Assembly (NCBI GenBank): GCA_963814275.1
Contig: CAWFCE010000002.1
Location: 1,131,263 to 1,195,262, forward strand
Source of the DNA: Candidatus Parcubacteria bacterium
GTDB lineage: Bacteria > Patescibacteriota > Patescibacteriia > Patescibacteriales > UBA12075
DNA length: 64,000 bases
Direction of reading: 5' to 3'
The notes under the pieces are model-generated. The model made no database searches, was not told the origin of the DNA, and saw nothing but the letters and a program-made list of their open reading frames with translations. The translations under genes were made by a program, and so were the position numbers. Each line of letters starts with the position of its first letter. Position 1 is the first letter of the stretch. Below are positions 1 through 64,000 of this stretch, in pieces.

Positions 1-615
1 GCGGTCAGGCAAATCGCTTCAGCGCAGCTTCAGGAAAAAATTTACTGGATTATTCCCCAAGATAATATTTTTTTGTTTAACCGCAACAAGCTAAGCGCCC
101 GTTTAAAAGACCAATATGCTTTCAATTCGCTGGATATCGAAAAACGTCTGCCGCATACCCTGTCGATCGCTTATAACGGCAAAGATTACGCCTTTATCCT
201 GGAAGAGGGTGGGGGAATGTATTTTACGGACAATACCGGCTATGTGATCAGCGAGGCGAACCTCCTGGAAATCGGCAACAAAGATTATCCGATAATCCAA
301 AATAATTCGAACAGCCGGATCATGGATAACCGTTCGTCACTGCCGGCCGCGGTATTCGATTACGTTGATAAACTGTTCCGTGAATTCAAAACAGCGTTTG
401 CCGATATCAAGATCGAACGCTTCGTTATAGATAATGACTTTACGACCGTAAAAACAAAGATCAGTTCCGGTCCGGAAATATACTTTAATGTCAATGCCGA
501 TGTGGCAAACCAGATTGAAAAATTTACGATCATCAAAAACGAAAAATTGAAAGACGACTGGGCCAACAAAACATATATTGACGTCCGTTTTGGCGATAGT
601 GTCTATTACCGCTAA
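1..615 (+). CDS. ftsQ: Cell division protein FtsQ/DivIB-like, N-terminus cut by window edge
   Basis: Frame 1 is open from nt 1 (listed ORF 73..615 begins at an internal TTG). POTRA-like LDIEKRLPHTLSIAY and C-terminal YIDVRFGDSVYY resemble the FtsQ family. Confidence 0.6.
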   Translation, partial: AVRQIASAQLQEKIYWIIPQDNIFLFNRNKLSARLKDQYAFNSLDIEKRLPHTLSIAYNGKDYAFILEEGGGMYFTDNTGYVISEANLLEIGNKDYPIIQNNSNSRIMDNRSSLPAAVFDYVDKLFREFKTAFADIKIERFVIDNDFTTVKTKISSGPEIYFNVNADVANQIEKFTIIKNEKLKDDWANKTYIDVRFGDSVYYR

Positions 616-779
616 AATAATATTTTATTTAATATTAGGTAAAATATTAATAATACTTTATTTAATTTGCTAATATTAAATAAAAATTCAACGGGTTGCC
701 TAAAAGCCATAACATAAATTAACAAAGATTTGGAATTAAACTTGTCGACACGGAAACGCCGTGATCGATGTCAATAACT

Positions 780-938
780 ATGGAAATGTTTTTTAAAATC
801 ATATTCGGTGTCGCAGTTTTCATGTTCTGTTTGTTAACCGTGGGGATCTTTTTGTTGATCATAAAAATATTATTTTTGTTTGCGCCGGAAATAACCCTAA
901 TGGGCATTAAAATGGTCCCGGCCGCTACCACATTCTGA
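780..938 (+). CDS. Hypothetical small membrane peptide (52 aa)
   Basis: ATG-to-TGA ORF below the 60-aa track cutoff: MEMFFKIIFGVAVFMFCLLTVGIFLLIIKILFLFAPEITLMGIKMVPAATTF. One hydrophobic helix, no SD, no homolog recognised. Confidence 0.25.
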   Translation: MEMFFKIIFGVAVFMFCLLTVGIFLLIIKILFLFAPEITLMGIKMVPAATTF

Positions 939-948
939 TTTGGTTAAT

Positions 949-976
949 ACTTCGCTTAATCTACATTATGCGAAGT
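949..976. other. dif: Candidate dif / Xer recombination site (11-6-11)
   Basis: ACTTCGCTTAA-TCTACA-TTATGCGAAGT. Arms are near-perfect inverted repeats and keep positions conserved in known dif sites. Lies 470 bp upstream of the xer gene. Confidence 0.45.
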
Positions 977-1151
977 ATTGTATAGCCTATTGCTATTACG
1001 TATAAAGTCATATGTTTACCGTCCCCTAACGGCCAATTATCCCATTTTCATCCCTACCGGCGAATAACCTGCTCCTCTTCCGCGGTCTAATTGGATTCCA
1101 CGGGATGCATCAACATTTTTTGCAATTTATTATTTGGTTTGCAAAATATTT

Positions 1152-1186
1152 AAAAAATCGATCCGATAATCCAGGATCGTTTTTTT
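1152..1186 (+). terminator. Rho-independent terminator-like hairpin with A6/T7 flanks
   Basis: CGATCC (1159-1164) / GGATCG (1174-1179) stem, 9-nt loop, T7 tail. No annotated gene upstream. Confidence 0.45.
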
Positions 1187-1449
1187 AATTTGGCCAATTC
1201 CCTATCAGGCTTATTGGCATCTTTATGGCCGGCATGATTGATCGGTTATTTTGCTTCTTCGTGGGATCAATCACTCAATATTTACATACGAACAAAAAGC
1301 GAACTTAAAGGGGGGATAACACGATTTTATCTGAATATGGCACAGGATTATTTAAATATCATAGCGGGTAGCCGCAGGCTTTATCTGCTTGCTTTTGCGC
1401 AATATTTGATACCGTTATAATACTTCGCATAATATGATATAATTGATTT

Positions 1450-2412
1450 ATGGCCAAACAAAAACCGATAATTGAATATCTGACCGATTATCTCGATTAT
1501 TGCGAGATAGAAAGGGGTTTATCGGGAAAAACCCAGGAAAGCTATTCCCGGTTTTTGAATAAATTTTTCAATTGGCTACTCGAAAACAACCTTGACAAAC
1601 TGATTCCGGCCAAGCTGACGGCGGAGCATGTCTGGAAATACAAGGTCTACTTGTCGCGGCATGTCGACCCGCGCAGCCGCGCTACGCTTAAAAAATCGAC
1701 ACAGAATTATTATTTGATCGCTTTGCGATCACTGCTGGAATTCTTTGTCGAGTGCAAAACAGATTCGCTCTCCCCCACTGCCGTCAAGCTGGCCAAAGAT
1801 AAGGGCCAAAAACAGGTTAAATTTCTGACTCTCAAACAGCTTGATGAGCTTTTATCTTCACCAAAAACCGATACTTTGATCGGCCTAAGGGACAAAGCCA
1901 TACTTGAAGTATTGTTTTCGACCGGCCTGCGTGTCGCTGAATTGGCCCGGCTGGACTCCGAACAGCTCAAGCTACCCAGCCAGCCCAAGGAGATAGAACT
2001 GTCCGTTACCGGCAAGGGCGGGCGGGTACGTACCGTATATTTTTCCGCCCGTTCCGTCAAATGGCTTAAGGCGTATATGGACAAACGCGCAGACATTGAT
2101 CAGGCCCTTTTCATCAACTATAAGCCGGGGATCGAAAAAAGCGGGCAAGACCGTCGCTTAACCACCAAATCGGTAGAAGATATCGTAAAAAAATATGTCA
2201 AAATAGCCGGTTTGCCGGTTGACGCCACACCGCATACCCTGCGCCACTCCTTCGCGACCGACCTGCTTTCCCAGGGTGCCGACATTCGCCTGGTACAGGA
2301 ATTTCTCGGCCACCAGAATATCGCCACCACCCAAATATACACGCACGTAACGAATAAACAATTAAAGGATGTCCACAAGAAGCTTCATAGCGGCAGAAAA
2401 CTAAAGGACTAA
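1450..2412 (+). CDS. xerC: Tyrosine recombinase, XerC/XerD family
   Basis: C-terminal catalytic motifs HTLRHSFATDLL and LGHQNIATTQIYTHV. N-terminal core-binding domain. 320 aa. Confidence 0.92.
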   Translation: MAKQKPIIEYLTDYLDYCEIERGLSGKTQESYSRFLNKFFNWLLENNLDKLIPAKLTAEHVWKYKVYLSRHVDPRSRATLKKSTQNYYLIALRSLLEFFVECKTDSLSPTAVKLAKDKGQKQVKFLTLKQLDELLSSPKTDTLIGLRDKAILEVLFSTGLRVAELARLDSEQLKLPSQPKEIELSVTGKGGRVRTVYFSARSVKWLKAYMDKRADIDQALFINYKPGIEKSGQDRRLTTKSVEDIVKKYVKIAGLPVDATPHTLRHSFATDLLSQGADIRLVQEFLGHQNIATTQIYTHVTNKQLKDVHKKLHSGRKLKD

Positions 2413-2495
2413 AAAATTCCTAAATCCTTATTTCTCGCGCCCACGAGGGCAAAAAAAATAATGATCCAGGAATTTTTTATTTCAATGCCTTTTTA

Positions 2496-3791
2496 TTAGG
2501 GCAAGTAAGCAAGCGGGTCGACCGGTATGCCGTTCAGACGGACTTCGAAATGCAAATGCGGTCCGGTAGTCAGGCTGCCGGCACCGTCGGTGCCCGGCAG
2601 TCCCCCGCTTTGCCCGATCGCCTGCCCCTGGACAACATAATCGTCTTCTTCGACAAAGATCTTCGATACATGGCCATATACAGTCGACAAGCCGTTGCCG
2701 TGTATCAGCATAATATAGCCATAACCGCCTTTAGAACCGTATTGCGTCCTGGCGACATATCCGGAGGCGGCCGCCTTAAGCGTGGTCCCCTGGGCGGCCC
2801 GGATATCTACGGCCGGATGCTCGAAAATATTACGGAAAGGATAATCTGGGTCATGGAAATAAGCCGTAATCGTATTTTGCGGCACCGGCCAGATAAATCC
2901 GGCGTCATTGAAATCGAGTTTGTTGCCCTCCAACTGGGCGACTTTATCCCGGGCCAGTTTTTCCATGCTGGCTATCTCGGCTGCCGCGTCTTCCTGCTCC
3001 TTTTTCGCCTGGGCCAAGAGACGCTCATAATCCCTTTCCGACTGTTTCACCTGGTCCAATACGTATACCTTGGTGTCTTTTTCCGATTCCAGCCCGCTCT
3101 TGCGTTCCGCCAGCCCTTCTTTCAAGGTTACCAATTCCGCTTTCTGCCCATCCAATAAGACCTTTTCTTTTTCCAACTGGTATTTGAGCTTCTGCAAAGC
3201 TGCGATACTATTGGCTATTTCCTCGTTCACATTTTCAAGATATTTAGACTGGCTCAAAAAATCCGACAACGAATTGTTAAGGAGTAATATCTCCAGCGTT
3301 GTAACATTATCCTGTTTATAGATCAAATTAAGCACATTGGCGATATGCCCCTGCTCCTTGGCTATCTGCTTATCCTTGTCGTCTATTTCCAGATTGGTCT
3401 TCTGGATTTCCAGGTTGGTCCGTTCGATGTCGGTTTCCGCCAATTCTATGTCCAATTCCGCCTTGGCAATCCGATTGTCGATAATGGAAACCTGGTTGCT
3501 AAGCGACGATTTTTCCTGCTGTTTCTGCGATATCTGGTCGCTGTACTGTTTTTGTTTCTGCTGTATCGTTTCGATCTCTTTCTTCTTATCGGATATCCCA
3601 TTATTTATATCCTTTATTTCACGGTTCAGCATCGACGCGCTATTGTCGTTATAATCGGTTTGGGCAATGGCCAACGGGTCTTTATAAACAAAAAAAATGC
3701 CGGCGCCGGCATAGAGTACGCTAAAAATCACCAAAAATACGACTATCTCGTCAAATTTTCGCAAAAATTTAAGCATTGGGGGTACTTTCAA
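2496..3791 (-). CDS. M23 family metallopeptidase with TM anchor and long coiled coil (EnvC-like)
   Basis: C-terminal GYGYIMLIHGNGLSTVYGH and GPHLHFEVRLNG M23 motifs, preceded by a ~250-aa K/E/Q-rich coiled coil. Confidence 0.88.
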   Translation of the reverse strand: MKVPPMLKFLRKFDEIVVFLVIFSVLYAGAGIFFVYKDPLAIAQTDYNDNSASMLNREIKDINNGISDKKKEIETIQQKQKQYSDQISQKQQEKSSLSNQVSIIDNRIAKAELDIELAETDIERTNLEIQKTNLEIDDKDKQIAKEQGHIANVLNLIYKQDNVTTLEILLLNNSLSDFLSQSKYLENVNEEIANSIAALQKLKYQLEKEKVLLDGQKAELVTLKEGLAERKSGLESEKDTKVYVLDQVKQSERDYERLLAQAKKEQEDAAAEIASMEKLARDKVAQLEGNKLDFNDAGFIWPVPQNTITAYFHDPDYPFRNIFEHPAVDIRAAQGTTLKAAASGYVARTQYGSKGGYGYIMLIHGNGLSTVYGHVSKIFVEEDDYVVQGQAIGQSGGLPGTDGAGSLTTGPHLHFEVRLNGIPVDPLAYLP

Positions 3792-3930
3792 TTTATTTCT
3801 ATTTTACCTGAGAAATCAAAATTAAACAACTTGAATTACAATTTAATTATACCATATAACAGGTAAAAATTAAAACCGAACCTTATGGTAGTCTTGTTTA
3901 TAAAATTCCGGACCATGTCCGTTGCTTCAA

Positions 3931-3995
3931 CTCTTTAAAACCCTATCTACCAAACTCTAAACAAATCCCAATCACCAAAATTATAATAATAACAC
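3931..3995. repeat. Dispersed intergenic repeat family B, copy 1
   Basis: AAACTCTAAACAAATCCCAATCACCAAAATTATAA aligns by eye at roughly 85% to 37526-37567. Related to 61095-61119. Confidence 0.6.
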
Positions 3996-4040
3996 AAATA
4001 TTGGATTTTTGAAATTATTACCCAAGAATCCTATAAACTA

Positions 4041-5513
4041 CTACTTTTTACCCATCGTTTTATGGATAGCTGTTTCAACTCGCCTCAAAGCCAATTTCTT
4101 GCCCAAAACCTCCGCGACCTCAAATGGGCCGGGACTGGCGGCTCGGCCGGTCAAAGCCACCCGCATTGGCCATAAATACTCCCCTATTTTAAGATCTTTG
4201 GCCTTGAGGTAGCTGACAACAGCATCTTCGATCGATTGGCGGGTCCAGCTTTCCTCCGGGACCTTTTCCAAAAGTTCTGTAATTGTTTCCAGACTGGGTT
4301 TAACCTGGCCAGCGGTCATTTTTTTCCACACCAGAAGCTCTCCCGGATAATCAAGCGCATCGACAAAAAAATATTCCGTTAACTCCCCTATCTCGTCAAG
4401 CCGTTTCAGTCTTTCCTGTTCCAATGCGATCACTTTGTTTATATATTCTGCCGATTGCCGGCTTTTGTCCGAAGTCCGCTTAAGGTTTTCGCGCAAAAAC
4501 GGCCCGCATGATTCCGTCAGTTCTGCCACTGATTTTTGCCGGATGTAATATCCGTTCAAATAATCAAGCTTGTCGGTATCGAATACCGCGGGACTAGTGC
4601 CGATTGAGCGATAATCGAATTCATGGGTCAATTCATCCAGGGTAAATATCTCCTTATCACCCTTGGCGTGCCATCCCAACAAAGCGCAAAAATTGACCAA
4701 CGCTTCCGGCAGATAGCCTTTGGCGCGGAAATCCTCTACCGATACGTCGCCCTGGCGCTTACTCAATTTACCGCCGGTTTTGTTGAGCGTAAGCGGCAAA
4801 TGGACGAATTTGGGCGCTTCCCAGCCGAAAGAGCGGTAAAGAAGGAGGTTCTTCGGAAAGCTGGGTATCCACTCCTCTCCCCTGATAACATGCGTAATTT
4901 CCATCAAACGGTCGTCAACTACGACGGCAAATTGATAGGTCGGAAAACCGTCTGACTTAATTAGGACGTGGTCCTCCAATTCGCCTGATTGGAATTTGAT
5001 ATCACCGCGCAACTCATCATGGGCGATCACTTCAGCTCGGAGCGGCATTTTTTGCCTGATAACGAATTTTTCACCGGCCTCAGCCCGTTTGGCCGCATCC
5101 TGGGCGTCTATGTCACGGCAGCGGCGGTCGTAGCGCGGCGGCAGTTTGCGCGCTTGTTGCTCCTCCCGCATTTTATTGAGGCGCTCCGGCGTACAGAAGC
5201 AGCGGTAGGCTTGCCCTTTGGCAACAAGCTCCGCCGCGAATTTGTTATAAATTTCCAATCTTTCCGACTGCACATACGGACCGTGTGAACCGCCGATTTG
5301 CGGTCCTTCGTCGAATTTAAGGCCGGCCCAGTCAATGATCTCGATCAGCTTACCGACCGCGCCCGGCACTTCCCTTTTCTGGTCCGTGTCTTCAATGCGC
5401 AGGATGAAACTGCCGCCCTGGGATTTGGCGGTCAAATAAGCGAAGAGGGCGGTCCTGAGGCCGCCGATATGCAAATAGCCGGTTGGACTGGGGGCAAAAC
5501 GCGTTCTTACCAT
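4041..5513 (-). CDS. gltX: Glutamate--tRNA ligase
   Basis: N-terminal RFAPSPTGYLHIGGLRTALF (HIGH motif), KLSKR motif, 490 aa. Confidence 0.95.
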   Translation of the reverse strand: MVRTRFAPSPTGYLHIGGLRTALFAYLTAKSQGGSFILRIEDTDQKREVPGAVGKLIEIIDWAGLKFDEGPQIGGSHGPYVQSERLEIYNKFAAELVAKGQAYRCFCTPERLNKMREEQQARKLPPRYDRRCRDIDAQDAAKRAEAGEKFVIRQKMPLRAEVIAHDELRGDIKFQSGELEDHVLIKSDGFPTYQFAVVVDDRLMEITHVIRGEEWIPSFPKNLLLYRSFGWEAPKFVHLPLTLNKTGGKLSKRQGDVSVEDFRAKGYLPEALVNFCALLGWHAKGDKEIFTLDELTHEFDYRSIGTSPAVFDTDKLDYLNGYYIRQKSVAELTESCGPFLRENLKRTSDKSRQSAEYINKVIALEQERLKRLDEIGELTEYFFVDALDYPGELLVWKKMTAGQVKPSLETITELLEKVPEESWTRQSIEDAVVSYLKAKDLKIGEYLWPMRVALTGRAASPGPFEVAEVLGKKLALRRVETAIHKTMGKK

Positions 5514-5517
5514 ATGA

Positions 5518-5694
5518 TTAGAAAACTAACAGATAAATATTTAAAAATATCGATAATAAAAGTATTATCGAAACGATAATTAATGCTGACCGCAGTTTTT
5601 CCGCTTTTTCGGAAATATGTTCCCTTTCTTTTTTCAGCATGATATTGGTGATGTCATTGACCAGATAGACATACTTCTTAAATTCGAATTTCAT
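5518..5694 (-). CDS. Hypothetical tail-anchored small membrane protein (58 aa)
   Basis: Internal ATG of listed ORF 5518..5946; the longer version overlaps the upstream gene. MKFEFKK...LIIVSIILLLSIFLNIYLLVF has a C-terminal TM helix. Stop is 4 nt before the gltX ATG. Confidence 0.35.
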   Translation of the reverse strand: MKFEFKKYVYLVNDITNIMLKKEREHISEKAEKLRSALIIVSIILLLSIFLNIYLLVF

Positions 5695-5743
5695 AATTTT
5701 GTCGTCCAGGCAAATCCTTGCATTCAAAAGAACTGTGCCGGGC

Positions 5744-6997
5744 TTAAATGATTTCTTTAAATTTATCCAAATACATCTCAGTCCGTTCTTTTCTGAGCGG
5801 GTGTACGCTAGCCGCCGTCTCTTCCAGCTTGGTCCATTTCCATCTGCTATGGTCCCAATAATTGATTTTAATATCCTTGTCGCTTCCTTTAAATTCGATA
5901 ATAGCCAGGGCTTGCTTCTGGCCTTTATAACCCGCGTGCTTCGCATATACCCCTCCCCGGTAATTACTGTCCGGTTTGAAAGTGTATTTGAAAAATTCCT
6001 TATCGACCGCTTTCATTTCGAATTTATCGGTGCCCAGTTCTTCCCTGATCTCCTTGGCGGCCGCTTCTTCAATGCGGCGCTTGCCAATCCCGCCCTGGGG
6101 GATCTGCCAGTGGCCTGGTTCGTCCTGCCGTTCGACCAAAAAAACATAATATACGCCATTTATCTGTTTGTAGACCAGGCAGGCAACATTTGGACGATAA
6201 AATAAAGGCAGAAAAAAACGCCATTTTATGAATATTACGGGAAAAACGGCCGCCGATCGGAATATCCTGAAAAGCCGCTTTTTCCTGTCTTCTATCCCCT
6301 TGCCCCGATGATAAAGCGCCCGCCAAAGCCATTCCAAGCAAAGTACGCGCATTAATTTCGGGGCCCGTTTCACCCTACCCGTCAGCAGATCGAAAGCTCC
6401 GCCTACGCCAATACCGATCTTGGCGGGTGAAAATCTATCTTTATTGCGATATAGGAATTTTTCCTGCCAGGGCGCTCCCAACGCGGCGAATACTATCTGC
6501 GGCTGCCATTCCCGAACTTTCTCCCACTCTAATTCCCTGCCCTCGCGATCGATGTCATATACGCGAAGCTTAAGACCCGCATACTTGGAACAAAGTAAGG
6601 CGCTAAGCTCCTTAGCGCCGGTCAACCCGCCGCGCCAATTGAATACTGCCACTCTCATATCTTTGCCGCACGCCGTACGAAGTAAATTATCAGCCAATTC
6701 GACCCCGGGGTAGCGGTGGATATGCCGGCCAAGAGCGATTCCGGCAAACCATAGCCCTCCGCCGTCCGCTACCGACAGATCGGCATGGTTCAAAATATAG
6801 AAAAACTCTTCATCTTCCCCAGCGATCAGAATAAATTCCGGGTTTACCGTAACTACCAGCCGGAAATCACGGTAACCAAAATAACCGTTCAGAATAGCGT
6901 CAGTATCATTGGGTCTGAAATTCCCTATATTTATTCCCAAAATATTGACTATCGGTTCAGATTTCATAGCGTCGGATAAGCGAATGATAAGCCCCAT
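5744..6997 (-). CDS. Fusion protein: WecG/TagA/CpsF (GT26) glycosyltransferase + Nudix hydrolase
   Basis: GT26 motifs GAPWQEKF, GVGGAFDLLTGRVKRAP and LEWLWR, then the Nudix box GGIGKRRIEEAAAKEIREELG. Alternative ATG at 6967. Confidence 0.8.
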   Translation of the reverse strand: MGLIIRLSDAMKSEPIVNILGINIGNFRPNDTDAILNGYFGYRDFRLVVTVNPEFILIAGEDEEFFYILNHADLSVADGGGLWFAGIALGRHIHRYPGVELADNLLRTACGKDMRVAVFNWRGGLTGAKELSALLCSKYAGLKLRVYDIDREGRELEWEKVREWQPQIVFAALGAPWQEKFLYRNKDRFSPAKIGIGVGGAFDLLTGRVKRAPKLMRVLCLEWLWRALYHRGKGIEDRKKRLFRIFRSAAVFPVIFIKWRFFLPLFYRPNVACLVYKQINGVYYVFLVERQDEPGHWQIPQGGIGKRRIEEAAAKEIREELGTDKFEMKAVDKEFFKYTFKPDSNYRGGVYAKHAGYKGQKQALAIIEFKGSDKDIKINYWDHSRWKWTKLEETAASVHPLRKERTEMYLDKFKEII

Positions 6998-7520
6998 TCG
7001 ATGTTAATTTCGATTCTATCAAATCGAAAGAATCAACGGTAAATTGTTGTTGCTCAATCTGAAGGGAAAGCCAATCCGAGGCAACAAAGGCCCGCCCCTT
7101 AACGCGGCCAGCCGTAATATGCGGTTTGAGAGCTTTCATATCCTTTGGTAAGAATTTCGGTTTTTCCAAATCTTCTTTAAGCATCTGCTGAAACCGAAAA
7201 ATATCTTTACCGCCGGTCTGCCGGCAGCCAACTGCCAGAACATGCGGATTAACATCATCGGGAAAACAAAATGGGCCGCTTAGCACAAAGCTGATCGGTC
7301 CGTTTTTGCTTCTATACTTATCTAGGCATTCTTCCAGTCTGTCCAGTGAATTTATAACTACGGTACCGATAAATAAAAGGGTAATATGGTATGAATCTGC
7401 CTTAACCATACGGACATTCTCGTTATTTTCGAGCGATTTTGCCTGAGTACCGATAGCTTCTTTGATATATTCGGGCAAGGATAATGCTAAAAATATACGT
7501 TTTGTTTTAATCTTAGTCAT
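6957..7520 (-). CDS. thpR: RNA 2',3'-cyclic phosphodiesterase (2'-5' RNA ligase family)
   Basis: Two HxT motifs (YHITLLFIG and KPHITAGRV). 187 aa. Confidence 0.85.
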   Translation of the reverse strand: MTKIKTKRIFLALSLPEYIKEAIGTQAKSLENNENVRMVKADSYHITLLFIGTVVINSLDRLEECLDKYRSKNGPISFVLSGPFCFPDDVNPHVLAVGCRQTGGKDIFRFQQMLKEDLEKPKFLPKDMKALKPHITAGRVKGRAFVASDWLSLQIEQQQFTVDSFDLIESKLTSNGAYHSLIRRYEI

Positions 7521-7600
7521 GTTTCTATTATATAGGAAAAGCTTGTCGGATGCAATTAATTATGATATTTTTATAATCAGATATTCGCGTTTAAGATAAT

Positions 7601-8617
7601 ATGATCAAAGCCAACTATTACAGCGGACTCGACGGACAGAAAGTGAGATGCGAGCTATGCCATCATCACTGTCTGATCGATCATGGCAATACCGGAATTT
7701 GCCGCACTCGCTTGAACAAAAAAGGGGTGCTATATTCCTTGGTTTATGGTTATCCGATCGTACAGAATATCGATCCAGTCGAAAAAAAGCCGCTATATCA
7801 TTTTTTACCCGCCAGCCAAACCTATTCGATCGGAACATTGGGCTGCAACCTAAGCTGCGCCAATTGCCAAAATTACGATATCAGCCAATTAAAGGATATT
7901 AACCGCAAACTTCACGGCAGTGATGAAGTTTCCCCCGAAAGGATAATCGACAATGCTTTGGGCGATGATTGCCGGTCAATCTCCTATACCTACAACGAAC
8001 CGACTGTTTTCGCCGAATACGCCCTGGCCATAATGAAATTAGCCCATGAAAACGGCTTAAAAAACATCTGGGTTTCCAATGGTTACATGTCTTCGGCCTG
8101 TCTAAACGATATACTGCCATATTTGGACGCGGCCAATATCGACATCAAATCTTTTGATGATGAGTTTTACCGGAATAACTGCGGGGCTTCCTTAGCCCCC
8201 ATACTGGAAAACCTCAAACGGCTGAAAGAAGAACAGGTTCATGTCGAAATTACCACCCTGCTGATACCTTCATTATCCGACGAGCCGGAAATGCTCCGCC
8301 AATTGGCCGACTTTATTGTAAGTGATTTGGATGCCGATACCCCTTGGCATCTTACCCGCTTTGCCCCGGAGATATCCTGGCAGCTGAAAGACCACCAAAC
8401 GACCGGTGAAGACCTGATTTACGAAGCGGTTGAAATCGGCAAAGATGCCGGCTTAAAGTATGTCTACGCCGGCAATCTTCCCGGCGACCAGTATGAAAAC
8501 ACATACTGCCCCAAATGCCGCGAAGTGGCCATCCGCCGTTTCGGCTACCACATCGAACGTTTCGACCTTAACGGACATTGCTCTTACTGCGACCGCAGCC
8601 TTGATATCATTGATTAG
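7601..8617 (+). CDS. amrS: AmmeMemoRadiSam-system-type radical SAM enzyme
   Basis: CNLSCANCQN (CX3CX2C) cluster, N-terminal VRCELCHHHC..GICRTR, C-terminal Cys pairs YCPKC..CSYC. Confidence 0.85.
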   Translation: MIKANYYSGLDGQKVRCELCHHHCLIDHGNTGICRTRLNKKGVLYSLVYGYPIVQNIDPVEKKPLYHFLPASQTYSIGTLGCNLSCANCQNYDISQLKDINRKLHGSDEVSPERIIDNALGDDCRSISYTYNEPTVFAEYALAIMKLAHENGLKNIWVSNGYMSSACLNDILPYLDAANIDIKSFDDEFYRNNCGASLAPILENLKRLKEEQVHVEITTLLIPSLSDEPEMLRQLADFIVSDLDADTPWHLTRFAPEISWQLKDHQTTGEDLIYEAVEIGKDAGLKYVYAGNLPGDQYENTYCPKCREVAIRRFGYHIERFDLNGHCSYCDRSLDIID

Positions 8618-8680
8618 CCTCTTATTTAGCCTATTATTTTGTATTTAAAATTAGCTAAATATCAGGCTTTTTTGTTACTC

Positions 8681-8709
8681 TTGACATAAACCGTTTATGA
8701 CGGTATATT
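8681..8709 (+). promoter_or_regulatory. Sigma-70 type promoter of clpB
   Basis: TTGACA (8681-8686), 17-nt spacer, TATATT (8704-8709). Confidence 0.65.
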
Positions 8710-8713
8710 TTAA

Positions 8714-8740
8714 TTAGCACTCTAATGTCAGGAGTGCTAA
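8714..8740 (+). promoter_or_regulatory. CIRCE operator (HrcA binding site)
   Basis: Exact consensus TTAGCACTC-N9-GAGTGCTAA, starting 5 nt after the -10 box. Confidence 0.88.
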
Positions 8741-8903
8741 CCATTGCATTCTTACACGGGTAAATTTTTCCCAAGATTAATTCTTATATTAGAAAAATAC
8801 AATAGCGAATTCATTTAATTTTAAACTATAATTTGATATAATTATAACATAATGCCCGGCGAATGAGATAAAAACCTTTTTCCCGGCCAGAATAATTAAA
8901 TAT

Positions 8904-11537
8904 ATGGATATGTTCAATAAATTCACTAACAAAACCCAGGAAGCCATTATAAACGCGCAAATTATCGCCCAGGATTATGGGCAGCAACAGATCGAAGCTC
9001 TGCACATATTGGCGTCTTTGCTGCAGCAAAGCGAAAGCCTGGTCAAGCCGATTCTGGAAAAGCTGAAGATCTCACCCGACCATTTGGAAGAGCAAGTATT
9101 CGCCAAAATCGCCAAACTGCCGAAATCCGGGCCAACGGGGCCGATCGGGACAGTACAGGGCACCGCGGAAGTGGCAATGGTGTTGGAGCGGGCTAAAAAA
9201 GAAGCGGACAAAATGGGCGATGACTATATATCGACCGAGCACTTGATGCTGGCCTTGATCGGAATCCGTTCGTCGGCCCAGGAGGTACTTATGCATCTGG
9301 GCGTCGAATATGATACTGTATTGAAAATACTGGCTGAATTGCGCGGAGCGCAAACGGTCGATACGCCGGATCCGGAAAATAAATACAAAGTTTTGGAAAA
9401 GTACGCCGTTAACCTGACTGAACAGGCACGCAAAAAAATGCTCGATCCCGTAATCGGCCGGGACAATGAAATCCGGCGTATTATGCAGGTCCTTTCCCGC
9501 AGGACCAAAAATAACCCGGTTTTGATCGGGGAGGCGGGTACGGGGAAAACCGCGATCGTAGAAGGTTTAGCGCAAAGGATCGTCAGCGGCGATGTTCCCG
9601 AAACCCTCAAAAACAAGGAAATCATATCGCTTGATCTCGGTTCGATGGTTGCCGGAGCCAAATTTCGCGGAGAATTCGAGGACCGCTTGAAGGCCGTCCT
9701 AAAAGAAATCAAAGCCCATGAAGGCAAGCTGATACTTTTTATCGACGAATTGCATACGCTGGTGGGAGCCGGCGCGTCCGAGGGTTCTATGGACGCGTCC
9801 AATATGCTGAAGCCGGCGCTGTCCCGCGGTGAATTGCGGGCTATCGGCGCCACCACCACCAGGGAGTATCAAAAGTATATCGAGCGTGATGCCGCCCTTG
9901 AGCGACGCTTCCAGCCGATCTATGTGGCGGAGCCGTCCATCGAGGATACGATAGCGATCTTACGCGGTATTAAAGAAAAATACGAAGTGCACCATGGGGT
10001 AAGAATTACCGACGATGCCATCATATCGGCGGCCAAGCTGTCGGCTCGCTATATCACTGACCGCTTTCTTCCCGACAAAGCGGTTGACCTGATCGATGAA
10101 GCGACCTCGGCATTGCGCATGGAAATCGATTCCATGCCCGAGGACCTGGACAGCCTTAAACGTGAGATCAAACGGTTGGAGATCGAAAAGGCCGGCCTGA
10201 AACACGATAAAAAGAATACCGGAAAAACGAAATCCCTGAACAAAAAACTGGCCCAATTGAAAGAACAATCGAACCAGCTGGAATTGCACTGGAATAATGA
10301 AAAATCCATCATTTCCCGGATAAGCGCCACCAAGAAGGAAATCGACGGCCTTAAGGCAAAAGCCGAGATCATCGAACGGCGCGGCGACGACCTGACGCAA
10401 GTAGCGGAAATACGCTACGACAAGATCCCCTCGCTCGAAAAAGATGTCAAAAAACACGAAAAAGCACTGGCTGATATACAGAAAAACGGCCAACGGATAC
10501 TGAAAGAAGAGATCGACGAAGAAGATATCGCCAAAGTAGTCTCTCGCTGGACCGGCATTCCGGTGTCCAAAATGCTGGAGTCGGAGATCAAGAAACTGGC
10601 TAAGGCCGAAATCGAGCTTAAAAAACGGGTAAAGGGCCAGGACGAAGCCATAACTTCGGTGGCTAACGCCCTGCGTCGTTCTCGCGCCGGGATCGGCGAG
10701 GAACAAAAACCGATTGGCTCTTTCCTCTTTGTCGGTCCGACCGGCGTCGGTAAAACCGAACTTGCCAAAACATTGGCCGGATTCATGTTCAATGACGAAG
10801 CCGCCCTGGTCCGCCTTGATATGAGCGAATTTATGGAAAAACATTCGGTGGCCAAGATAATCGGCTCTCCTCCCGGTTATGTCGGTTATGACGAAGGCGG
10901 ACAATTGACGGAAAAGATCCGACGCCGCCCCTATAGCGTGGTATTATTCGACGAAATCGAAAAAGCCCATCCGGAAGTGTTTAATATACTTCTGCAAATA
11001 TTAGATGACGGGCGCCTGACCGACTCCAAGGGTCGGGTGGTTAATTTCAAGAATACGATAATAATTATGACATCGAATCTAGGCAATGAAGTCATCAAGC
11101 AATATTCGATCGGATTCTCCGACGGGAGCGACGAAGTCAAGCAGAAAGAATACCGGAACGAAGAAATGAAAGAAAAAATAGACAAAATCCTTAAGGAACA
11201 TTTCAAATTGGAATTTTTGAACCGTATCGATGAAATCGTCATTTTCAAGAGCCTGGATCCGAAGTCGCTCGAACAGATCGTGGATCTGGAACTTGCCAAA
11301 GTGGAGAAACGGCTGTTCGACCAGAATATCACTTTGAAAATCGCCAACCGGATCAAGCATCATTTGGCGAAAAAAGGCTATGACACCACCTTTGGCGCCC
11401 GGCCCATAAAACGTCTGATACAAAACATGATTCTGGATGAATTAGCGCTTGATATTATTGAGGGAAAAATAAAAGATGGCGATAAAGTCACTATTGATAT
11501 GGGACTAAAGAATAATCTCCTGGTTAACGTCAAATAA
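8904..11537 (+). CDS. clpB: ATP-dependent chaperone ClpB
   Basis: 877 aa with a Clp N domain, two AAA+ modules ([18 protein letters not shown]) and a long middle coiled coil. Confidence 0.97.
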
Positions 11538-11566
11538 GTATTTGACAGCCTCTTGTCTAGCACAAT

Positions 11567-11597
11567 AAAACCCCCCGTTATCGAAACGGGGGGTTTT
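11567..11597. terminator. Bidirectional rho-independent terminator
   Basis: AAAA-CCCCCCGTT-ATCGA-AACGGGGGG-TTTT, between convergent clpB and the DUF5679 gene. Confidence 0.85.
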
Positions 11598-11624
11598 GGA
11601 ATACGTCAAACTCGCCGAAAAATA

Positions 11625-11780
11625 TTATTTGTTGGGCATTATCCGGAACATTGTCGTGCCGCAAACCGGGCATGTTCCTTTCATGGCTCGGCGGACTTTA
11701 CCGCCCTTGCCTTTCATTTCCACTTCAGCCGGATCCTTCATTTCCTGTTTAGCTTTGCATTTTACGCAATATGCTTCCAT
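11625..11780 (-). CDS. Small zinc-ribbon protein, DUF5679-like (51 aa)
   Basis: Not in the ORF track (<60 aa). MEAYCVKCKAKQEMKDPAEVEMKGKGGKVRRAMKGTCPVCGTTMFRIMPNK, with CxxC...CxxC and a GT.MFRI ending typical of this family. Confidence 0.75.
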   Translation of the reverse strand: MEAYCVKCKAKQEMKDPAEVEMKGKGGKVRRAMKGTCPVCGTTMFRIMPNK

Positions 11781-12067
11781 AATTTTATGGCTTATAGCTC
11801 TTTTCGCTATAGGCGTATTATGATTAATACCTCATTAAATAGCTAAAATTAGATATTTTAATTATTTAATTTTACCTTATTCATATCTATGCTTATATTA
11901 TAGCAAAAAATCAATAAAAAATAAAGTAATTATAGCCAAAAATAATCATAACCCAAGAATCCATAATTTGTTTGATTTGTAACGGATATTTATGACTGTT
12001 TAAATCATGCCGCGATGCTTTAGCGGTAATTGCCGATTGGGCAGCTAAAGAAATCATTTTGTATATA

Positions 12068-12100
12068 ATAATACCTCGCGATATAATTGCGAGGTATTAT
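12068..12100 (-). terminator. Hairpin downstream of greA (terminator-like, weak U tract)
   Basis: 12-bp stem ATAATACCTCGC / GCGAGGTATTAT with a 9-nt loop. Confidence 0.4.
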
Positions 12101-12124
12101 TTCGTATAAAATCAATTTATTGGT

Positions 12125-12583
12125 TTATTTTACGGATATGATCGTATATTCGATATCTCCCTTGGGGGTTTCGACCGTTACCCGGTCCCCTGCTTTTTTC
12201 CCGGAAAACGAATGTCCAAGCGGAGATTCGTTAGAGATCTTACCGTTTGCCGGGTCAGCCTCATTGAAACTGACAATCGTAAACTCTCTTTTCTGGCCGT
12301 TTGACTCGACAACCAGACTCGAACCCATACCAACCACCTCTTTGCCTCCGCCATTGTCAACGACAGTAACATTCTTTAGCATTTGCGTAAGCTCCCCGAT
12401 CCGGCCTTCATTAAAGGCCTGCGCGTCCTTCGCTTCGCTATATTCGGCATTTTCGCTCAAATCCCCCATGTCTTTGGCGCGCTGAATCCTGTCCGCTATC
12501 TCTTTTCTTTTTACGTTAACAAGGTTTTCAAGCTCTTGTTTGAGCTTGTCATAACCTTCCTGAGAAATAATTTGATCGTTCAT
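12125..12583 (-). CDS. greA: Transcription elongation factor GreA
   Basis: 152 aa. GDLSENAEYSEAKDAQAF coiled-coil motif and a C-terminal FKBP-like domain. Confidence 0.95.
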   Translation of the reverse strand: MNDQIISQEGYDKLKQELENLVNVKRKEIADRIQRAKDMGDLSENAEYSEAKDAQAFNEGRIGELTQMLKNVTVVDNGGGKEVVGMGSSLVVESNGQKREFTIVSFNEADPANGKISNESPLGHSFSGKKAGDRVTVETPKGDIEYTIISVK

Positions 12584-12759
12584 AAATTAGAATATAATTA
12601 ACATAATTTTTAATATAAAGCATTTTTTAGATTTTGGCAAGTGGCAAGGTCATTTGTGGGTATAAACAGGAAATATTAATAATAGGGCTAACGAGCATAG
12701 CGGAAATATCACTGACTATATCCTTATATTGGCTCACTATTCCATAAGATAATGAAAGG

Positions 12760-12828
12760 CATAAGTAATAAGTCCGTAATCAAAATTATTAAAGTTAATA
12801 AAAGGCTTATTACCTGTGTCTTATTACT
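12760..12828. repeat. Inverted-repeat element family A, copy 1 (degenerate)
   Basis: CATAAGTAATAAGT ... CTTATTACCTGTGTCTTATTACT. The right arm supplies the last codons and stop of the 12810..14387 gene. Confidence 0.7.
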
Positions 12829-14387
12829 CCGGCATTATCCATGTTCAAATGTTCATTTATGATTTTAGCATCTTTTCCCGCCAAACAGGCGCCAGTCAAG
12901 AGCAGCCACCCTATACCCAAGGGATGATTCATATAAGGGCTAAAAATGCTGGTCGAAGCAATCGCCGCCAATCCAAGAACCGAAGCCAGAATTATTTGTC
13001 CAGTAATAGAAGCGGTTTTTCCGGCCGCCTTGAATCCAAGGCGAAGCAGCCAAATAACATAGGAAATATACCAAATTACTCCAAATAAACCAAGTTTCAG
13101 CCAAATATCAAGCCAGCCCCACTCAAAAGCATAAGTCGTATATTCACCGCTGGGGTCCGACTCCAAAATTCGCGGGTCGCTCGTATGGTATGTAACGGTG
13201 GCGCCGAAACCGAGTCCGAAAAAAGGTGAAGTTTTGATCCGCGCCATCAGCTCGGGCAACAGGGCCCAGCGGGATGACGCTCCGGCCTCTCCCGCAATAT
13301 TGGTCGCCCGATCCTGGAGCAGATTGGCCGTATTGAATCCGCCGGTCGGCCGGGGAAATGGGAATTTTACGACCAAGGCGACCAATAAAACCGATGCGAT
13401 GGAAATCGCCGCGAATGATCCGAATGCTTTCCCGGTCTTGCGCCAGCCGGCCCGGTTTGTAAAAAGCAGGTACAACGCATATACCCCCATTCCAGCCGCC
13501 AGGCCGATCCAGTTACTGCGTGAAAAACTGATGACAAGAGTACTCATGGCCAAAATCGACAAAATGGCGGTGAAAAACGCTTTTTGCCGCTCTTTCTTCT
13601 CTTCAAAATACATTGTTAAAAGATAAAACACAAAAAAACCGATCAGGGAATAAATATGGGACTGGAAGAACACCCGGTAAAAACCGCCCTTCATATTGGT
13701 TATCTCCCCGACTCCGCTTACCCGGATCCAGCGGTATAGCGGATAAAGAAGCTCGGGATCGACATGGGAAAATAAAAACAGGAGAAAGATTGTTTTTACC
13801 GCCAGCCATAATACTGCGACAATGAATGCCGGCATGAGCCATTCGAAAAGCCGGCTGTTTCCGTCCGGACCAGAGACTAACGGCAGGGTAAACAGCGGCA
13901 GCATCAATGCGAAAAACAGCCAGCCGTTAGCGTCTGGATATATATTGGCAATGCCATTGCTGTGTAAAAACCCGTTTACTGTCCCCCAAATTATAAAAAC
14001 CCCCAAAACGAGCAGAGAGCAAAATATGAGATTATTCCGGCAATATTTTTTGATTTCTTCAAAACTTATTTTGTGCCTGTACAGGGCGATGGCAAATCGA
14101 ACCAGCCAGACCGTCATAACAGCCAGCCACATAACATGGCGTAACGATATGGAAATATCACCGATACTCACAAAAAATAAATACCCTTTGGAACCGATAA
14201 ATAATTCCATAAACAAAGCCAACAGCCCATACTCGAGCCGGCGGACCGTTAAAGCCGCCACACAAACGGAAAGCAATATAAAAACCGGCCACACCAGCCA
14301 GGGTAGCAGAAAGGCGGCAAATGATACCGCCTCAAGTATTAGCATTACGGTAAATAATAATTTGATTTTTTTAATCGGTAACGGCAT
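12810..14387 (-). CDS. O-antigen ligase/polymerase family (Wzy_C-like) membrane protein
   Basis: 525 aa, more than 10 TM helices, FSRSNWIGLAAGMGVYALYL-type loop region. Confidence 0.72.
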   Translation of the reverse strand: MPLPIKKIKLLFTVMLILEAVSFAAFLLPWLVWPVFILLSVCVAALTVRRLEYGLLALFMELFIGSKGYLFFVSIGDISISLRHVMWLAVMTVWLVRFAIALYRHKISFEEIKKYCRNNLIFCSLLVLGVFIIWGTVNGFLHSNGIANIYPDANGWLFFALMLPLFTLPLVSGPDGNSRLFEWLMPAFIVAVLWLAVKTIFLLFLFSHVDPELLYPLYRWIRVSGVGEITNMKGGFYRVFFQSHIYSLIGFFVFYLLTMYFEEKKERQKAFFTAILSILAMSTLVISFSRSNWIGLAAGMGVYALYLLFTNRAGWRKTGKAFGSFAAISIASVLLVALVVKFPFPRPTGGFNTANLLQDRATNIAGEAGASSRWALLPELMARIKTSPFFGLGFGATVTYHTSDPRILESDPSGEYTTYAFEWGWLDIWLKLGLFGVIWYISYVIWLLRLGFKAAGKTASITGQIILASVLGLAAIASTSIFSPYMNHPLGIGWLLLTGACLAGKDAKIINEHLNMDNAGVIRHR

Positions 14388-14474
14388 CTTTTGCTACGGC
14401 TAATACAAAATTAACGATACTAATTCATATTGTCCGTGTTATTGGATATCGGCGCGTCAATAATATATCCCAAT

Positions 14475-14957
14475 TTACTCAGGCAATTTGATCTCGACCT
14501 TGTCTCCCGTCTTGAACCCAAGCTGGCTGGATAATCCGCCGTTCACTTCAAGGACCTTATCGACTAAGCCGGTCGAATAATATCTTTCTACCGGATTTTC
14601 CCCTTCGGGAGGAAGATTCTCGGCGATTCCTTTGATCGTATCGCCGTCTATCCAGATCATATCCAGCGGGAAATGCATGCGGCGCATTACGAATATATGC
14701 TGGCTGCTCGCGGGAAATATGAATAGCATCCCCCGCTCCCGGCCCAGCGCTTCCCGATCGGACAAGCCCTGAATCCACTCAGCCTGCTCATCGGCAACTT
14801 CAACCTGTATCGCATGGCCATTTATAATAAGGTACGGGGCTGTTTTATCGATTGTTGCCGTCCCCGGTCTCGTTCCTGTCAAAACGGCAAATAACACAAA
14901 AGCCAGCGACAAAACGGCTATGCTAACGTATGATATTTTTTTAAGCACCGAATTCAT
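14475..14957 (-). CDS. DUF192 domain protein
   Basis: GLSDRE..RGMLFIF...FVMRRMHFPLDMIWID....VLEVNGG pattern. N-terminal signal anchor. Confidence 0.8.
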   Translation of the reverse strand: MNSVLKKISYVSIAVLSLAFVLFAVLTGTRPGTATIDKTAPYLIINGHAIQVEVADEQAEWIQGLSDREALGRERGMLFIFPASSQHIFVMRRMHFPLDMIWIDGDTIKGIAENLPPEGENPVERYYSTGLVDKVLEVNGGLSSQLGFKTGDKVEIKLPE

Positions 14958-15655
14958 ATAATAATATTATGTTTTTTTTGCACGATCATGATCGCTTTTT
15001 TGTATTTCCTGACGCTAGGCAAAAAAGGCAGCCAGCGGTAGCTAAAACGCGGCACCCAGCTCGAATAAACGCCGCCCGGCAAATAAGTAAACAATACTTT
15101 ATCGACCCAAACCCCCTCCCAGCCGTTTTTAACTACAGTTAGCCAAAAATCCCAGTCCTGAAGTTTGTTCAAATTCTCGTCCCAGCCCTTATCCGGAAAA
15201 GCTTCCCGCCGCATCAGCGATGTGGAATGGATATAAGGAATAGACTTGAGCTTATCGGCATCAAACGGCCAGAATCGGAACAATTTGTGGCCGTAACGAT
15301 GCGAGCAGTAAACGAACCCGGCCTTAGGATTGCCGTGGAGCGTCTTCAGCATAATTTCAAGCATTTCCGGGATCATTATGACATCTGCGTCACAAAACAA
15401 AAGAAATTCACCACGCGCCTTTTTACGGCCTTTATTTCGCGAATACGACGCACCGTGGTTTGACTGATTGTTCATTATTTCCATTCTGATGCCAAGGTTG
15501 TGCTTGAACGGAAGAACCACCGAATTCATCGGAGTGGTCGAACGGTCATTTACGAGAATAATCTCGTAGTTGTCATAAGTCTGCTTTTGGATCGAATCAA
15601 GACATTTTTTCAGCTGTCTCGGCTGGTTATATACGGGAATAATTATTGAGATCAT
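14954..15655 (-). CDS. Glycosyltransferase family 2
   Basis: ISIIIPVYNQ..L..CLDSIQKQTY.NYEIILVNDRS and a DAD motif. ATGA overlap with the DUF192 gene. Confidence 0.87.
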   Translation of the reverse strand: MISIIIPVYNQPRQLKKCLDSIQKQTYDNYEIILVNDRSTTPMNSVVLPFKHNLGIRMEIMNNQSNHGASYSRNKGRKKARGEFLLFCDADVIMIPEMLEIMLKTLHGNPKAGFVYCSHRYGHKLFRFWPFDADKLKSIPYIHSTSLMRREAFPDKGWDENLNKLQDWDFWLTVVKNGWEGVWVDKVLFTYLPGGVYSSWVPRFSYRWLPFLPSVRKYKKAIMIVQKKHNIII

Positions 15656-15820
15656 ACGTTTATAATTTATATAATTATTAAAATATTTTTGCTTAAAGAA
15701 TTCTCAACAAAGTTATGTAAAATTACGAATGCCAAATCCTAAAATGCAAATTGATTACATGATTTAATATAAACTCCCGAATAGCTGTTCAAGGCTGCGG
15801 CTATGAACAGCCAAAAGTAG

Positions 15821-16906
15821 CTAATCGTTTTTATCCAAGATACTGCGGAAAAGTTTTGCCTGGGTGTTCCAATTGAATTGTTCGAGGGCGCGTTTCATGC
15901 CTTCTTCGCCTAGCCGGTCGCGCAGCTCAATATCGGTATATAAGTGGAAGATTGTCTCCTTGATATCGTCCGGCGAACTGCCGTCAACCAAGATCCCGGT
16001 GTCATAATCGTCAATCGCCTCCACTGCTCCACTCTCGTTCCCGCCGATAACCGGTTTTCCGGACAAGCTCGCTTCCAAAAACACTATCCCAAATCCTTCT
16101 ACGTCGCCGCCACGGTTGCGGTCCGGCATGGCGAATATCTGGCAGCGCCTTAGCCAATACCATTTTTCTTCGTCGTCTATTCTCCCCAGGAATTCTACCC
16201 GGTCCCTTACCGCCGGTTTGAGTGAACCTTTCAGCGTTTTCAGATATTCTTCATCGGGCCCTTCTCCCGCAATATAATATTTTATATTGGGAATATTTTT
16301 ATATAACCATGGCATCACTTTTATCACCTGGTCGAATCCTTTGCGCTTAACCAGCCGGCCCAGGCTGAAAATAACAAAATCCCGCTCTGACCCAGGAAAA
16401 TTTCTTCCGCTGTTTTCGACGCTATAAACCGGCTGCACCACTCCCGGATATACCACGCGGAGCTTTTCGTCGACTGGCGGTAAAAATTCTTCTACCAGGC
16501 CGCGGGTGAATTCACTGTTGCAAATTATGCACTTAGCGCCATACAATATCTTTTTCGCCAGCCATCGTTTTTTCTCGGTATGCTGCGCGCAGTTGATATC
16601 CATGCCATGGATCACAACGGTATATTTCAGCGGACGAATTTTCGAAACCAGCCACACGATAGTTCCCAAAGGCAAAATTTGGCCGACTATGACCTGCTCG
16701 AAATTCCCCCTTTTTAACTCAGACCAAAACATTCTTAAAGCAGGCAGCCACTTCACCGGCCCGCGGCGGCGGAAAAATCTATTATCATTATTATTAAGCA
16801 CATTAATTTCGCCCTTATTCGGCCAATACTTAACCAGATTCGCATAATACTCGGCTACTCCGCCTTTGAATGGGGCATAGTCCATTGTAAACAATAATAT
16901 TTTCAT
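15821..16906 (-). CDS. Glycosyltransferase family 4 (GT-B)
   Basis: 361 aa. C-terminal E..GIVFLEA...GKPVIG motif. Confidence 0.85.
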   Translation of the reverse strand: MKILLFTMDYAPFKGGVAEYYANLVKYWPNKGEINVLNNNDNRFFRRRGPVKWLPALRMFWSELKRGNFEQVIVGQILPLGTIVWLVSKIRPLKYTVVIHGMDINCAQHTEKKRWLAKKILYGAKCIICNSEFTRGLVEEFLPPVDEKLRVVYPGVVQPVYSVENSGRNFPGSERDFVIFSLGRLVKRKGFDQVIKVMPWLYKNIPNIKYYIAGEGPDEEYLKTLKGSLKPAVRDRVEFLGRIDDEEKWYWLRRCQIFAMPDRNRGGDVEGFGIVFLEASLSGKPVIGGNESGAVEAIDDYDTGILVDGSSPDDIKETIFHLYTDIELRDRLGEEGMKRALEQFNWNTQAKLFRSILDKND

Positions 16907-16951
16907 TTTAATTTATCGTTATGGTCTTCATGCTTATTGAATAAATATATC

Positions 16952-18397
16952 TTACACTGCCTTCTTTTTCCCGATGAACGCATTGAGTATGCTGGCGACA
17001 TCGTCACGGCGAAAACCGCCGAACAGATAAAGGATGCAGAAATACAACAAACCGCCGATAGGAACAGCAACAAAAATAGTTGTAAGTGATTTCAGGAAAT
17101 AAACCGCTCCAGCCATCAAAATAGCGGCCGGCAGGGAGCGGAAAAGTACGCTCAGGATCTTTCCGTAGCGGATCTTGACGACTCTTGACACGCTTTGGAG
17201 CCCCAAGGCCAGCATCAAAAAATTTGTGGCAAATACGGTTATGCTGGCGCCGGTCGCCTGCAGCCGGGGAATCAATATCAAATTCAAAATAATACTAACC
17301 GTCACTGTAATGGACATATTTAAGGTATTGCGCTTTTGGCGGTCACAGGCATTAAGCAGGGAACCGACGGGAAAATTCAAAAATATGAATATTAATGACC
17401 CGATAATTATCTGCAGCGGCAAAACCGCATCGCTGTATTCGGGCTTGAACAAATTGATAATACTGCGGGCCAATACCGAAATCCCCAAACTGATCGGCAA
17501 GCTTATTATTATGAGATAATTCATTGCCCTCTCAAAAGTAATCGCCAATTGCTCGCGATTGTGCTGCCAATATGAAGAAAAGGCGGGGTACAATGAAGCG
17601 ATAAAAGCCATCGGCAGGAATTGCAGGGCGAATATTATCTTAAAAGCTATCTGGTATATACCGACAGCGCGGTCACCGGCCATAATGGACAAAAGCACCG
17701 TATCCAGATACATATATATTCGCTGGAATATACCATACATGGCGAAAGGCAAAGCGATCAGAATTATGGATTTCATTAACACCTTATCCCAGCGGGGACG
17801 GAATGATATTTTGAATTTAAAAAGTAAAAATCCCAGCGAATATAGCAGGTTAAAGATGCTTGAGGCCACCAATGCCATGATTATCCAGGGCAGGGAGAGC
17901 TCCAGGCGTAATGCCACTATCCCCCACCCCAAAGCAATTACCATGAACATAATGCTGGAAATGCTTTCATACTTTAGATTATGGAAACCGCGGATTACGC
18001 TGAAAAAACTCATCGTGAATGAATCGAGCACCATTGAAATGGAAGACAGGTATACCAAGGTCCTGGTTAACGACGGATAACCGAGCACATTGACCATTAA
18101 GGCGGTCGCGCTAATGGCCAAAACCGCTAACGGTAGTTTAAACGCCATTATCACACCCAATAGCGATCCGGACCTTTCTTGGTTTTTAGCCACTTCCCTG
18201 GTCAGGACATTAGAAAGCCCGAAATCAATGAAAATCGCGAAGATGGAAGTGAAGCTGATGGCCAGATAGTATTTGCCGAGATCTTCGGGGATAAGGTAAT
18301 TGGCCAGAATGGTAAAATAGGTAAAACTAAGTATTTTCTGGATTACCAGGGCAATCGTAAAATATGAGGTATTTTTGGCGATGTTGGTGACTTTCAT
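16952..18397 (-). CDS. Polysaccharide flippase (Wzx/MOP superfamily)
   Basis: 481 aa, about 12-14 TM helices. Typical N-terminal KNTSYFTIALVIQKILSF. Confidence 0.8.
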   Translation of the reverse strand: MKVTNIAKNTSYFTIALVIQKILSFTYFTILANYLIPEDLGKYYLAISFTSIFAIFIDFGLSNVLTREVAKNQERSGSLLGVIMAFKLPLAVLAISATALMVNVLGYPSLTRTLVYLSSISMVLDSFTMSFFSVIRGFHNLKYESISSIMFMVIALGWGIVALRLELSLPWIIMALVASSIFNLLYSLGFLLFKFKISFRPRWDKVLMKSIILIALPFAMYGIFQRIYMYLDTVLLSIMAGDRAVGIYQIAFKIIFALQFLPMAFIASLYPAFSSYWQHNREQLAITFERAMNYLIIISLPISLGISVLARSIINLFKPEYSDAVLPLQIIIGSLIFIFLNFPVGSLLNACDRQKRNTLNMSITVTVSIILNLILIPRLQATGASITVFATNFLMLALGLQSVSRVVKIRYGKILSVLFRSLPAAILMAGAVYFLKSLTTIFVAVPIGGLLYFCILYLFGGFRRDDVASILNAFIGKKKAV

Positions 18398-18525
18398 AGC
18401 GGAATATACTACCGGCTTATGCGATTAAATTAGTAACTAATTATTGAGAGGCTTAGTTAATTATACTATTTTTTGACTTGTTTTTCAATTTTTAACTTAG
18501 TGTAAATAACTAACGATATTATTTC

Positions 18526-18564
18526 AAAAATAAAAGTACGTTTGATTTCAATCAAACGTACTTT
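18526..18564 (-). terminator. Rho-independent terminator after rpsI
   Basis: 14-bp stem AAAGTACGTTTGAT / ATCAAACGTACTTT with a TTCA loop. U-rich tail on the minus strand. Confidence 0.75.
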
Positions 18565-18590
18565 ATATAATAAAACTAACTTCCGAATAA

Positions 18591-19040
18591 CTAGCGTTTT
18601 GACCATTGCGGCGCGCGGCGGGCCTTCTTGAGACCCGGTTTCTTACGTTCTTTTTTGCGGGCGTCGCGTGTTACCCAGCCTTTGCTTCTCAATGCCGGCT
18701 TCAGGTCTTCCTGCATCTCGATCAGAGCGCGGGTAATTCCATGCCTGATTGCTTCGGCCTGGCCCTTTTTTCCGCCTCCGTTGACGGCTACGGAAATATT
18801 CAAATCTTTGACAAAACCGGTAAGCTTCAAGGGCTGCCTGACCAGGTTAAGCAACTGTGACGGCAGGTATTCTTTGGCGGGAAGTCCGTTTACCTGGATC
18901 GCGCCAGTCCCTTTTTTGTATATTCTAACGCTGGCTACCGCGGTTTTGCGGCGTCCAACGGCCACTATATAACGCCCTTTGAATTTTGCCGCTTCATCGG
19001 TTTCCACTGGCGTAATGTTTTCTTGTGTATTTTCGCTCAT
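18591..19040 (-). CDS. rpsI: 30S ribosomal protein S9
   Basis: GGGKKGQAEAIRHGITRAL and a C-terminal KKARRAPQWSKR. Confidence 0.96.
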   Translation of the reverse strand: MSENTQENITPVETDEAAKFKGRYIVAVGRRKTAVASVRIYKKGTGAIQVNGLPAKEYLPSQLLNLVRQPLKLTGFVKDLNISVAVNGGGKKGQAEAIRHGITRALIEMQEDLKPALRSKGWVTRDARKKERKKPGLKKARRAPQWSKR

Positions 19041-19074
19041 GTCTATTTTGATTGATTTAATAGTATTAAAAAAA

Positions 19075-19431
19075 TTATCTTATGATCAAACGTTTCAGCA
19101 TTTGCGTGCGGAACCTGACCGGAGGCAGCATTTCCTTTACTGCCCGCTTAAGCAACTCGCCGGGATTTTTGGCGTAGATATCTTTGGCTGCGGTTTTTTT
19201 AAGACCGCCCGGATAACCGGAATAATGATAATATTGTTTTTGCTCTATTTTTTTGCCGGTAAAAGCCAGCTGATCGATATTATTCACTTCGACTATATCG
19301 CCGCAATCCATGTTAGGCTGAAATTCCGGTTTGTTTTTGCCGCGAAGCAATATGGCAACCTGGCTGCCGATCCGTCCCAATGATTGGCCGGCGGCGTCAA
19401 TCGTGTGAATTTTTCTTTCAATCTTAGACAT
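19075..19431 (-). CDS. rplM: 50S ribosomal protein L13 (short, 118 aa)
   Basis: IDAAGQSLGRIGSQVAILLRGKNKPEF and YYHYSGYPGG. Confidence 0.95.
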   Translation of the reverse strand: MSKIERKIHTIDAAGQSLGRIGSQVAILLRGKNKPEFQPNMDCGDIVEVNNIDQLAFTGKKIEQKQYYHYSGYPGGLKKTAAKDIYAKNPGELLKRAVKEMLPPVRFRTQMLKRLIIR

Positions 19432-19456
19432 ATTCTTATATATAAGCGATCTGATA

Positions 19457-19807
19457 TTAAATTAATTCCAATTGGACAATTTCCGCTCCATCGCCGGCGC
19501 GGTTACCCAGTTTTATTATGCGGGTGTATCCGCCGGACCGGCCTTCGTAGCGTTTGCCCAATATATCCATTGCCTTATGGACTGCCTTCGGCTGGGGAAG
19601 AATCGTAATCAGCCGGCGGCGTGCGGCCAAATCACCTTTTTTGGCTAAAGTAATCGCGGATTCCACCAAGGGCCGTACTACATGGGCTTTAGTCGCCGTT
19701 GTTTTAACTTTTTCGTATATCAAAACGCTGGCGGCAAGATTCCTGAGCATCATTTCCCGCGGTTCTTTTTTTCTATCTAGTTTTTTTATAGTATTACGAT
19801 GACGCAT
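19457..19807 (-). CDS. rplQ: 50S ribosomal protein L17
   Basis: MRHRNTIKKLDRKKEPREMMLRNLA and GGYTRIIKLGNRAGD. Confidence 0.96.
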   Translation of the reverse strand: MRHRNTIKKLDRKKEPREMMLRNLAASVLIYEKVKTTATKAHVVRPLVESAITLAKKGDLAARRRLITILPQPKAVHKAMDILGKRYEGRSGGYTRIIKLGNRAGDGAEIVQLELI

Positions 19808-19888
19808 AAAATATATGATTTGAAATTCGTATAAATATTGTGCTTAGCTGCTGCTAATGGTTTTTAGCTATATCTCAATCGTATAATC

Positions 19889-20758
19889 CTATTCTTTTTT
19901 CTTGGGACGTCCCCTTTTCTTCTTTGCTTCCGGTTCATTCGCTTCTCCTTCGTCAATTTTTACTTCGCTTTTTTCCGGTTCTTCCGCTTTTTCCGCTTTT
20001 TCCTCGCTCACCGCCCCTTTGTCAATATCTTCTTCGCCTTCCGGAACGGTTGTTTCACTCAGGGCGGAAAACTGTTTAATCAATATATCGACGCTGCTGC
20101 GGAAAGCTTCTTCCGGGGTAATGGTTCCGTCAGTAACGATATCGATCACTAAACGGTCCCAATTGGTCATCTTGCCGACACGAACGTTTTCTATGTCTAC
20201 GCCAATTTTTACTATCGGCGAAAAAATCGAATCCATCTCGATATAGCCTATTTCCTTATCTGTCTTGCGCTGCAGGCCGGTACCTTGTTCGCGGCTTTCG
20301 ATCGTTTCGTATCCCATTCCCCGGCTGACAAATAGTTCCATACTGATACTGCCCGATATATCGGTGATCGTACAAATATCGAGGTCCGTATTGATTATTT
20401 CCACGTCAGAATTTTTTGTAAAATCAGCAGCCGTTACGTTCTTTTTACCATGGACATTCAAGTCCAGTTTTACCACCTCGTCGCTAAACACACGTAATCT
20501 AAGATTCTTCAATTTCAGGATAATTTCCAAAATATCTTCCTTTACATGCGGCAAAGCCATGAATTCATGGTCAACTCCTTTGATTTTCACGCCAATCGGA
20601 GCTGCGCCCGGCAGAGATGACAAAAGCACTCTCCTGATCGAATTACCAAGGGTAATCCCATATCCAGGATGCAGCGGTTCAACTATCACTTTCGCGTTTT
20701 GCGGGCCATCGCCTGGTTGGAATTCGATTTTTTTAGGTAAGGCAATTGATAATCCCAT
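19889..20758 (-). CDS. rpoA: DNA-directed RNA polymerase alpha subunit lacking alpha-CTD, with acidic tail and terminal AT-hook
   Basis: N-terminal domain GYGITLGNSIRRVLLSSLPGAA. The C-terminus is low complexity and ends KKKRGRPKKKE. Confidence 0.93.
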   Translation of the reverse strand: MGLSIALPKKIEFQPGDGPQNAKVIVEPLHPGYGITLGNSIRRVLLSSLPGAAPIGVKIKGVDHEFMALPHVKEDILEIILKLKNLRLRVFSDEVVKLDLNVHGKKNVTAADFTKNSDVEIINTDLDICTITDISGSISMELFVSRGMGYETIESREQGTGLQRKTDKEIGYIEMDSIFSPIVKIGVDIENVRVGKMTNWDRLVIDIVTDGTITPEEAFRSSVDILIKQFSALSETTVPEGEEDIDKGAVSEEKAEKAEEPEKSEVKIDEGEANEPEAKKKRGRPKKKE

Positions 20759-20824
20759 AGAGCTGGAAACGATCTTTGCCGGCAGCTGAGCCGCCGTTTG
20801 GATTCGTTTATTCGTATTAATAAT

Positions 20825-21454
20825 TTATCTAGAATAAAACTCAATGATCATCTGCGGGTTGAAATTCACGGTAATCGCTTCTTTTGCCGGCAAACCGAGG
20901 ACTTTGGCGGTCATTGCCTGATTATCGAAATGCAGCCAGCCGGGAACTTCCTGTTTTTTCAGCTTTTCAGTAATATTTTTGAAATAATTAGAATCTTTTT
21001 TATTGGCTTTGATCCCGATAATATCGCCGATCTTTACCTGGTACGATGGAATCGAAGACTTTTTGCCGTTCACCGTAAAATGGCCGTGGTTGACCAGTTG
21101 CCTGGCCTGGGTGCGTGAGCTGGCTATTCCCAGGCGGTAGACCGTATTATCAAGCCTGGTTTCGAGCAATTTGAGGAAATTATCGCCAGTATTGCCAGTC
21201 TGTCTCCGGGCCTTTTCGAAAATCAAGCGGAATTGCTTTTCCAGAAGTTGATACTGGCGCCGGGCTTTTTGCTTCTCCATTAATTGCTGTCCGTAATCGG
21301 TCATTCTCTGCCGATTCTTGCTGCCATGTGTTCCGGGCGGGTAATTCCGTTTTACGATCGCGCATTTAGGAGCCAGGCAACGTTCGCCTTTCAGAAACAA
21401 ACGTTCACCCGAACGCCGGCACTGTTTACATTTTGGATTAAGGTTTCTTCCCAT
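20825..21454 (-). CDS. rpsD: 30S ribosomal protein S4
   Basis: CKQCRRSGERLFLKGERC zinc-ribbon-like N-terminus and an S4 domain RLDNTVYRLGIASSRTQARQLVNHGH. Confidence 0.96.
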   Translation of the reverse strand: MGRNLNPKCKQCRRSGERLFLKGERCLAPKCAIVKRNYPPGTHGSKNRQRMTDYGQQLMEKQKARRQYQLLEKQFRLIFEKARRQTGNTGDNFLKLLETRLDNTVYRLGIASSRTQARQLVNHGHFTVNGKKSSIPSYQVKIGDIIGIKANKKDSNYFKNITEKLKKQEVPGWLHFDNQAMTAKVLGLPAKEAITVNFNPQMIIEFYSR

Positions 21455-21477
21455 ATTTATAGAAATCCGATATTTAT

Positions 21478-22140
21478 TTAGACCCGCCGCGGTTTAGGCG
21501 GACGGCAGCCGTTATGCGGAATCGGCGTCATATCTTTTATCGAGGTAATTATCAAACCGTTGTTATTCAGCGCGCGCACGGCCGATTCACGGCCGGTGCC
21601 GACGCCTTTCACGAATACGCTTACTTCAGACAAACCGTAATCCTCACGCGCCTTACCGACAGCGATACGGGTAATGATCTGAGCCGCATATGGCGTTGAT
21701 TTTTTCGGCCCCTTGAATCCGGCTACTCCGGCGCTGGCCCATGACAATACATTGCCCTGGATATCGGTCAGGGTTACCATTGTATTATTGTAAGTGGCTT
21801 TGATATACGCCTTGCCGACTGTTACCCGGCGGGCGGTTTTTTTCTTCTTTCTTACCACTTTCTTTTTACTTTGTAACTTTTTGCTTTCCGCCTTTTTCTT
21901 TTCCATTTTCTTAACAATCTCTTCCGGCAACTCCTCAAGCCCCTTGATTCCTTTTTCTTCCTTCTCGCCAGCCGCCGCCTGTTCCGGCTTATCTGCGGTC
22001 TTGGAGGCGGATTTTTCCGTCGTCAAGCCCTCTTCGCCATCGGCAAGAGCTTCCTCCTTCTTGATTTCTTTTTTGTCCTTGCTATCCGTCATAATATATT
22101 TAATGTTAACTTTCGGCTTACTGATCAAATTGGACGTCAT
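21478..22140 (-). CDS. rpsK: 30S ribosomal protein S11 with ~90-aa K/E-rich N-terminal extension
   Basis: Core [18 protein letters not shown]...[10 protein letters not shown]. The ATG at 22140 lies 41 nt after the rpsM stop. Alternative ATGs at 22092 and 21906. Confidence 0.9.
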
Positions 22141-22181
22141 GTTCCTGTCCTATTTTTGTTCCTAAGCCCGTTGGTATTAAC

Positions 22182-22574
22182 TTAAGTCTTTTGCGCGCTC
22201 GGACGGCGCCCGGAGCCCATGGTCCGGCGGGTATTGCCGCGAACCGTGCGGCTATTGGTTTTGGTTCTCTGCCCCCTGGACGGCAAACCTTTTTGATGCC
22301 GGTACCCGCGGTAGCTATTTATCTCTTTCAATCTTTTTATGTTACCCATCACTTCGCGCTTCAGGTCGCCTTCAACTTTCAATTTCTTCTCAATTACCGT
22401 ACGCAATTTATTGATATCATCTTCTTTGAGGTCCTTTACTCTCTGGCCGGGCTCGACTTGGGCTGACACCAAAATCTCACCGGCTACCGTCCGGCCAATT
22501 CCGTAAATATATGTCAAAGCGATCTCTACGCGCTTTTCGTTGGGTATTGTTACTCCTGCGATCCTTACCGCCAT
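22182..22574 (-). CDS. rpsM: 30S ribosomal protein S13
   Basis: [27 protein letters not shown] and [20 protein letters not shown]. Confidence 0.96.
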
Positions 22575-22585
22575 ATTTCAAGTGT

Positions 22586-22722
22586 CGAATTACGAATGTC
22601 GAATTATTAATCCGGCATATCGCCATTCATTTATCAAAATAATCTATTTATTAATACTAACTGTATTTTACGAATTTCGAATCACGGATAATTTAGATTT
22701 ATTCGTCATTCGACATTCGTAA
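22586..22722. repeat. Repeat family C (CGAATNN heptads): 15-bp inverted repeat pair in the rpsM-rpmJ spacer
   Basis: TTACGAATGTCGAAT (22590-22604) and its exact reverse complement (22708-22722). The 19-mer 22586-22604 is identical to 28337-28355. Confidence 0.8.
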
Positions 22723-22727
22723 ATTGT

Positions 22728-22841
22728 TCAGCCTTGCCGCTGCTTGTGTTTGGGATTTTTGCAGATGACAACCACCCGTCCTTTGCGGCGGATGGTCTTG
22801 CAGTCTTTGCAGATTTTCTTAACAGACGCTCTTACCTTCAT
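22728..22841 (-). CDS. rpmJ: 50S ribosomal protein L36 (37 aa)
   Basis: Not in the ORF track. [37 protein letters not shown]. Confidence 0.95.
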
Positions 22842-22964
22842 GGTTATATTTTATCCGGTCTCTGGCCCCTGGTCCTGATTAGCGGACCGCCATTACCGAA
22901 AATTTTTCAATATTAAATCTTTCCTAAAAACTTGTTATTACGGACAGCTTTACCGAATTGGTTC

Positions 22965-23207
22965 TTACATTCTATAGGTGATTCTTCCTTTGGTCAGATC
23001 ATACGGGCTCAGCTGTACCCTAACCCGATCGCCCGGCAGGAGCCGGATCCTGTTCATCCTCATTTTGCCGGATAGATGAGCCAATATTTCGTGGCCGTTT
23101 TCCAGCAATACCTTAAAAGTGGTGGCAGGCATCAGTTCGACCACCTCGCCTTTCATTTCGATAAATTCTTTGGAATCGATTGGCTTGTTATCTTCTTTGC
23201 CGCTCAT
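22965..23207 (-). CDS. infA: Translation initiation factor IF-1
   Basis: S1-like [64 protein letters not shown]. Confidence 0.95.
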
Positions 23208-23327
23208 TATTTATACAGTTATTAAAATGCTAAATAAGCACAAAAAATTTGGCAAAATTTAAAAATTTTACCAAAAACGGTAAAACTAGTTAAAATCAAA
23301 TTTTGCTGATTTTATATTCGTAAAATA

Positions 23328-23356
23328 ATTATATATTTTAAATACAATATTGTCAA
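23328..23356 (-). promoter_or_regulatory. Consensus sigma-70 promoter of the infA-rpmJ-rpsM... operon
   Basis: On the minus strand, TTGACA (23356-23351), 17 nt, TATAAT (23333-23328). About 115 nt upstream of infA. Confidence 0.75.
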
Positions 23357-23422
23357 GGGTTCAAATATAACGGATTATTTAGCTTAAAAAAGCGAGTATA
23401 TACAATAATAATACTGCTAATA

Positions 23423-25306
23423 TTAAAATAAAATAGCCTTAATCCTTCTTACGCCAGCACTTGAAGACTGCTCTTTGCTTATTTTGAACTCCCCTAATAA
23501 TCCGGTGTGTTCAACATGGGGACCGCCGCATATTTCACAGGAAAACAAATTTTCTCCCTCTCCTACTGTATATACTTTGACTTTTTCCCCATATTTAGAC
23601 TCAAATACCCCCTCGGCACCGTAATTTCTGGCTTCCTCCAAAGTCATTTCTTTAAAACTCACAGGCAAATCGTCACGGATAGCCTTGTTTACGATATCTT
23701 CCACTTGTTTTTTTTGCTCTTCGGTCAATTTATCCGGATGGGAGAAATCAAACCGCAAACGTTCGGCAGTTATATTACTACCTTTCTGATGGACATGCCC
23801 GCCCAATACTTTCCTTAACGCTGCCAGCATCAAGTGCGCCGCGGTATGCAATCTGGTGGTGTCTTCGCTCTGGTCGGCCAACCCGCCCTTGAATTTACCC
23901 TGGGCTGCTGTCCTCGACAGCTCCTGATGCTTCTCCATTTCTTTCCTGAATCCATCTTCATCGACCGCCATTCCTTTTTCGGCCGCCATTTCAATAGTCA
24001 TCTCTATGGGGAAACCATAGGTCTGGAACAGATTGAAAGCATCCTTACCGGAAATGGCTTTTACGCCGTCATTCGAAATTCGATATTCGACATTCGAAAA
24101 TTGCTTCTCCCCTTTTTCGAGCGTCCTGGCAAATTTGACTTCTTCCTCATCCAGATTCTTCAGGATAAACTCCTGGTTGCGGCCGAGTTCCGGATATATT
24201 TCCCCGTAGTCATCAATGATTATTGCCGCGATCTTTTTGGTCCATGATTCTTTATTAATCCCCAATTGCCGCCCGAAGCGCACCGCCCTTCTGATGAGCC
24301 GGCGTACGATATAGCCCTGGTCGACATTTGACGGCACAATACCCTTGTCGTCGCCCATTAGAAAAGTCGCTCCTTTAAGATGGTCGGCAATCACTTCGAA
24401 TGCCTTCATATCATCGCGGTATTTCTTGCCGCTCAGTTCGCTTGTCTTATCAAGGATATTTGAGAACAAATCGGTTTCGAAGACGTTATCCTTGCCCTGA
24501 ACGACCATGGTCATGCGTTCCAGTCCACCGCCGAAATCGACGTTTTTCTGCTTAAGCGGCACGAAGCCTTTTTCCGTCCTCATAAATTCGATAAACACGC
24601 TGTTCCCGACTTCGATGAAACGGCCGCAATCGCAATTGACATGGCAAGGTTCGTCTTTCCAGGTCGAGTTCTCATGCCGTTCCAGATTCGCACCCAAATC
24701 ATAGAACACTTCACTATCCGGCCCGCCGATCTCACCGACGGGCATATTGGCCGGCTCACCGGACCGTGACCACCAATTCTTGCTGTCAGGATAATAGAAT
24801 ATCCGCCCATCCCGCATACCATCCCGTTCGGCAAAATCGACAGCTTGCGCGGCGATATTGGCTTTTTTGAATATTTTTTTCCAAATATCAACCGACACTG
24901 TGTCCCGCTCGACACCTATCGTGTCATTGCCGCGATAGACAGAAACATAAAGCCGGTCCGGGTCCAGCCCCAACTCTTCGGTCAAAAATTCCCAAAACCA
25001 ATTAAGCTGCTCTTCCTTGAAATAGTCGCCCAATGACCAATTGCCGAGCATCTCGAACATCGTATTGTGGCGGTTATCCCCGACTTCTTCGATATCACCG
25101 GCGCGGAAGGATTTCTGGCTATCCGCCAGACGCGTGCCGGCCGGGTGTCTTTCCCCCAGCAAATACGGCACCAGCGGCTGCATACCGGAGCTGGTAAAAA
25201 GCGTCGAAGGATCGTTTTCCGGCATCAAAGACGCGCTCTTGATGATCACATGACCTTTGGACTGGAAAAAATCCAGATATTTTTGACGGACTTCCTTGGA
25301 GTTCAT
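23423..25306 (-). CDS. alaS: Alanine--tRNA ligase, catalytic + editing domains only (no C-Ala domain)
   Basis: MNSKEVRQKYLDFFQSKGH start (track start 25378 is an upstream GTG). Editing-domain HTAAHLM and CGGPHV motifs. Ends at GVRRIKAILF. Confidence 0.93.
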   Translation of the reverse strand: MNSKEVRQKYLDFFQSKGHVIIKSASLMPENDPSTLFTSSGMQPLVPYLLGERHPAGTRLADSQKSFRAGDIEEVGDNRHNTMFEMLGNWSLGDYFKEEQLNWFWEFLTEELGLDPDRLYVSVYRGNDTIGVERDTVSVDIWKKIFKKANIAAQAVDFAERDGMRDGRIFYYPDSKNWWSRSGEPANMPVGEIGGPDSEVFYDLGANLERHENSTWKDEPCHVNCDCGRFIEVGNSVFIEFMRTEKGFVPLKQKNVDFGGGLERMTMVVQGKDNVFETDLFSNILDKTSELSGKKYRDDMKAFEVIADHLKGATFLMGDDKGIVPSNVDQGYIVRRLIRRAVRFGRQLGINKESWTKKIAAIIIDDYGEIYPELGRNQEFILKNLDEEEVKFARTLEKGEKQFSNVEYRISNDGVKAISGKDAFNLFQTYGFPIEMTIEMAAEKGMAVDEDGFRKEMEKHQELSRTAAQGKFKGGLADQSEDTTRLHTAAHLMLAALRKVLGGHVHQKGSNITAERLRFDFSHPDKLTEEQKKQVEDIVNKAIRDDLPVSFKEMTLEEARNYGAEGVFESKYGEKVKVYTVGEGENLFSCEICGGPHVEHTGLLGEFKISKEQSSSAGVRRIKAILF

Positions 25307-25458
25307 ATCAATGATTTTTAATAAATATTTATTGCCAATGTTACTATTATAATTAGAGTATCCGGACTTGTCAAACACTTTACAAAATATTAAATATTGT
25401 TTATAATATATAATCTTAATTTAAATAGACAAACACTAAAATAAATGGAGGACAGATA

Positions 25459-25992
25459 ATGCTCTGGAAAAATATACCGAATATATTATCGGGTATACGT
25501 GTGCTCTTTTCACCGTTAATTATTTTACTGGCGTATTGTAATAATTGGCTGGGTGCATTTGTCCTGGCCGCGTCTTTGTTACTAAGCGATTGGCTTGACG
25601 GTTTTCTGGCCGGCAAATTAAAGGCATTCAGCCGTACAGGAAAGATTATTGATCCGCTGGGTGACACTTCTCTTGCTGCCTGCTCGCTTTGGGGCTTGGT
25701 TATTACCGGACATATTTCCTTGAAGTCGTTTTGGTTGATGGTAGTAATATTCATTCTGGTCAACGCCGGCTTGTTAGTGTCGCGAAAAGATAATAAATAC
25801 CATCTGCTATGCAGTAGTTTGTCGCCGCATTATTATCTCTGGACTATGTTTATTCTGGTTGCTTATTATGCCCATAGAGCCCTGGGAACTGGTGCGTTTT
25901 ATCTGTTATTGCCGGCCGCTATTTTACTGGCAATTGCCGCATTTACCAACCGCCATCGGCTAAAAGGTCTTTTTAACGGACATTGGCATTGA
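25459..25992 (+). CDS. CDP-alcohol phosphatidyltransferase family protein
   Basis: DWLDGFLAGKLKAFSRTGKIIDPLGD (DxxDGxxA...G...D...D). Multi-TM. GGAGG SD 7 nt upstream. Confidence 0.82.
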   Translation: MLWKNIPNILSGIRVLFSPLIILLAYCNNWLGAFVLAASLLLSDWLDGFLAGKLKAFSRTGKIIDPLGDTSLAACSLWGLVITGHISLKSFWLMVVIFILVNAGLLVSRKDNKYHLLCSSLSPHYYLWTMFILVAYYAHRALGTGAFYLLLPAAILLAIAAFTNRHRLKGLFNGHWH

Positions 25993-26007
25993 ACACTGCC
26001 CACAATC

Positions 26008-26042
26008 ACGCCTTATTCTCAGTTTGGGAATAAGGCGTTTTT
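26008..26042 (+). terminator. Rho-independent terminator
   Basis: 11-bp stem ACGCCTTATTC / GAATAAGGCGT, 9-nt loop, T5. Confidence 0.8.
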
Positions 26043-26048
26043 CATTAC

Positions 26049-26086
26049 AAAAAAATACGGATTCGCCTGCCAGGAAAACCCGTATT
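26049..26086 (-). terminator. Terminator-like hairpin after 26111..26449
   Basis: AATACGG / CCGTATT stem followed by a T7 tract on the minus strand. Loop is large (19 nt). Confidence 0.5.
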
Positions 26087-26110
26087 GTTATATCGTGAGA
26101 CATGCTGATT

Positions 26111-26449
26111 TTAAATCTTTAAAAGTTTTCTTTCTTCGGCGGACAATTTATTAAGGGCGCTGTTCCTTATTTCCAGGGCCGCTTTTTCAGCATCGAGGAG
26201 CGTGACTGATTTGCCGAGCAGGAACCCGATTTTCCCATCGGTCAAAATAAAGGCTTTTTCGGTTTTGTGCCAATTGGCATCGGTTTGATTTTGGGCGAAC
26301 GCCTTTGCGATATTATCATCCTTAAAGAAACCGATGGAAGAACTTTTGAACCCTTCATCATTTGTCCGGAAAACTTCGGTATATTCCTGGATACTGAATC
26401 CTTTCAGATCCCGGCCGATCAAATCCTCAAATTTCGTCTCTTGTTCCAT
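26111..26449 (-). CDS. Hypothetical protein (112 aa), SD-led monocistron
   Basis: GGAGGTG SD 7 nt upstream, own promoter-like TTGCTA-17-TATAGT and own terminator. No family recognised. Confidence 0.7.
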   Translation of the reverse strand: MEQETKFEDLIGRDLKGFSIQEYTEVFRTNDEGFKSSSIGFFKDDNIAKAFAQNQTDANWHKTEKAFILTDGKIGFLLGKSVTLLDAEKAALEIRNSALNKLSAEERKLLKI

Positions 26450-26540
26450 TATTACACCTCCTTCCAGGTTGTTTGGGAGCGTTATTTGTTTGATGCTAGT
26501 ACTATATATAAAAAATCAGTAATTAGCAATACGGCATTTA

Positions 26541-26577
26541 AAAAAAGCAAAGGGTTGCATCTTTGGATGCAACCCTT
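26541..26577 (-). terminator. Rho-independent terminator after 26588..27079
   Basis: 12-bp stem AAGGGTTGCATC / GATGCAACCCTT, 4-nt loop, T6 on the minus strand. Confidence 0.8.
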
Positions 26578-26587
26578 ATATCTCTAA

Positions 26588-27079
26588 TCATACCGGAATT
26601 ATTACAATAAATTTTTTGCCCCAATTCCGCAGCAAACCATCTTTTAATGAGCTGATAAGCAAATCTTTAGCCTCTACTGCGGTTTTCAAAGTTACCAGCC
26701 ATTTTTCAACGTTATCCAGGATTTCCACCTCAATCTCGGCGACTTTTCCGAGTTCGGATCCTGCCAATGTCCTAAGCAGGCTCAAAAAGCTTTCTATATC
26801 CAATTGAGACATCGCAACGATCCTGTACTCCCCAATCTTCGGGATAAGCATCATATCTTCGAGGACATTAAGTGATATAAGGTCGGAATCGCTATTGCCT
26901 TTTATACCCTTTATCAATATTCGCCTTCCCGCTCTAAGGTCTTCGGGACGGATGCGGCGGCCGATCAGCCATGGCAAATCCGACTGCAATGAGATCTTGG
27001 AGTTACAAAAGGACAGGCTTACGTAATTTTCTTTTACTACGGCTTCCTTGATGGTCAACTCCCGGTAATAATCCGGCAT
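26588..27079 (-). CDS. Hypothetical protein (163 aa), SD-led monocistron
   Basis: AAGGAG SD, TTGACA-17-TATTTT promoter-like sequence upstream, own terminator. No family recognised. Confidence 0.7.
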   Translation of the reverse strand: MPDYYRELTIKEAVVKENYVSLSFCNSKISLQSDLPWLIGRRIRPEDLRAGRRILIKGIKGNSDSDLISLNVLEDMMLIPKIGEYRIVAMSQLDIESFLSLLRTLAGSELGKVAEIEVEILDNVEKWLVTLKTAVEAKDLLISSLKDGLLRNWGKKFIVIIPV

Positions 27080-27193
27080 AGTATGCTCCTTTCGTTAAAA
27101 TGGTCGCTTTATTTTTGGTTTAATTTCAAGGGGATTAAATAAAATAACATGCCTCAGCTGCATTGTCAATGGATAAATGGAATATTAATAAAT

Positions 27194-27228
27194 AAAAATC
27201 GCTCACTTTTAAGTAGAAAGTGAGCGAT
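27194..27228 (-). terminator. Rho-independent terminator after 27254..27649
   Basis: 12-bp stem ATCGCTCACTTT / AAAGTGAGCGAT, 7-nt loop, T5 on the minus strand. Confidence 0.8.
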
Positions 27229-27253
27229 GATTATAAACAACCAAAACCTGCCA

Positions 27254-27649
27254 TCACAATATCAGGTCGAAATCAAAAGAACCTTCAATGCTCAGTCCGG
27301 AAGCCCGAATCAGAAGTTTTCTTTGGGAGTTTTTTGACCAGGGAATATCAATAACTATCCGTAAAGTATTGAATTTGGCAAGTGCAGCTTGTACAGCCTG
27401 TAGGAATCTTTTTTGGCTGGGGGTCGGCAGATTGGCAAAGCGACAAAACAGTTCCCGGTTATCAAAGAATATATCCCCCCTTCCGTCCGCTCCAGGAATA
27501 CGGAATTTCGGTCTGACCTCTGATTCTCCGCGAAAAACCAATTCTGCGCCCAACATTGTTTCGCTATTGCTGGCTTGCCTTGACCAAAACTCATTCCAAA
27601 ACTCTTTGAAGCTGCACTCCAAATATGGCTCACTACTTACTATCTGCAT
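27254..27649 (-). CDS. Hypothetical protein (131 aa), SD-led monocistron
   Basis: AGGAGG SD 5 nt upstream, structured leader, own terminator. No family recognised. Confidence 0.7.
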   Translation of the reverse strand: MQIVSSEPYLECSFKEFWNEFWSRQASNSETMLGAELVFRGESEVRPKFRIPGADGRGDIFFDNRELFCRFANLPTPSQKRFLQAVQAALAKFNTLRIVIDIPWSKNSQRKLLIRASGLSIEGSFDFDLIL

Positions 27650-27667
27650 TTTAACCTCCTTTTTTCT

Positions 27668-27720
27668 ATCGAATCATTGCGCATGGATGCGTTGCGCACA
27701 TTCGATGTATTTTCGCATCC
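27668..27720 (-). promoter_or_regulatory. Structured 5' leader with two mutually exclusive hairpins
   Basis: ATCGAAT/ATTCGAT plus TGCGCA/TGCGCA nested stem (27668-27706). Its loop CGCAUCC can instead pair with GGAUGCG (27714-27720). Confidence 0.45.
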
Positions 27721-27892
27721 AGCGGAATCTTAACAATAAAAACCAATGTTTGTCAATTCAACAAAAATTAAAAAAACCGCCAAAAGCGGCGATTTTTAAA
27801 TGGCAGTATAGCCTGGCATTCATAAGCTCTGCGTAATCTTCCTGGCTTTGTCCCATAAGACGGATGCTCCTTATCGATTTTACTCGCGCGAT

Positions 27893-28120
27893 TTATTCCC
27901 TGTTCCTAAATACTTTGAAGAAATAATAGATCGCCGTGAAAATATTGAGAAATATGAAAAGCGCGAGCCAGACTTGTTTACCGGCCGCGGGTAACCGGTC
28001 ATTTTTGACCATATCCGAAAACATCCACGCCCAGAAAAACAGCAAAGGCAGAATTACGATGGTCGCTATTAATTGTGGCAAAATATTTGGCATAATTTTC
28101 TGACAGGACACCTTAGCCAT
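27893..28120 (-). CDS. Small membrane protein, PLDc_N-like (cardiolipin synthase N-terminal domain family)
   Basis: Two TM helices. FFWAWMFSDMVKND and VWLALFIFLNIFTAIYYFF pattern. Alternative ATG at 28093. Confidence 0.55.
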   Translation of the reverse strand: MAKVSCQKIMPNILPQLIATIVILPLLFFWAWMFSDMVKNDRLPAAGKQVWLALFIFLNIFTAIYYFFKVFRNRE

Positions 28121-28230
28121 CCTTCACGGCACTAACCACCATTTAAGCGGCGTGCCGCGAGATGCGCTTTACGTAAGCTTTCCTTCACGGCACTAACCAC
28201 CATTTAAGCGGCGTGCCGCGAGATGCGCTT
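28120..28230. repeat. Tandem direct repeat, 2 x 50 bp with 61-bp period
   Basis: TCCTTCACGGCACTAACCACCATTTAAGCGGCGTGCCGCGAGATGCGCTT at 28120-28169 and identically at 28181-28230. Confidence 0.9.
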
Positions 28231-28245
28231 GCGCATTTTTCGCGG

Positions 28246-28316
28246 CTCGGGGGAAGGGAATCGAACCCCTATTGACGGGACCAAAACCCGCTGTCCTACC
28301 GTTAGACGACCCCCGA
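28246..28316 (-). tRNA. tRNA-Gln (UUG)
   Basis: Cloverleaf with acceptor TCGGGGG/CCCCCGA (U1-A72), anticodon loop TTTTGGT and T-loop TTCGATT. No encoded CCA. Confidence 0.9.
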
Positions 28317-28475
28317 AGAAATCAAATTCCGAATGACGAATTACGAATGTCGAATCACTTTATAAAATCAAAAAAAGCCAAGTCTATTGGCATTTCATAT
28401 TTTAACCTATTGTTGGTGAATTGTAAAGTAAAATACGTAACAAATCGAAAATCGAAAATTGCCATTCGAAAATTG

Positions 28476-29387
28476 TCAGACTCTGGAATATTTCCTGACC
28501 GCTAATTGGCTGGCGATGATATTGACCAGGGCGACACCAAGGAATTGCAATCCGAAAATAGATAATACATTGCCGTAGAAATAATCTGGCAAATTTACGT
28601 TATAGCCGACAAAAAATGTTTCCAGATAAGGTTGAAGCAGGCGAATAAAAGGATAAAATACGGCCATGATCGCCAGGATGCCCACGAATGTATAGATCAC
28701 GCCCGACAACAGGTACGGCATCTGGATGAACCAACGTGATGCGCCGACCAGGCGCATGATCATTATTTCCCGGCGATGGGTATAGATCGCCACCCGGACC
28801 GAATTATAAACGACAAGGATGGTAATCAAAATGAATATTCCGGAAAGGAACATGGCAGCGCGGCTGACTTTGTCGGTGATCGAATTGATCTTTCCCAACA
28901 TCGTCTTGTAATTCGTAAAATTGCGCGATTCGATTATCGCATCGTCAAATCCGTTTATCTTATTGATCAAATTGTCGAATGCATCCAGGTTTACCGGCCT
29001 GATAACCAGGCTTGGGGCCAGCGGATTAGTGCCTAATTCGCGCAATGCTTCCAAAAGTTCCGGATTGGACCGATGTGATGTATTGAAGCTATCGAGCGCT
29101 TCGCCTTTCGAAATATATACGACCTCCTTTACTTCGCTCATATTGCTTATCTTCCCCTTCAGCGCCAAAATTTCCTCCTCGGGCGCATCGGATTTAAGGA
29201 AAAGGTTGATATCGATCTTTTCCTTTATCGCATTTACGGCAGTTTCGCCCACTACTTTAATGACCAAAAGCATGTTGACGGTAAACAGCGCCAAAATCAG
29301 GATGATAATCGTAACCAAAGACAGCCAGATATTCCTGCCGATATCCTGCAGACTGAATTTAAATACCCTGATGATTGATAAAAACAT
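28476..29387 (-). CDS. ftsX: Cell division permease FtsX
   Basis: MFLSIIRVFKFSLQDIGRNIWLSL N-terminus, 4 TM helices with a large periplasmic loop. Track start 29417 is a TTG; ATG at 29387. Confidence 0.88.
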   Translation of the reverse strand: MFLSIIRVFKFSLQDIGRNIWLSLVTIIILILALFTVNMLLVIKVVGETAVNAIKEKIDINLFLKSDAPEEEILALKGKISNMSEVKEVVYISKGEALDSFNTSHRSNPELLEALRELGTNPLAPSLVIRPVNLDAFDNLINKINGFDDAIIESRNFTNYKTMLGKINSITDKVSRAAMFLSGIFILITILVVYNSVRVAIYTHRREIMIMRLVGASRWFIQMPYLLSGVIYTFVGILAIMAVFYPFIRLLQPYLETFFVGYNVNLPDYFYGNVLSIFGLQFLGVALVNIIASQLAVRKYSRV

Positions 29388-29520
29388 ATAATATATAACG
29401 CAAATCTGATATATCAAATTACTAACGTAAGAATAATTCCACTAACATTCTATCTCTTTACCGCTGATTTTACGCGGATGCACGGACATTGCGGCAAATT
29501 ATGCTTTGCATTTTAAAAAA

Positions 29521-30201
29521 CTATAACACATACTTTCCGACTTCCTGGTCGCTGACGACCCGGCCGTTATCGATCGCCACCACCCGGCGCCGCAGACGGT
29601 TGACGATCTCGCGGTTATGGGTGACCAGTATGACAGTGGTGCCGAATTTATTGATGCGCAACAGTAATTCGATAATTTCATGGGCATTCAAAGAGTCAAG
29701 ATTCCCCGTCGGCTCGTCCGCCAAGAGGATCTTGGGCCGATGCACCAGGGCGCGGGCAATCGCCGCGCGCTGCTGCTCGCCGCCAGACACCTCCTGCGGA
29801 TAACGTTCCATCTTCGTTTCCAATCCGACGATCTTCATGACATGAGGTACTATTTTCCTGATCTTCCTGGGATGACCGCCGCAGACCTGCATCGCAAAGG
29901 CTACGTTTTCGAACAAGGTTTTTTTGGGCAAGAGCTTGAAATCCTGAAAAATAACGCCAATCTGCCGGCGCAATACCGGTATTTCCCTCTGTCCGATGTC
30001 GGTGATATCCCAGCCGCCAACCACGATCTTGCCCTGATCAACCCGTTCTTCACTGATCAAGGTTTTGACCAGGGTAGTTTTGCCGGTCCCTGACTGTCCG
30101 ACGATCGAGACGAATTCTCCCGGCTTAATGTGCAAATTCACCCAGTCAAGCGCTTTCACGTTCTTGGGATATATTTTGGATACGTTATAATATTTGATCA
30201 T
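29521..30201 (-). CDS. ftsE: Cell division ATP-binding protein FtsE
   Basis: Walker A GQSGTGKTT, signature VSGGEQQR, Walker B ILLADEPTGNLD. Confidence 0.93.
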   Translation of the reverse strand: MIKYYNVSKIYPKNVKALDWVNLHIKPGEFVSIVGQSGTGKTTLVKTLISEERVDQGKIVVGGWDITDIGQREIPVLRRQIGVIFQDFKLLPKKTLFENVAFAMQVCGGHPRKIRKIVPHVMKIVGLETKMERYPQEVSGGEQQRAAIARALVHRPKILLADEPTGNLDSLNAHEIIELLLRINKFGTTVILVTHNREIVNRLRRRVVAIDNGRVVSDQEVGKYVL

Positions 30202-30282
30202 TGCTTTCTGCTAATTTACGAATTGCTGGATAAGCATAATTGCTATTTAATATGTTCGCGTTTTAATCGGCGCAACCGGTTA

Positions 30283-31938
30283 TTAAGTCCCGTTAGCAAT
30301 TTCGGATTGCCTGATGCTATACTGTATCAAGCGGCTGGTATCGCGGAAACTTCCGTCTCTTGTCTTGGCGCCCATAGTGACGACAATCAATTTTTCTCCG
30401 CCGGACTCCGCCCTGGTCATCAGACAATAGCCGGCTTCGTCCAGATATCCGGTTTTTGATCCGGTTATAGTGTATTTATTTTGGGCGATGATCTTATCGG
30501 TATTCTTAATTTTATGGTATTTTTGCAAATTGACGGTCGTGAACACGTATTCCGGCATCGTACTGGCCTTGACGATGATCGGATGCTTCAGCGCCTCCCT
30601 ACTTATTATAGCATAATCCAGGGCAGAACTCACGTTTTCCGGTGCCAGGCCGGTCGGTTCGATGAAATGAGTGCTGCTGGCCCCCCAATCCGCCACTTGC
30701 GCGTTCATTCTGGATATGAATTCCGCCCGGTCAAGCCCGCTTACCCGGACCAGGGTCTCGATCGTATTATTGGTCGAACCAACCAGTGAAACATATACCA
30801 GATCTTCGATCGTCAGCGATTCACCGTCCGAAAGCGCTAAACGCGCCGACTCCCATTTATTCACATACCGATAATTATATTCCTCATCAGCCAGGGAGTA
30901 TGTGACCACCCGGCTCAAAGTCGGATTAGTATCAAGAAACACTTTGACGGCGATCAATTTGGTTAAACTGGCCAGCGGCAGAGTGGCTGTCGCATGCGCG
31001 GCATAGTATATTTCACCCGTTCCTTCATTCATCGCGATTGCGGAGGCGAAATCCAAAACCGGTTCCTCTCCCATGCCGGCGTTAGGCACTCCCACCACCT
31101 TCCCGTCGGCGTCAGGGGCGATATAAAGGGGTTCCACGGCCACATCCACCATCCCTTCGGACAAATTCGCGATTTTCAAGAATGCCTGTTTATCCAAATC
31201 TACTACCCGATCGGGATGCAATCCGCGATCCGGGCCGTAATCGTTCACGACCACATCGACAAACTTGCCGTTCTCCCGATTTGTCACCCGCAGGCGCGAG
31301 TCTTTGGGGAAATCCGGCGAGGCGGTATAATTTCCGGATTTGTAGGTGTACCAACTGGCTCGCCCGGCCGTCAAAATATCGGGATAAGAAAAAACCGCGA
31401 TTCGGGCAAACGGCAAATGGATCAGCGAACGGACAAATTTATCATCGGGGAAATCCCTGGTCGGCAACGGACGCCATCCGCCGGTGCCTTTGTCATAGAA
31501 AAATACTTGCTTGAAATCCGGATCTTCACGGTCGTAAGAAATCTGTATATAGAACGGCTTATCATCGTCGTAAGCCGATTTATTGCGGAATTCGAACTGA
31601 TATACCGGGCTGATCAGATCGAGATTCCAGGGCATGGGAAGCGGTTCATTCAGCTCAAGTACGTCAACACCGGTGGCGTCGGACAAAATGCCCGGAACCA
31701 ATGATAACTTGATCTTATCTTCAAAAGCGGCCACGGTATAACCTCTGGCAATCGTCGCTGCGTCGAGATTAACGTGATATTCACGATTACCGGCGGCTTC
31801 ACCGATATCCGCCAAAGCTATTTGCGCCCGATACCCAAGATCAGGCAAAAATAAGGTAATTCCGGATATCAGGAGCAATAATATTACTAATTTAGGATAT
31901 ATTTTACCCATCATTTGACTTATTGTTAATTTTAACAA
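30283..31938 (-). CDS. Secreted fusion: RlpA-like DPBB domain + S11 D-alanyl-D-alanine carboxypeptidase
   Basis: GRASWYTYKSGNYTA..VVVNDYGP (RlpA-like), then SLTK (SxxK), GSTN (SxN) and KTG motifs. Confidence 0.82.
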   Translation of the reverse strand: MLKLTISQMMGKIYPKLVILLLLISGITLFLPDLGYRAQIALADIGEAAGNREYHVNLDAATIARGYTVAAFEDKIKLSLVPGILSDATGVDVLELNEPLPMPWNLDLISPVYQFEFRNKSAYDDDKPFYIQISYDREDPDFKQVFFYDKGTGGWRPLPTRDFPDDKFVRSLIHLPFARIAVFSYPDILTAGRASWYTYKSGNYTASPDFPKDSRLRVTNRENGKFVDVVVNDYGPDRGLHPDRVVDLDKQAFLKIANLSEGMVDVAVEPLYIAPDADGKVVGVPNAGMGEEPVLDFASAIAMNEGTGEIYYAAHATATLPLASLTKLIAVKVFLDTNPTLSRVVTYSLADEEYNYRYVNKWESARLALSDGESLTIEDLVYVSLVGSTNNTIETLVRVSGLDRAEFISRMNAQVADWGASSTHFIEPTGLAPENVSSALDYAIISREALKHPIIVKASTMPEYVFTTVNLQKYHKIKNTDKIIAQNKYTITGSKTGYLDEAGYCLMTRAESGGEKLIVVTMGAKTRDGSFRDTSRLIQYSIRQSEIANGT

Positions 31939-31944
31939 TATAAT
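31915..31944 (+). promoter_or_regulatory. Sigma-70 promoter for the tRNA-Gly/tRNA-Thr unit
   Basis: TTGACT (31915-31920), 18 nt, TATAAT (31939-31944). Confidence 0.6.
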
Positions 31945-32055
31945 TATAACATACTTTGTGGGGATAAGGTATCACCGCTTTTATTTGGGCAAATTACACC
32001 CGCACCGCATTTTGGATATACGCGGGATCAGTTCGTCCCTTCCCGCCGCAAATCA

Positions 32056-32127
32056 GCAGGTGTCGTATAATGGTTATTACATCAGCTTCCCAAGCTGAAT
32101 ACGGCGGTTCGATTCCGCTCACCTGCT
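32056..32127 (+). tRNA. tRNA-Gly (CCC)
   Basis: Acceptor GCAGGTG/CACCTGC, anticodon loop TTCCCAA, T-loop TTCGATT, discriminator U. Confidence 0.88.
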
Positions 32128-32303
32128 CAGCTCGGTTCATATCCTAATTGGCTAATCGCCACTTTGAACATTAGCTCGGCGCAGGCGCAGTACAACATAA
32201 AAAATAAAGTCGTAATTTCCTGAACCTGTCGAATGATAGATATATATGGCTTAATAACAAATCAAAATAATCAATTGAAAATCTGAAATCGAATTTTGCA
32301 TAG

Positions 32304-32376
32304 GCCGGAGTAGCTCAGCTGGTAGAGCAATGCTTTCGTAAAGCAGAGGTCACGAGTTCAAGTCTCGTCTCCGGCT
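32304..32376 (+). tRNA. tRNA-Thr (CGU)
   Basis: Acceptor GCCGGAG/CTCCGGC, D-arm GCTCAGCTGGTAGAGC, anticodon loop TTCGTAA, T-loop TTCAAGT. Confidence 0.88.
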
Positions 32377-32440
32377 CAGAATTCAATATAATACACTATA
32401 CAGCAAGCAACTGACCAATCGAATCCACCAATATTGAGTC

Positions 32441-32480
32441 AAAAAAGCCGCCCCAATCCAGTATGGGCGGCTTTTATTTT
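32441..32480. terminator. Bidirectional rho-independent terminator
   Basis: A6, AGCCGCCC, 11-nt loop, GGGCGGCT, then TTTTATTTT. Confidence 0.8.
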
Positions 32481-32482
32481 TA

Positions 32483-34087
32483 TCAATCAACCAGGCTCCA
32501 CATTCGATAATTCAATATGGCATCATTCAAATAATTATCGAGGTTCCTGGCCTTAACCATAACATAACTCAAATATAAGTTGTCCCCTCTTCGATCGTAA
32601 CAGCGGAATATATAATACCCGTCATCGTTATAAACGATTTGGCTGAAATCGTTTTTTTGCAAACCGCTGATTTGACCATAAAAATCATATTGGTCTTTGT
32701 TGCCGGCGGTAATATTCAACTGTCCCTGTTCGTCGCCGTAGCGGTTTGCTACGGCGGCAAAGTCGTTGCCGGTATTTATCAAATCAAAAATTTTGCCGAT
32801 TCTTTTGATCCCGACCTGATTTATCGCTTGATCCCGGATCACATATGGCAGCAAAGTGGAAGCGATTTTGTCGTCAACCTTACCGGCCAATTGTCCGGCT
32901 ATGCCATAACGTGCCGCCAGATCCTCAACTAAGAGATTTTTGATCACCGCCACCTTGGCGTCCCGGTCGATATTTTCCGGATCGCTCGTAGTATCGACGA
33001 TCGCGCTTCTGATATCTTCGTATGTATAATAATCTATTATGCCTTGCGGGGTTATAAGTGCCGGTATCGGTACAAAAGAATTGATCTGACGTAAAATTTT
33101 GTTGTCAAAACGGTATTCCAGAATAACTATAACCAGGATCGTGTATAAAAAAATGAATAAAGTGATGCAAGCCAGCAATAGAGAAAAAGCTTTCTTAAAA
33201 TTATGGCGCAAATGGTGAAGAAAAAACAATGAACCCTCTTTAATGCCGTTAAGGGTTTTGCGGAATTTCTCCCTACTTTTGGTTCTTCGCTCGGCTCTTG
33301 TCTTTTGTTTGATGGCTTTTTCCTTTTTTCTTCTTTCCTGCTCGGCTAGGCGCTCCCTTTCCTTGGTTTTACGCGCTTCCTCCTTCGCCTGGGCCCGGCG
33401 TTTCTCCTCCCGCTCCTTCGCTTGACGCGCCTTTTTATCTTCCCTGGCCTGGCGTTTCTCCTCCCGCTCCTTCGCTTCCTGCTCCTGCTTTTCTTGTTCA
33501 AGGATTTTTTTCTTATTTTCCTCTTCATGCTGAATTTTTTCCGCGACCAGAGGATGCTGAAAAGGATTTATATGCGACACAGAATCTATTTGCGCGGATT
33601 TTGATTTCGTTTCATTCGGCGCATTTTTTGTATCCGGTTCTGGATTGGCACTGCTGGTTTTTATGGGCATTTCTTTTCCGCTTTTTCTTTCCGGCTGCCG
33701 CGCCGTGACTTCGGCGGGAAGTTCATGGGGATGAAGCAGATTATCAGCCGGTATATCCGTATTGCCCCTGGGAACGGCCGGGGAGATAATTTTCTGGATT
33801 TCTTCCTGCCAGCGCTTCCTGGGTTTTGGGGCATAAACCTTAACCTCCGGCGCTTTTTCCGGCCGTGGCATATCCTTGCGTGAGACCGTTGAGGCACTTG
33901 GCAATATTGCGGTATTTGGTTCCTTTATTCCGTCTACCGTCGCGGACGTCAAAACAGGCCCGCTCCCGGCCGCCGCCTCGCGCTTTTTATTTTCACCGAT
34001 AGAATCAAGAACCAATTTCCTTGATTTCTCCAATTCTTCTCGGTTTAATTTTTTAATTCCATCAACTTTATTCGTTGAACTGCCCAT
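32483..34087 (-). CDS. Membrane-anchored protein with K/E/R-rich repeat region and C-terminal parvulin-like (PpiC) domain
   Basis: Central TM helix (LLACITLFIFLYTILVIVIL), an 18-aa AKEREEKR repeat, and a degenerate rotamase-like GNDFAAVANRYGDE...GYYIF. Confidence 0.5.
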   Translation of the reverse strand: MGSSTNKVDGIKKLNREELEKSRKLVLDSIGENKKREAAAGSGPVLTSATVDGIKEPNTAILPSASTVSRKDMPRPEKAPEVKVYAPKPRKRWQEEIQKIISPAVPRGNTDIPADNLLHPHELPAEVTARQPERKSGKEMPIKTSSANPEPDTKNAPNETKSKSAQIDSVSHINPFQHPLVAEKIQHEEENKKKILEQEKQEQEAKEREEKRQAREDKKARQAKEREEKRRAQAKEEARKTKERERLAEQERRKKEKAIKQKTRAERRTKSREKFRKTLNGIKEGSLFFLHHLRHNFKKAFSLLLACITLFIFLYTILVIVILEYRFDNKILRQINSFVPIPALITPQGIIDYYTYEDIRSAIVDTTSDPENIDRDAKVAVIKNLLVEDLAARYGIAGQLAGKVDDKIASTLLPYVIRDQAINQVGIKRIGKIFDLINTGNDFAAVANRYGDEQGQLNITAGNKDQYDFYGQISGLQKNDFSQIVYNDDGYYIFRCYDRRGDNLYLSYVMVKARNLDNYLNDAILNYRMWSLVD

Positions 34088-34090
34088 AAT

Positions 34091-34528
34091 TTATTGTTTG
34101 AAAAAATAGGCCCACCATTTTTGCGCGTTTTCGACCGGCAAAAAAGGCCGCCCGAAATCACTTTCGGCGGGAAAGCTGGCGATGGATATTCCGGCTGGCG
34201 TTCCATCTGTGATAACGGAGTTGTCCATACCCTTGATTACCGCTACTTCTTCCCCGTCTTTTTTATAATTTAAATTTTCCCGCGCCTGTTCTTCAACATA
34301 AAAATCAGACTGCAGGTAAGCAATCATATCTTTTAGCTCGGTCCCTTTTGATTCCAAGTCGGATATCTCGCGGCGCAGACCGTCGATCTCCCGGCCCACC
34401 TCGCGATGCTGGGTTAATTTTTTGAACAAGGGGTAGCATATCGCCAATAGAACGATACTGCTTATTATCGCGACATACATCGGTTTACGGCTAATCTTCT
34501 TTGATGAATATTTTTTGCTTGTTATCAT
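34091..34528 (-). CDS. Septum formation initiator (FtsB/DivIC-like)
   Basis: N-terminal TM helix plus coiled coil REIDGLRREISDLESKGTELKDMIAYLQSDFYVEEQARENLNY. Confidence 0.68.
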   Translation of the reverse strand: MITSKKYSSKKISRKPMYVAIISSIVLLAICYPLFKKLTQHREVGREIDGLRREISDLESKGTELKDMIAYLQSDFYVEEQARENLNYKKDGEEVAVIKGMDNSVITDGTPAGISIASFPAESDFGRPFLPVENAQKWWAYFFKQ

Positions 34529-37236
34529 AGCGCGTGCCGGCGGTTTCGGCGATAATTCACATTAAATATTATCTTGACGAATTCGATCAGGAATAAGTTA
34601 AAAAACACTATTAACAATATAAGCAACCAGGCCCATAGCCCCAAAGGCACCGTAGACAACAGACGATTGATCGGCGGCCAGTAAATACCCGCCAGAAGTA
34701 ATATTAAACTGGCCCCTACCGCGTAATTCAAATAACGGTTCGAAAACGGATTATAATGCCATATCGGCTGGCTAAGATTACGGATGCTGTATATTGTCGC
34801 TAGGGATTTCACGCCCAAGGTTGCGAATATGAAGGTTATGATATATTGTAGCATCTCAGAGGACTCACGCCAATGCCACCACAACATATAAAAAACAAAA
34901 AAAAGGAAAAAATCGCGTATCAATCCTACCCCAAAAATAATCGCTTTCATCTTGCTGTCCAGCAGGGGCTGGTCCTTGTTTATCGGCGGTTCTGTCATTA
35001 TATTGTCCTGTCCGCGTTCGAATGCCAGGGAAAAATGGGGCAAGCCGTCATTAATGATATTTATCCAAAGTATCTGGGCGGGCAGAATTGCTAACGGAGT
35101 ACCGAATATAATAGAGCCTACCACCAGGATTATTTCCGTAAAACTGTCTGAGATGAGATACGTTATGACCTTTTGAATGTTCCGGTAAATGATCCTTCCT
35201 TGTCTGATCGCTGAAACGATAGTCTTGAAATTATTATCCAAAAGAACGATATCCGATGTTTCTTTGGCAATGTCCGTTCCGGTACCGAACGAAATCCCGA
35301 TATCGGCCGCTTTCAATGCCGGAGAATCGTTTATGCCATCGCCCGTCATGGCTACCACGTCCCCATTTTTCTTCAGGGCGTTGATAATACGAAGCTTGTG
35401 CCGCGGACTTACCCGGGCGTAAATATCAATCGTTCTTGAAAGTTTTATAAGTTCGTCATCATTTATTTCATTCAGCTTTTCGCCGACTATGACATTTGCC
35501 CTTTTTGTTTTTAAACCCACTTCGCGGGCAATCGCTTTCGCGGTTAGCGGATGATCTCCGGTGATAATAATCGTCCTTATCCCGGCAGCCTGGGCGATAC
35601 TGATCGTCTCCTTGGCTTCTTGGCGCAACGGATCCTTCAAGGCGATAAAACCGATGAAATCCAGGTCGCAGTCGACCTCTTCCCAGTTCATATTGCCGTT
35701 TGTTAGATGGTCTTCGTTCGGCCGGAAAGCAAGCTCGCGCTTTGCCAGGCCGATCACTCTTAATCCCCTCTTGGTCAGCGCTTCATAAACCTCGTCCAGT
35801 CGCGCTCTTTCGGCAGTGCCCAGTGGACGTAAACTGCCGCTGTGGAGATATTTTTTCGCCTTAGACAGGAGGATTTCCGGCGCTCCTTTTTCATATAACA
35901 GATATTTCCGGAGGCCATTATGGCGGAGGCTAAGCATGAATTTTCTGTCACTGTCGAAAGGCATTTCATCAAATCTCGGCTGGGCAGCCGATAATTTCTT
36001 GCGGTTCAGGCCCGATTGGATCGCAGCAGAGAGGAGGGCGACTTCAGTCGGCGATCCGATGAACCGCCAGCTATGCAGCTCGTCTTCCGGATTTTCGATC
36101 ATCGCCGTATTGCACATCATCCCGATTTGCAAAGCCATGCTGACGGCCTGCGCCTCCTCGGGATCCTGCCTTGTACCGGGACTGCGCCAATCATATTCAT
36201 GCTCCCCGATGACAATATGGGCTACTTGCATTTTTCCCTCGGTCAGCGTACCGGTCTTATCGGAACAGATAACAGTTGTCGAACCCAGTGTTTCCGCGGC
36301 TACCAGTTTGCGCGTTAGCGCTTTCTCCTTAAGTATCCGCTGCATACCCAGCGCCAAAATAAAAGTTACCGCGACGATCAGTCCCTCCGGTATGGAGGCG
36401 ACGCCAAGGGCAACTCCGGTTTCGAGCATCAAACCGAGCGGCCGTCCCTGCCAGATACCGATTCCGATAATCAAAATACAGATTATACCGAACATCAACC
36501 CTAAAAACTTGCTGAATTTCGTCAGACGCAGCTGCAAAGGAGTTTTCTCCTCTTCGGTCACTTTCACCATTTCCGCAATTTGTCCGATTTGAGTATCACT
36601 TCCCGTGGCGGTTACGACCGCCTTGCCGACACCGCTCACGACTATGGTTCCCGAATACACCATATTTTCGCGGTCAGCCAACGCGGCTCCTTTCGGAATG
36701 TCATCGATCCGCTTGTGGGAAGGGATCGACTCGCCCGTCAACATCGCTTCGTCAACCAGCAACTCAACCGCCTCGAACACTCTGGCGTCGGCCGGTATGC
36801 GGTTGCCTGTGTTTATCATTATCACGTCGCCGACGACAACCGAAGCACTGTCGACCATAGTCTCATTACCGTCCCTTATGATATAGGCTTTATGTTCGAC
36901 CAATTGTCGTAATTTGGTAATAGAACGGTTGGCCTTATTTTCCTGAATGAAGCCGATTATGACATTGATCAATACAGCGCCGACAATAACCGCAGCTTCT
37001 TTCTCGGCAGCGGTTATGACGGATAAAACTGCGGTAAATATCAGGATATATATCAATGGGTTATTGAACTGGCGCAGCAATATCCGGTGCGCGCCGAGAA
37101 CCTTTTCTTTCGGCAGCTCATTGGGTCCGTTATGTTTAAGTGTCTTTTCCGCTTGCGCAAAGGTCAAGCCGGCCGGCTTGGATTTCAGGGCGCTAAAGCA
37201 GGCATTAACCGATAAATTGTGAAAATCGATACTCAT
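34525..37236 (-). CDS. Cation-transporting P-type ATPase (type II, Ca2+/Mg2+-like)
   Basis: CSDKTGTLT phosphorylation site, [17 protein letters not shown]. 903 aa, 10 TM helices. Confidence 0.93.
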
Positions 37237-37270
37237 TTACAAGATAATTTTCCTTAATTTGCTCTTAGTT

Positions 37271-37284
37271 GCCGGTTTTGAATT
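37271..37284. repeat. 14-bp direct repeat, left copy
   Basis: GCCGGTTTTGAATT, identical to 37610-37623. Confidence 0.85.
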
Positions 37285-37335
37285 AAATTAATAAATATCA
37301 AAATTGACCTTCGTGCAAAAGGTAAATACATTAAT

Positions 37336-37364
37336 ATTATAACACAAACTAACTATATCCACAA
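37336..37364 (-). promoter_or_regulatory. Extended -10 promoter for the P-type ATPase gene
   Basis: On the minus strand, TTGTGG, 17 nt, then TGTTATAAT (TGn-TATAAT). About 95 nt upstream of the ATG at 37236. Confidence 0.5.
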
Positions 37365-37505
37365 AATTAACCACAAAAAAACCATTTATCAATGGTCATT
37401 TTCAATTTACATTTGCCGCCAAGAGCGGATCTTTTTGCCTATTTGCTTCGTAGGCACTTCGGATAATCATATGTATAGAATCCCGAATTCTGTTCGTTGT
37501 TAGAT

Positions 37506-37578
37506 CCTTAAAAATCCTAAATACTAAACTCTAAATTCTAAACAAATCCCAATTACCGAAATTATAAGTTATAAACAC
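37506..37578. repeat. Dispersed intergenic repeat family B, copy 2
   Basis: AAATCCTAAATACTAAACTCTAAATTCTAAACAAATCCCAATTACCGAAATTATAAGTTATAAACAC, with a 7-nt sub-periodicity. Confidence 0.65.
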
Positions 37579-37609
37579 TCCTGAATTCACCGTAAAATCT
37601 AGTTATGGC

Positions 37610-37623
37610 GCCGGTTTTGAATT
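37610..37623. repeat. 14-bp direct repeat, right copy
   Basis: GCCGGTTTTGAATT. Confidence 0.85.
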
Positions 37624-37680
37624 TGGTCATTTTTACCCCGCAAAAATGTCAGTAGAATTGTTTTGAATAAGCGTGTACAC

Positions 37681-39282
37681 CTATCTCACCTTTGGAGTGA
37701 CATAAAACCCCAGCCGCCTTTTTCCACCGAGCATCAATCTTATTTGTGAGTCCAGTCCGGGAATGGAGCCAAAAATAATTATAGAGACCGGCAGAACGAT
37801 CCATTGCGCCAACATCCCCAGATATTTAATTGATGGATAATTTTTCGGTCGGCGCGGCAGTAACAAAGTGGATAGGACTGCTGATAGCACCAAGCCAAGC
37901 ATCGCCATGGTCATTAAAGTACGGGTCACAAGCGGCAGATTGGCCGATAATACGGTGGCATTAAACCGGTCGCCGCCCAAAAGCATGGGAAGCCAGCCGA
38001 TAATACCGATTATCAAAGCGTTTGTCGCCCAGGAATGGAATCCGTAGACCTGCACGAAAATACGGTTAAGGAATTTGCCTTTGGGCATGTTGCGCCGGTT
38101 ACGGATAAAATTAAAAATCAAATAAGGAATATTCTCCACTCCCCAGCCCCAGCGGCGCTGCTGTAGATACAACGAACGGGCGGTGTCAAAAAAGCCCTTA
38201 TTCATGGTCACATCCATGGAAACGGGAAAATGCAAGGGGTAAACACGGTAATCACCGCGATAAAAGCAAAAGCAGTGCCAAAAGATGCGGGAGTCTTCGC
38301 TTACCATGGTTTTTGACCAAAAGCCTATTTCATGAAGGGCTCGCCACGTCATCGAATGGGAAGAATAAGTCGCCAGCTTTTCCTGCCTGATTTGCTGCAT
38401 CATCTGCCAGAAGGTATTCGATGCCGCCGCGACCCGAGCGAAAAAGGGCGCCTGCCAAATATTATTATGATATACCGGAACCGGTTGGTAACTGGAACGG
38501 TAAGGATTCGGAACCGTCAAAAAATTATACGCCAGACAATGGAAATAATGCGGATAAATGATTGTATCGATATCGAATACGCTGACCAAAATACTGTCAT
38601 AATCCAGCCGCAAAGGATCGATCACGTCTTTTTTCAGCTGCTTGGCGGCCCAGGTCTGGTTTGCTCCTTTGCCTTTAAGCTCACCGGCAATGCCGTCGGG
38701 ATGGCGGGTCAAATAAAACCGCTTGAAATGTGTCTTGAATTCCTCGTATACCGCTTGTCCCGAATGCCATACTTCTTCCCCTCCCCTTTCTTCGATCGAT
38801 AATACCAGAATTATCCGTTCCCCGGGATAGGAGCAGTCCGCGATCGCCTTAATGCTTGACCGGATAACCTCATGGCTTTCGTTGACAACGGGAAAAATTA
38901 TTACTTGCACGATATCTTTCCACCTTAGGCCGCGGAGCGATAGGCATTCGCCTGCCTTGCATTGATTCGGCTCCCGATCCAAACCCCGGCATAGCGCTTC
39001 CCAGTCTTTATTGATATTGCGCTTCATGCGCCGGTAGGAAGCCACTAGGTGAATACCCAGAAACAATACCAAAAGCAGCCAGTAGACATCAAAGGCGATA
39101 ATGAAATACGCCAGCCAAACCGGCTGAAGATAAGAAAAGACGATTAAAACGACCAAAGTAAAAATGGATAAAAATCCGGGAACTATTTCCAAAAAACGGT
39201 ATAAACGGAAATCCTTTCCGGATAGATCATCGGCTTTTCCGACTTTTAGATAATCGATATTTGACATACTGTTTTTTATCAC
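37681..39282 (-). CDS. Membrane-embedded processive family 2 glycosyltransferase (cellulose/chitin-synthase-like)
   Basis: VFDIDT, SEDSRIF and QQRRWGWG (QxxRW) motifs, flanked by multiple TM helices. Confidence 0.82.
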   Translation of the reverse strand: MIKNSMSNIDYLKVGKADDLSGKDFRLYRFLEIVPGFLSIFTLVVLIVFSYLQPVWLAYFIIAFDVYWLLLVLFLGIHLVASYRRMKRNINKDWEALCRGLDREPNQCKAGECLSLRGLRWKDIVQVIIFPVVNESHEVIRSSIKAIADCSYPGERIILVLSIEERGGEEVWHSGQAVYEEFKTHFKRFYLTRHPDGIAGELKGKGANQTWAAKQLKKDVIDPLRLDYDSILVSVFDIDTIIYPHYFHCLAYNFLTVPNPYRSSYQPVPVYHNNIWQAPFFARVAAASNTFWQMMQQIRQEKLATYSSHSMTWRALHEIGFWSKTMVSEDSRIFWHCFCFYRGDYRVYPLHFPVSMDVTMNKGFFDTARSLYLQQRRWGWGVENIPYLIFNFIRNRRNMPKGKFLNRIFVQVYGFHSWATNALIIGIIGWLPMLLGGDRFNATVLSANLPLVTRTLMTMAMLGLVLSAVLSTLLLPRRPKNYPSIKYLGMLAQWIVLPVSIIIFGSIPGLDSQIRLMLGGKRRLGFYVTPKVR

Positions 39283-39401
39283 GCTCTTATATATTTACGG
39301 TGCCAAGCATCGGCAATATGCGCTATTTATCACCCACTCGGTCGCAACCAATATTCAGGATTTGATTTTTGCCGGTGTTCGGTTTACTGCAAATTAACGT
39401 T

Positions 39402-40058
39402 TTAAGTATTCACGTTTTTAATTTCACCTTTAAAAATACTGTTACCGACCAGATAAAGTATAAAGAAAAAAAATGTAAATATCAACCAATTCCTGAAATA
39501 CGGCCAATCATAAAAATATTTGCCTGCATCCCGCATTACCATAATCGGCGATCTCACTATGTCCCAGGAATTCCAACGATTGATCAGCCCCAAAAGCACG
39601 CCTAATGAAATCGTAGGAATTATTGCCGCAATAAAAAAATCGGACGCATGGCGGCCGTATAATTGATTTACGAATCGTTTCATGTCCTTGACCAGCCGGA
39701 CATAGGCATACCATCCAATCACGCTGTAAGAAAAAAAGAATAACGTCATCCAGACACTGTCCAGGCAATTATTATACTTCAGATCGCAAAATCCGTTCAA
39801 ATGCCGTATATCAACAATAACATAAGCCGAATTCGGTAAAAAAATCAGCCACAGTAAGGCACATAATAATCCTGCCAGTTTATCACCGAGACGCTTAAAG
39901 CGGGTGCGTCTGTAAAATTGCCGTAATATGGAAAACAAAAAAAATGGAATTGCGAGCAAAAACAAATTCCAAACTACATACACGAGAGAATAGTTGTTTA
40001 ACGCAAAAAATTGGTCCATTTCCGCAATGCAACCGCCATCAAATAGCGGTAAGGTCAA
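39402..40058 (-). CDS. DUF1361 family integral membrane protein
   Basis: VVWNLFLLAIPFF and IFLPNSAYVIVDIRHL motifs. Confidence 0.72.
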   Translation of the reverse strand: MTLPLFDGGCIAEMDQFFALNNYSLVYVVWNLFLLAIPFFLFSILRQFYRRTRFKRLGDKLAGLLCALLWLIFLPNSAYVIVDIRHLNGFCDLKYNNCLDSVWMTLFFFSYSVIGWYAYVRLVKDMKRFVNQLYGRHASDFFIAAIIPTISLGVLLGLINRWNSWDIVRSPIMVMRDAGKYFYDWPYFRNWLIFTFFFFILYLVGNSIFKGEIKNVNT

Positions 40059-40060
40059 AA

Positions 40061-42007
40061 TTATGTCAAATTTATCGCCTCTCCTTCGGGCAGCTCATTT
40101 TCATTCGCCGCTTTTTCTCCTGTTTGCCGAACCGGCGGCGTAGCGCGCACTTTCGGAGATGCCAAATTGGCGCTGTCTATTGGCTTATGCATCGCCGATT
40201 TTGGGCCTCTCGGCGGCCAGTTCGCCTTGTCAGCCGGACGCCCTTCCGCGGTATGATCTTTTTGCGCGTTATTGCCGTATTGACGCTGGTCTGGGCCTGC
40301 CATCCGGTTCGCTCCGTTCGAATCGTCCCGGAACGGTTTACCGCCTTGTTTCTTGAATGCGGCGGAAAAATCCTTCAAGCTGGTGAACTCTCCCAACTTC
40401 GCCTCCAGTTGCTCCAATTCTGACCTTTTTGCTTCTCTTCTACTGTCTAATTCGTTCTTTTTTTCCTGTTTGATCAGGTTCAGGCAATCTTTGCAGTAAA
40501 CCGGCCTTACGCCATCCGGCTTGAATGACGTTCTGGTATCTTTACCGCAGCGCGCGCAGACCGCTTCGTATTTATAGATTGAATCCGGGGCCTGGCGCGT
40601 CTCTTCGCGCGGCGCAGGTGCTTTGCTAACGGCAGGCATACTGGCCAAATCGTTTTTCGGCATGGTTTTGGGCTTGACAGGCGTAGTTCTGGCCGGTTTA
40701 CCGGGAGCAGGATCTTCGTTATTTTCATGCCAGCGGGATATCTTGTCCTCAACCGTCAGGCGGTCTTTAGCATAACGCTCGCGGCTGATCTGGATCACTT
40801 TTTCAGTATGGCCGGTCTTTTCGCTTTCCAATAATGGCGGCAGTCCGCGGGCGGAAAAAGGATTGGATGCGATGCCATCGATCATCAACTTAATGTAAAA
40901 TTCATATTTTGGCAGATTAACGATATCCTCGATCGTAAATACCGGAGTGAATTCCGGCTCCAGCTCTTCGGCATCGGCCGCGCCGACCCGAAAGACCACC
41001 ATGGTACCGACATTGCCGAACACCGCCCCCTTCACGGTATCGCCTAATTGTTCGATATACTGGTGTGCCATTATCAGGTTAAGATGGTACTTCCTTGCTT
41101 CAGACAGAATATTCGCAAAACTATCGGTGATAAAATTCTGTAATTCGTCGATATAAAGATAAAAATCCCGGCGTTCGCTTTCGGGCATATCGACCCGGCT
41201 CATTGCCGCTAATTGTATTTTGGTGATCATCATCGAACCCAGAAGGGCGGACGAGTCCTCGCCGATACGGCCTTTGCTCAGGTTCAGGATCAAAATTTTG
41301 CCGTTGTCCATAATATCGCGCATGTCGATTGTCGACTTGACCTGGCCGACTATATTACGGATAAGCGACGTGGAAAGAAACTGTCCGACCTTATTCTGAA
41401 TAGGAGAAACAGCTTCGGACGCGAACTTATCGGCATAGCCGGCGAATTCATTCACCCAGAAGGATTTTACCACCGGATCCTGGATCATCTCCACCACCCG
41501 TTTGCGGAATTTCTTATCCGCCAGCATTCTGGTCACGGCCAGAAGGGTCGAACCGGGGTAGTCAAGTATCGCCAGGATGGTATTGCGCAGGATGTACTCC
41601 AGACGCGGCCCCCACGAATCGGCCCAAAGCTTCTGGAACACGCCGATCAAGCCGGATGCCACCAAATGGCGGAATTGCGGATCAACATGCTCGACTACAT
41701 TGAATGCGATCGGATAATCGATGTCGGACGGGTTGAAATAAATTACATCGTTAATACGGTTACTGGGAATGTATTCAATGATTTTTTCCGCCAGATCGCC
41801 ATGAGGATCGACCACGGCCACGCCTTTGCCGGCGCGAATATCCTCAATGATCATATTCTCCTGAACCGTGGATTTCCCAACACCGGTTTTGCCGATCAGG
41901 TACATATGCCGCCGACGGTCGTCTAATTTTATGCCGAAACGCCGGCTTTTATTACGGAAAGTGGTTTCGGCAAACAAGGTTATTTTTTCATTGTCCATAT
42001 ATTTCAA
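40061..42007 (-). CDS. TraD/VirD4 (T4CP)-like FtsK/HerA-clade P-loop ATPase with disordered tail and CxxC-x17-CxxC zinc ribbon
   Basis: Walker A GKTGVGKST, VVDPHGDL, Walker B LYIDELQNF. No N-terminal TM helix. CARCGKDTRTSFKPDGVRPVYCKDC near the C-terminus. Confidence 0.8.
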   Translation of the reverse strand: MKYMDNEKITLFAETTFRNKSRRFGIKLDDRRRHMYLIGKTGVGKSTVQENMIIEDIRAGKGVAVVDPHGDLAEKIIEYIPSNRINDVIYFNPSDIDYPIAFNVVEHVDPQFRHLVASGLIGVFQKLWADSWGPRLEYILRNTILAILDYPGSTLLAVTRMLADKKFRKRVVEMIQDPVVKSFWVNEFAGYADKFASEAVSPIQNKVGQFLSTSLIRNIVGQVKSTIDMRDIMDNGKILILNLSKGRIGEDSSALLGSMMITKIQLAAMSRVDMPESERRDFYLYIDELQNFITDSFANILSEARKYHLNLIMAHQYIEQLGDTVKGAVFGNVGTMVVFRVGAADAEELEPEFTPVFTIEDIVNLPKYEFYIKLMIDGIASNPFSARGLPPLLESEKTGHTEKVIQISRERYAKDRLTVEDKISRWHENNEDPAPGKPARTTPVKPKTMPKNDLASMPAVSKAPAPREETRQAPDSIYKYEAVCARCGKDTRTSFKPDGVRPVYCKDCLNLIKQEKKNELDSRREAKRSELEQLEAKLGEFTSLKDFSAAFKKQGGKPFRDDSNGANRMAGPDQRQYGNNAQKDHTAEGRPADKANWPPRGPKSAMHKPIDSANLASPKVRATPPVRQTGEKAANENELPEGEAINLT

Positions 42008-42069
42008 GGTTATTTGAATATTTTTTGGTTTAGATATCTTCCATACTTAGGGTATCCGAGGATACATTG

Positions 42070-43620
42070 TCAGGCAAACGGCAGATTTTCGGGCGGCTGG
42101 CCTTTCTTGACTGCTGCTACCGGCGGTCTCGCGCCAGGTTTAACCGAAGCCACCGGTCCGTCATCCCAGGGCAAGCGTTCTCCCGCGGCCGGCTTGGCCG
42201 CTTTCGGCGGAATAGAACCGGACTCGCGTCTCCTCGATACCGCCGGCTCCGTTAGCGGTTCGCCCGGAGGCCCGATCTCGTCGAAAAATGTCGAGCCGAA
42301 CACCTCTTCACCGACCGGCAGGCTCATTGGCGGTTCCGCTTTACGGCCTGGCGCTTTTTGGATCAGCGGGGCCTTAACAACCGCTTCGATCGGGAAATGC
42401 CAAAGAGTGGCCAGCTCGTCGATCGTCATGATCCTCCTTGTTCGGCCGCGCGTGCCGCTTCTGGATTTATAGGCAGACATGATACGATTTTTTTTTCCGT
42501 TTATGACCGAATCAACGAAAAAATAACTTGCCCGCGTTGCGGTGCGCTCCATATCCGGCCGCAAATTGTTCAGGTCCAGATCCATAAACTGCTTCATATA
42601 GCCGACAAAGCCGTTTACTACTTTTGGCTTGTTCATCACCTCTTTCCTTGAGACATAAATGAAACGGTTTTTGACCTCAAAACCCAGCTGTGAGGTTTTA
42701 TGCTGTATTGCTTCCACCTGTTTCTTCTCCTTGGGCTTAAGCTGGAGCATCTTAAGCGGCTCTTCAGCGGTTGTTTCCGCCGCAGAGCCCCAGCCGAACG
42801 GTGAACTCAAGAGCTGGTCAGAGGCTTCCGACAGAAGGCCGAAAATCTCACTGAAAAATTTGCCGAATATCCCGGATTTTGCCTTGGTTTTTTCGCGCAG
42901 TATTTTCCTTACCTCATTTTCCCGTTCGTCCATCCAGTCAAAACCGGTCGGATATACTATCATCTGGTACCAAAGCTGTTCCCCATTTTTTAAGCTGCTG
43001 CAAAGGTCCATCAAAGACGCCATTGGATCTTTGAAATTGGTTTCTGGCCGGCCGAACTCATCGCCGAAGGCGGAATAGGTTTTGATCGGATAAGCGTCTT
43101 TTTTGGTATAAATGAATTCCGTCCCCCAAATATCCCACTCCTCATCGGGAAACCGGGAAGGTATATTTTCGGTATAATCGTCAACTTCCGTGATTTCCGC
43201 GTCCGGGTATTGGGAATATATGGCGGATTCCACCAAATCGCGAAAATGCACCGGTGTCCAGATCAAAAACTGGGTATACCCGTCAATACTGACTATTTCG
43301 AAACTAAACCCGAGTTGGAACCGGCATTCCCAATATTTTTCGATAAGATTGAAAGTGCCGTGCGCTCCGCCGAAATAGGTGAACAAATTCTCGACCGCCT
43401 TGACCGACTGTTCGTTGCCGCGCGGGATATCGACGGCCAGCAGAACACGCTGGACCGTAGCGTCATATTGTCCGCCGCGGTATTCCTGCCATAATAAAAA
43501 CGCGCCCCATACCATTGTTGCCGCAATCGGCATCCATCCGAAATTTACCAACAACAAATACAGCAATTGGTCTGCGGGTAAAGCAAATAAGGACTGAATG
43601 GAGCTAAGGTCTATGCTCAT
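42070..43620 (-). CDS. Hypothetical membrane protein, partner of the T4CP-like ATPase
   Basis: N-terminal TM segment(s) LLYLLLVNFGWMPIAATMVWGAFLLW, a ~370-aa globular part, and a P/G/A-rich tail. 62 nt upstream of the ATPase gene. Confidence 0.75.
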   Translation of the reverse strand: MSIDLSSIQSLFALPADQLLYLLLVNFGWMPIAATMVWGAFLLWQEYRGGQYDATVQRVLLAVDIPRGNEQSVKAVENLFTYFGGAHGTFNLIEKYWECRFQLGFSFEIVSIDGYTQFLIWTPVHFRDLVESAIYSQYPDAEITEVDDYTENIPSRFPDEEWDIWGTEFIYTKKDAYPIKTYSAFGDEFGRPETNFKDPMASLMDLCSSLKNGEQLWYQMIVYPTGFDWMDERENEVRKILREKTKAKSGIFGKFFSEIFGLLSEASDQLLSSPFGWGSAAETTAEEPLKMLQLKPKEKKQVEAIQHKTSQLGFEVKNRFIYVSRKEVMNKPKVVNGFVGYMKQFMDLDLNNLRPDMERTATRASYFFVDSVINGKKNRIMSAYKSRSGTRGRTRRIMTIDELATLWHFPIEAVVKAPLIQKAPGRKAEPPMSLPVGEEVFGSTFFDEIGPPGEPLTEPAVSRRRESGSIPPKAAKPAAGERLPWDDGPVASVKPGARPPVAAVKKGQPPENLPFA

Positions 43621-43874
43621 TTAGTAATATATCAGGTTTAATTAATAACAATATTAACTTATCACCGAAATTGCTATGGCTGCTTATTTCCAGTAATTTT
43701 TAATTTTGAAATTTAATTTCGCCTTGGTTTGACTAAAGATTAACCAATTATTACTTGTGCTATTCGGTAAAAAAATAAAATTGGACTCTTTTAATCCATT
43801 ACTTTTGTTCCCGATTGCCAATTTCCAATTTATAATTTCTAAATATAATTATAACACAATCAAGCCTAAAATTC

Positions 43875-43905
43875 AAAAACGCCCCGGTCAAACCGGGGCG
43901 TTTTA
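43875..43905. terminator. Bidirectional rho-independent terminator after the sigma-like gene
   Basis: A5, ACGCCCCGG, TCAAA loop, CCGGGGCGT, T4. Confidence 0.8.
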
Positions 43906-43919
43906 TAAAAAATTCAAGT

Positions 43920-45137
43920 TTATTGATTATTTGTTTTCAAATTATACCGTCCGCTTTCTTTGGCGAATTTATCCTTGTTCATAAGAGCCAGGATAATCGT
44001 GGCTTTTTTGACCAGTCTTTTTTCCAGCACCCGATCGATAATTTCGTCGCGCGAAAGAGGTTCGCTGCTTTTTTCCAAAATCTCTTCAATCACATCGGAA
44101 ACCGTCCCTTTGCGGTATCCCCATTCCTTGAGGCCATAAAGCCCGCGTCCGACCAATACGTATTTGTCGTCCAAAATAAGTTCGTTGTGGACAGTCGCGG
44201 CGTTCGCCTGCTTGCTGTCAAAGGCGATCTTATTGATAATATCGGCAATTTCCCCGAAATGAAGAGGCTGTTTATTGTTTGACAGGACCAGATAGATCTT
44301 GTCGTTGATCGTCTTCGGATTGATTTCCCGTGAAGTATGAGTACCCCAGTGGCCGAATTTGTTTTGTTCGATCCTCCGGGCCGCTCTTAACAATGAATAT
44401 AATACTTTGTTATTGTTTATCAATTCCGGGTCTTCGGAAAACAAATCGCTTTTCAGTATGCGGGCAACATCCAGACTGCCTTCGAAACTGACCTTCTCTT
44501 CGTGCTTTTTATAGCTATCAAGCGAACGGATCAGATCGATAATTTCCCTGGTGGCGTGTATTTTTTCCGCTTTCTTTATATTGGCCAGAAGTTCCTCGAT
44601 CAGTTCTTCCAGATGTTCGATGTCCTGGAACTTAAGCTTATAGGAATCTTTGAAATGCCGATGGTTATTGAGCTCTTCGAATTCCCGGTGCAACAGCTTG
44701 GTGATCATGAAATTGAGATAATTCTTGTGCGTCAGTTCGCTGTTTTGGCGCTTCGACAGACCGTTCATCGAATAACCAACCAGAAGGTCAAGCATATACT
44801 CCTTCTCCACCAGTCCTCCATGTTCTTCCAGAAGCTGGTATATGACCTTTCTTAAAGTCGAGATGTAGTTTTCCAAATTAGCCAAAAGCTGGAGCTTCTT
44901 GACGCTCGATGTTTCGATTTGGCGAATTCTTTCGCGGGTCAGCTTATGGGCGGCGCCGATCGACTCGAGCGTTTCTTTGCCGCTGCCATGCAATCCATAG
45001 CGGCGGACAAGCACGTCCCGCTCCCGTTCGGTCAATTCACCGAACAGGTTATTAATAATCTCTACTGCGTCCAGTTTCGCCACCTCCTCGGCCTTTTGAT
45101 TGTCGATAATTTGATCGAGAATTGAGACAGTGTCCAT
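43920..45137 (-). CDS. Sigma-70 region-4 domain protein with C-terminal HARE-HTH / winged-helix domains
   Basis: LTERERDVLVRRYGL....TLESIGAAHKLTRERIRQIETSSVKKL (sigma region 4). Later IYLVLSNNKQPLHFGEIADII...DDKYVLVGRGLYGLKEWGY (HARE-HTH). Confidence 0.75.
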   Translation of the reverse strand: MDTVSILDQIIDNQKAEEVAKLDAVEIINNLFGELTERERDVLVRRYGLHGSGKETLESIGAAHKLTRERIRQIETSSVKKLQLLANLENYISTLRKVIYQLLEEHGGLVEKEYMLDLLVGYSMNGLSKRQNSELTHKNYLNFMITKLLHREFEELNNHRHFKDSYKLKFQDIEHLEELIEELLANIKKAEKIHATREIIDLIRSLDSYKKHEEKVSFEGSLDVARILKSDLFSEDPELINNNKVLYSLLRAARRIEQNKFGHWGTHTSREINPKTINDKIYLVLSNNKQPLHFGEIADIINKIAFDSKQANAATVHNELILDDKYVLVGRGLYGLKEWGYRKGTVSDVIEEILEKSSEPLSRDEIIDRVLEKRLVKKATIILALMNKDKFAKESGRYNLKTNNQ

Positions 45138-45388
45138 ATTTATCTGGTGCGAATCAAGTCATGGGATGCTTGGATCGCTAAAAATAAAAAAATAAATTGA
45201 TTGAAAATAATTTTTATTAAGACTTATCAACAAATGATTTGCTTTATCTGTCGAATATAATCATAATTAAATATCAATATCGTTGATAATATAGCATAAA
45301 TATTTACTTTAGTCAAGATTATAAATTAATCTAATAACGATAGTTAGGCGAAGTTATGAAATATATTTAAAATAGACTAAAGTTAAAT

Positions 45389-45413
45389 AAAAAAAACCCG
45401 CTTTTTATCGGGT
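45389..45413 (-). terminator. Rho-independent terminator after murB
   Basis: ACCCG / CGGGT stem followed by T8 on the minus strand. Confidence 0.55.
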
Positions 45414-45555
45414 ATTTACGCAAATATAATCGATTGCATTGAGTCTAATATTATTTATTTTTTAATTAACAAAAAAAATTTATTAAAAAATATATTATAA
45501 ATATTGCCCTAGTTTTACATTTCCCCCTATCATACGCCGCTTTTCTCCAATTAAA

Positions 45556-46506
45556 TCATTCAAACCCGAAATACTGGATCTCTTCCTTGATCTGGATATT
45601 ATAATTGTCGCGCACTTGCTGTTTAATATAGCTAATTAGCATCAACACCTCTTCAGCCTTAGCCCGTCCGGTATTGATTATATGATTGGCATGCTCCAGA
45701 CTGACCTTGGCGCCGCCGATCGTCTTGCCTTTTAGGTCAAGCTTATCTATCAATAAGCCAGCGCTTATCCGGCCGCTTTGCCCGACACGGCCTTCAAGTT
45801 CATTTTCGAAAAAAGCTGGATTCTGTTTTTTGAAATAATCCGGGTCGATGTTTTCAAAAATGGACCCGGCGCCGGGAAGCTTGGGGTAATGCGCCCCCCG
45901 GAAATCCAGGGATTCCTCCACTAAACGGGCGATCTTATCGCTATCTTCGCTCCTCATCCGCAATACGGCCTGCCATACCAACAGGTCGGGGGTTTTTTTA
46001 AAGATGCTCATGCGGTAAGCGAACTGACATTCGCGGTTACTGTAAATAACGAATTTATCCTTAATTTTATCGTAAACTTCAACAGTTTCCACTAGACCCG
46101 ACATCGGGCAGTTAAAGGCCTCGGCATTGCCGCGGATCGCTCCGCCGACAGTCGCCCGCGGGATGCCGCTAGCCCATTCCAGCCCGCTCAGCTTATTGCC
46201 CTTAGCCTTATTGATTATGCTGGCCAGCATCGCGCCCGCACCGCACTCCACCCGTTCGCCTTTTATGGCGATATCGTTGTTTGCCAGCCGGATAACCAAA
46301 CCATCCACGCCCCGGTCCGGGATCAATACGTTAGACCCGCCTCCCAAAACATAGACTTTTATCCCCTGTTCAATCGCCCAGGCAAAAGCCCCGCTCAGAT
46401 CTTCGCGGATAGCAGCTTCCAGGTAATACTTGGCCGGCCCGCCGATCTTATAAGTGGTAAACGGTGCCAAGGGCACATTTTTTTGGATTTTTTGCTCTAT
46501 CTGCAT
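45556..46506 (-). CDS. murB: UDP-N-acetylenolpyruvoylglucosamine reductase
   Basis: FTTYKIGGPAKYY, VLGGGSNVL, and a C-terminal MurB_C domain. Confidence 0.94.
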   Translation of the reverse strand: MQIEQKIQKNVPLAPFTTYKIGGPAKYYLEAAIREDLSGAFAWAIEQGIKVYVLGGGSNVLIPDRGVDGLVIRLANNDIAIKGERVECGAGAMLASIINKAKGNKLSGLEWASGIPRATVGGAIRGNAEAFNCPMSGLVETVEVYDKIKDKFVIYSNRECQFAYRMSIFKKTPDLLVWQAVLRMRSEDSDKIARLVEESLDFRGAHYPKLPGAGSIFENIDPDYFKKQNPAFFENELEGRVGQSGRISAGLLIDKLDLKGKTIGGAKVSLEHANHIINTGRAKAEEVLMLISYIKQQVRDNYNIQIKEEIQYFGFE

Positions 46507-46526
46507 ATTTATTTAAGCTGTCGAAT

Positions 46527-46558
46527 CGCTTATGCAGTAATCATCTTCTGCATAAGCG
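46527..46558 (-). promoter_or_regulatory. Perfect 11-bp hairpin in the murB leader
   Basis: CGCTTATGCAG, 10-nt loop, CTGCATAAGCG. The arm UAUGCAG duplicates the murB start region UAUGCAG. Confidence 0.5.
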
Positions 46559-46585
46559 GAGAGGTTGCCAGCGTTAGAAGTAATA

Positions 46586-46690
46586 AGTAATAAGACATAA
46601 GTAATAAGTCTATTGTTTCTGAGAACACAAATTACAGACTTATTACTTATTACTAATGTCTTATTACTATTGTCTTATTACTTTACATAA
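46586..46690. repeat. Inverted-repeat element family A, copy 2 (expanded right arm)
   Basis: The 24-mer AGTAATAAGACATAAGTAATAAGT (46586-46609) is identical to 51498-51521. Right arm is ACTTATTACTTAT..TGTCTTATTACT repeats. Confidence 0.85.
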
Positions 46691-46769
46691 CATTCACGTT
46701 ATCTATCATAGCAGATTATACCGGATATCACCATTGACAAAATTAAGTAAAAATATCCAAATATAAATT

Positions 46770-46806
46770 AAAAGAGGAATCATACCGATAATATGATTCC
46801 TCTTTT
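46770..46806 (-). terminator. Terminator hairpin after the ABC exporter gene
   Basis: Perfect 14-bp stem AAAAGAGGAATCAT / ATGATTCCTCTTTT with a 9-nt loop. Confidence 0.65.
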
Positions 46807-46823
46807 TTGTTTAATCCGATAGA

Positions 46824-48620
46824 TTACTCGACGTCGCCCATTTTCTGCAGTGCCAGCAGGCGGGCGTAGAGGCCGCCTTTTTCCTGGGCCAGCTCATAAT
46901 GGCTGCCCTCCTCGACTACCTGGCCGTTTTCCAGGACGATTATCTTATTCGCTTTCTTGATCGTGGACAGGCGGTGGGCGATTATTATCACCGTACGCCC
47001 TTTGCGGATCTTCTCCATCGCTTCCTGGATCAGCCGTTCACTCATACTATCGAGATTGCTGGTCGCTTCATCGAAGATCAGGATGCGCGGATTGGCCAGA
47101 ATGGCCCGGGCGATGCCGACGCGCTGGCGCTGTCCGCCGGACAGTTTGATCCCCCGCTCCCCCACTTCCGTATCGTATTTTTGGGGCAGTTTGAGGATGA
47201 ATTCCTCGGCGTTGGCGATCCGGGCGGCCGCTTCGACCTCCTGGCTGCCGGCCTGGTGGTTGGCATAGCTGATGTTATCCCTAACGCTGGTATTGAATAT
47301 TTCCACTTCCTGGGGGACGATCGCGATGAATTTACGGAAGCCGTAGATGTCATATTCCTTCACATCCCTGCCATCGATAATCACCCGGCCCGCTTGCGGA
47401 TCATAGTGGCGGTAGATCATCTTCGCTACCGTGGTTTTGCCGCCGCCGGAAGGTCCGACCAGGGCGGTCACACAGCCCGAAGCGATCCGCAGATCGATCC
47501 CTTTGAGCGCTTTTTGCCGGCTGCTGTCGTAAGCGAAAACCACTTTTTCGAATGCTACCTCGCCGGTTATCGTTTTTGGCTTGAATCCATGGGGCGGATT
47601 AGCGATATCCTCGGAAGCATTGATGACTTTCATATAGCGCCGAACGGCGATATTGCCTTCCTCGACCCGGTCATAGAAACGCGATAAGCGCCAGAGCGAT
47701 AAATACGACTTCTCGGACAGAGTGAAGACGAAAACCAGCGTACCGATGCTGATACTGCCATGCCACACCGAATATGTGGCCAAAATTATCATGATTATGC
47801 GGCCCAAATCGACGATTACGGTCCTTAAGCTGGAAAAATTAATGATCGTATACCATTCCTTGATCCCGCTGGATACGATATTTTGGAATATTCCGCGGTA
47901 TTCATTGTATTCACGGCGCTCCTGGACAAATGATTTGACCGTATTGATATTTACGATCGATTCGCCCAATTTGCCGGATGCTTCATCATAATCTTCGAAG
48001 CGCTGCTTGCGGCGCGGATAAAGCTTTTTATTCGCAAACAGAGTTATGACGATGAATAACGGCGCAAAGAACAGGAAGGACAAGGCAAACCACCAATGCA
48101 CCACAAATAGCACCACTATAGTAACAACAAGCTGCAAAAGCGTGGGGACGACTTCCCAGAACATATTGCCCAAGAGGTCCAGTATCTTTTGCACGCCGCG
48201 CTCGATCTTGGTAATCTTGGTGCCGGTATTCTCCCGTTCATGATATGACAATGACTGAAACATGAATTTGCGGTGGGCGCGAAGATGAAGGTGCGCTTCC
48301 AGCTCAAAATAGGACCGGAATATCCGCCGTTCGCGGAATAGGTCCAAAAGCATATTTGCCTGGTCGGAAATGAAAATTAAAACGATCAAACCGGCGATCG
48401 CTTTGATTTCCGCGAGGGAAAAATTGGTCAACTCGTCTACAATAAGCTTGACCAGATAAGGCCCGGCCAAATTCATTATTTCCACTGATATGGTCAAAAC
48501 AAATATTACAGAAACTGATTTATGGATCGGCTCCATCAGGCGCCACAAAGAAAGCCAAAATTCTTTTGTTGGTAATTTTGGTTCACTTTTATTATTATTT
48601 TTTTCCTTTATATTAGTCAT
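46824..48620 (-). CDS. ABC transporter permease/ATP-binding protein (MsbA-like type I exporter)
   Basis: Six-TM N-terminal half, Walker A GPSGGGKTT, LSGGQRQR, ILIFDEATS. Confidence 0.92.
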   Translation of the reverse strand: MTNIKEKNNNKSEPKLPTKEFWLSLWRLMEPIHKSVSVIFVLTISVEIMNLAGPYLVKLIVDELTNFSLAEIKAIAGLIVLIFISDQANMLLDLFRERRIFRSYFELEAHLHLRAHRKFMFQSLSYHERENTGTKITKIERGVQKILDLLGNMFWEVVPTLLQLVVTIVVLFVVHWWFALSFLFFAPLFIVITLFANKKLYPRRKQRFEDYDEASGKLGESIVNINTVKSFVQERREYNEYRGIFQNIVSSGIKEWYTIINFSSLRTVIVDLGRIIMIILATYSVWHGSISIGTLVFVFTLSEKSYLSLWRLSRFYDRVEEGNIAVRRYMKVINASEDIANPPHGFKPKTITGEVAFEKVVFAYDSSRQKALKGIDLRIASGCVTALVGPSGGGKTTVAKMIYRHYDPQAGRVIIDGRDVKEYDIYGFRKFIAIVPQEVEIFNTSVRDNISYANHQAGSQEVEAAARIANAEEFILKLPQKYDTEVGERGIKLSGGQRQRVGIARAILANPRILIFDEATSNLDSMSERLIQEAMEKIRKGRTVIIIAHRLSTIKKANKIIVLENGQVVEEGSHYELAQEKGGLYARLLALQKMGDVE

Positions 48621-48657
48621 AAAAAAAATTATAAGGGGAAGCTTGGCTTCCCCTTAT
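48621..48657 (-). terminator. Rho-independent terminator after murC, abutting the ABC gene start codon
   Basis: 12-bp stem ATAAGGGGAAGC / GCTTCCCCTTAT, then T8 on the minus strand ending at the ATG (48620). Confidence 0.75.
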
Positions 48658-48783
48658 ACCCTATAATACACACTATAATATACGTAATTTTTTAGTTAAA
48701 GTTACATTAACCTTATAAAACAAATAACAAACGACAGAAAACAGAAAATTATTTAATTAAATAATCGACTTTTAGCGACACGC

Positions 48784-50214
48784 CTATTTGGCAAGTATTT
48801 CCCCTGTCTGATAGCCATCGCCGGCGCCCATAAAAATAACAATATCACCGGTTTTAAGCGATTGGCGCAGATAAGCTTCAACTTCCTCACCTTTGCCGAC
48901 ATAAATATATTTTACCGAAGGTGAATTTCCGGTATTTTCAATTGAATTCATTGCCTCAACCAAATCACGGCTATGGACTCCGCCCTGCTTCTCCCGGGCG
49001 CTGCCGTATATGTCTGTTACAATCGTTTCGTCGGCGGCGGAAAAACTGCCGGCGAACTCTTGAAGCAGCGCTTTGGTACGGGTAAAAGTGTGGGGCTGAA
49101 ATACGGCAATAAGGCGCCGATCGGGAAAAACCTCCCTAACGGCCGATAAAGTGGCGCGGATCTCCGTCGGATGATGGGCGTAATCCCGATAAATACTGGC
49201 TCCGCGGTAATCCCCTATCAGTTCCATGCGCCTGTCTGTACCGCTGAAATCATCAAGGGCGGAACGGAGAGCGTGGAGCGGGACGTTAAGTTCGATAGCG
49301 GCCGCGATCACGGCCAGCGCATTCGATACGTTATGCCTGCCGAATAGCCGGATCGTGAAATCTCCCAGCAGATGCTCTCCGGCATCCATCCCGTCTTCTT
49401 CATAATCCCAGCCCGCCCCGAGCTTAACCTTGAAATACTGCTTTTCACCAACGGTCTTTATGTCATAGGCTATATAATCCGCATTATCCGCCAGGCTGTA
49501 GCTGATGACCTTGGCCCGGCAATTGACCGGAACTTTACTCCGGACAACCGGATCGTCAAAATTAGCAACTACGAATCCCTTTGTCGGTGCTTGTTTAATG
49601 AATTCGATGAACACCCGTTCGTAATCTTCGACAGTTGGAAAAAAATCCGGATGGTCATAATCGATATTATTGATAAGCACCGCGCGCGGCTTGTAATACT
49701 TCAGCTTATTCTGATATTCATCCGCTTCCACTACCAAATAGTCGGACTTGCCGGACAAACTGCCGCTGCCCCATTGCGCTACCCGCGAACCGACGATGGC
49801 GCTGGGCGATAAGCCCGCCTGATCGAGGACATACGCCAGCCAGGCTGTGGTCGTTGTCTTGCCGTGCGACCCGCATACCGCAATCGTGTAACGGTCAGCC
49901 ATAAGCGCGCCCAGCGCTTCCGCGTATTTAATAACCGGTTTTTTCGAATCCAGGGCGGACTTGAGTTCGGGATTAGTTTCCGGCTTATGGGCAGTGGAAT
50001 AGACGATAAGATCGGCATCAGCGGCAATATTAGCCGGATCGAAGCGCCGGTAAACCTTAACGCCTGCATCACAAAGAGTCGCATTATAAAAATGGTCGCC
50101 TTCATCGGAGCCACTGATTTCTTTTCCGGCTGTCCTGAGCAGGCAGGCTAGAGCCGAAGTGCCGGCCCCTTCTATTCCGATAATGTGGATTTTCTTTATT
50201 TTTTTCAGGTCCAT
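48784..50214 (-). CDS. murC: UDP-N-acetylmuramate--L-alanine ligase
   Basis: IHIIGIEGAGTSALA, GSHGKTTTT. 476 aa. Confidence 0.95.
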   Translation of the reverse strand: MDLKKIKKIHIIGIEGAGTSALACLLRTAGKEISGSDEGDHFYNATLCDAGVKVYRRFDPANIAADADLIVYSTAHKPETNPELKSALDSKKPVIKYAEALGALMADRYTIAVCGSHGKTTTTAWLAYVLDQAGLSPSAIVGSRVAQWGSGSLSGKSDYLVVEADEYQNKLKYYKPRAVLINNIDYDHPDFFPTVEDYERVFIEFIKQAPTKGFVVANFDDPVVRSKVPVNCRAKVISYSLADNADYIAYDIKTVGEKQYFKVKLGAGWDYEEDGMDAGEHLLGDFTIRLFGRHNVSNALAVIAAAIELNVPLHALRSALDDFSGTDRRMELIGDYRGASIYRDYAHHPTEIRATLSAVREVFPDRRLIAVFQPHTFTRTKALLQEFAGSFSAADETIVTDIYGSAREKQGGVHSRDLVEAMNSIENTGNSPSVKYIYVGKGEEVEAYLRQSLKTGDIVIFMGAGDGYQTGEILAK

Positions 50215-50222
50215 ATGTTTTT

Positions 50223-50264
50223 AGGCAGTAGGCTTTAGGCAGTAGGCTTTAGGCAGTAGGGTGG
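50223..50264. repeat. Tandem repeat, 3 x 14 bp
   Basis: AGGCAGTAGGCTTT, AGGCAGTAGGCTTT, AGGCAGTAGGGTGG. Lies 9 nt upstream of the murC ATG. Confidence 0.9.
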
Positions 50265-50313
50265 TTGGTGCGGGGGCGGTTAAAAATAGGTGTTAAGTGG
50301 AATTATTAGTTTG

Positions 50314-51423
50314 TTATTTAATTTCGGTTAATATTTTTTTTATGATTTGGGCGATAGCCCGGTTGCCGTCAGGGCGGATGACTGATGTAATGCGGCGGCT
50401 GAAATTACGCTGCAGCACTTCATTGCGGATCAATTCATGGATATTGGCGGTAAAAGACGAAACGGTCAATTTCCGCTGATCCAGAACAATTGCGGCATCG
50501 GCCGCTTTGAATACTTCGGCGTTGGCTTCCTGGTGGGTAGCGGGCATCGGGATCAGTATCGAGACTTTGCCAAGATAAGAAAGCTCGGTCAAAGTAGCCA
50601 TGCCGCAGCGGGAAACCACCACGGAGGCGGCGGCAAAAGCTTTGATCATGCCGAATGTATCGAGAAATTCAAATGCGCGATAATTCGGATTCGACATTGA
50701 ATACTGGCGGGAAAGCTCGCTCTGTTTGCCCTTACCCGCTATATGGAGTACCTGGCAGAAGCGCGTCAGTTCCGGAACAGCACCATCGAGAATTTTGTTT
50801 ATCCCTTCCGCGCCGGTACCTCCACCCATTACCAGAACAACGGGCAGCGAGCCAACCAAGCCGAATTTCTGCCGGGCTTCCCGCGGAGTCAGTTTGATAT
50901 CTTCAAACTCCTTACGCACCGAATTTCCCACCCAAACCGCCTTTTTACCGTAATCCTCGACCGATTTTTCGAAGGTAACCGTGATACAAGCCGCAAATGG
51001 CGCCATTAATTTATTGGCCAGTCCGGGAATGACGTCCATTTGGTGGATCAGTACCGGGATACCCGAGAGCCATGCGGCCCAGGCAACCGGTACGCTGGCA
51101 TATGAACCGGCGCTTATCATCAAGGCGGGCCTTTCTTTCATCAACAAAAAAAGCGACTGCCAAAAAGCCGCAACGATGCGTAATATATCGGATATATTCC
51201 GCCAATCGAAATAGCGCCGCATTTTGCCGGACGAGATCGTCCGAAAAGGTATTTTGGCGGCTTCGACATACTGCCGTTCCGGACCATGCTTAGTTCCCCA
51301 CCAAACATACTCGCACTTCAATCCGCTGCGGGTAAGCTCTTCGGCCAAAGCCAAAAGCGGTATCACCGATCCGGCCGTACCGCCGCCAGTAAACAGAATT
51401 TTGTGATTATTTATCTTTTCCAT
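50314..51423 (-). CDS. murG: Undecaprenyldiphospho-muramoylpentapeptide beta-N-acetylglucosaminyltransferase
   Basis: ILFTGGGTAGSVIP. GT28 N- and C-domains. Track start 51474 is a TTG; ATG at 51423. Confidence 0.93.
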   Translation of the reverse strand: MEKINNHKILFTGGGTAGSVIPLLALAEELTRSGLKCEYVWWGTKHGPERQYVEAAKIPFRTISSGKMRRYFDWRNISDILRIVAAFWQSLFLLMKERPALMISAGSYASVPVAWAAWLSGIPVLIHQMDVIPGLANKLMAPFAACITVTFEKSVEDYGKKAVWVGNSVRKEFEDIKLTPREARQKFGLVGSLPVVLVMGGGTGAEGINKILDGAVPELTRFCQVLHIAGKGKQSELSRQYSMSNPNYRAFEFLDTFGMIKAFAAASVVVSRCGMATLTELSYLGKVSILIPMPATHQEANAEVFKAADAAIVLDQRKLTVSSFTANIHELIRNEVLQRNFSRRITSVIRPDGNRAIAQIIKKILTEIK

Positions 51424-51497
51424 TGTAGTATTAAGATCCACGCATTTGCAGACATTTACAGATTGTGGGTTCAACCGTTAAATTATGCAAGAAAGAT

Positions 51498-51573
51498 AGT
51501 AATAAGACATAAGTAATAAGTTTTTTAACGCTGACAACCTTTATAACGGACTTATTACTTATGTCTTATTGCT
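51498..51573. repeat. Inverted-repeat element family A, copy 3 (24-bp arms, 23/24 complementary)
   Basis: AGTAATAAGACATAAGTAATAAGT, 28 nt, ACTTATTACTTATGTCTTATTGCT. Confidence 0.9.
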
Positions 51574-51641
51574 ATTTTGTAATTATCTAGTGGATACAGA
51601 TGTCTGCATTATTTACGCCAAGCGGGTAAATCTTAATTATA

Positions 51642-52787
51642 TTAAATGTTTTTCGTTTGTTTACTGATATTTACCAATATGCCGGAAGCAGTCAGGGCGG
51701 CCAGAATAGCGGTGCCGCCATAGCTGATGAAAGGCAGGGGGACGCCGGTCATCGGGATAATATTTACGATCCCGCCGATATTGATGATCGCCTGGAGCGT
51801 AAGCCAGCTTACGATGCCGATCGCCATGATCCGTCCGAAATCATCCGGTGCTCCCCGGGCAATCGCATAACCCCGGTAAAAGAGAAATACGAAAGCGCCC
51901 AACAGGAGCACTCCGACTACCAGGCCCATCTCTTCGGCAATGATGGCAAAAATCGAATCCCCGCTTACTTCCGGAACATACATGAATTTCTGGCGGCTCC
52001 CTCCCAGCCCGCGGCCGAATATTCCGCCGGTACCGACGGCGATAAGCGACTGGTTGACCTGATAGCAAACCTTTTGTGTGTCATAGGACGGATCAATCAG
52101 ACAGCGAAAACGGTCCAGCTGATACGGCTTTATCTGTACCATAACGAAAAAGCCGACACAGGCCAGGGCTATGATCATCAGGATGTGATAAATCTTTCCT
52201 CCGCCAATGAAATATACTATAAGGGAGGTAACACCGATGATCGACAGGGTACCGATGTCCGGTTGCAGTATCATCAGGCCGCCGATCAGGCTAAGGACAA
52301 CTATGAAAGGGCCGATGCCCATTTCCACCTTTTCCAGCTCGCCCCGCCGGCGTTCCAGCCAGGCGGCGAGGTATATCAGAAATGATATCTTGACCAGCTC
52401 TGAAGGCTGGAGAGAAAAACCGAAGACATTGATCCAGCTTCGCGCTTTACCGTAATGGCTCGATAACCCCGGTATGAATACCAGCAACAATAAAAATATG
52501 GAAAAAATCAGGAAACCCAAGGCATATTTCCGCCAACGGTGGTAATCGATCCGGGAAAAGATCCAAAATGCCACCAAGCCCATGGACATCCCTACCAGCT
52601 GGTGCTTGAAATAATAGTATGCGTCACCGCCGAATTTATCGTAAGATACGACTGCCGAAGCGCTGGACAGGCTGACTAATCCGAACACAAGAAGCAAACC
52701 GATAACCAAAAGTAGCCATTTATCCGGCTGATGGCTGCCACGCTGATACTGGAATAATCTTTTTACCCTCGTTTTTAGCGTCGTCAT
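51642..52787 (-). CDS. ftsW: SEDS family peptidoglycan polymerase FtsW/RodA
   Basis: 381 aa, 10 TM helices. SEFAKI-like PSELVKISFLIYLAAWL and PLPFISYGGTA. Confidence 0.93.
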   Translation of the reverse strand: MTTLKTRVKRLFQYQRGSHQPDKWLLLVIGLLLVFGLVSLSSASAVVSYDKFGGDAYYYFKHQLVGMSMGLVAFWIFSRIDYHRWRKYALGFLIFSIFLLLLVFIPGLSSHYGKARSWINVFGFSLQPSELVKISFLIYLAAWLERRRGELEKVEMGIGPFIVVLSLIGGLMILQPDIGTLSIIGVTSLIVYFIGGGKIYHILMIIALACVGFFVMVQIKPYQLDRFRCLIDPSYDTQKVCYQVNQSLIAVGTGGIFGRGLGGSRQKFMYVPEVSGDSIFAIIAEEMGLVVGVLLLGAFVFLFYRGYAIARGAPDDFGRIMAIGIVSWLTLQAIINIGGIVNIIPMTGVPLPFISYGGTAILAALTASGILVNISKQTKNI

Positions 52788-52833
52788 GTTTATCTTTGTT
52801 TTAAAAATGATCCGTATAATTCGAACCGTAAAC

Positions 52834-53886
52834 TCAAACGATCGACATATCCAAAAGGAAGAGTATTAATCCGATAGCTGCCGCCACTCCGCCGATCACC
52901 CAAAAGCGCATTACGATCTTCGGTTCCGGCCAGCCGATCGCCTGGAAATGATGATGTATCGGCGAAGAACGGAACACCCTCTTACCCCAAAAACGCCGGC
53001 TCCCTGTCTGGATAAGGAATGAAAAAGCCTCAACTACGAACATCAATCCGATTATCGGCAGGAGCAGGGCGTAATTGGTCAGCATAGCGATAATGCCCAG
53101 CGTTACACCCAGGGACATTGCGCCGGTATCACCCATAAAAAAACGGGCAGGATTGATATTGAACCACAGAAAAGCAAGAAGCGCGCCGATAATGACTCCG
53201 CAAAAAGTGGCCAATTCGTATCGTCCCAAGGCAAAGGCGATCACTCCGTAAGCGGCGTAAGCCATCAAAAGCAAGCCACCGGCCAATCCGTCCAGACCAT
53301 CCGATTCATTTACGGAAAAAGCCGTGCCGATTATAATAAAAAGGAAGAACGGGATATACCACCAGCCGATCTCGAAGCTCCCAAAAAACGGCACATGCAG
53401 GACGGTCCATTCCAATTTCGAATAGAACCACCAGGCGCCAACAATGGCAATTATCGAATAAATGGCCAGGCGGTGTTTCATGGTAAACCCCCCGCCGCCC
53501 AGCATCCCCTTGCCTCGTACATCAAGCCAATCGTCGAACAGACCGACCAGGGCGGTTGCCACCAGAGCGCCTAACGGAAGCAAGGTCTCCTGGCGGTTCA
53601 AAAAATTCAGGCTTTTTATAAAATCCGACGGTATAATTTTTGCCGCGTAATAAAAAATTACGCAAAATAGCAGAGTTGTTACCCACACCAATAAGCCGCC
53701 CATCGTTGGCGTACCGGCTTTGTGGGCGTGGAGCTTGGAAAATATCGGTGTCAATCCGTTATCACGTATGGTTTTGCCCAGTTTGTATTTGTACAAAATA
53801 TGCGTTAAAAGCGGCGTCCAGGCGATCGTAAAGATGAATGCCAAAGTGGAAAAAAATAATATTTTGATTATATAGTAATTCTCCAT
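52834..53886 (-). CDS. mraY: Phospho-N-acetylmuramoyl-pentapeptide-transferase
   Basis: KAGTPTMGGLL, NESDGLDGLAGG, FMGDTGAMSLG, PIHHHF. Confidence 0.96.
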   Translation of the reverse strand: MENYYIIKILFFSTLAFIFTIAWTPLLTHILYKYKLGKTIRDNGLTPIFSKLHAHKAGTPTMGGLLVWVTTLLFCVIFYYAAKIIPSDFIKSLNFLNRQETLLPLGALVATALVGLFDDWLDVRGKGMLGGGGFTMKHRLAIYSIIAIVGAWWFYSKLEWTVLHVPFFGSFEIGWWYIPFFLFIIIGTAFSVNESDGLDGLAGGLLLMAYAAYGVIAFALGRYELATFCGVIIGALLAFLWFNINPARFFMGDTGAMSLGVTLGIIAMLTNYALLLPIIGLMFVVEAFSFLIQTGSRRFWGKRVFRSSPIHHHFQAIGWPEPKIVMRFWVIGGVAAAIGLILFLLDMSIV

Positions 53887-53907
53887 AATTAAAACGTTGT
53901 AAACATA

Positions 53908-54330
53908 TTACCTAAAATTTATCAAATAGATTGATGCGGTGGCGGCCAATAAAAATATATTGGTAAGACAGGCGGTAATGAGCATAACTGTCCCGGCAAA
54001 TTTGGCATCCATTCGATTGTACCTTGCCACAACCAATATAAGCGCCAAGTTAGCTAAAATAAACAGCAGGCCCAGAGTCGGTACGATAAATACTTTGCCG
54101 GTCGGCCCGTAAAGATCAATTCCGAAATCGACGCTGTAATGCAGGGCAATATTTTCCTGCTCAATATTGGAAAAGATATACCAGGCGACCAGCCAAACCG
54201 CCGCATTAATTGAAAAATCAACAACCATGAACACCTTAACAATTCGTAATTTCAGTAATTCTCTGGCAATTTTTTTATAATTGGCCCGGAAAACGAAAAA
54301 ATGGTTAAGTAGCTTTGATATATCGGGCAT
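53908..54330 (-). CDS. Hypothetical membrane protein heading the mraY block
   Basis: 140 aa, 3-4 TM helices. 21 nt upstream of mraY. No family recognised. Confidence 0.65.
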   Translation of the reverse strand: MPDISKLLNHFFVFRANYKKIARELLKLRIVKVFMVVDFSINAAVWLVAWYIFSNIEQENIALHYSVDFGIDLYGPTGKVFIVPTLGLLFILANLALILVVARYNRMDAKFAGTVMLITACLTNIFLLAATASIYLINFR

Positions 54331-54419
54331 AAATATTATACAAAATATCCAAAAACTGCCGGCAAACGGCTTATTTTAATCTGTATTTACTGTAACACAA
54401 AATGACTAAAATTTAAAGT

Positions 54420-54442
54420 AAAACCTGGGCTTCCTGCCCAGG
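54420..54442 (-). terminator. Rho-independent terminator after tRNA-Val
   Basis: CCTGGGC / GCCCAGG stem, 5-nt loop, T4 on the minus strand. Confidence 0.6.
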
Positions 54443-54478
54443 TAATTTGATTCATTATCAAAACGATTAGTAGCCTTG

Positions 54479-54552
<74 letters not shown>

Positions 54553-54578
54553 AATTTGTAAGTTGTTTGCTATATAAC

Positions 54579-54627
54579 GACCTCCCCGGTCGCACCGGGG
54601 CGCTCTAACCAGCTGAGCTACGCGTCC
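54579..54627 (-). pseudogene. tRNA 5' fragment (acceptor + D-arm identical to tRNA-Val, Arg-GCG-like anticodon arm, no T-arm or 3' acceptor)
   Basis: The 28-nt GGACGCGTAGCTCAGCTGGTTAGAGCGC duplicates 54525-54552. Followed by CCCCG-GTGCGAC-CGGGG. Overlaps the rnhA stop. Confidence 0.6.
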
Positions 54628-55037
54628 TTTAGGTGTTTATCGACCGCCAGATTGACCAGCTTGTCCGCTTCTTTGTTCTGCTCGCGCGGAATATGTTTAA
54701 ACGTAACTTTTTTGAATTTTAACGAAGCATTATATATCCTGACAAAAAGAGGCTGCAGGTCCTGATTCTTCACCCTATATTCACGGCTTAGCTGGCGCAC
54801 AACCAACTCGCTGTCCAGAAAAAATTCCAAAAACTCCGCGCCGTATTTACCGGCCGATTCAATAGCGGCTATTACGGCCTTGTACTCCGCTTGATTATTG
54901 GTTGTCTCGCCGATATACTCGGAGATTTCTTCCACTACATTGCGCTTTTCGTCGTAGATAACGGCGCCAATACCGGCCGGACCGGGATTATTTCTTGCGC
55001 CCCCGTCCGTATATATTATCAATTTCTTATAATCCAT
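54618..55037 (-). CDS. rnhA: Ribonuclease HI
   Basis: IYTDGGARNNPGPAGIG, NNQAEYKAVIAAI, and REQNKEADKL (DEDD residues). Confidence 0.9.
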   Translation of the reverse strand: MDYKKLIIYTDGGARNNPGPAGIGAVIYDEKRNVVEEISEYIGETTNNQAEYKAVIAAIESAGKYGAEFLEFFLDSELVVRQLSREYRVKNQDLQPLFVRIYNASLKFKKVTFKHIPREQNKEADKLVNLAVDKHLKDA

Positions 55038-55112
55038 GTCGATTATAATTTAAATCAATGTTTATTTCAAATGCTTTTCTTAATTATAGTATATGCCGAT
55101 ATTTATTATGGT

Positions 55113-56867
55113 TTATGCTGTGGGTTGCACGCCGTGCGGTTTTATGTCTACAATTTTCAATTGCGGCTCCCTTCGTCCGTTGAATTCGTTGATTTCGACA
55201 TAGTAGACTATATCAATTTTGTCACCTGTTTGCAAATGCGACCAGGTTTCGGATTGGCCGAAACCGAGAGCGGTAACAAGTCCGGATTCCTCGTCCTTTA
55301 GGCGCAATTTGAGATGCTGGCCGTCTACCCCCATGCGCAAAATGTCGGCGATCATAACGCCATAACTGACGAAGAGCGGCCGTTCATTCTTCTGTCCGAA
55401 CGGCGCGAACGATTCTATTTGCTCCAAAAGCGGAAGATCCCAATCCTTTAGCGGCACAGCGACTTCGATATTAATCTTCGGCCGCAAGTCCAGATCGCCT
55501 AAGGCCTTATTGGCAATTGCGGTTAGTTTTTTCTTGAACGCGTCTAGCCGGTCGGCTGACAAACTGAATCCGCAAGCCATCGGGTGGCCGCCGTATTTTG
55601 CCAATAAGCTGGAGCACTGTTCTATCGCTTCGGCCAGATTGAATTCCTGGATACTTCTGCCGGAGCCCTTGTATCCATCCGCGGTTTTCGTGATCACCAA
55701 TGTGGGAAGATAATAACGGCTGGCGATCCGGCCGGCTACCAATCCGATTACCCCTTCGTTCCAGTCCTCTATATCTTCGCTTTGGTTTTCCGGGCACACA
55801 CCGATTATTATCCTGTCTTTTGTGTCTTCCCCTATCTGCTCTATAACAGCGGCTGTAATTTCCTCCGTCTGCCGCTGACGGTCAATATTACGTTCGCTCA
55901 AACGCGCTGCCAGGGCCACCGCCTCATCGATATCACGGGTTACCAAAAGTTCATAAGCCGTATTTGCCCGGCCCATGCGGCCGGCGGCATTCAGCCGCGG
56001 CGCGATTTGAAAACCGATATTCCAGGTGTCAAGTGAACGGTTATTCTTGAGCCGGGCGACCTTGACCAACTCCGATAGCCCTGTCCTCTTCGTATCATTC
56101 AACACTTCTAGTCCGTACTTGACCAGCGTGCGGTTCTCGCCCAGGATATTGACGCAATCCGCAACCGTCCCGATCGCCACTAGATCCAGGATCCGTTCCT
56201 CGAGCTTTTCTTTATCGCTTTCGGTCAATTTCGAACGGCGGATCAGCGCGACCGCCAGCTTGTACGCGACTCCGACACCGGCCAAGTGCGGATACGGATA
56301 AGATTCTCCTTCAATAACAGGGTTCACGATCAGGCAATCCGGCCAGTCGGCCTTATCCACCGGAGCCGGATGATGATCGGTAATCAGGATATCCAGCCCC
56401 AATTCCCGGGCTCGTCCGACCTCTTCCCGGCCGCGTATCCCGCCATCTACAGTTACGATTATTTTCGTTCCTGATTCCGCTATCTTTTCGACCGCGTCGA
56501 CATTCAAGCCATAACCCTCGGCTACGCGGTGCGGAATGTATACTTCAACATCGGCGCGGAGAATACCGAGGGTTTCCACCATCAAGGCGGCCGCGGTTAC
56601 CCCATCAGCGTCGTAGTCGCCGTAAACCGTTATTTTGCCCTGATTTTTTATGTGTTTAATCAGCAGATCGACCGCTGCCGACATATTCCTGAATTCGAGA
56701 GGGTCGATCAGGTCGTGATCCAAATCTGGCACTAAAAAACTATGTATATTTTTACCGTCTTTCAATCCGCGATTCCACAGCAGCTGGAGTATAATTTCGT
56801 TAAACGATCTGTTTTTTATGCCAAAATCTTCGGGAAATCGTTCGCTTACTTCCCATTTTTTATCCAT
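55113..56867 (-). CDS. recJ: Single-stranded-DNA-specific exonuclease RecJ
   Basis: DHH motifs VYGDYDADGVTA and ITDHH. DHHA1 GGHPMACG. C-terminal OB fold. Confidence 0.94.
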   Translation of the reverse strand: MDKKWEVSERFPEDFGIKNRSFNEIILQLLWNRGLKDGKNIHSFLVPDLDHDLIDPLEFRNMSAAVDLLIKHIKNQGKITVYGDYDADGVTAAALMVETLGILRADVEVYIPHRVAEGYGLNVDAVEKIAESGTKIIVTVDGGIRGREEVGRARELGLDILITDHHPAPVDKADWPDCLIVNPVIEGESYPYPHLAGVGVAYKLAVALIRRSKLTESDKEKLEERILDLVAIGTVADCVNILGENRTLVKYGLEVLNDTKRTGLSELVKVARLKNNRSLDTWNIGFQIAPRLNAAGRMGRANTAYELLVTRDIDEAVALAARLSERNIDRQRQTEEITAAVIEQIGEDTKDRIIIGVCPENQSEDIEDWNEGVIGLVAGRIASRYYLPTLVITKTADGYKGSGRSIQEFNLAEAIEQCSSLLAKYGGHPMACGFSLSADRLDAFKKKLTAIANKALGDLDLRPKINIEVAVPLKDWDLPLLEQIESFAPFGQKNERPLFVSYGVMIADILRMGVDGQHLKLRLKDEESGLVTALGFGQSETWSHLQTGDKIDIVYYVEINEFNGRREPQLKIVDIKPHGVQPTA

Positions 56868-57104
56868 TTAATTTCAATTATGAATTAATGCCAAAGCGCT
56901 ACAGAAAAGCGCGTTATGATCAATTCATAATCCTCTTCACATGAAGGCCGCCCCCAGCGTCCACAAAACCATGGTGAAAATTATCATGGCGGTCAAAAAC
57001 ATCCAGACGATTTTGGTTACGGTTTTTCTTTTCATAGGAATTAATTATGCCAATTTGCGAATCTATCCACGGCATTCGCGTGATTCGTATAATGGCGACA
57101 AATT

Positions 57105-58994
57105 TCATTTTTTAAGTATTTTGACGAAAGTATCAGATGGTATTTCGACACTGCCTTTCCCGGCCGCCATCATCTTTTTCTTTCCCCGCTTCTGCTTTTC
57201 CAGAAGCTTCCTCTTCCGGCTCACGTCTCCGCCGTATAGCTTGGCGGTAACGTCCTTGCGCAGTGCCGACAGGCGTTCCGCCGCCACGATCTTGCCGCCG
57301 ACTGTCGCCTGGATCTTCAATACGAACATTTGCTTGGGCATATTGTCCTTAAGGGTGGCAACGATCTCGCGGCCGCGCCGGGCCGAGTCGTCGCCATACA
57401 CGATCAACGACAGCGCCTCCACCGGTTCTTCAGCGACCATTATATCCATTTTCACCACTTTGGCGTCGCGATAGCAGAAAAATTCGTAATTGATCGAGGC
57501 ATAACCTGAACTGACCCCTTTTATCTTATCATAAAAATCGGTCAAGATCATGCTCATCGGTATTTCATAGTGCAGGATTGCCCGTGTTTGGTCGATATAT
57601 TCGGTATTGCGGTAAATCCCCCGCCTTTCCTGCGCCAGATTCATGATATTCCCCACATAATCTTTGGGGGTGATGACATCGAGTTTGACCCATGGTTCTT
57701 CGATCCGTTCGATCGTTTCCTGGTCCGGGAATTGCTGAGGCGTACGCATCGTAAATTCCTCACCGTTCTTCCGGTGGACTTTATAAGCGACGCTCGGCAG
57801 AGTGACGATCAATTCGATGCCGTGTTCCCGCCGCAGGCGTTCCTGAAAAATCTCCAGATGCAAGATGCCGAGAAAACCGCAGCGAAAACCGAAACCGAGG
57901 GCTTGCGATTGTTCCGGTTCATACACCAGCGCGGCATCGTTCAATTTCAATTTTTCGATCGCTTCGCGTAACTCTTGGTATTCATTGCCTTCTTTGGGAA
58001 AAATACCGGCAAAAACCATCGGTTTGACTTCTTTGTACCCCTTGAGCGGTCTCAATGCTGTCCGCATATCCCCAGTCTCATCTTTTGTGCCTTTAGTCCG
58101 TATATACCGGGCCTGCGTAACCGTATCCCCTACGCGGCACTCGCTGACATCTTTGAATCCCGTGATAATATAACCGATTTGGCCGCAATTCAGGACACCG
58201 GTAGAATAATAATCAGGTTTGAACAAACCCACGTCCAAGGCGCCGCTTTCCGCCCGGGTAGCCATCAGTTTGATCTCTTCGCCCTTTTTGACTGCCCCAT
58301 CGAAAACCCTGATATAAGCCACAACACCCTTGTACTCATCGTAATTTGAATCGAAGATCAATGCCCGCAACGGCCGCTTTTCAAAGGATATTTCATGCTT
58401 GTCCGCTGCCTGGTTTGGCAGCATCCCATCCTGTAGGGGCAATTCATGAATTACCCCTACAGGATGGGGGATTTTTTCTATTACGGCGTTCAGGATGTCG
58501 GCCACGCCCGCGCCGGTCTTGCCGGAGGCATAAATGATTTCTTCTTCGCCGCAGCCTAACAACTCGACTATTTCCCTTGTAGTTTTATCTTTGTCCGCGG
58601 CCGGCAGATCGATCTTGTTAACGACCGGGATGATCACCAGGTCCTGTTCCAGCGCCAGATACAGATTGGCCAAAGTCTGCGCCTGGATCCCTTGGGTGGC
58701 GTCAACCAAAAGGACCGCCCCTTCAACCGCGGCCAGCGAACGCGAAACCTCATAGCTGAAATCGACATGGCCGGGCGTATCGATAAGGTTCAAAATGAAC
58801 CCGCGGTAATTCATCGTTACCGGCTGTAATTTGATGGTTATACCGCGCTCCCGCTCCAGGTCCATCCGGTCCAATACCTGATTTTTCATTTTCCGCTTAT
58901 CGATCGTATTGGTTATCTCAAGCATCCGGTCGGCCAGAGTGGATTTGCCGTGGTCAATATGGGCGATAATGCAAAAATTCCTTATTTTTTCCAT
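57105..58994 (-). CDS. lepA: Elongation factor 4 (LepA) with a ~27-aa insertion
   Basis: IRNFCIIAHIDHGKSTLADR, DTPGHVDF, NKIDL. LepA C-terminal domain. Confidence 0.96.
   Translation of the reverse strand: MEKIRNFCIIAHIDHGKSTLADRMLEITNTIDKRKMKNQVLDRMDLERERGITIKLQPVTMNYRGFILNLIDTPGHVDFSYEVSRSLAAVEGAVLLVDATQGIQAQTLANLYLALEQDLVIIPVVNKIDLPAADKDKTTREIVELLGCGEEEIIYASGKTGAGVADILNAVIEKIPHPVGVIHELPLQDGMLPNQAADKHEISFEKRPLRALIFDSNYDEYKGVVAYIRVFDGAVKKGEEIKLMATRAESGALDVGLFKPDYYSTGVLNCGQIGYIITGFKDVSECRVGDTVTQARYIRTKGTKDETGDMRTALRPLKGYKEVKPMVFAGIFPKEGNEYQELREAIEKLKLNDAALVYEPEQSQALGFGFRCGFLGILHLEIFQERLRREHGIELIVTLPSVAYKVHRKNGEEFTMRTPQQFPDQETIERIEEPWVKLDVITPKDYVGNIMNLAQERRGIYRNTEYIDQTRAILHYEIPMSMILTDFYDKIKGVSSGYASINYEFFCYRDAKVVKMDIMVAEEPVEALSLIVYGDDSARRGREIVATLKDNMPKQMFVLKIQATVGGKIVAAERLSALRKDVTAKLYGGDVSRKRKLLEKQKRGKKKMMAAGKGSVEIPSDTFVKILKK
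58425..58468. repeat. 44-bp near-perfect palindrome inside lepA
   Basis: CCCATCCTGTAGGGGCAATTCA|TGAATTACCCCTACAGGATGGG, with 1 mismatch. Both strands encode IHELPLQDG. Confidence 0.9.
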
Positions 58995-59117
58995 ATGTTA
59001 ACAAAGTCAGCGGGATAATAGACCTACTACCCCGCAACACATATATAGTACTAATTTCCCCCCTTAAAGTCAAATGAAAAAGCAGGCAAAAGACACCTGC
59101 TTTTAGAAAACGTTAAA

Positions 59118-59525
59118 CTAGACCACGTCGATATAAGCTTGCCATATCCCCCAATATATCGAACACATTTCAATATATTTGTCTAAAAATCCGGCTTGCA
59201 AATAACCATGCGAGACAGCTATGTCCCTGGCGGTTTCAGCACTAAAGGGCGGAGCCAAGGATCTGACCTGGCCGATCAGGGCGTTCAGCTCAGCAACATA
59301 AAATTCTCCCGCCCGATTGCTGTTTAGCACTTGCCCGGACCGGCAAAAAAACTGCTTACGATCGGGGTAGGCCATAAGCTCCAGGATGGTTTTTCCCCGC
59401 TCGATGTCGTGAAGCCGCCAAACAAGTACCGGAGTGAGGATATAGCGGCGATTAATTACCATATCCGCTTTTTGTAAATACATGATCCAAACCCTGAATG
59501 CGTCATCCAGATTTACAAGGTACAT
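59118..59525 (-). CDS. Hypothetical protein (135 aa), SD-led
   Basis: GGAGGTG SD. The ATG lies 4 nt after the stop of the -1 frame continuation of the upstream permease gene. Confidence 0.65.
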   Translation of the reverse strand: MYLVNLDDAFRVWIMYLQKADMVINRRYILTPVLVWRLHDIERGKTILELMAYPDRKQFFCRSGQVLNSNRAGEFYVAELNALIGQVRSLAPPFSAETARDIAVSHGYLQAGFLDKYIEMCSIYWGIWQAYIDVV

Positions 59526-59599
59526 TTTTCACCTCCTCGTCAAATAACCGACAATCAAACCGTTAAAAATCGAGAATATCATAATATACAAACTCATAA

Positions 59600-60037
59600 T
59601 CACGGTATATTCCAGTCCGAAATAATAGATCGAGACCGGCACAAAGGGAATCTTGACGTTACGGTTAACAGAAATACGGCCAAAAACGAATTGTTCAGTC
59701 CGTTGGTTTTGAGCTCATGCAGCAAGGGATACAGGACATAGGGCGGCCCGCCGATCAGGATGCCGGCGAGCAAAACGATCAGCCAGCCTTTAATACCGCG
59801 GGCTCCGGACAGCAGTTTTTTGATTTTTCCCCGTTCCAGCAAAATATTAATTACGAACAAAACACTAAAAACCAAAAATAAGACGGGAATGATCTTCCAA
59901 AACATCGTCAGGGCGCCCTTGAAAGCAGCATAGAAATACTGCGGGTTAACTAACAGCCCAATAATATATACAACCAATACTCCGCCGAAAAATTTTATTG
60001 TCCCGGAAACTTTGATTTTTGCCGGTCTTTTATCCAT
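59600..60037 (-). CDS. Small membrane permease-like subunit; 3' end probably frameshifted
   Basis: Multi-TM. Resembles the paired small 'predicted permease' subunits (ArsP_1-like). The hydrophobic continuation is in the -1 frame down to 59529. Confidence 0.6.
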   Translation of the reverse strand: MDKRPAKIKVSGTIKFFGGVLVVYIIGLLVNPQYFYAAFKGALTMFWKIIPVLFLVFSVLFVINILLERGKIKKLLSGARGIKGWLIVLLAGILIGGPPYVLYPLLHELKTNGLNNSFLAVFLLTVTSRFPLCRSRSIISDWNIP

Positions 60038-60446
60038 TTAGCAAATTTACGCTGATTACTGTTATGATCGCAATTATAATAGACATCAAAAAATTTACCG
60101 CATTACGGATTACCGCGAAACGACGGCCCAGATACTTTGCTTCCAGGGGAAGCATCACTACGCCAACCGTGCTCCAGGTCAGAAGAAATGCCGTAATAGC
60201 GATCAAACTCACACCCTGTTTTAAAAGTTCGCCACCGATCACGTAACTGGTCAGGGGGATGCCGAAAGAAATCGATCCGGCCATGGCCCCGGCCAAGGGG
60301 TCAATAATAAAATTACCGGTAAATAACTTATTATATAGGCCGGTGAAAAGAGGGTTGACCAGGTTCACCAATAGAAAAATCCCCCCGATCATTGGCAGGG
60401 CGATTTTCAGATTACTTAAGGTTTTTAGCAACGCTTGCTTCATCAC
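60030..60446 (-). CDS. Small membrane permease-like subunit
   Basis: 138 aa, 4 TM helices. 8-nt overlap with the downstream paralogous-type subunit. Confidence 0.65.
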   Translation of the reverse strand: MMKQALLKTLSNLKIALPMIGGIFLLVNLVNPLFTGLYNKLFTGNFIIDPLAGAMAGSISFGIPLTSYVIGGELLKQGVSLIAITAFLLTWSTVGVVMLPLEAKYLGRRFAVIRNAVNFLMSIIIAIITVISVNLLNG

Positions 60447-60530
60447 AAAAACATTATTTAAGAAAGTCAGAAATAACAGCCAAACAACTGATAAACATCA
60501 CAGTCACCGCTAAAGCCGCGGCGAAGCCAA

Positions 60531-60596
60531 ACAATTTCCAGCCTCAAATTTCCAGTCTCAAATTTCCAGTCTCAAATCTCCAGTTTCAAATTTTTT
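60531..60596. repeat. Tandem repeat, ~4.5 x 14 bp
   Basis: (A)CAATTTCCAG, CCTCAAATTTCCAG, TCTCAAATTTCCAG, TCTCAAATCTCCAG, TTTCAAATTTTTT. Contains the stop of 60572..61069. Confidence 0.9.
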
Positions 60597-61069
60597 CCCG
60601 GTCCCTGTTTATAATTCTTCTTTTTGCCCAATGGCTCGCGTCCGTGCCCCGTTTCTTTGCGGTATTCTTCACTCGCCTCTTTTGTGACCATATATACCCG
60701 TTCTTCCTCTCCATGCCTAACCACTATCCCCTTGGTCCCTTCCGGCAGGTCGAACCAGGTCTTCTTCTCGTAGCCGGAGTCGACCGGGATGTCGACTGGT
60801 TCGGGATGAAGGTAATCCCAGCGGCCCCCCTTAAGCGATTCTTCTTTGGCCCAGCCGGTCTTCGGCAGCTTTAGGCGCTCGTCTTTGTTGCCCCAAAGTT
60901 TCAGCTGTATCCCTCTCTTCGTCCTGACCGGCAAGACTGCGTCCTTATGCCAAAAGAACGATTCAACCCGTCCGGATGATTTGAACCGTTCGATCAGTTG
61001 CGGAGAATAATATTTCTTAAGCTCCTCCTCGGGAATATTCCTGGTTTTATAGCCGACGCCACCGCACAT
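60572..61069 (-). CDS. SRAP (YedK/HMCES, DUF159)-like protein, short divergent form
   Basis: Starts MCGG (Cys2). Has WG, AKEE (for NARxE), SGYEKKTWF (for GFYEW) and MVTKEA....HGREPL (for VT..A..IH.R.P). Confidence 0.55.
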   Translation of the reverse strand: MCGGVGYKTRNIPEEELKKYYSPQLIERFKSSGRVESFFWHKDAVLPVRTKRGIQLKLWGNKDERLKLPKTGWAKEESLKGGRWDYLHPEPVDIPVDSGYEKKTWFDLPEGTKGIVVRHGEEERVYMVTKEASEEYRKETGHGREPLGKKKNYKQGPGKNLKLEI

Positions 61070-61078
61070 AAAATTAAG

Positions 61079-61210
61079 CTCTAAATTCTAAACTCTAAAT
61101 TCTAAACAAATTCAAATTCCCCAAATTCCAAATATTAATGACGTAATCATGGTTTAATTCATTCGAATTTAGAATTTGTTTTGAATTTAGGATTTCGTGC
61201 TTAGAATTTA
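61079..61210. repeat. Repeat family B, copy 3, arranged as an imperfect ~25-bp inverted repeat
   Basis: CTAAATTCTAAACAAATTCAAATTC (61095-61119) versus the reverse complement of 61165-61190, CTAAATTCAAAACAAATTCTAAATTC. Confidence 0.7.
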
Positions 61211-61224
61211 TTCTACAACATTTA

Positions 61225-62445
61225 TTACCTTACTTCAACCGTCTTCCGGAAACCGATCCGGTCTCTTGCGATTTTGTCCGTGCCGAACATCCGGCCGGCC
61301 ACGACTGTGTATTCGCCGTATTTATCATTTATCCTGTCCAGGGCCTTCGAAAGGCCCTTAACGCTTAAGTTGTCGGAAAAAAGGGACATTTGCTTCGATA
61401 CCGGCGTCAGGCGGCCGACCGAAACGGCCACCATGCGCACCGGCATCAGCAGCCTGGTTTCGGCGAGGAAGCGGCCGGCCTGGGCGTAGATCTCCTCGGT
61501 CGTGAACATCTTGTCCGCTGTCGCGCGGCTACGGCCGGCGCCGCCGCCCCGGGTATAGGCCAGGAAGACGCTGATGTTTTGCGCTTCCCGGTCCTGTCCT
61601 CTCAGGCGGCGGCCGGTTTTTTCGCATAATTTATATAACACCGTAGCTAAATATTCCTTGTCGGCCGTTTTCTTCGGCAGGCAGTACGAATGGCCGATGT
61701 TTTTCGGCTCCTTGACCCCTTTATTGACCGCGGATATTTCCTCGCCGTTCACGTTGGCCCACAGGTAATAACCGTAGCGGCCAAGGGCGCGCCGGATCCG
61801 GTCCGGGCTGAAATTCTTGAGGTCAGCGAGGGTTTTGATGCCGAGCATATTGAGCCGCGCCTCCATCCGGTAGTTTATCCCCCAGGCGTCCTGGAGCGGC
61901 CGGCCCTCCAGTATCCCGGCGAGCTTGTCCCGGCTGTCGATCGTAAGGGCGCTTTTCTTGGGCGCGATATCGGAAGCGAACTTGGCGAGCCATTTGGTCC
62001 AGGATATCCCGACCGATGAGCCCAGCCACTCCCCCGCTTCCCGCCTGATCCGGTGCTGGATCTCGCGCCCGAGCTGTTCGGCGCGGTTGAAATCAGGGAC
62101 CCAGCCGGAAAGGTCGAGGAAGGCCTCATCGATACTGTACGGCTCGACCGTGTCGGTGTACTGCGCCAGGATCCGGAAGACCGCCTCGGTCGTGGAACGG
62201 TACTTGGCCGGCTCATTCTCGATCAAGATGACGTTCGGGTCAAGCGCCTGCGCCTCCCGGACCGTGCAGCCGGTCTTGATCCCCTTAGCCTTGGCCTCGA
62301 CCGAAGAAGCGATCACACAGCCGCCGGGCGACAAATACGCGCACACCCCGACCGGCTTGCCCCTGAGGAACGGATTAGCCTGCTGTTCGACAGAGGCAAA
62401 ATAGCTGTTCATGTCTATATGAAGGATAATTCGATTTTTTTGCAT
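61225..62445 (-). CDS. dinB: DNA polymerase IV
   Basis: ILHIDMNSYFASVEQ, SIDEAFLD. Y-family little-finger domain. 406 aa. Confidence 0.95.
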   Translation of the reverse strand: MQKNRIILHIDMNSYFASVEQQANPFLRGKPVGVCAYLSPGGCVIASSVEAKAKGIKTGCTVREAQALDPNVILIENEPAKYRSTTEAVFRILAQYTDTVEPYSIDEAFLDLSGWVPDFNRAEQLGREIQHRIRREAGEWLGSSVGISWTKWLAKFASDIAPKKSALTIDSRDKLAGILEGRPLQDAWGINYRMEARLNMLGIKTLADLKNFSPDRIRRALGRYGYYLWANVNGEEISAVNKGVKEPKNIGHSYCLPKKTADKEYLATVLYKLCEKTGRRLRGQDREAQNISVFLAYTRGGGAGRSRATADKMFTTEEIYAQAGRFLAETRLLMPVRMVAVSVGRLTPVSKQMSLFSDNLSVKGLSKALDRINDKYGEYTVVAGRMFGTDKIARDRIGFRKTVEVR

Positions 62446-62523
62446 ATGATATCGGAATAAAAAATTAAACGCCAGGTTATATCTTTACAAAATCCTTGTC
62501 CTATGGTACAGTGATCCGTTAAA

Positions 62524-62532
62524 TGCTATAAT
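62524..62532 (+). promoter_or_regulatory. Extended -10 promoter element
   Basis: TGCTATAAT, 65 nt upstream of the ATG at 62597. Confidence 0.5.
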
Positions 62533-62596
62533 ATAAGCAGAAAGCAAAAAGGGCCTTTTCATCTTTTCAATAAAATTTTTCAAAGGAGAACATAAA

Positions 62597-62824
62597 ATGG
62601 AGAGAAGGGATTTCGACTTTTGCGTACCGACAAGGACCAGGATTTCCGATTTTTTCAGTGACAACTTTCCCCGGCTTTACTCCTTCTTTGAAGTTGCTTT
62701 GGGCATCTGCTCCTATTTACTGCTGGACCCGGTCGTAAAGTTTTGCAATTGGTCGGCCGGCACAGTTGCCTATTACTGCAATTACTACTTCGGGTTTTGG
62801 CCCGGAGCTAAAAAAGGAGATTGA
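62597..62824 (+). CDS. Hypothetical small protein (75 aa), SD-led
   Basis: AAGGAG SD 8 nt upstream, extended -10 promoter, own terminator. Aromatic/Cys-rich with a hydrophobic centre. Confidence 0.6.
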   Translation: MERRDFDFCVPTRTRISDFFSDNFPRLYSFFEVALGICSYLLLDPVVKFCNWSAGTVAYYCNYYFGFWPGAKKGD

Positions 62825-62847
62825 AACTTTTAATTCAGTTCCACCCA

Positions 62848-62877
62848 AACAGGGTCCGGCAAAGGACTCTGTTTTTT
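62848..62877 (+). terminator. Rho-independent terminator
   Basis: 10-bp stem AACAGGGTCC / GGACTCTGTT (one G-U pair), 6-nt loop, T6. Confidence 0.78.
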
Positions 62878-62967
62878 ATTATTCACGACTACGAACGAAC
62901 AAAATACGAAACTAAAAACCAATTTTTAAGGGGCTGCGCCAAATACGCTTAAGGCCCCTTTTTGCTT

Positions 62968-63354
62968 TTAATCAATCCACTCCATCTTGATCCCCAGGAC
63001 TTTTTCCAGGAAATCAAACACTTCCTCAAGGCCGGGTGATTTTTTTCCCACCTCGGCATATCCTTCTTTTTTATACTCTTTTTTTATGCTCGCGAATTCA
63101 CGTGGTTTAATTCCGATTCTTTCGAAAGCGGCATTTTTGATATCCCGCAACGTCAGTCTTTTTAGATTGCCCTCATCACGGTAATAGAAAATAGCCTTGA
63201 TGAAGCGCCGCAATTCATTGTCCCAGCCCTTTTTCGCGACTATTTCCGTATCTTTTTCAACTTCGGAAAGCACGGCGAAGTCGTCGGCCCATTGGCAGAT
63301 GGTGACAATGTTGCATTGAAACTTTTCGTTAATCATAACTTTTGAAATGATCAT
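62968..63354 (-). CDS. Hypothetical protein (128 aa; 122 aa from the ATG at 63336)
   Basis: Downstream member of an overlapping gene pair. The ATG at 63336 forms an ATGATTAA overlap with the upstream stop. Confidence 0.6.
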   Translation of the reverse strand: MIISKVMINEKFQCNIVTICQWADDFAVLSEVEKDTEIVAKKGWDNELRRFIKAIFYYRDEGNLKRLTLRDIKNAAFERIGIKPREFASIKKEYKKEGYAEVGKKSPGLEEVFDFLEKVLGIKMEWID

Positions 63355-63529
63355 GGCGAAGCAATTTGTACTTTACTCCATAGGTGTTGCGCCCCGTCAA
63401 TGAAGCGATTCTGCCAATATAGGTGACCCGCCTGGCCGCAAAACCGCCATTTTTCAGGTTTTTGATCACGACAACCGGCTCCTTTTTTCTATTCCGCATT
63501 TTTTCTTCCAAGTCAGCTTGATCTATCAT
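63329..63529 (-). CDS. Hypothetical basic protein (66 aa)
   Basis: AAGGGGAG SD-like sequence upstream. Overlaps the next gene. Confidence 0.5.
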   Translation of the reverse strand: MIDQADLEEKMRNRKKEPVVVIKNLKNGGFAARRVTYIGRIASLTGRNTYGVKYKLLRHDHFKSYD

Positions 63530-63681
63530 TTTCCGTCTCCCCTTCTTCCTGTGTTTAAGTTCATTTGAAGAACCCGGACATATTATGGCAAAGATTCAAA
63601 AAGCACATACACGCAATTAATAAACTTAAGCAATTTATGCTAAAATGTCAAGCAATAAGCCAACCTACTCCTGCCAATATT

Positions 63682-63930
63682 TTAACCTTCGTAGAACAAT
63701 TCCTTCAGCCGCCAGCTTAAGTCGCGGGTGAAGAAGGCCAGGCGGAAATAATTGGTTTTGTCGGAAACGCTGAAATAATAGATCTTGTCGTTGCCGTCGC
63801 GCTCACGGTGCACCAGATTGATCTTTTCTATCTTATATGTCCGGTTTTTCCACTTGAAATAAGACGGCATGACCTTGCTCCCGCTGAATTTGACGATTAT
63901 ATCGATTGGATCATTTAATTTCTCAAACAT
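63682..63930 (-). CDS. Hypothetical protein (82 aa)
   Basis: Clean ORF with beta-rich composition (YFKWKNRTYKIEKINLVHRE..YYFSVS..YFRLAFF). No family recognised. Confidence 0.55.
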   Translation of the reverse strand: MFEKLNDPIDIIVKFSGSKVMPSYFKWKNRTYKIEKINLVHRERDGNDKIYYFSVSDKTNYFRLAFFTRDLSWRLKELFYEG

Positions 63931-64000
63931 AAGATTAGACGATAGTAAGCAGTAAACAAACGACAGAATCGATAAATTGAAATTAAATCTTAAATCTAAA

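What the first reader, a model, noticed from the sequence alone, without database searches (positions are those of the whole stretch)
944..980. dif-like 11-6-11 palindrome beside the Xer recombinase gene, with a third arm copy on the xer promoter
Seen: ACTTCGCTTAA-TCTACA-TTATGCGAAGT sits at 949-976. Its arms are 10/11 inverted, and an outer perfect palindrome AATACTTCGC (946-955) / GCGAAGTATT (970-979) encloses them. This is the 28-bp architecture of Xer sites. It keeps positions conserved in known dif sites: B. subtilis ACTTCCTAGAA-TATATA-TTATGTAAACT, and on the other strand CGCATAA-TGTAGA-TTA versus E. coli CGCATAA-TGTATA-TTA. The 15-mer AATACTTCGCATAAT recurs at 1419-1433. That copy abuts a TATAAT (1438-1443) ending 6 nt before the xer ATG at 1450, which suggests autoregulation and a leaderless xer mRNA. 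Inference: this is a chromosome-dimer resolution site kept next to a single recombinase, as in XerS/difSL. That arrangement has not been established for this lineage.
Basis: partly seen in the sequence, partly recalled or inferred. Interest (0 to 1): 0.55.

Follow-up and report, generated by a model that had tools for sequence, protein, structure and literature searches.

The report
Chromosome dimer-resolution site beside its recombinase
The 28-base palindrome is very probably the site where this ultra-small (Patescibacteria/CPR) bacterium untangles joined daughter chromosomes, kept next to its recombinase gene at the end point of replication as in most of its relatives; this is a known kind of system, not found described for this lineage in the papers searched.

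Summary
ACTTCGCTTAA-TCTACA-TTATGCGAAGT (949-976) occurs once in the 64 kb. It is 20/28 identical to E. coli dif.

Related genomes decide the question:
- A homologous 11-6-11 site lies upstream of the xer orthologue in 75 of 80 species-level Patescibacteria genomes (median 114 bp).
- No second good copy occurs in 1.21 Mb of those loci.
- GC skew falls across the site in 38 of 39 loci, and from positive to negative in 30. Genes converge on it, which marks a replication terminus.
- The identical 28-mer sits at a sharp skew switch in two metagenome contigs that have no xer nearby. It is therefore not merely a xer operator.
- Outer arm bases co-vary between the two arms, which suggests that one protein reads both.

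The adjacent Xer has all its catalytic residues. It falls below the NCBIfam cut-offs for XerC, XerD, XerA and XerS.

The third arm copy (1422-1432) is real. It recurs next to the xer start in other species whose dif has been moved away by inserted DNA. An extended -10 box ends exactly 6 nt before the ATG in 17 relatives, which supports a leaderless mRNA.

Verdict: a genuine dif/Xer module, and a new member of a known kind. The single-recombinase status and the autoregulation are inferred, not shown.

The parts
949..976 (.). dif-type Xer recombination site with 11-6-11 architecture. Read on the - strand it is ACTTCGCATAA-TGTAGA-TTAAGCGAAGT.
   Evidence: Unique in the window. 20/28 identical to E. 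coli dif. Homologous site upstream of xer in 75 of 80 related genomes. Lies at the skew switch and gene convergence point in relatives.
966..976 (-). Conserved arm (ACTTCGCATAA on the - strand), on the xer side of the site.
   Evidence: Present as ACTTCGCATAA in 26 of 27 loci of the Falkowbacteria-like group.
960..965 (.). 6-bp central region (TCTACA; TGTAGA on the - strand), the presumed strand-exchange zone.
   Evidence: TGTAGA or TGTATA in most relatives. Its role in strand exchange is inferred from known dif sites.
949..959 (+). Second arm (ACTTCGCTTAA), the variable arm in relatives. It differs from the conserved arm at arm position 8 (T instead of A).
   Evidence: The position-8 asymmetry (CATAA against CTTAA) holds in all 42 distinct group-2 sites and in 26 of 27 group-1 sites.
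1422..1432 (+). Third copy of the conserved arm. It sits 18-28 nt before the xer ATG, just upstream of the extended -10 box. With its flanks (1416-1433) it is a 17/18 inverted copy of 965-982.
   Evidence: An equivalent arm copy lies next to the xer start in L008, L023, L041, L067 and in L206, L209, L210, L212, L221, L227. Arm-like copies number 28 in dif-xer gaps against 8 in equal-length controls.
1435..1443 (+). Extended -10 promoter element TGATATAAT, ending 6 nt before the xer ATG. This predicts a leaderless mRNA.
   Evidence: Same motif at the same 6-nt distance in 17 of 100 related loci; a Shine-Dalgarno-like motif in only 2 of 100.
1406..1433 (+). Alternative promoter-like match TTGATA-16-CATAAT, whose -10 hexamer is the inner end of the third arm copy.
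   Evidence: 10 of 12 consensus positions. A consensus match only.
1450..2412 (+). xer, a 320-aa Xer-type tyrosine recombinase.
   Evidence: Pfam Phage_integrase plus SAM-like N-terminal domain. Best NCBIfam matches are XerD (226 bits), XerC (221), XerA (188) and XerS (125), all below their cut-offs. Closest solved structure is E. coli XerD, 1a0p. Catalytic R161, K189, H262, R265, H288 and Y297 are invariant in 18 homologues.
977..1421 (.). Non-conserved spacer between dif and the xer promoter. It includes two hairpins, at 1115-1149 and 1150-1188.
   Evidence: No credible ORF, no Rfam match, and no homologue in related loci apart from the arm copy. The dif-xer distance ranges from 38 to 1074 bp among relatives.
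768..938 (+). Small hydrophobic ORF (56 aa) that ends 11 nt before dif. It is the last gene of the left-hand block of co-oriented genes.
   Evidence: Conserved by tblastn at the same place in 17 related loci.

Best explanation
Window 949-976 is the chromosomal dif site of this Patescibacteria (Falkowbacteria-like Parcubacteria) genome.

Proposed mechanism. After homologous recombination has fused the two daughter chromosomes into a dimer, the tyrosine recombinase encoded 474 bp downstream (xer, 1450-2412) binds the two 11-bp arms. Two dif copies are brought together, and strands are exchanged across the 6-bp centre. The dimer is thereby split into monomers at the replication terminus.

Shown here:
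- dif-type architecture and sequence;
- a single copy in the DNA available;
- conservation of the site next to xer across the phylum;
- position at the local GC-skew switch and gene convergence point;
- an intact catalytic set in Xer.

Inferred:
- This Xer acts alone on both arms, because the arms co-vary as mirror images. I put this at about 0.6.
- Recombination is coupled to cell division, for example through FtsK.
- Xer occupancy of dif damps xer transcription. In most relatives dif abuts the xer start. In this genome the job would fall to the extra arm copy at 1422-1432, just upstream of a leaderless extended -10 promoter.
For: Sequence and copy number.
- 11-6-11 palindrome, unique in 64 kb.
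- 20/28 identical to E. coli dif.
- The conserved arm plus TGTA is identical to the matching part of canonical proteobacterial dif sites in IMG/VR contigs, for example ACTTCGCATAATGTATATTATGTTAAAT.

Conservation.
- 75 of 80 species-level genomes have the site upstream of xer. The median distance is 114 bp, and 53 lie within 150 bp.
- No other copy with at least 7 of 11 mirrored arm positions occurs in 1.21 Mb.

Terminus.
- GC skew is higher left than right in 38 of 39 loci and goes from + to - in 30.
- The cumulative skew maximum falls within 2 kb of the site in 24 of 39 loci.
- Genes left of the site are 70-100% on the + strand in 38 of 39 loci. Genes right of xer are mostly on the - strand.
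- In the window, 87% of coding bases right of xer are on the - strand and skew is negative throughout.
- All 11 evaluable metagenome contigs carrying the exact 28-mer also show the fall in skew.

Independence from xer.
- Contigs L208 and L218 have the identical 28-mer at the sharpest skew switches (+0.17 to -0.17 and +0.25 to -0.24) with no xer within 2.8 kb and 1.7 kb.

Linkage survives rearrangement.
- gltX lies to the right of xer on the - strand in one group and to the left on the + strand in the other. dif stays next to the 5' end of xer in both.

One reader for both arms.
- Among 42 distinct sites the outer five arm positions mirror each other at 3.83 of 5. When arms are re-paired between genomes the value is 3.07, and none of 5000 shuffles reached the observed value.
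- Mirrored variants include ATTGC/GCAAT, TAGTCG/CGACTA and ATGTCGC/GCGACAT.

Enzyme.
- Xer-type domains and catalytic residues are present.
Against: - The whole 1.27-Mb genome could not be read. Uniqueness and the global skew terminus in this genome are therefore not shown. Only 9 kb to the left of the site was available, and its skew is positive for about 5 kb only.
- The skew and gene-strand signals are partly the same signal, because coding strands carry their own skew.
- Part of the gene neighbourhood is shared among relatives, so the loci are not fully independent observations.
- A second Xer encoded elsewhere cannot be excluded. In XerCD genomes xerC tends to lie near dif and xerD near the origin (PMC3025954). 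In many Falkowbacteria-like relatives one arm is invariant and the other variable, which is also the XerD/XerC pattern.
- No binding or recombination assay exists.
Confidence: 0.8

Rival explanations
1. It is a dif site, but of the ordinary two-recombinase kind. The adjacent gene would be the XerC-like partner, and a second, XerD-like recombinase encoded elsewhere would bind the other arm.
For: In XerCD genomes xerC lies mostly near dif and xerD near the origin (PMC3025954). In many Falkowbacteria-like relatives one arm is invariant and the other varies, for example TTAATACACCT. The protein scores almost equally against the XerC and XerD models. One relative, L052, has a second Xer-like gene right after xer.
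Against: In this genome the arms are 10/11 mirror images. Across 42 distinct sites the outer arm bases co-vary as mirror images, which two proteins with different specificities would not produce. No second Xer-like gene is present in the 64-kb window. Only one was found in 1.2 Mb of related loci, though that DNA is all near the terminus.
Confidence: 0.2
2. The palindrome is only an operator for xer autoregulation or for another regulator. It is not a recombination site.
For: In most relatives it lies 5-100 nt before the xer start, and an extra arm copy sits on the xer promoter here.
Against: The identical 28-mer occurs without any xer nearby in L208 and L218, still at a skew switch between convergent genes. 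It has the length, spacer and sequence of dif. In this genome the full site is about 470 bp from the promoter.
Confidence: 0.04
3. The full site and the promoter-proximal arm are the ends of a mobile or invertible segment. The 17/18 inverted repeats 965-982 and 1416-1433 would flank 433 bp that Xer flips, or that an element exploiting Xer inserted.
For: The inverted repeat lies beside a recombinase gene. The site at 1425-1446 is the next-best match to the dif core in the window, at 3 mismatches. Spacers differ in length and content between species, and some hold small genes. Arm copies recur where the gap is long.
Against: The same orientation appears in the two independent assemblies of this genome, which are 100% identical over 862 columns. 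The spacer has no ORF, no known RNA and no outward promoter of note. The second arm of the promoter-proximal copy is not conserved between species. No Patescibacteria-type site was found in IMG/VR viral contigs. This could explain the origin of the third arm copy, but not the conserved terminus site itself.
Confidence: 0.04
4. It is a REP-like or terminator hairpin, one member of a repeated family that includes 12070-12098.
For: Perfect outer palindrome. The hairpin at 12070-12098 shares 9/10 of the outer arm.
Against: There is a single copy. AATACYTCGC with one mismatch occurs 12 times against 10.1 expected by chance. The 12070 hairpin has a 9-nt loop, lacks the TAA-N6-TTA core, and lies after greA between convergent genes.
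Confidence: 0.01

Closest known systems
XerS/difSL of streptococci and lactococci
   Same: The recombinase gene lies immediately next to its site as one module at the replication terminus (PMC5357621; PMC2731167). The two arms are imperfect mirror images with a fixed asymmetry.
   Different: difSL is 31 bp with an 11-bp centre, whereas this site is 28 bp with a 6-bp centre. The protein is not XerS: it scores 125 bits against NF003462, whose cut-off is 267.
XerH/difH of Helicobacter and Campylobacter
   Same: A single recombinase that is genetically linked to its site in most species (PMC2731167).
   Different: The protein is only distantly related: 48.6 bits to the XerH structure 5jjv against 127.8 bits to XerD. 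The site follows canonical dif rather than difH/difSL.
XerCD/dif of E. coli and B. subtilis
   Same: 28-bp 11-6-11 site. CGCATAA-TGTA..-TTA is shared, with 20/28 identity to E. coli dif. It lies at the skew shift point. The protein is closest to XerD and XerC.
   Different: There, two paralogous recombinases bind arms that differ, and neither gene abuts dif. Here one xer abuts dif and the arms mirror each other. The protein is below both equivalog cut-offs (226 against 329.6 for XerD; 221 against 335 for XerC).
XerA/dif of archaea
   Same: From my own knowledge of the literature: one canonical-type Xer acts alone on a 28-bp dif with a 6-bp centre. The protein similarity is substantial (188 bits to NF040815; 111 bits to structure 4a8e).
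   Different: Below the XerA cut-off of 220 bits, and the lineage is bacterial. To my knowledge archaeal xerA is not generally adjacent to dif and works without FtsK. Neither point was tested here.
XerL/dif of Legionellales
   Same: A single-recombinase dimer-resolution system recognised by the same criteria: about 30 bp, low G+C, palindromic, near the terminus, noncoding (PMC9765430).
   Different: By that paper's account, XerL and its site are distinct from canonical Xer and dif. The site here is plainly of the canonical dif type. XerL itself was not compared with this protein.

Membership tests
dif (Xer chromosome dimer-resolution site) | About 28-31 bp: two ~11-bp inverted arms around a 6-8 bp centre, with sequence similarity to known dif sites | tested here: met
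   11-6-11 with arms matching 10/11. 20/28 identical to E. coli dif and 19/28 to B. subtilis dif. Shares the 15-mer ACTTCGCATAATGTA with canonical proteobacterial dif sites.
dif (Xer chromosome dimer-resolution site) | Single occurrence per chromosome | tested here: inconclusive
   One copy in the 64-kb window plus 8 kb upstream. No second good copy in 81 loci totalling 1.21 Mb. The full 1.27-Mb contig could not be read.
dif (Xer chromosome dimer-resolution site) | [quoted passage not shown] | tested here: met
   Locally: skew higher left than right in 38 of 39 loci, + to - in 30 of 39, and genes converge. All 11 metagenome contigs agree. In this genome the skew is negative over the 64 kb to the right and positive in part of the 9 kb to the left. 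The position relative to the origin was not testable.
dif (Xer chromosome dimer-resolution site) | Noncoding location and G+C below the genome mean | tested here: met
   The site starts 11 nt after the stop of ORF 768-938 and lies 474 nt before xer. It has 10 G+C in 28 bases (36%) against 40-50% in 2-kb windows.
dif (Xer chromosome dimer-resolution site) | Bound and recombined by the cognate Xer recombinase(s) | not testable with these tools
   Needs EMSA, suicide-substrate cleavage or a plasmid-resolution assay.
Single-recombinase xer-dif module (as in XerS/difSL and XerH/difH) | The recombinase gene is genetically linked to the site | tested here: met
   75 of 80 genomes, median distance 114 bp. 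The linkage is kept although the flanking genes are rearranged.
Single-recombinase xer-dif module (as in XerS/difSL and XerH/difH) | Only one Xer recombinase in the genome acts on the site | tested here: inconclusive
   Indirect support from mirrored co-variation of the arms. No second Xer in the window. The whole genome was not available.
XerS (NCBIfam NF003462) and difSL | XerS-type protein; 31-bp site with an 11-bp centre | tested here: not met
   125.2 bits against a cut-off of 267. The centre is 6 bp.
XerD (TIGR02225) / XerC (TIGR02224) equivalogs | Score at or above the curated equivalog cut-off | tested here: not met
   226 against 329.6 for XerD, and 220.8 against 335.15 for XerC. It is a Xer-type recombinase that cannot be assigned to either.
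XerA (NF040815) | Score at or above the cut-off | tested here: not met
   187.9 bits against a cut-off of 220.
Tyrosine recombinase, active enzyme | Catalytic R-K-H-R-H-Y residues | tested here: met
   R161, K189, H262, R265, H288 and Y297 align with XerD R148, K172, H244, R247, H270 and Y279 (the XerD numbering is from my own knowledge; alignment). All six are invariant in 18 homologues.
REP-like dispersed hairpin family | Many copies in intergenic regions | tested here: not met
   A single copy. The arm motif occurs at the chance level.
Invertible DNA switch (fim-type) | Inverted repeats flank a segment that is found in both orientations | tested here: inconclusive
   The inverted repeats exist, 17/18 with 433 bp between them. 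Both assemblies of this genome show the same orientation. No read-level data were available.

The most novel reading that the evidence does not exclude
Many or most Patescibacteria resolve chromosome dimers with a self-contained one-gene cassette. In this reading a single canonical-type Xer has its 28-bp dif overlapping or abutting its own, often leaderless, promoter, so the recombinase sets its own level by sitting on its recombination site. When foreign DNA is inserted between dif and xer, as in this genome, a spare copy of the conserved arm at the promoter keeps that control. The same motif would give a one-line marker of the replication terminus for curating genomes of this uncultivated radiation.
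Probability: 0.35. Interest if true: 0.6.

Novelty: new member of a known kind. Interest (0 to 1): 0.45.

Why it matters
Patescibacteria make up a large share of bacterial diversity. They have tiny genomes and are almost entirely uncultivated. None of eight full-text searches returned a paper that deals with their dif/Xer system. That library does not cover most subscription journals.

A conserved xer-dif module would be useful in three ways:
1. It marks the replication terminus in metagenome-assembled genomes, which helps when checking assemblies and replication-rate estimates.
2. It offers a compact one-protein, 28-bp recombination system that could be tested in E. coli, and perhaps used as a genetic tool in the few Patescibacteria that can be cultivated.
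3. It adds a case in which a canonical-type Xer and a canonical dif are arranged like the XerS and XerH modules. That bears on how single-recombinase systems arise.

It does not change how Xer recombination is understood.

Tried and rejected
- Reading the full 1.27-Mb contig. The look-up of encoding contigs with xer and with gltX returned only a 14-kb Logan contig of the same genome, and the cluster look-up added nothing. Whole-genome copy number, global skew and a recombinase census could therefore not be done.
- Function of the spacer 977-1421. It has no Rfam match and no credible ORF. Its fold z-score of -2.7 comes from two terminator-like hairpins. It has no homologue in relatives.
- Phages or integrative elements exploiting the site. 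By my own rough estimate that is near the chance number for a 15-mer in a collection of this size. Most of the 28-mers at the hits read as canonical proteobacterial dif sites or junctions of integrated elements. Two Patescibacteria-type patterns gave no hits.
- REP family, including 12070-12098. Rejected.
- Mobile-element att site. Rejected because the flanking genes are housekeeping genes: serS, aspS, an ftsQ-like gene, gltX, an M23 peptidase, clpB, greA and the mur/ftsW cluster. The module is also conserved across classes.
- Literature. Eight full-text searches found no paper that treats dif or Xer in this lineage.
- Not attempted. Co-variation between protein and DNA was left out because it would be confounded by phylogeny.

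Full report
**1. The observation**

The sequence is as described. ACTTCGCTTAA (949-959), TCTACA (960-965) and TTATGCGAAGT (966-976) form an 11-6-11 site whose arms match 10/11 as inverted repeats. The palindrome extends to 946-960 against 965-979 (15 nt, 93% complementary).

The 28-mer has no other match in the 64 kb with up to three mismatches, and none in 100 shuffles. A core pattern of 16 specified bases finds it at 0-1 mismatch. The next-best hits have 3 mismatches: the promoter-proximal copy at 1425-1446 and one chance-level hit at 45330.

The 15-mer AATACTTCGCATAAT recurs at 1419-1433. With its flanks it is a 17/18 inverted copy of 965-982.

TATAAT (1438-1443) ends 6 nt before the ATG at 1450. 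It is part of a perfect extended -10, TGATATAAT (1435-1443).

**2. The gene and the organism**

ORF 1450-2412 encodes a 320-aa Xer-type tyrosine recombinase with Phage_integrase and SAM-like N-terminal domains. Its best NCBIfam matches are XerD (226 bits), XerC (221), XerA (188) and XerS (125), each below its curated cut-off. The closest solved structure is E. coli XerD. The six catalytic residues are invariant among 18 homologues.

Homologues at 68-78% identity come from Parcubacteria, Falkowbacteria, Magasanikbacteria and 'Patescibacteria group' genomes. The exact protein is on record on a 1,274,625-bp contig. That contig could not be fetched. A 14-kb assembly of the same genome (L001, 100% identical over the region) adds 8 kb to the left of the window.

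**3. Conservation beside xer**

A scan of one genome per GTDB species with a profile of this Xer returned 80 loci at 51-78% identity. These are labelled Falkowbacteria, Nealsonbacteria, Wildermuthbacteria, Staskawiczbacteria, Gribaldobacteria, Paceibacterota and others. Some carry plainly wrong bin labels.

A homologous 11-6-11 site lies upstream of xer in 75 of them. The median distance from the start of the site to xer is 114 bp, 53 are within 150 bp, and 10 are beyond 450 bp. Three of the remaining loci begin too close to xer to tell. L052 and L059 show only degenerate versions.

No other copy with at least 7 of 11 mirrored arm positions exists anywhere in the 81 loci, which total 1.21 Mb.

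The consensus is A(C/T)(T/G)TCGCATAA-TGTAG(A/G)-TTAAGCGA(A/C)(G)T.

There are two orientation classes:
- In the Falkowbacteria-like group, which includes this window, the conserved arm faces xer.
- In the other groups the conserved arm is on the far side.

One asymmetry is fixed. Arm position 8 is A in one arm and T in the other (CATAA against CTTAA). This holds in all 42 distinct group-2 sites and in 26 of 27 group-1 sites.

The exact 28-mer of the window occurs in 25 metagenome contigs. In 22 of them a xer homologue follows on the same strand, 32-568 bp away.

**4. Terminus**

In the 39 loci with at least 4 kb on both sides:
- GC skew is higher on the left than on the right of the site in 38.
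- It goes from positive to negative in 30, and the reverse in 1. The means are +0.109 and -0.083.
- The maximum of cumulative skew lies within 1 kb of the site in 18 and within 2 kb in 24.
- Long ORFs left of the site are 70-100% on the + strand in 38 of 39 loci. ORFs right of xer are mostly on the - strand.

This is the pattern of two converging replichores, not of an origin.

In the window itself:
- Skew is negative in 31 of 32 two-kb bins to the right.
- 87% of coding bases right of xer are on the - strand.
- To the left, L001 shows positive skew over about 5 kb and + strand genes up to the site.

All 11 evaluable metagenome contigs with the exact 28-mer also show the fall in skew.

Two caveats apply. 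Coding-strand composition contributes to skew. The loci also share part of their gene neighbourhood, so they are not fully independent.

**5. More than an operator**

Two contigs, L208 and L218, carry the identical 28-mer between convergent genes with no xer within 2.8 kb and 1.7 kb. They have the sharpest skew switches of the set (+0.17 to -0.17 and +0.25 to -0.24). The site therefore follows the terminus, not only the xer promoter.

Conversely, the linkage to xer survives rearrangement. gltX is to the right of xer on the - strand in one group and to the left on the + strand in the other.

**6. One recombinase or two?**

The outer arm bases differ between lineages but stay mirror images. Examples are ACTTCG/CGAAGT, AGTTCG/CGAACT, ATGTCGC/GCGACAT, TAGTCG/CGACTA, ATTGC/GCAAT and ATTAC/GTAAT.

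Over 42 distinct sites, 3.83 of the outer 5 positions mirror each other. When arms are re-paired between genomes the value is 3.07, and none of 5000 shuffles reached 3.83. This is what one protein reading both arms predicts.

Three points count against certainty:
- In many Falkowbacteria-like relatives one arm is invariant and the other diverges.
- In XerCD genomes xerC tends to lie near dif (PMC3025954).
- The genome could not be searched for a second Xer.

I rate the single-recombinase reading at about 0.6.

**7. The third arm copy and the promoter**

An exact or near-exact copy of the arm lies 10-56 nt before the xer ATG in other species whose dif is far from xer. These are L008, L023, L041 and L067 and L206, L209, L210, L212, L221 and L227. 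L210 and L008 show the same order as the window: arm, then extended -10, then ATG.

Arm-like 9-mers number 28 in the dif-xer gaps against 8 in equal-length upstream controls. The spacers themselves are not homologous, differ in length, and in several species hold a small - strand gene.

Two readings fit:
- The copy is a scar of DNA insertion at dif.
- The copy is a retained Xer-binding half-site that keeps xer under Xer control once dif has been moved away.

The second arm of this pseudo-site is not conserved, so it is not a second dif.

The extended -10 TGnTAnnAT ends exactly 6 nt before the ATG in 17 of 100 loci, while Shine-Dalgarno-like motifs occur in 2 of 100. This supports a leaderless xer mRNA in this clade.

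In the other groups dif ends only 5-50 nt before the start codon in many loci. There the xer promoter must overlap dif or read through it. Autoregulation is therefore plausible but untested.

**8. Rivals rejected**

- REP family. The site is single-copy. The arm motif occurs at the chance level (12 found against 10.1 expected). The hairpin at 12070-12098 has a 9-nt loop, lacks the dif core, and follows greA.
- Mobile element. The surrounding genes are housekeeping genes.
- Invertible switch. Both assemblies show the same orientation, and nothing in the spacer looks switchable.
- Elements exploiting the site. None were found in IMG/VR. The hits to the shared 15-mer are mostly canonical proteobacterial dif sites and junctions of integrated elements.

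**9. Comparison and novelty**

The arrangement matches the XerS/difSL and XerH/difH modules (PMC5357621; PMC2731167). The site and the protein are of the canonical dif/XerCD type, and also resemble archaeal XerA. The protein meets none of the curated family cut-offs.

The criteria used to recognise the Legionella dif are size, low G+C, palindromy, terminus position and noncoding location (PMC9765430). All are met here, the terminus criterion only locally (section 4).

Eight literature searches found nothing on dif or Xer in Patescibacteria. The 2011 dif census, which reports sites in 16 phyla, does not list this lineage (PMC3025954).

**Verdict**

This is a genuine dif/Xer module and a new member of a known kind. 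It is documented here across a large, previously unexamined radiation. It is of moderate interest.

Noticed in passing
window 12070-12098: Perfect 10-bp stem with a 9-nt loop, AATACCTCGC-gatataatt-GCGAGGTATT, between the convergent genes clpB (8904-11537, +) and greA (12125-12583, -). The stem is 9/10 like the outer dif arm but lacks the dif core. It is probably a terminator.
   Followed up: partly
window 768-938: Small hydrophobic ORF of 56 aa that ends 11 nt before dif. tblastn finds it at the same place in 17 related loci, so it is likely a real small membrane protein and the last gene before the terminus.
   Followed up: partly
L208 6218-6245; L218 13166-13193: Metagenome contigs with the identical 28-mer at very sharp skew switches between convergent genes, but with no xer within 2.8 kb and 1.7 kb. 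In L208 the site follows what I read, from their sequences only, as a nucleotidyltransferase/HEPN-like gene pair. The xer-dif linkage is therefore not universal.
   Followed up: partly
L052 10001-12414: This relative has a second Xer-like gene (32% identity to the query) immediately after xer, and only a degenerate dif upstream. It may be a lineage with two recombinases.
   Followed up: no
L048, L051, L055, L061, L079 (between dif and xer): This set of loci (L061 is labelled Nealsonbacteria) carries extra copies of CGCTTTACC or close variants between dif and the xer start. The motif is the reverse complement of the central GG plus the inner right arm. Some of these loci also carry a further left-arm-like tgtcgcaagaat. 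These may be accessory Xer-binding sites.
   Followed up: partly
L008, L011, L013, L014, L020, L023, L028, L067 (dif-xer gaps): Long gaps between dif and xer hold small ORFs on the - strand (84-246 aa). By eye, those of L013 and L020 look related. The terminus-proximal gap seems to accept cargo DNA.
   Followed up: no
L103, L110, L111, L113, L115, L125, L129, L147 (IMG/VR): Viral contigs with two directly repeated ACTTCGCATAATGTA sites about 6.2-6.9 kb apart. Canonical proteobacterial dif sites and hybrid junctions dominate the 28-mers at the hits of this scan. I take these contigs for integrated filamentous-phage-like elements that use host XerCD, unrelated to Patescibacteria.
   Followed up: partly
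window 2496-64000: Very strong gene-strand bias. About 87% of coding bases over 60 kb are on the - strand, pointing towards the dif site.
   Followed up: yes
window 40061-42007: TrwB/VirD4-type coupling protein domain with a treble-clef zinc finger, lying among housekeeping genes.
   Followed up: no
window 1115-1188: Two adjacent hairpins in the dif-xer spacer. The second, TTAAAAAATCGATCC / GGATCGTTTTTTTAA, looks like a bidirectional intrinsic terminator that would insulate xer from upstream transcription.
   Followed up: partly

Follow-up and report, generated by a model that had tools for sequence, protein, structure and literature searches.

A probable split VirD4/TrwB-like ATPase encoded by two genes in the division gene cluster of a Candidatus Parcubacteria chromosome

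The window, i.e., the whole 64-kb (64,000-nucleotide) stretch of Candidatus Parcubacteria DNA analysed here, carries on its minus strand two consecutive genes: gene 1 (42070..43620), coding for a 516-aa protein with the DUF8128 domain (PF26449), and gene 2 (40061..42007), coding for a TrwB/VirD4/HerA-type ATPase of 648 aa if read from a TTG codon, or of 645 aa from the ATG at position 41998 set by gene callers. The intergenic gap is 62 nt to the TTG and 71 nt to the ATG. Upstream of gene 1, on the same strand, lies a gene for a protein with Sigma70-region-4 and HARE-HTH domains (43920..45137), whose intrinsic terminator (43904-43876, minus strand; a 13-bp stem with eight GC pairs, and a T-run) is directly followed by a predicted sigma-70-like promoter for the pair (43876-43848, minus strand; TTGAAT-17-TATAAT preceded by TG). 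Downstream, also on the minus strand, the gene 2 stop is separated by 2 nt from a gene for a DUF1361 polytopic membrane protein (39402..40058; PF07099, 1.3e-25), after which comes that for a membrane GT2 (Glyco_trans_2_3, 37681..39282; PF13632). An earlier, sequence-only reading of this DNA had described the two ORFs, both gaps, the DUF1361 and GT2 genes and a terminator isolating the unit upstream, and all of these were found.

The pair is placed between murB and divIC, inside a chromosomal dcw/division cluster (MraY, FtsW, MurG, MurC, MurB ... DivIC ... FtsE, FtsX). Profile searches revealed no relaxase, VirB4, PrgI, pilin, or nearby integrase in the 64-kb window, in agreement with the same reading, and the sole recombinase is encoded by an XerC/D-type gene at 1450-2412, 38 kb off. 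T4SS genes were absent both from the window and from 86 related genome loci. The ATPase gene resides in a chromosomal dcw cluster and not in an ICE, the latter being a location that the reading had named as evidence against itself. The pair is inherited vertically, in a chromosomal housekeeping context.

The gene 1 protein has an N-terminal transmembrane segment, LLYLLLVNFGWMPIAATMVWGAFLLW (aa 19-44; 43489..43566, minus strand), with a Kyte-Doolittle 19-residue maximum of 1.77, two invariant residues, W29 and P31, and a helical structure in the predicted model; it is the only such segment, not one of several as had been thought possible. It is followed by an alpha/beta globular domain, predicted to be cytoplasmic (aa ~56-415; 42376..43455, minus strand) and modelled with pLDDT >90 (81 for the whole protein), and by a disordered tail rich in P, A, and G (19, 12, and 10, respectively, among 97 residues; aa 420-516; 42073..42363, minus strand), the domain and the tail both having been foreseen. 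The tail opens with an internal copy of a linker motif (GRKAEPPMSLP) and ends with the conserved peptide KKGQPPENLPFA (42073-42096, minus strand). PPxNLP(F/I/V) forms the C-terminal end of nearly all DUF8128 proteins in both locus classes, and PPxNLPF is kept even where the ATPase gene is unlinked. A precomputed PF26449 match is found in the gene 1 protein itself and in almost all of the 120 best-matching homologues. In a Foldseek search with the model of the 42070-43620 product, a check proposed earlier, the 13 top matches are R388 TrwK/VirB4 chains (E 2.4e-4 to 1.7e-2). The ~360-aa globular domain of DUF8128 in the model thus resembles VirB4, apparently its N-terminal domain, because structures of VirB4 comprising only the C-terminal domain, TrwB, and HerA are absent from this list, yet match the gene 2 motor.

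The gene 2 protein begins with the motor core (aa 1-424; 40727..41998, minus strand), which matches PF10412 and has ~200 invariant columns in an alignment. Walker A (GKTGVGKS, 41870-41893, minus strand) and Walker B (YLYIDE, 41144-41161, minus strand; in full, YLYIDELQNF) are intact, and the core also contains the VVDPHGDL motif and a family-specific invariant block, WGPRLEYILRN (41582-41614, minus strand). No transmembrane or other hydrophobic segment is seen in the hydropathy profile of the ATPase. Its tail (40064-40726, minus strand) is basic, with a net charge of +8, and mostly disordered, model confidence being largely low after aa ~425; it comprises a treble-clef zinc ribbon of the CxxC-x17-CxxC type, CARCGKDTRTSFKPDGVRPVYCKDC (aa 481-505; 40484..40558, minus strand; PF23477 zf_Tbcl_2, 1.6e-12, and TIGR04272, 1.5e-12), and terminates in a conserved acidic motif, ELPEGEAINLT. 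The ATPase motifs, the missing membrane helix, and the ribbon had all been recognized in the sequence-only reading.

The ATPase had also been called coupling-protein-like, and its VirD4/TrwB likeness is supported by the PF10412 (TrwB_AAD_bind) match (45.2 bits with a cutoff of 20.5, profile positions 13-314 of 387), by TrwB (1e9r) being the best PDB sequence match (E 4.5e-6), and by the fold. Besides PF10412, the motor matches the T4CP families PF12696, PF02534, and TIGR03743, as well as DUF87 of Pfam, while among the Pfam and NCBIfam profiles none of AAA_10, P-loop_TraG, and CagE_TrbE_VirB is matched. Its Foldseek matches are HerA (4d2i, 2.5e-8; further 9x1m, 8yhx, and 8j4u), TrwB (7e-8), Cagβ (3e-7), and the C-terminal domain of VirB4 (8e-5), and it is these proteins, not FtsK, that the motor resembles: FtsK is absent among the top 50 fold matches, FtsK_SpoIIIE (PF01580) is not matched, and TcpA appears only with E 0.4. 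A helical insertion (aa ~107-231) is located in the model as expected for the all-alpha domain of a T4CP, with a pLDDT of only 57-83.

The ATPase adjoins DUF8128 in 30 of 68 related-genome loci and is not adjacent to it in the other 38, and zinc-ribbon-tailed ATPases without DUF8128 beside GT2 also occur, so the proposed two-gene module does not always occur as a pair. For ATPase orthologues on long contigs, DUF8128 lies directly upstream in all three cases, in one of them with a different upstream context. Upstream of DUF8128, the neighbour found most regularly is the Sigma70-region-4/HARE-HTH gene (63 of 70 loci), with the terminator between them in the window. The most persistent block is ATPase-(DUF1361)-GT2, often including DUF1361, which survives both the change of the upstream context and the unlinking of DUF8128.

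The relationship of the two genes, of the Rosetta-stone type, becomes apparent from single-chain homologues. Among 120 metagenome loci sharing the motor's invariant WGPRLEYILRN, 61 contain ORFs (67 in total) matched by both profiles, with a DUF8128-like domain and the ATPase in one reading frame. The full-length fusions, form F2, are 826-1043 aa long, possess a TM, and match DUF8128 over profile positions 23-450 (130-200 bits) as well as the ATPase (650-715 bits); an N-terminal TM helix is present in cis in both F2 and F3. Moreover, PF26449, PF10412, and PF01935 occur together in public 727-aa sequences from Woesebacteria and Gottesmanbacteria, and because of these independent gene calls and the number of loci, 61, it is unlikely that the single-chain ORFs are assembly or frameshift artefacts. 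The fusion junction, ...WAGSKKGEPPxNLP(I/L/V)-x5-10-(I/L)TxF(A/G)xTxFR..FGIK..DRR, is equivalent to the end of gene 1, ...KKGQPPENLPFA*, plus the start of gene 2, MDNEKITLFAETTFRN..FGIKLDDRRR, i.e., the gene boundary in the window coincides exactly with the inter-domain linker of the single-chain homologues. The same two domains (PF26449 and PF10412), WGPRLEYILRN, the Walker motifs, and the PPxNLP linker are common to both arrangements, the motors being 50-62% identical, and the N-terminal TM is shared with F2. Unlike the single-chain proteins, that of the window is encoded by two genes; its first half has gained a ~80-aa P/A/G spacer with the duplicated linker motif, and its second half has the CxxC-x17-CxxC tail, which form F1 lacks.

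Very probably, then, the two genes code for the halves of one split Patescibacteria-type protein, a single chain in most other CPR/Patescibacteria, which makes the pair real and functionally linked. In a rough NJ tree of the motors, without support values, the split forms group in a single clade whose sister is F2, F3 and F1/F4 lying outside, which indicates one gene fission, at the inter-domain linker and in the lineage of the window's genome (ABY1/Falkowbacteria-like). The idea of a split translocase with its anchor supplied in trans is upheld by these homologues, with the amendment that the separate protein brings, besides the TM, a ~360-aa VirB4-like domain. The pair had been regarded as an orphan and, with some caution, as uncharacterised, neither of which is supported: DUF8128 has >2,000 and the ATPase >8,000 relatives, and the family is catalogued as DUF8128, under the NCBI name 'type IV secretion system DNA-binding domain-containing protein', and among the T4CP homologues of PMC12102498, to which the single-chain proteins probably correspond. 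The window pair is a split variant of this widespread family and not an orphan novelty.

Contrary to the picture of a module unconnected to type IV secretion, single-chain relatives are found inside T4SS loci. The single-chain gene of loci L210 and L211 is flanked by a VirB4-TraC-like-PrgI segment on one side and, on the other, by a six-gene T4SS_pilin array beside dnaA/dnaN, an arrangement met in at least 6 of 37 F1 loci, and separate genuine VirB4 genes, with VirB4-type domains, are present in L210, L211, and L212. A homologue from Embleya is encoded in a cluster with PrgI, a VirB4-like ATPase, the T4CP, a replication-relaxation protein, and NlpC/P60, and a single-chain homologue from Priestia near a T4SS pilin. 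In classical systems T4CPs are dispensable for pilus biogenesis, which tempers one point against a link to the T4SS: for S. epibionticum, the citing text of PMC12102498 gives the T4CP homologue as non-essential and the T4SS as essential. Also against such a link, besides the lack of T4SS genes in the window and in the 86 related genome loci, family members lie near virB4 in only 6 of the 120 loci. Of 5,713 T4CP homologues, present in 2,918 of 3,035 Patescibacteria genomes (96%) in about two copies per genome, 148 are near virB4, and VirB4 itself is found in fewer genomes, 2,417 (PMC12102498).

The overall explanation that we consider best, and slightly favour, is that of a split Patescibacteria-type coupling-protein-like ATPase of the VirD4/TrwB family, feeding a substrate to an envelope channel. 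The DUF8128 half would provide a single-pass N-terminal membrane anchor and the ~360-aa cytoplasmic domain, ending in the old linker peptide PPxNLPF, and the other half the FtsK/HerA-superfamily motor, with a putative helical insertion like that of TrwB and with the basic, zinc-ribbon-bearing tail. The halves would reassemble non-covalently, with the C-terminal PPxNLPF and the globular domain probably packing on the N-terminal strands of the motor, and the motor, like TrwB, HerA, or VirB4, would form a hexameric ring, tethered to the membrane, and would use ATP to pass a macromolecular substrate on to the channel or through it. The likeliest partner would be the chromosomal Patescibacteria T4SS-like apparatus (VirB4, TraC-like, PrgI, VirB2-like pilins), as judged from the single-chain members found within loci of this kind; that the split motor of the window works with a T4SS is a serious but tentative proposal. 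A nucleic acid or nucleoprotein substrate is favoured because the family is related to ATPases that translocate DNA and because the tail is basic, with a zinc ribbon.

The split motor could instead be an exapted housekeeping translocase independent of T4SS, acting alone or with non-T4SS partners, e.g., in the handling of DNA or nucleoprotein at the membrane or in the export or insertion of envelope components, a possibility allowed for in PMC12102498. The location of the pair in the division cluster is consistent with it, as are the contexts of other forms, beside SecD/SecF and TGT (F2/F3), YidC and SPFH (F4), or RRF and SHMT, the occurrence of the family in more genomes than VirB4 and mostly far from virB4, and the very strong conservation of the motor, whose identity across the forms (50-80%) is far above that of typical T4SS parts and fits a housekeeping role. 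However, gene order is weak functional evidence in reduced genomes, the contexts vary by lineage, none of the neighbours recurs as an alternative channel partner, and relatives within bona fide T4SS/conjugation clusters show an ancestral role linked to T4SS, which leaves this explanation doubtful, though not implausible. A functional analogue of FtsK/SpoIIIE, clearing or segregating chromosomal DNA at the septum, is very unlikely. It would agree with the murB-divIC location and the basic zinc-ribbon tail, and with what the protein has in common with FtsK/SpoIIIE and TcpA, namely the superfamily, a membrane anchor, and a long flexible, P-rich linker-like tail, but FtsK is missing from the Pfam matches and from the top 50 fold matches, only the split lineage has the dcw context, and an annotated ftsK is known from at least one Patescibacterium, TM7x (PMC10768705).

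Instead of a coupling protein, the pair could be a second assembly ATPase of the VirB4 type, i.e., a true paralogue of VirB4 divided into an N- and a C-terminal part like TrsD/TrsE, but this, too, is quite unlikely. Like VirB4 (TrwK of R388), the fused form has a membrane anchor, an N-terminal alpha/beta domain, and a RecA-like motor in this order, the fold of DUF8128 matches VirB4 chains, and HHalign relates the motor more strongly to TrsE (E 2.4e-5) than to the T4CP TrsK (1.5e-3). The VirB4 family also offers precedents for a separate N-terminal part, TrsD/TrsE and TraC-like plus VirB4, with VirB3-VirB4 fusions in the same group, and a free-standing protein of this kind (TraC-like/TrsD) is encoded beside VirB4 in Patescibacteria and pSK41 (PMC12102498). 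Against this, the motor is T4CP-like by sequence and matches T4CP and not VirB4-type families, the gene for the single-chain form has a separate, genuine VirB4 gene as its neighbour, and no similarity between DUF8128 and TrsD is detected (probability 0.7%). Least likely of all, to a degree that makes it barely credible, is a motor exporting a polymer produced by the adjacent GT2 and DUF1361 gene products, in line with the polymer other than DNA or nucleoprotein that the sequence-only reading had allowed for. The persistence of the ATPase-(DUF1361)-GT2 block and the 2-nt spacing suggest such a link, but it is confined to the split lineage, the fused forms lack it, and co-occurrence outside ABY1 is largely absent; the zinc ribbon and the basic tail suggest a nucleic-acid ligand instead. 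We know of no member of the FtsK/HerA superfamily that moves polysaccharide.

The coupling-protein-like ATPase proposed here shares with VirD4/TrwB/TraD (TrwB of R388, Cag-beta of H. pylori) the nucleotide-binding domain of TrwB type, in the model apparently also its helical insertion, the matches to Pfam and NCBIfam T4CP families, and relatives in T4SS/conjugation clusters. It differs in that its motor chain is devoid of the N-terminal two-helix TM domain, that the VirB4-like cytoplasmic domain of ~360 aa with one TM is on a separate polypeptide, that neither a relaxase nor a T4SS is encoded nearby, and that it is chromosomal, vertically inherited, highly conserved, and furnished with the zinc-ribbon tail. 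To HerA (archaeal and bacterial HerA-NurA, HerA-Sir2 defence) it is linked by the best Foldseek E-values of the motor and the DUF87 match; unlike HerA, it is predicted to be membrane-tethered, no HAS-barrel was identified, and neither NurA, Sir2, nor another HerA partner was found in the window or in related loci. A bolder and improbable reading is that the DUF8128-motor family is an old and separate branch of the VirB4/VirD4 radiation, whose coupling-type motor has kept a VirB4-like N-terminal domain, and a near-universal Patescibacteria housekeeping translocase operable without a T4SS. If so, the family would stand, in its architecture, between the two T4SS ATPases, serving, e.g., the import or export of host-derived nucleic acid or nucleoprotein, and the fission in the window would show that the anchor with the N-domain and the motor assemble in trans.

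Gene 1 of the pair is an ORF located at 42070-43620 (-) and codes for a 516-aa protein with a single hydrophobic segment (aa 19-44), an alpha/beta domain (aa ~56-415), confident in the predicted model (pLDDT 81 overall, core >90), and a P/A/G-rich disordered C-terminal tail. Gene 2, at 40061-42007 (-), codes for an ATPase of 648 aa when read from a TTG start, or of 645 aa from the ATG at 41998 used by gene callers, the gap between the genes being 62 nt or 71 nt, respectively. The ATPase has no TM segment; both Walker motifs, A (GKTGVGKS) and B (YLYIDE), are intact, and its basic tail holds the zinc ribbon CARCGK-x17-CKDC, which matches PF23477 and TIGR04272 (both ~1e-12). Two nucleotides after its stop codon lies a DUF1361 gene, with a membrane GT2 gene next, while upstream the pair is preceded by a strong terminator with a 13-bp stem (43904-43876) and, directly after it, by a promoter-like site.

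The pair is situated within a chromosomal division/cell-wall cluster, encoded on one strand throughout, in the order MraY, FtsW, MurG, MurC, ABC exporter, MurB, sigma-r4/HARE-HTH protein, DUF8128 (gene 1), ATPase, DUF1361, GT2, P-type ATPase, DivIC, PPIase-like protein, DD-carboxypeptidase, FtsE, and FtsX. The sigma-r4/HARE-HTH protein (405 aa, 43920-45137 (-)) has an unusual architecture: its N-terminal part holds sigma-70 region 4 (aa 33-83) without a region 2, and an RNAP-delta-like HARE-HTH domain follows at aa 277-339. The remainder of the window comprises housekeeping genes and is uniform in composition. Neither a relaxase, VirB4, PrgI, pilin nor a nearby integrase was found in the window, in line with the sequence-only reading, whose description of the ORFs, gaps, motifs, zinc ribbon, terminator, and neighbours also proved accurate wherever it could be checked. 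The window contains a single recombinase, a XerC/D-type tyrosine recombinase (Phage_integrase with a SAM-like N-domain; 1450-2412 (+)). A mobile-element origin of the pair was rejected, given the uniform composition, the housekeeping neighbours, and the sole recombinase being Xer-like and 38 kb away.

The gene 1 protein is assigned in precomputed annotation to Pfam DUF8128 (PF26449); in a Pfam-A search without the PF26449 model it was unmatched even at E = 10, a false negative due to the missing recent DUF. The DUF8128 profile matches 2,336 clusters (50% identity) and no fewer than 587 species-representative genomes. Relatives of the ATPase number over 8,000, and the best 120 of these are 63-83% identical to it and share the zinc-ribbon tail; in an alignment of 70 ATPase sequences, ~200 columns are invariant. 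The module, regarded as an orphan from the sequence alone, is therefore a member of a catalogued family. No paper on DUF8128/PF26449 was found in the literature, and Wang et al. 2023 contains no text on VirD4 or type IV coupling proteins (T4CPs). The ATPase family is widespread, catalogued, and experimentally uncharacterised, and its gene-fission form is the new part. By sequence the ATPase is T4CP-like (PF10412 TrwB_AAD_bind, 45 bits, cutoff 20.5), its top PDB sequence match is TrwB, and NCBI labels it 'type IV secretion system DNA-binding domain-containing protein'; its predicted fold groups with HerA, TrwB, Cag-beta, DndH-C, and the VirB4 C-terminal domain.

Metagenome contigs were scanned for the invariant motif WGPRLEYILRN of the motor, i.e., the ATPase core (aa 1-424), which yielded at least 120 loci, and every ORF in the 120 loci listed was profiled with HMMs from the DUF8128 and ATPase alignments. 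As many as 67 ORFs, in 61 of these loci, match both profiles within one reading frame, and this Rosetta-stone evidence bears out the earlier idea that the pair is a split translocase resembling a coupling protein, whose anchor comes from a separate chain. Four single-chain architectures are found: F1 (~720-790 aa; 33 complete genes), without TM or tail and with a reduced DUF8128-like domain; F2 (826-1043 aa; 7 complete genes), with TM, a full DUF8128 (130-200 bits), the motor (650-715 bits), and a tail; F3 (~825 aa; 7 complete genes), a paralogue with a TM that frequently precedes F2 in tandem; and F4 (>1050 aa; 4 complete genes), with a long C-terminal tail. The split form, with two genes as in the window, is represented by 12 complete genes, and a few loci carry the ATPase core alone; F1-F4 and the split forms have one common motor. 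The fusion also occurs in independent public gene calls, in 727-aa Woesebacteria and Gottesmanbacteria proteins with precomputed PF26449, PF10412, and PF01935, with or without PF12696.

The junction of the fused proteins reads ...EELAS(I/L)(Y/F)HLP...WAGSKKGEPPxNLP(I/L/V), then 5-10 residues, then (I/L)TxF(A/G)xTxFR..FGIK..DRR. In the window, the DUF8128 protein ends with ...KKGQPPENLPFA* and the ATPase begins with MDNEKITLFAETTFRNKSRRFGIKLDDRRR, so the gene boundary falls exactly at the inter-domain linker of the single-chain protein. Gene 1 carries the linker motif in two copies, GRKAEPPMSLP where the globular domain ends (42313-42363 (-)) and KKGQPPENLPFA at the C-terminus (42073-42096 (-)), separated by ~80 disordered residues, which looks like a duplication accompanying or following gene fission. 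In a rough NJ tree of the motor domain, without support values, all split and unlinked forms fall into a single clade whose sister is F2, and F3 and F1/F4 branch off outside this grouping; this points to an F2-like ancestor that underwent fission once.

The gene order in relatives was surveyed in 80 genome loci retrieved by means of the DUF8128 alignment. Of all neighbours of DUF8128, the sigma-r4/HARE-HTH gene is the most constant, located upstream in 63 of 70 informative loci despite the strong terminator between them. The ATPase lies directly downstream of DUF8128 in 30 of 68 loci (class A), usually followed by DUF1361 and GT2, but is not adjacent in the remaining 38 (class B), while in the reverse view DUF8128 is directly upstream in all three ATPase orthologues on long contigs, one of which keeps the DUF8128-ATPase-DUF1361-GT2 block in an entirely different upstream context. 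The class B loci (L016, L035, and 36 others) have, in place of ATPase-DUF1361-GT2, an envelope-related block ~100-7000 nt downstream of DUF8128, made up of genes for a GT4 glycosyltransferase (~397 aa), a DUF4012 protein (~840 aa), a DUF11/Big-like surface protein (~667 aa), TGT, and pyruvate kinase. Both classes retain PPxNLP(F/I/V) as a conserved terminal peptide. Full-length zinc-ribbon-tailed ATPases are also found in metagenome loci beside GT2 with no DUF8128 upstream; these nest within the split clade of the motor tree and would most simply be read as the missing partners from class B genomes. As the two genes are often but not always adjacent, they must be able to act in trans. A locus of this Patescibacteria type, with the same synteny and with proteins 45-57% identical to those of the window, is also present in many TPA 'binchicken' MAG records (L010, L013, L014, L021, and others) titled 'uncultured Gammaproteobacteria bacterium', organism labels that look like defaults and are untrustworthy.

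A Foldseek search of the PDB with the model of the 42070-43620 product, proposed in the sequence-only reading, gave as the 13 best matches exclusively TrwK/VirB4 chains of the R388 type IV secretion system (T4SS) (E 2.4e-4 to 1.7e-2, probability 0.87-1.0), followed by generic ferredoxin-like folds. Matches of the motor model include a VirB4 structure consisting of the CTD alone as well as TrwB and HerA, none of which is in the DUF8128 list, so that the match of DUF8128 is probably to the VirB4 N-terminal domain. The likeness is in the twilight zone (TM-score ~0.3, 8-9% identity), and VirB4 has the same domain order as the fused proteins, the N-domain preceding the motor. At the sequence level, a profile search of DUF8128 against solved structures gave a chance-level match only (E 1.4), and HHalign detected no similarity to pSK41 TrsD (probability 0.7%), a weak colinear one to the N-terminal extension of an Embleya T4CP (E 0.0023, probability 12.6%), and no match to that of a Bradyrhizobium relative. 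In HHalign, the motor could be aligned with TrsE (VirB4) and TrsK (T4CP) only in the region of Walker B, which did not tell the two apart.

VirD4-type T4CP homologues number 5,713 in 2,918 of 3,035 Patescibacteria genomes, with only 148 near virB4, and their exaptation 'cannot be ruled out' (PMC12102498); by domain content, the DUF8128-ATPase family probably corresponds to these homologues. The pair had been taken as unrelated to T4SS, which does not hold for its single-chain relatives in the Microgenomatia loci L210 and L211, where the gene lies inside a T4SS locus beside dnaA/dnaN, in the order M23 hydrolase, VirB4 (P-loop_TraG/AAA_10), TraC-like, PrgI, and then, in divergent orientation, DUF8128-ATPase, NadD, a giant protein, and six T4SS_pilin genes; this type of arrangement occurs in 6 of 37 F1 loci (strict tblastn). 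The locus is compact, its six tandem pilin genes belong to PF18895, and a separate 218-aa TraC-like gene (PF26593) precedes VirB4, so that both ATPases of this system have an N-terminal module, free-standing or fused. Outside Patescibacteria, an Embleya plasmid encodes an 812-aa homologue (core identity 31%, N-terminal extension 400 aa) in a cluster with PrgI, a VirB4-like ATPase, T4CP, a replication-relaxation protein, and NlpC/P60. On a Priestia megaplasmid, one gene encodes TM, DUF8128-like domain, and ATPase in a single chain and lies close to a T4SS pilin. This gene (Priestia megaterium pFDU301A, L207, 5762-9421) is broken after Walker B (FLYVDE) by ~1 kb, after which the motor resumes; the interruption could be an intein, an insertion, or a sign of a pseudogene. 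A Miltoncostaea homologue annotated as 'LAGLIDADG family homing endonuclease' under the ATPase match hints at inteins in the family. The closest non-CPR relative found, on a Sulfitobacter mediterraneus plasmid (L208, 6953-8140), is a core-only ATPase of 395 aa without N-domain or tail, 42.7% identical to the Patescibacteria motor; it lies among a recombinase and transposases on this alphaproteobacterial plasmid and may have come by horizontal transfer.

We conclude with high confidence that the two genes encode a VirD4-family motor that is anchored in the membrane and split into two chains. DUF8128 provides the anchor and a VirB4-like N-domain, and gene 2 the motor and the zinc-ribbon tail; judging from the family, the two halves would reassemble in trans and the motor would form a hexameric ring feeding a substrate at the expense of ATP. 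A second VirB4 and a polysaccharide exporter linked to GT2/DUF1361 are minor alternatives. So is an FtsK-like division pump, and FtsK replacement was rejected as the leading model: FtsK is absent from the top fold matches of the ATPase, there is no FtsK sequence match, and TM7x has an annotated ftsK.

As to the partner of the motor, the chromosomal Patescibacteria T4SS is tentatively preferred, at somewhat below even odds; a housekeeping role independent of the T4SS is considered less likely. Most family members, the window pair included, are not encoded with a T4SS, and no Patescibacteria VirB4, PrgI, TraC-like or pilin genes were found in the window or in 86 genome loci. Fused forms also occur outside T4SS contexts, F2/F3 beside SecD/SecF and TGT, F4 beside YidC and SPFH, then GroEL, and other F1 loci beside housekeeping genes. 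In S. epibionticum, the T4CP homologue is non-essential while the T4SS is essential (PMC12102498). With T4SS loci accompanying some relatives and not most, the family is related to the T4SS through its descent, and some lineages also encode it at T4SS loci. The non-essentiality in S. epibionticum is compatible with T4SS coupling, since classical systems can build pili without their T4CP.

Patescibacteria rely on other cells, and in the one genetically tractable species epibiotic growth requires the chromosomal T4SS, while the second ATPase of this system, abundant and mostly far from virB4, has been a loose end (PMC12102498). What is new is that these so-called T4CP homologues have at their N-terminus a sizeable conserved domain, DUF8128, which in structure matches VirB4 chains best, and that the tether of the motor is this domain and not a simple TM hairpin. 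The split at the linker is a natural domain-dissection experiment and a clean system for studying function and assembly via the conserved PPxNLPF peptide. The locus bears on the VirB4/VirD4 divergence, as a possible architectural bridge between the two, and gives a handle on the role of the ubiquitous CPR 'T4CP', without revealing a new kind of machine.

Tandem fused paralogues are present in six loci (L105, L113, L149, L151, L186, and L189), with the more divergent F3 (~825 aa) directly upstream of F2 (~860-990 aa), often a conserved 168-aa ORF between them, SecD/SecF convergent downstream, and TGT upstream; such tandems might indicate a hetero-oligomeric motor. The C-terminal end of the window ATPase (40064-40096 (-)) carries a conserved acidic motif, E-L-x-E-G-E-x-I-x-(F/T) (alignment consensus ELxEGEEIxF), which may be a docking peptide; it is also found at the C-terminus of the F2 fusions in L105 and L119 (...KLEDGQTVKF and ...LEDGEVIKVEE), whose tails are devoid of the zinc ribbon.
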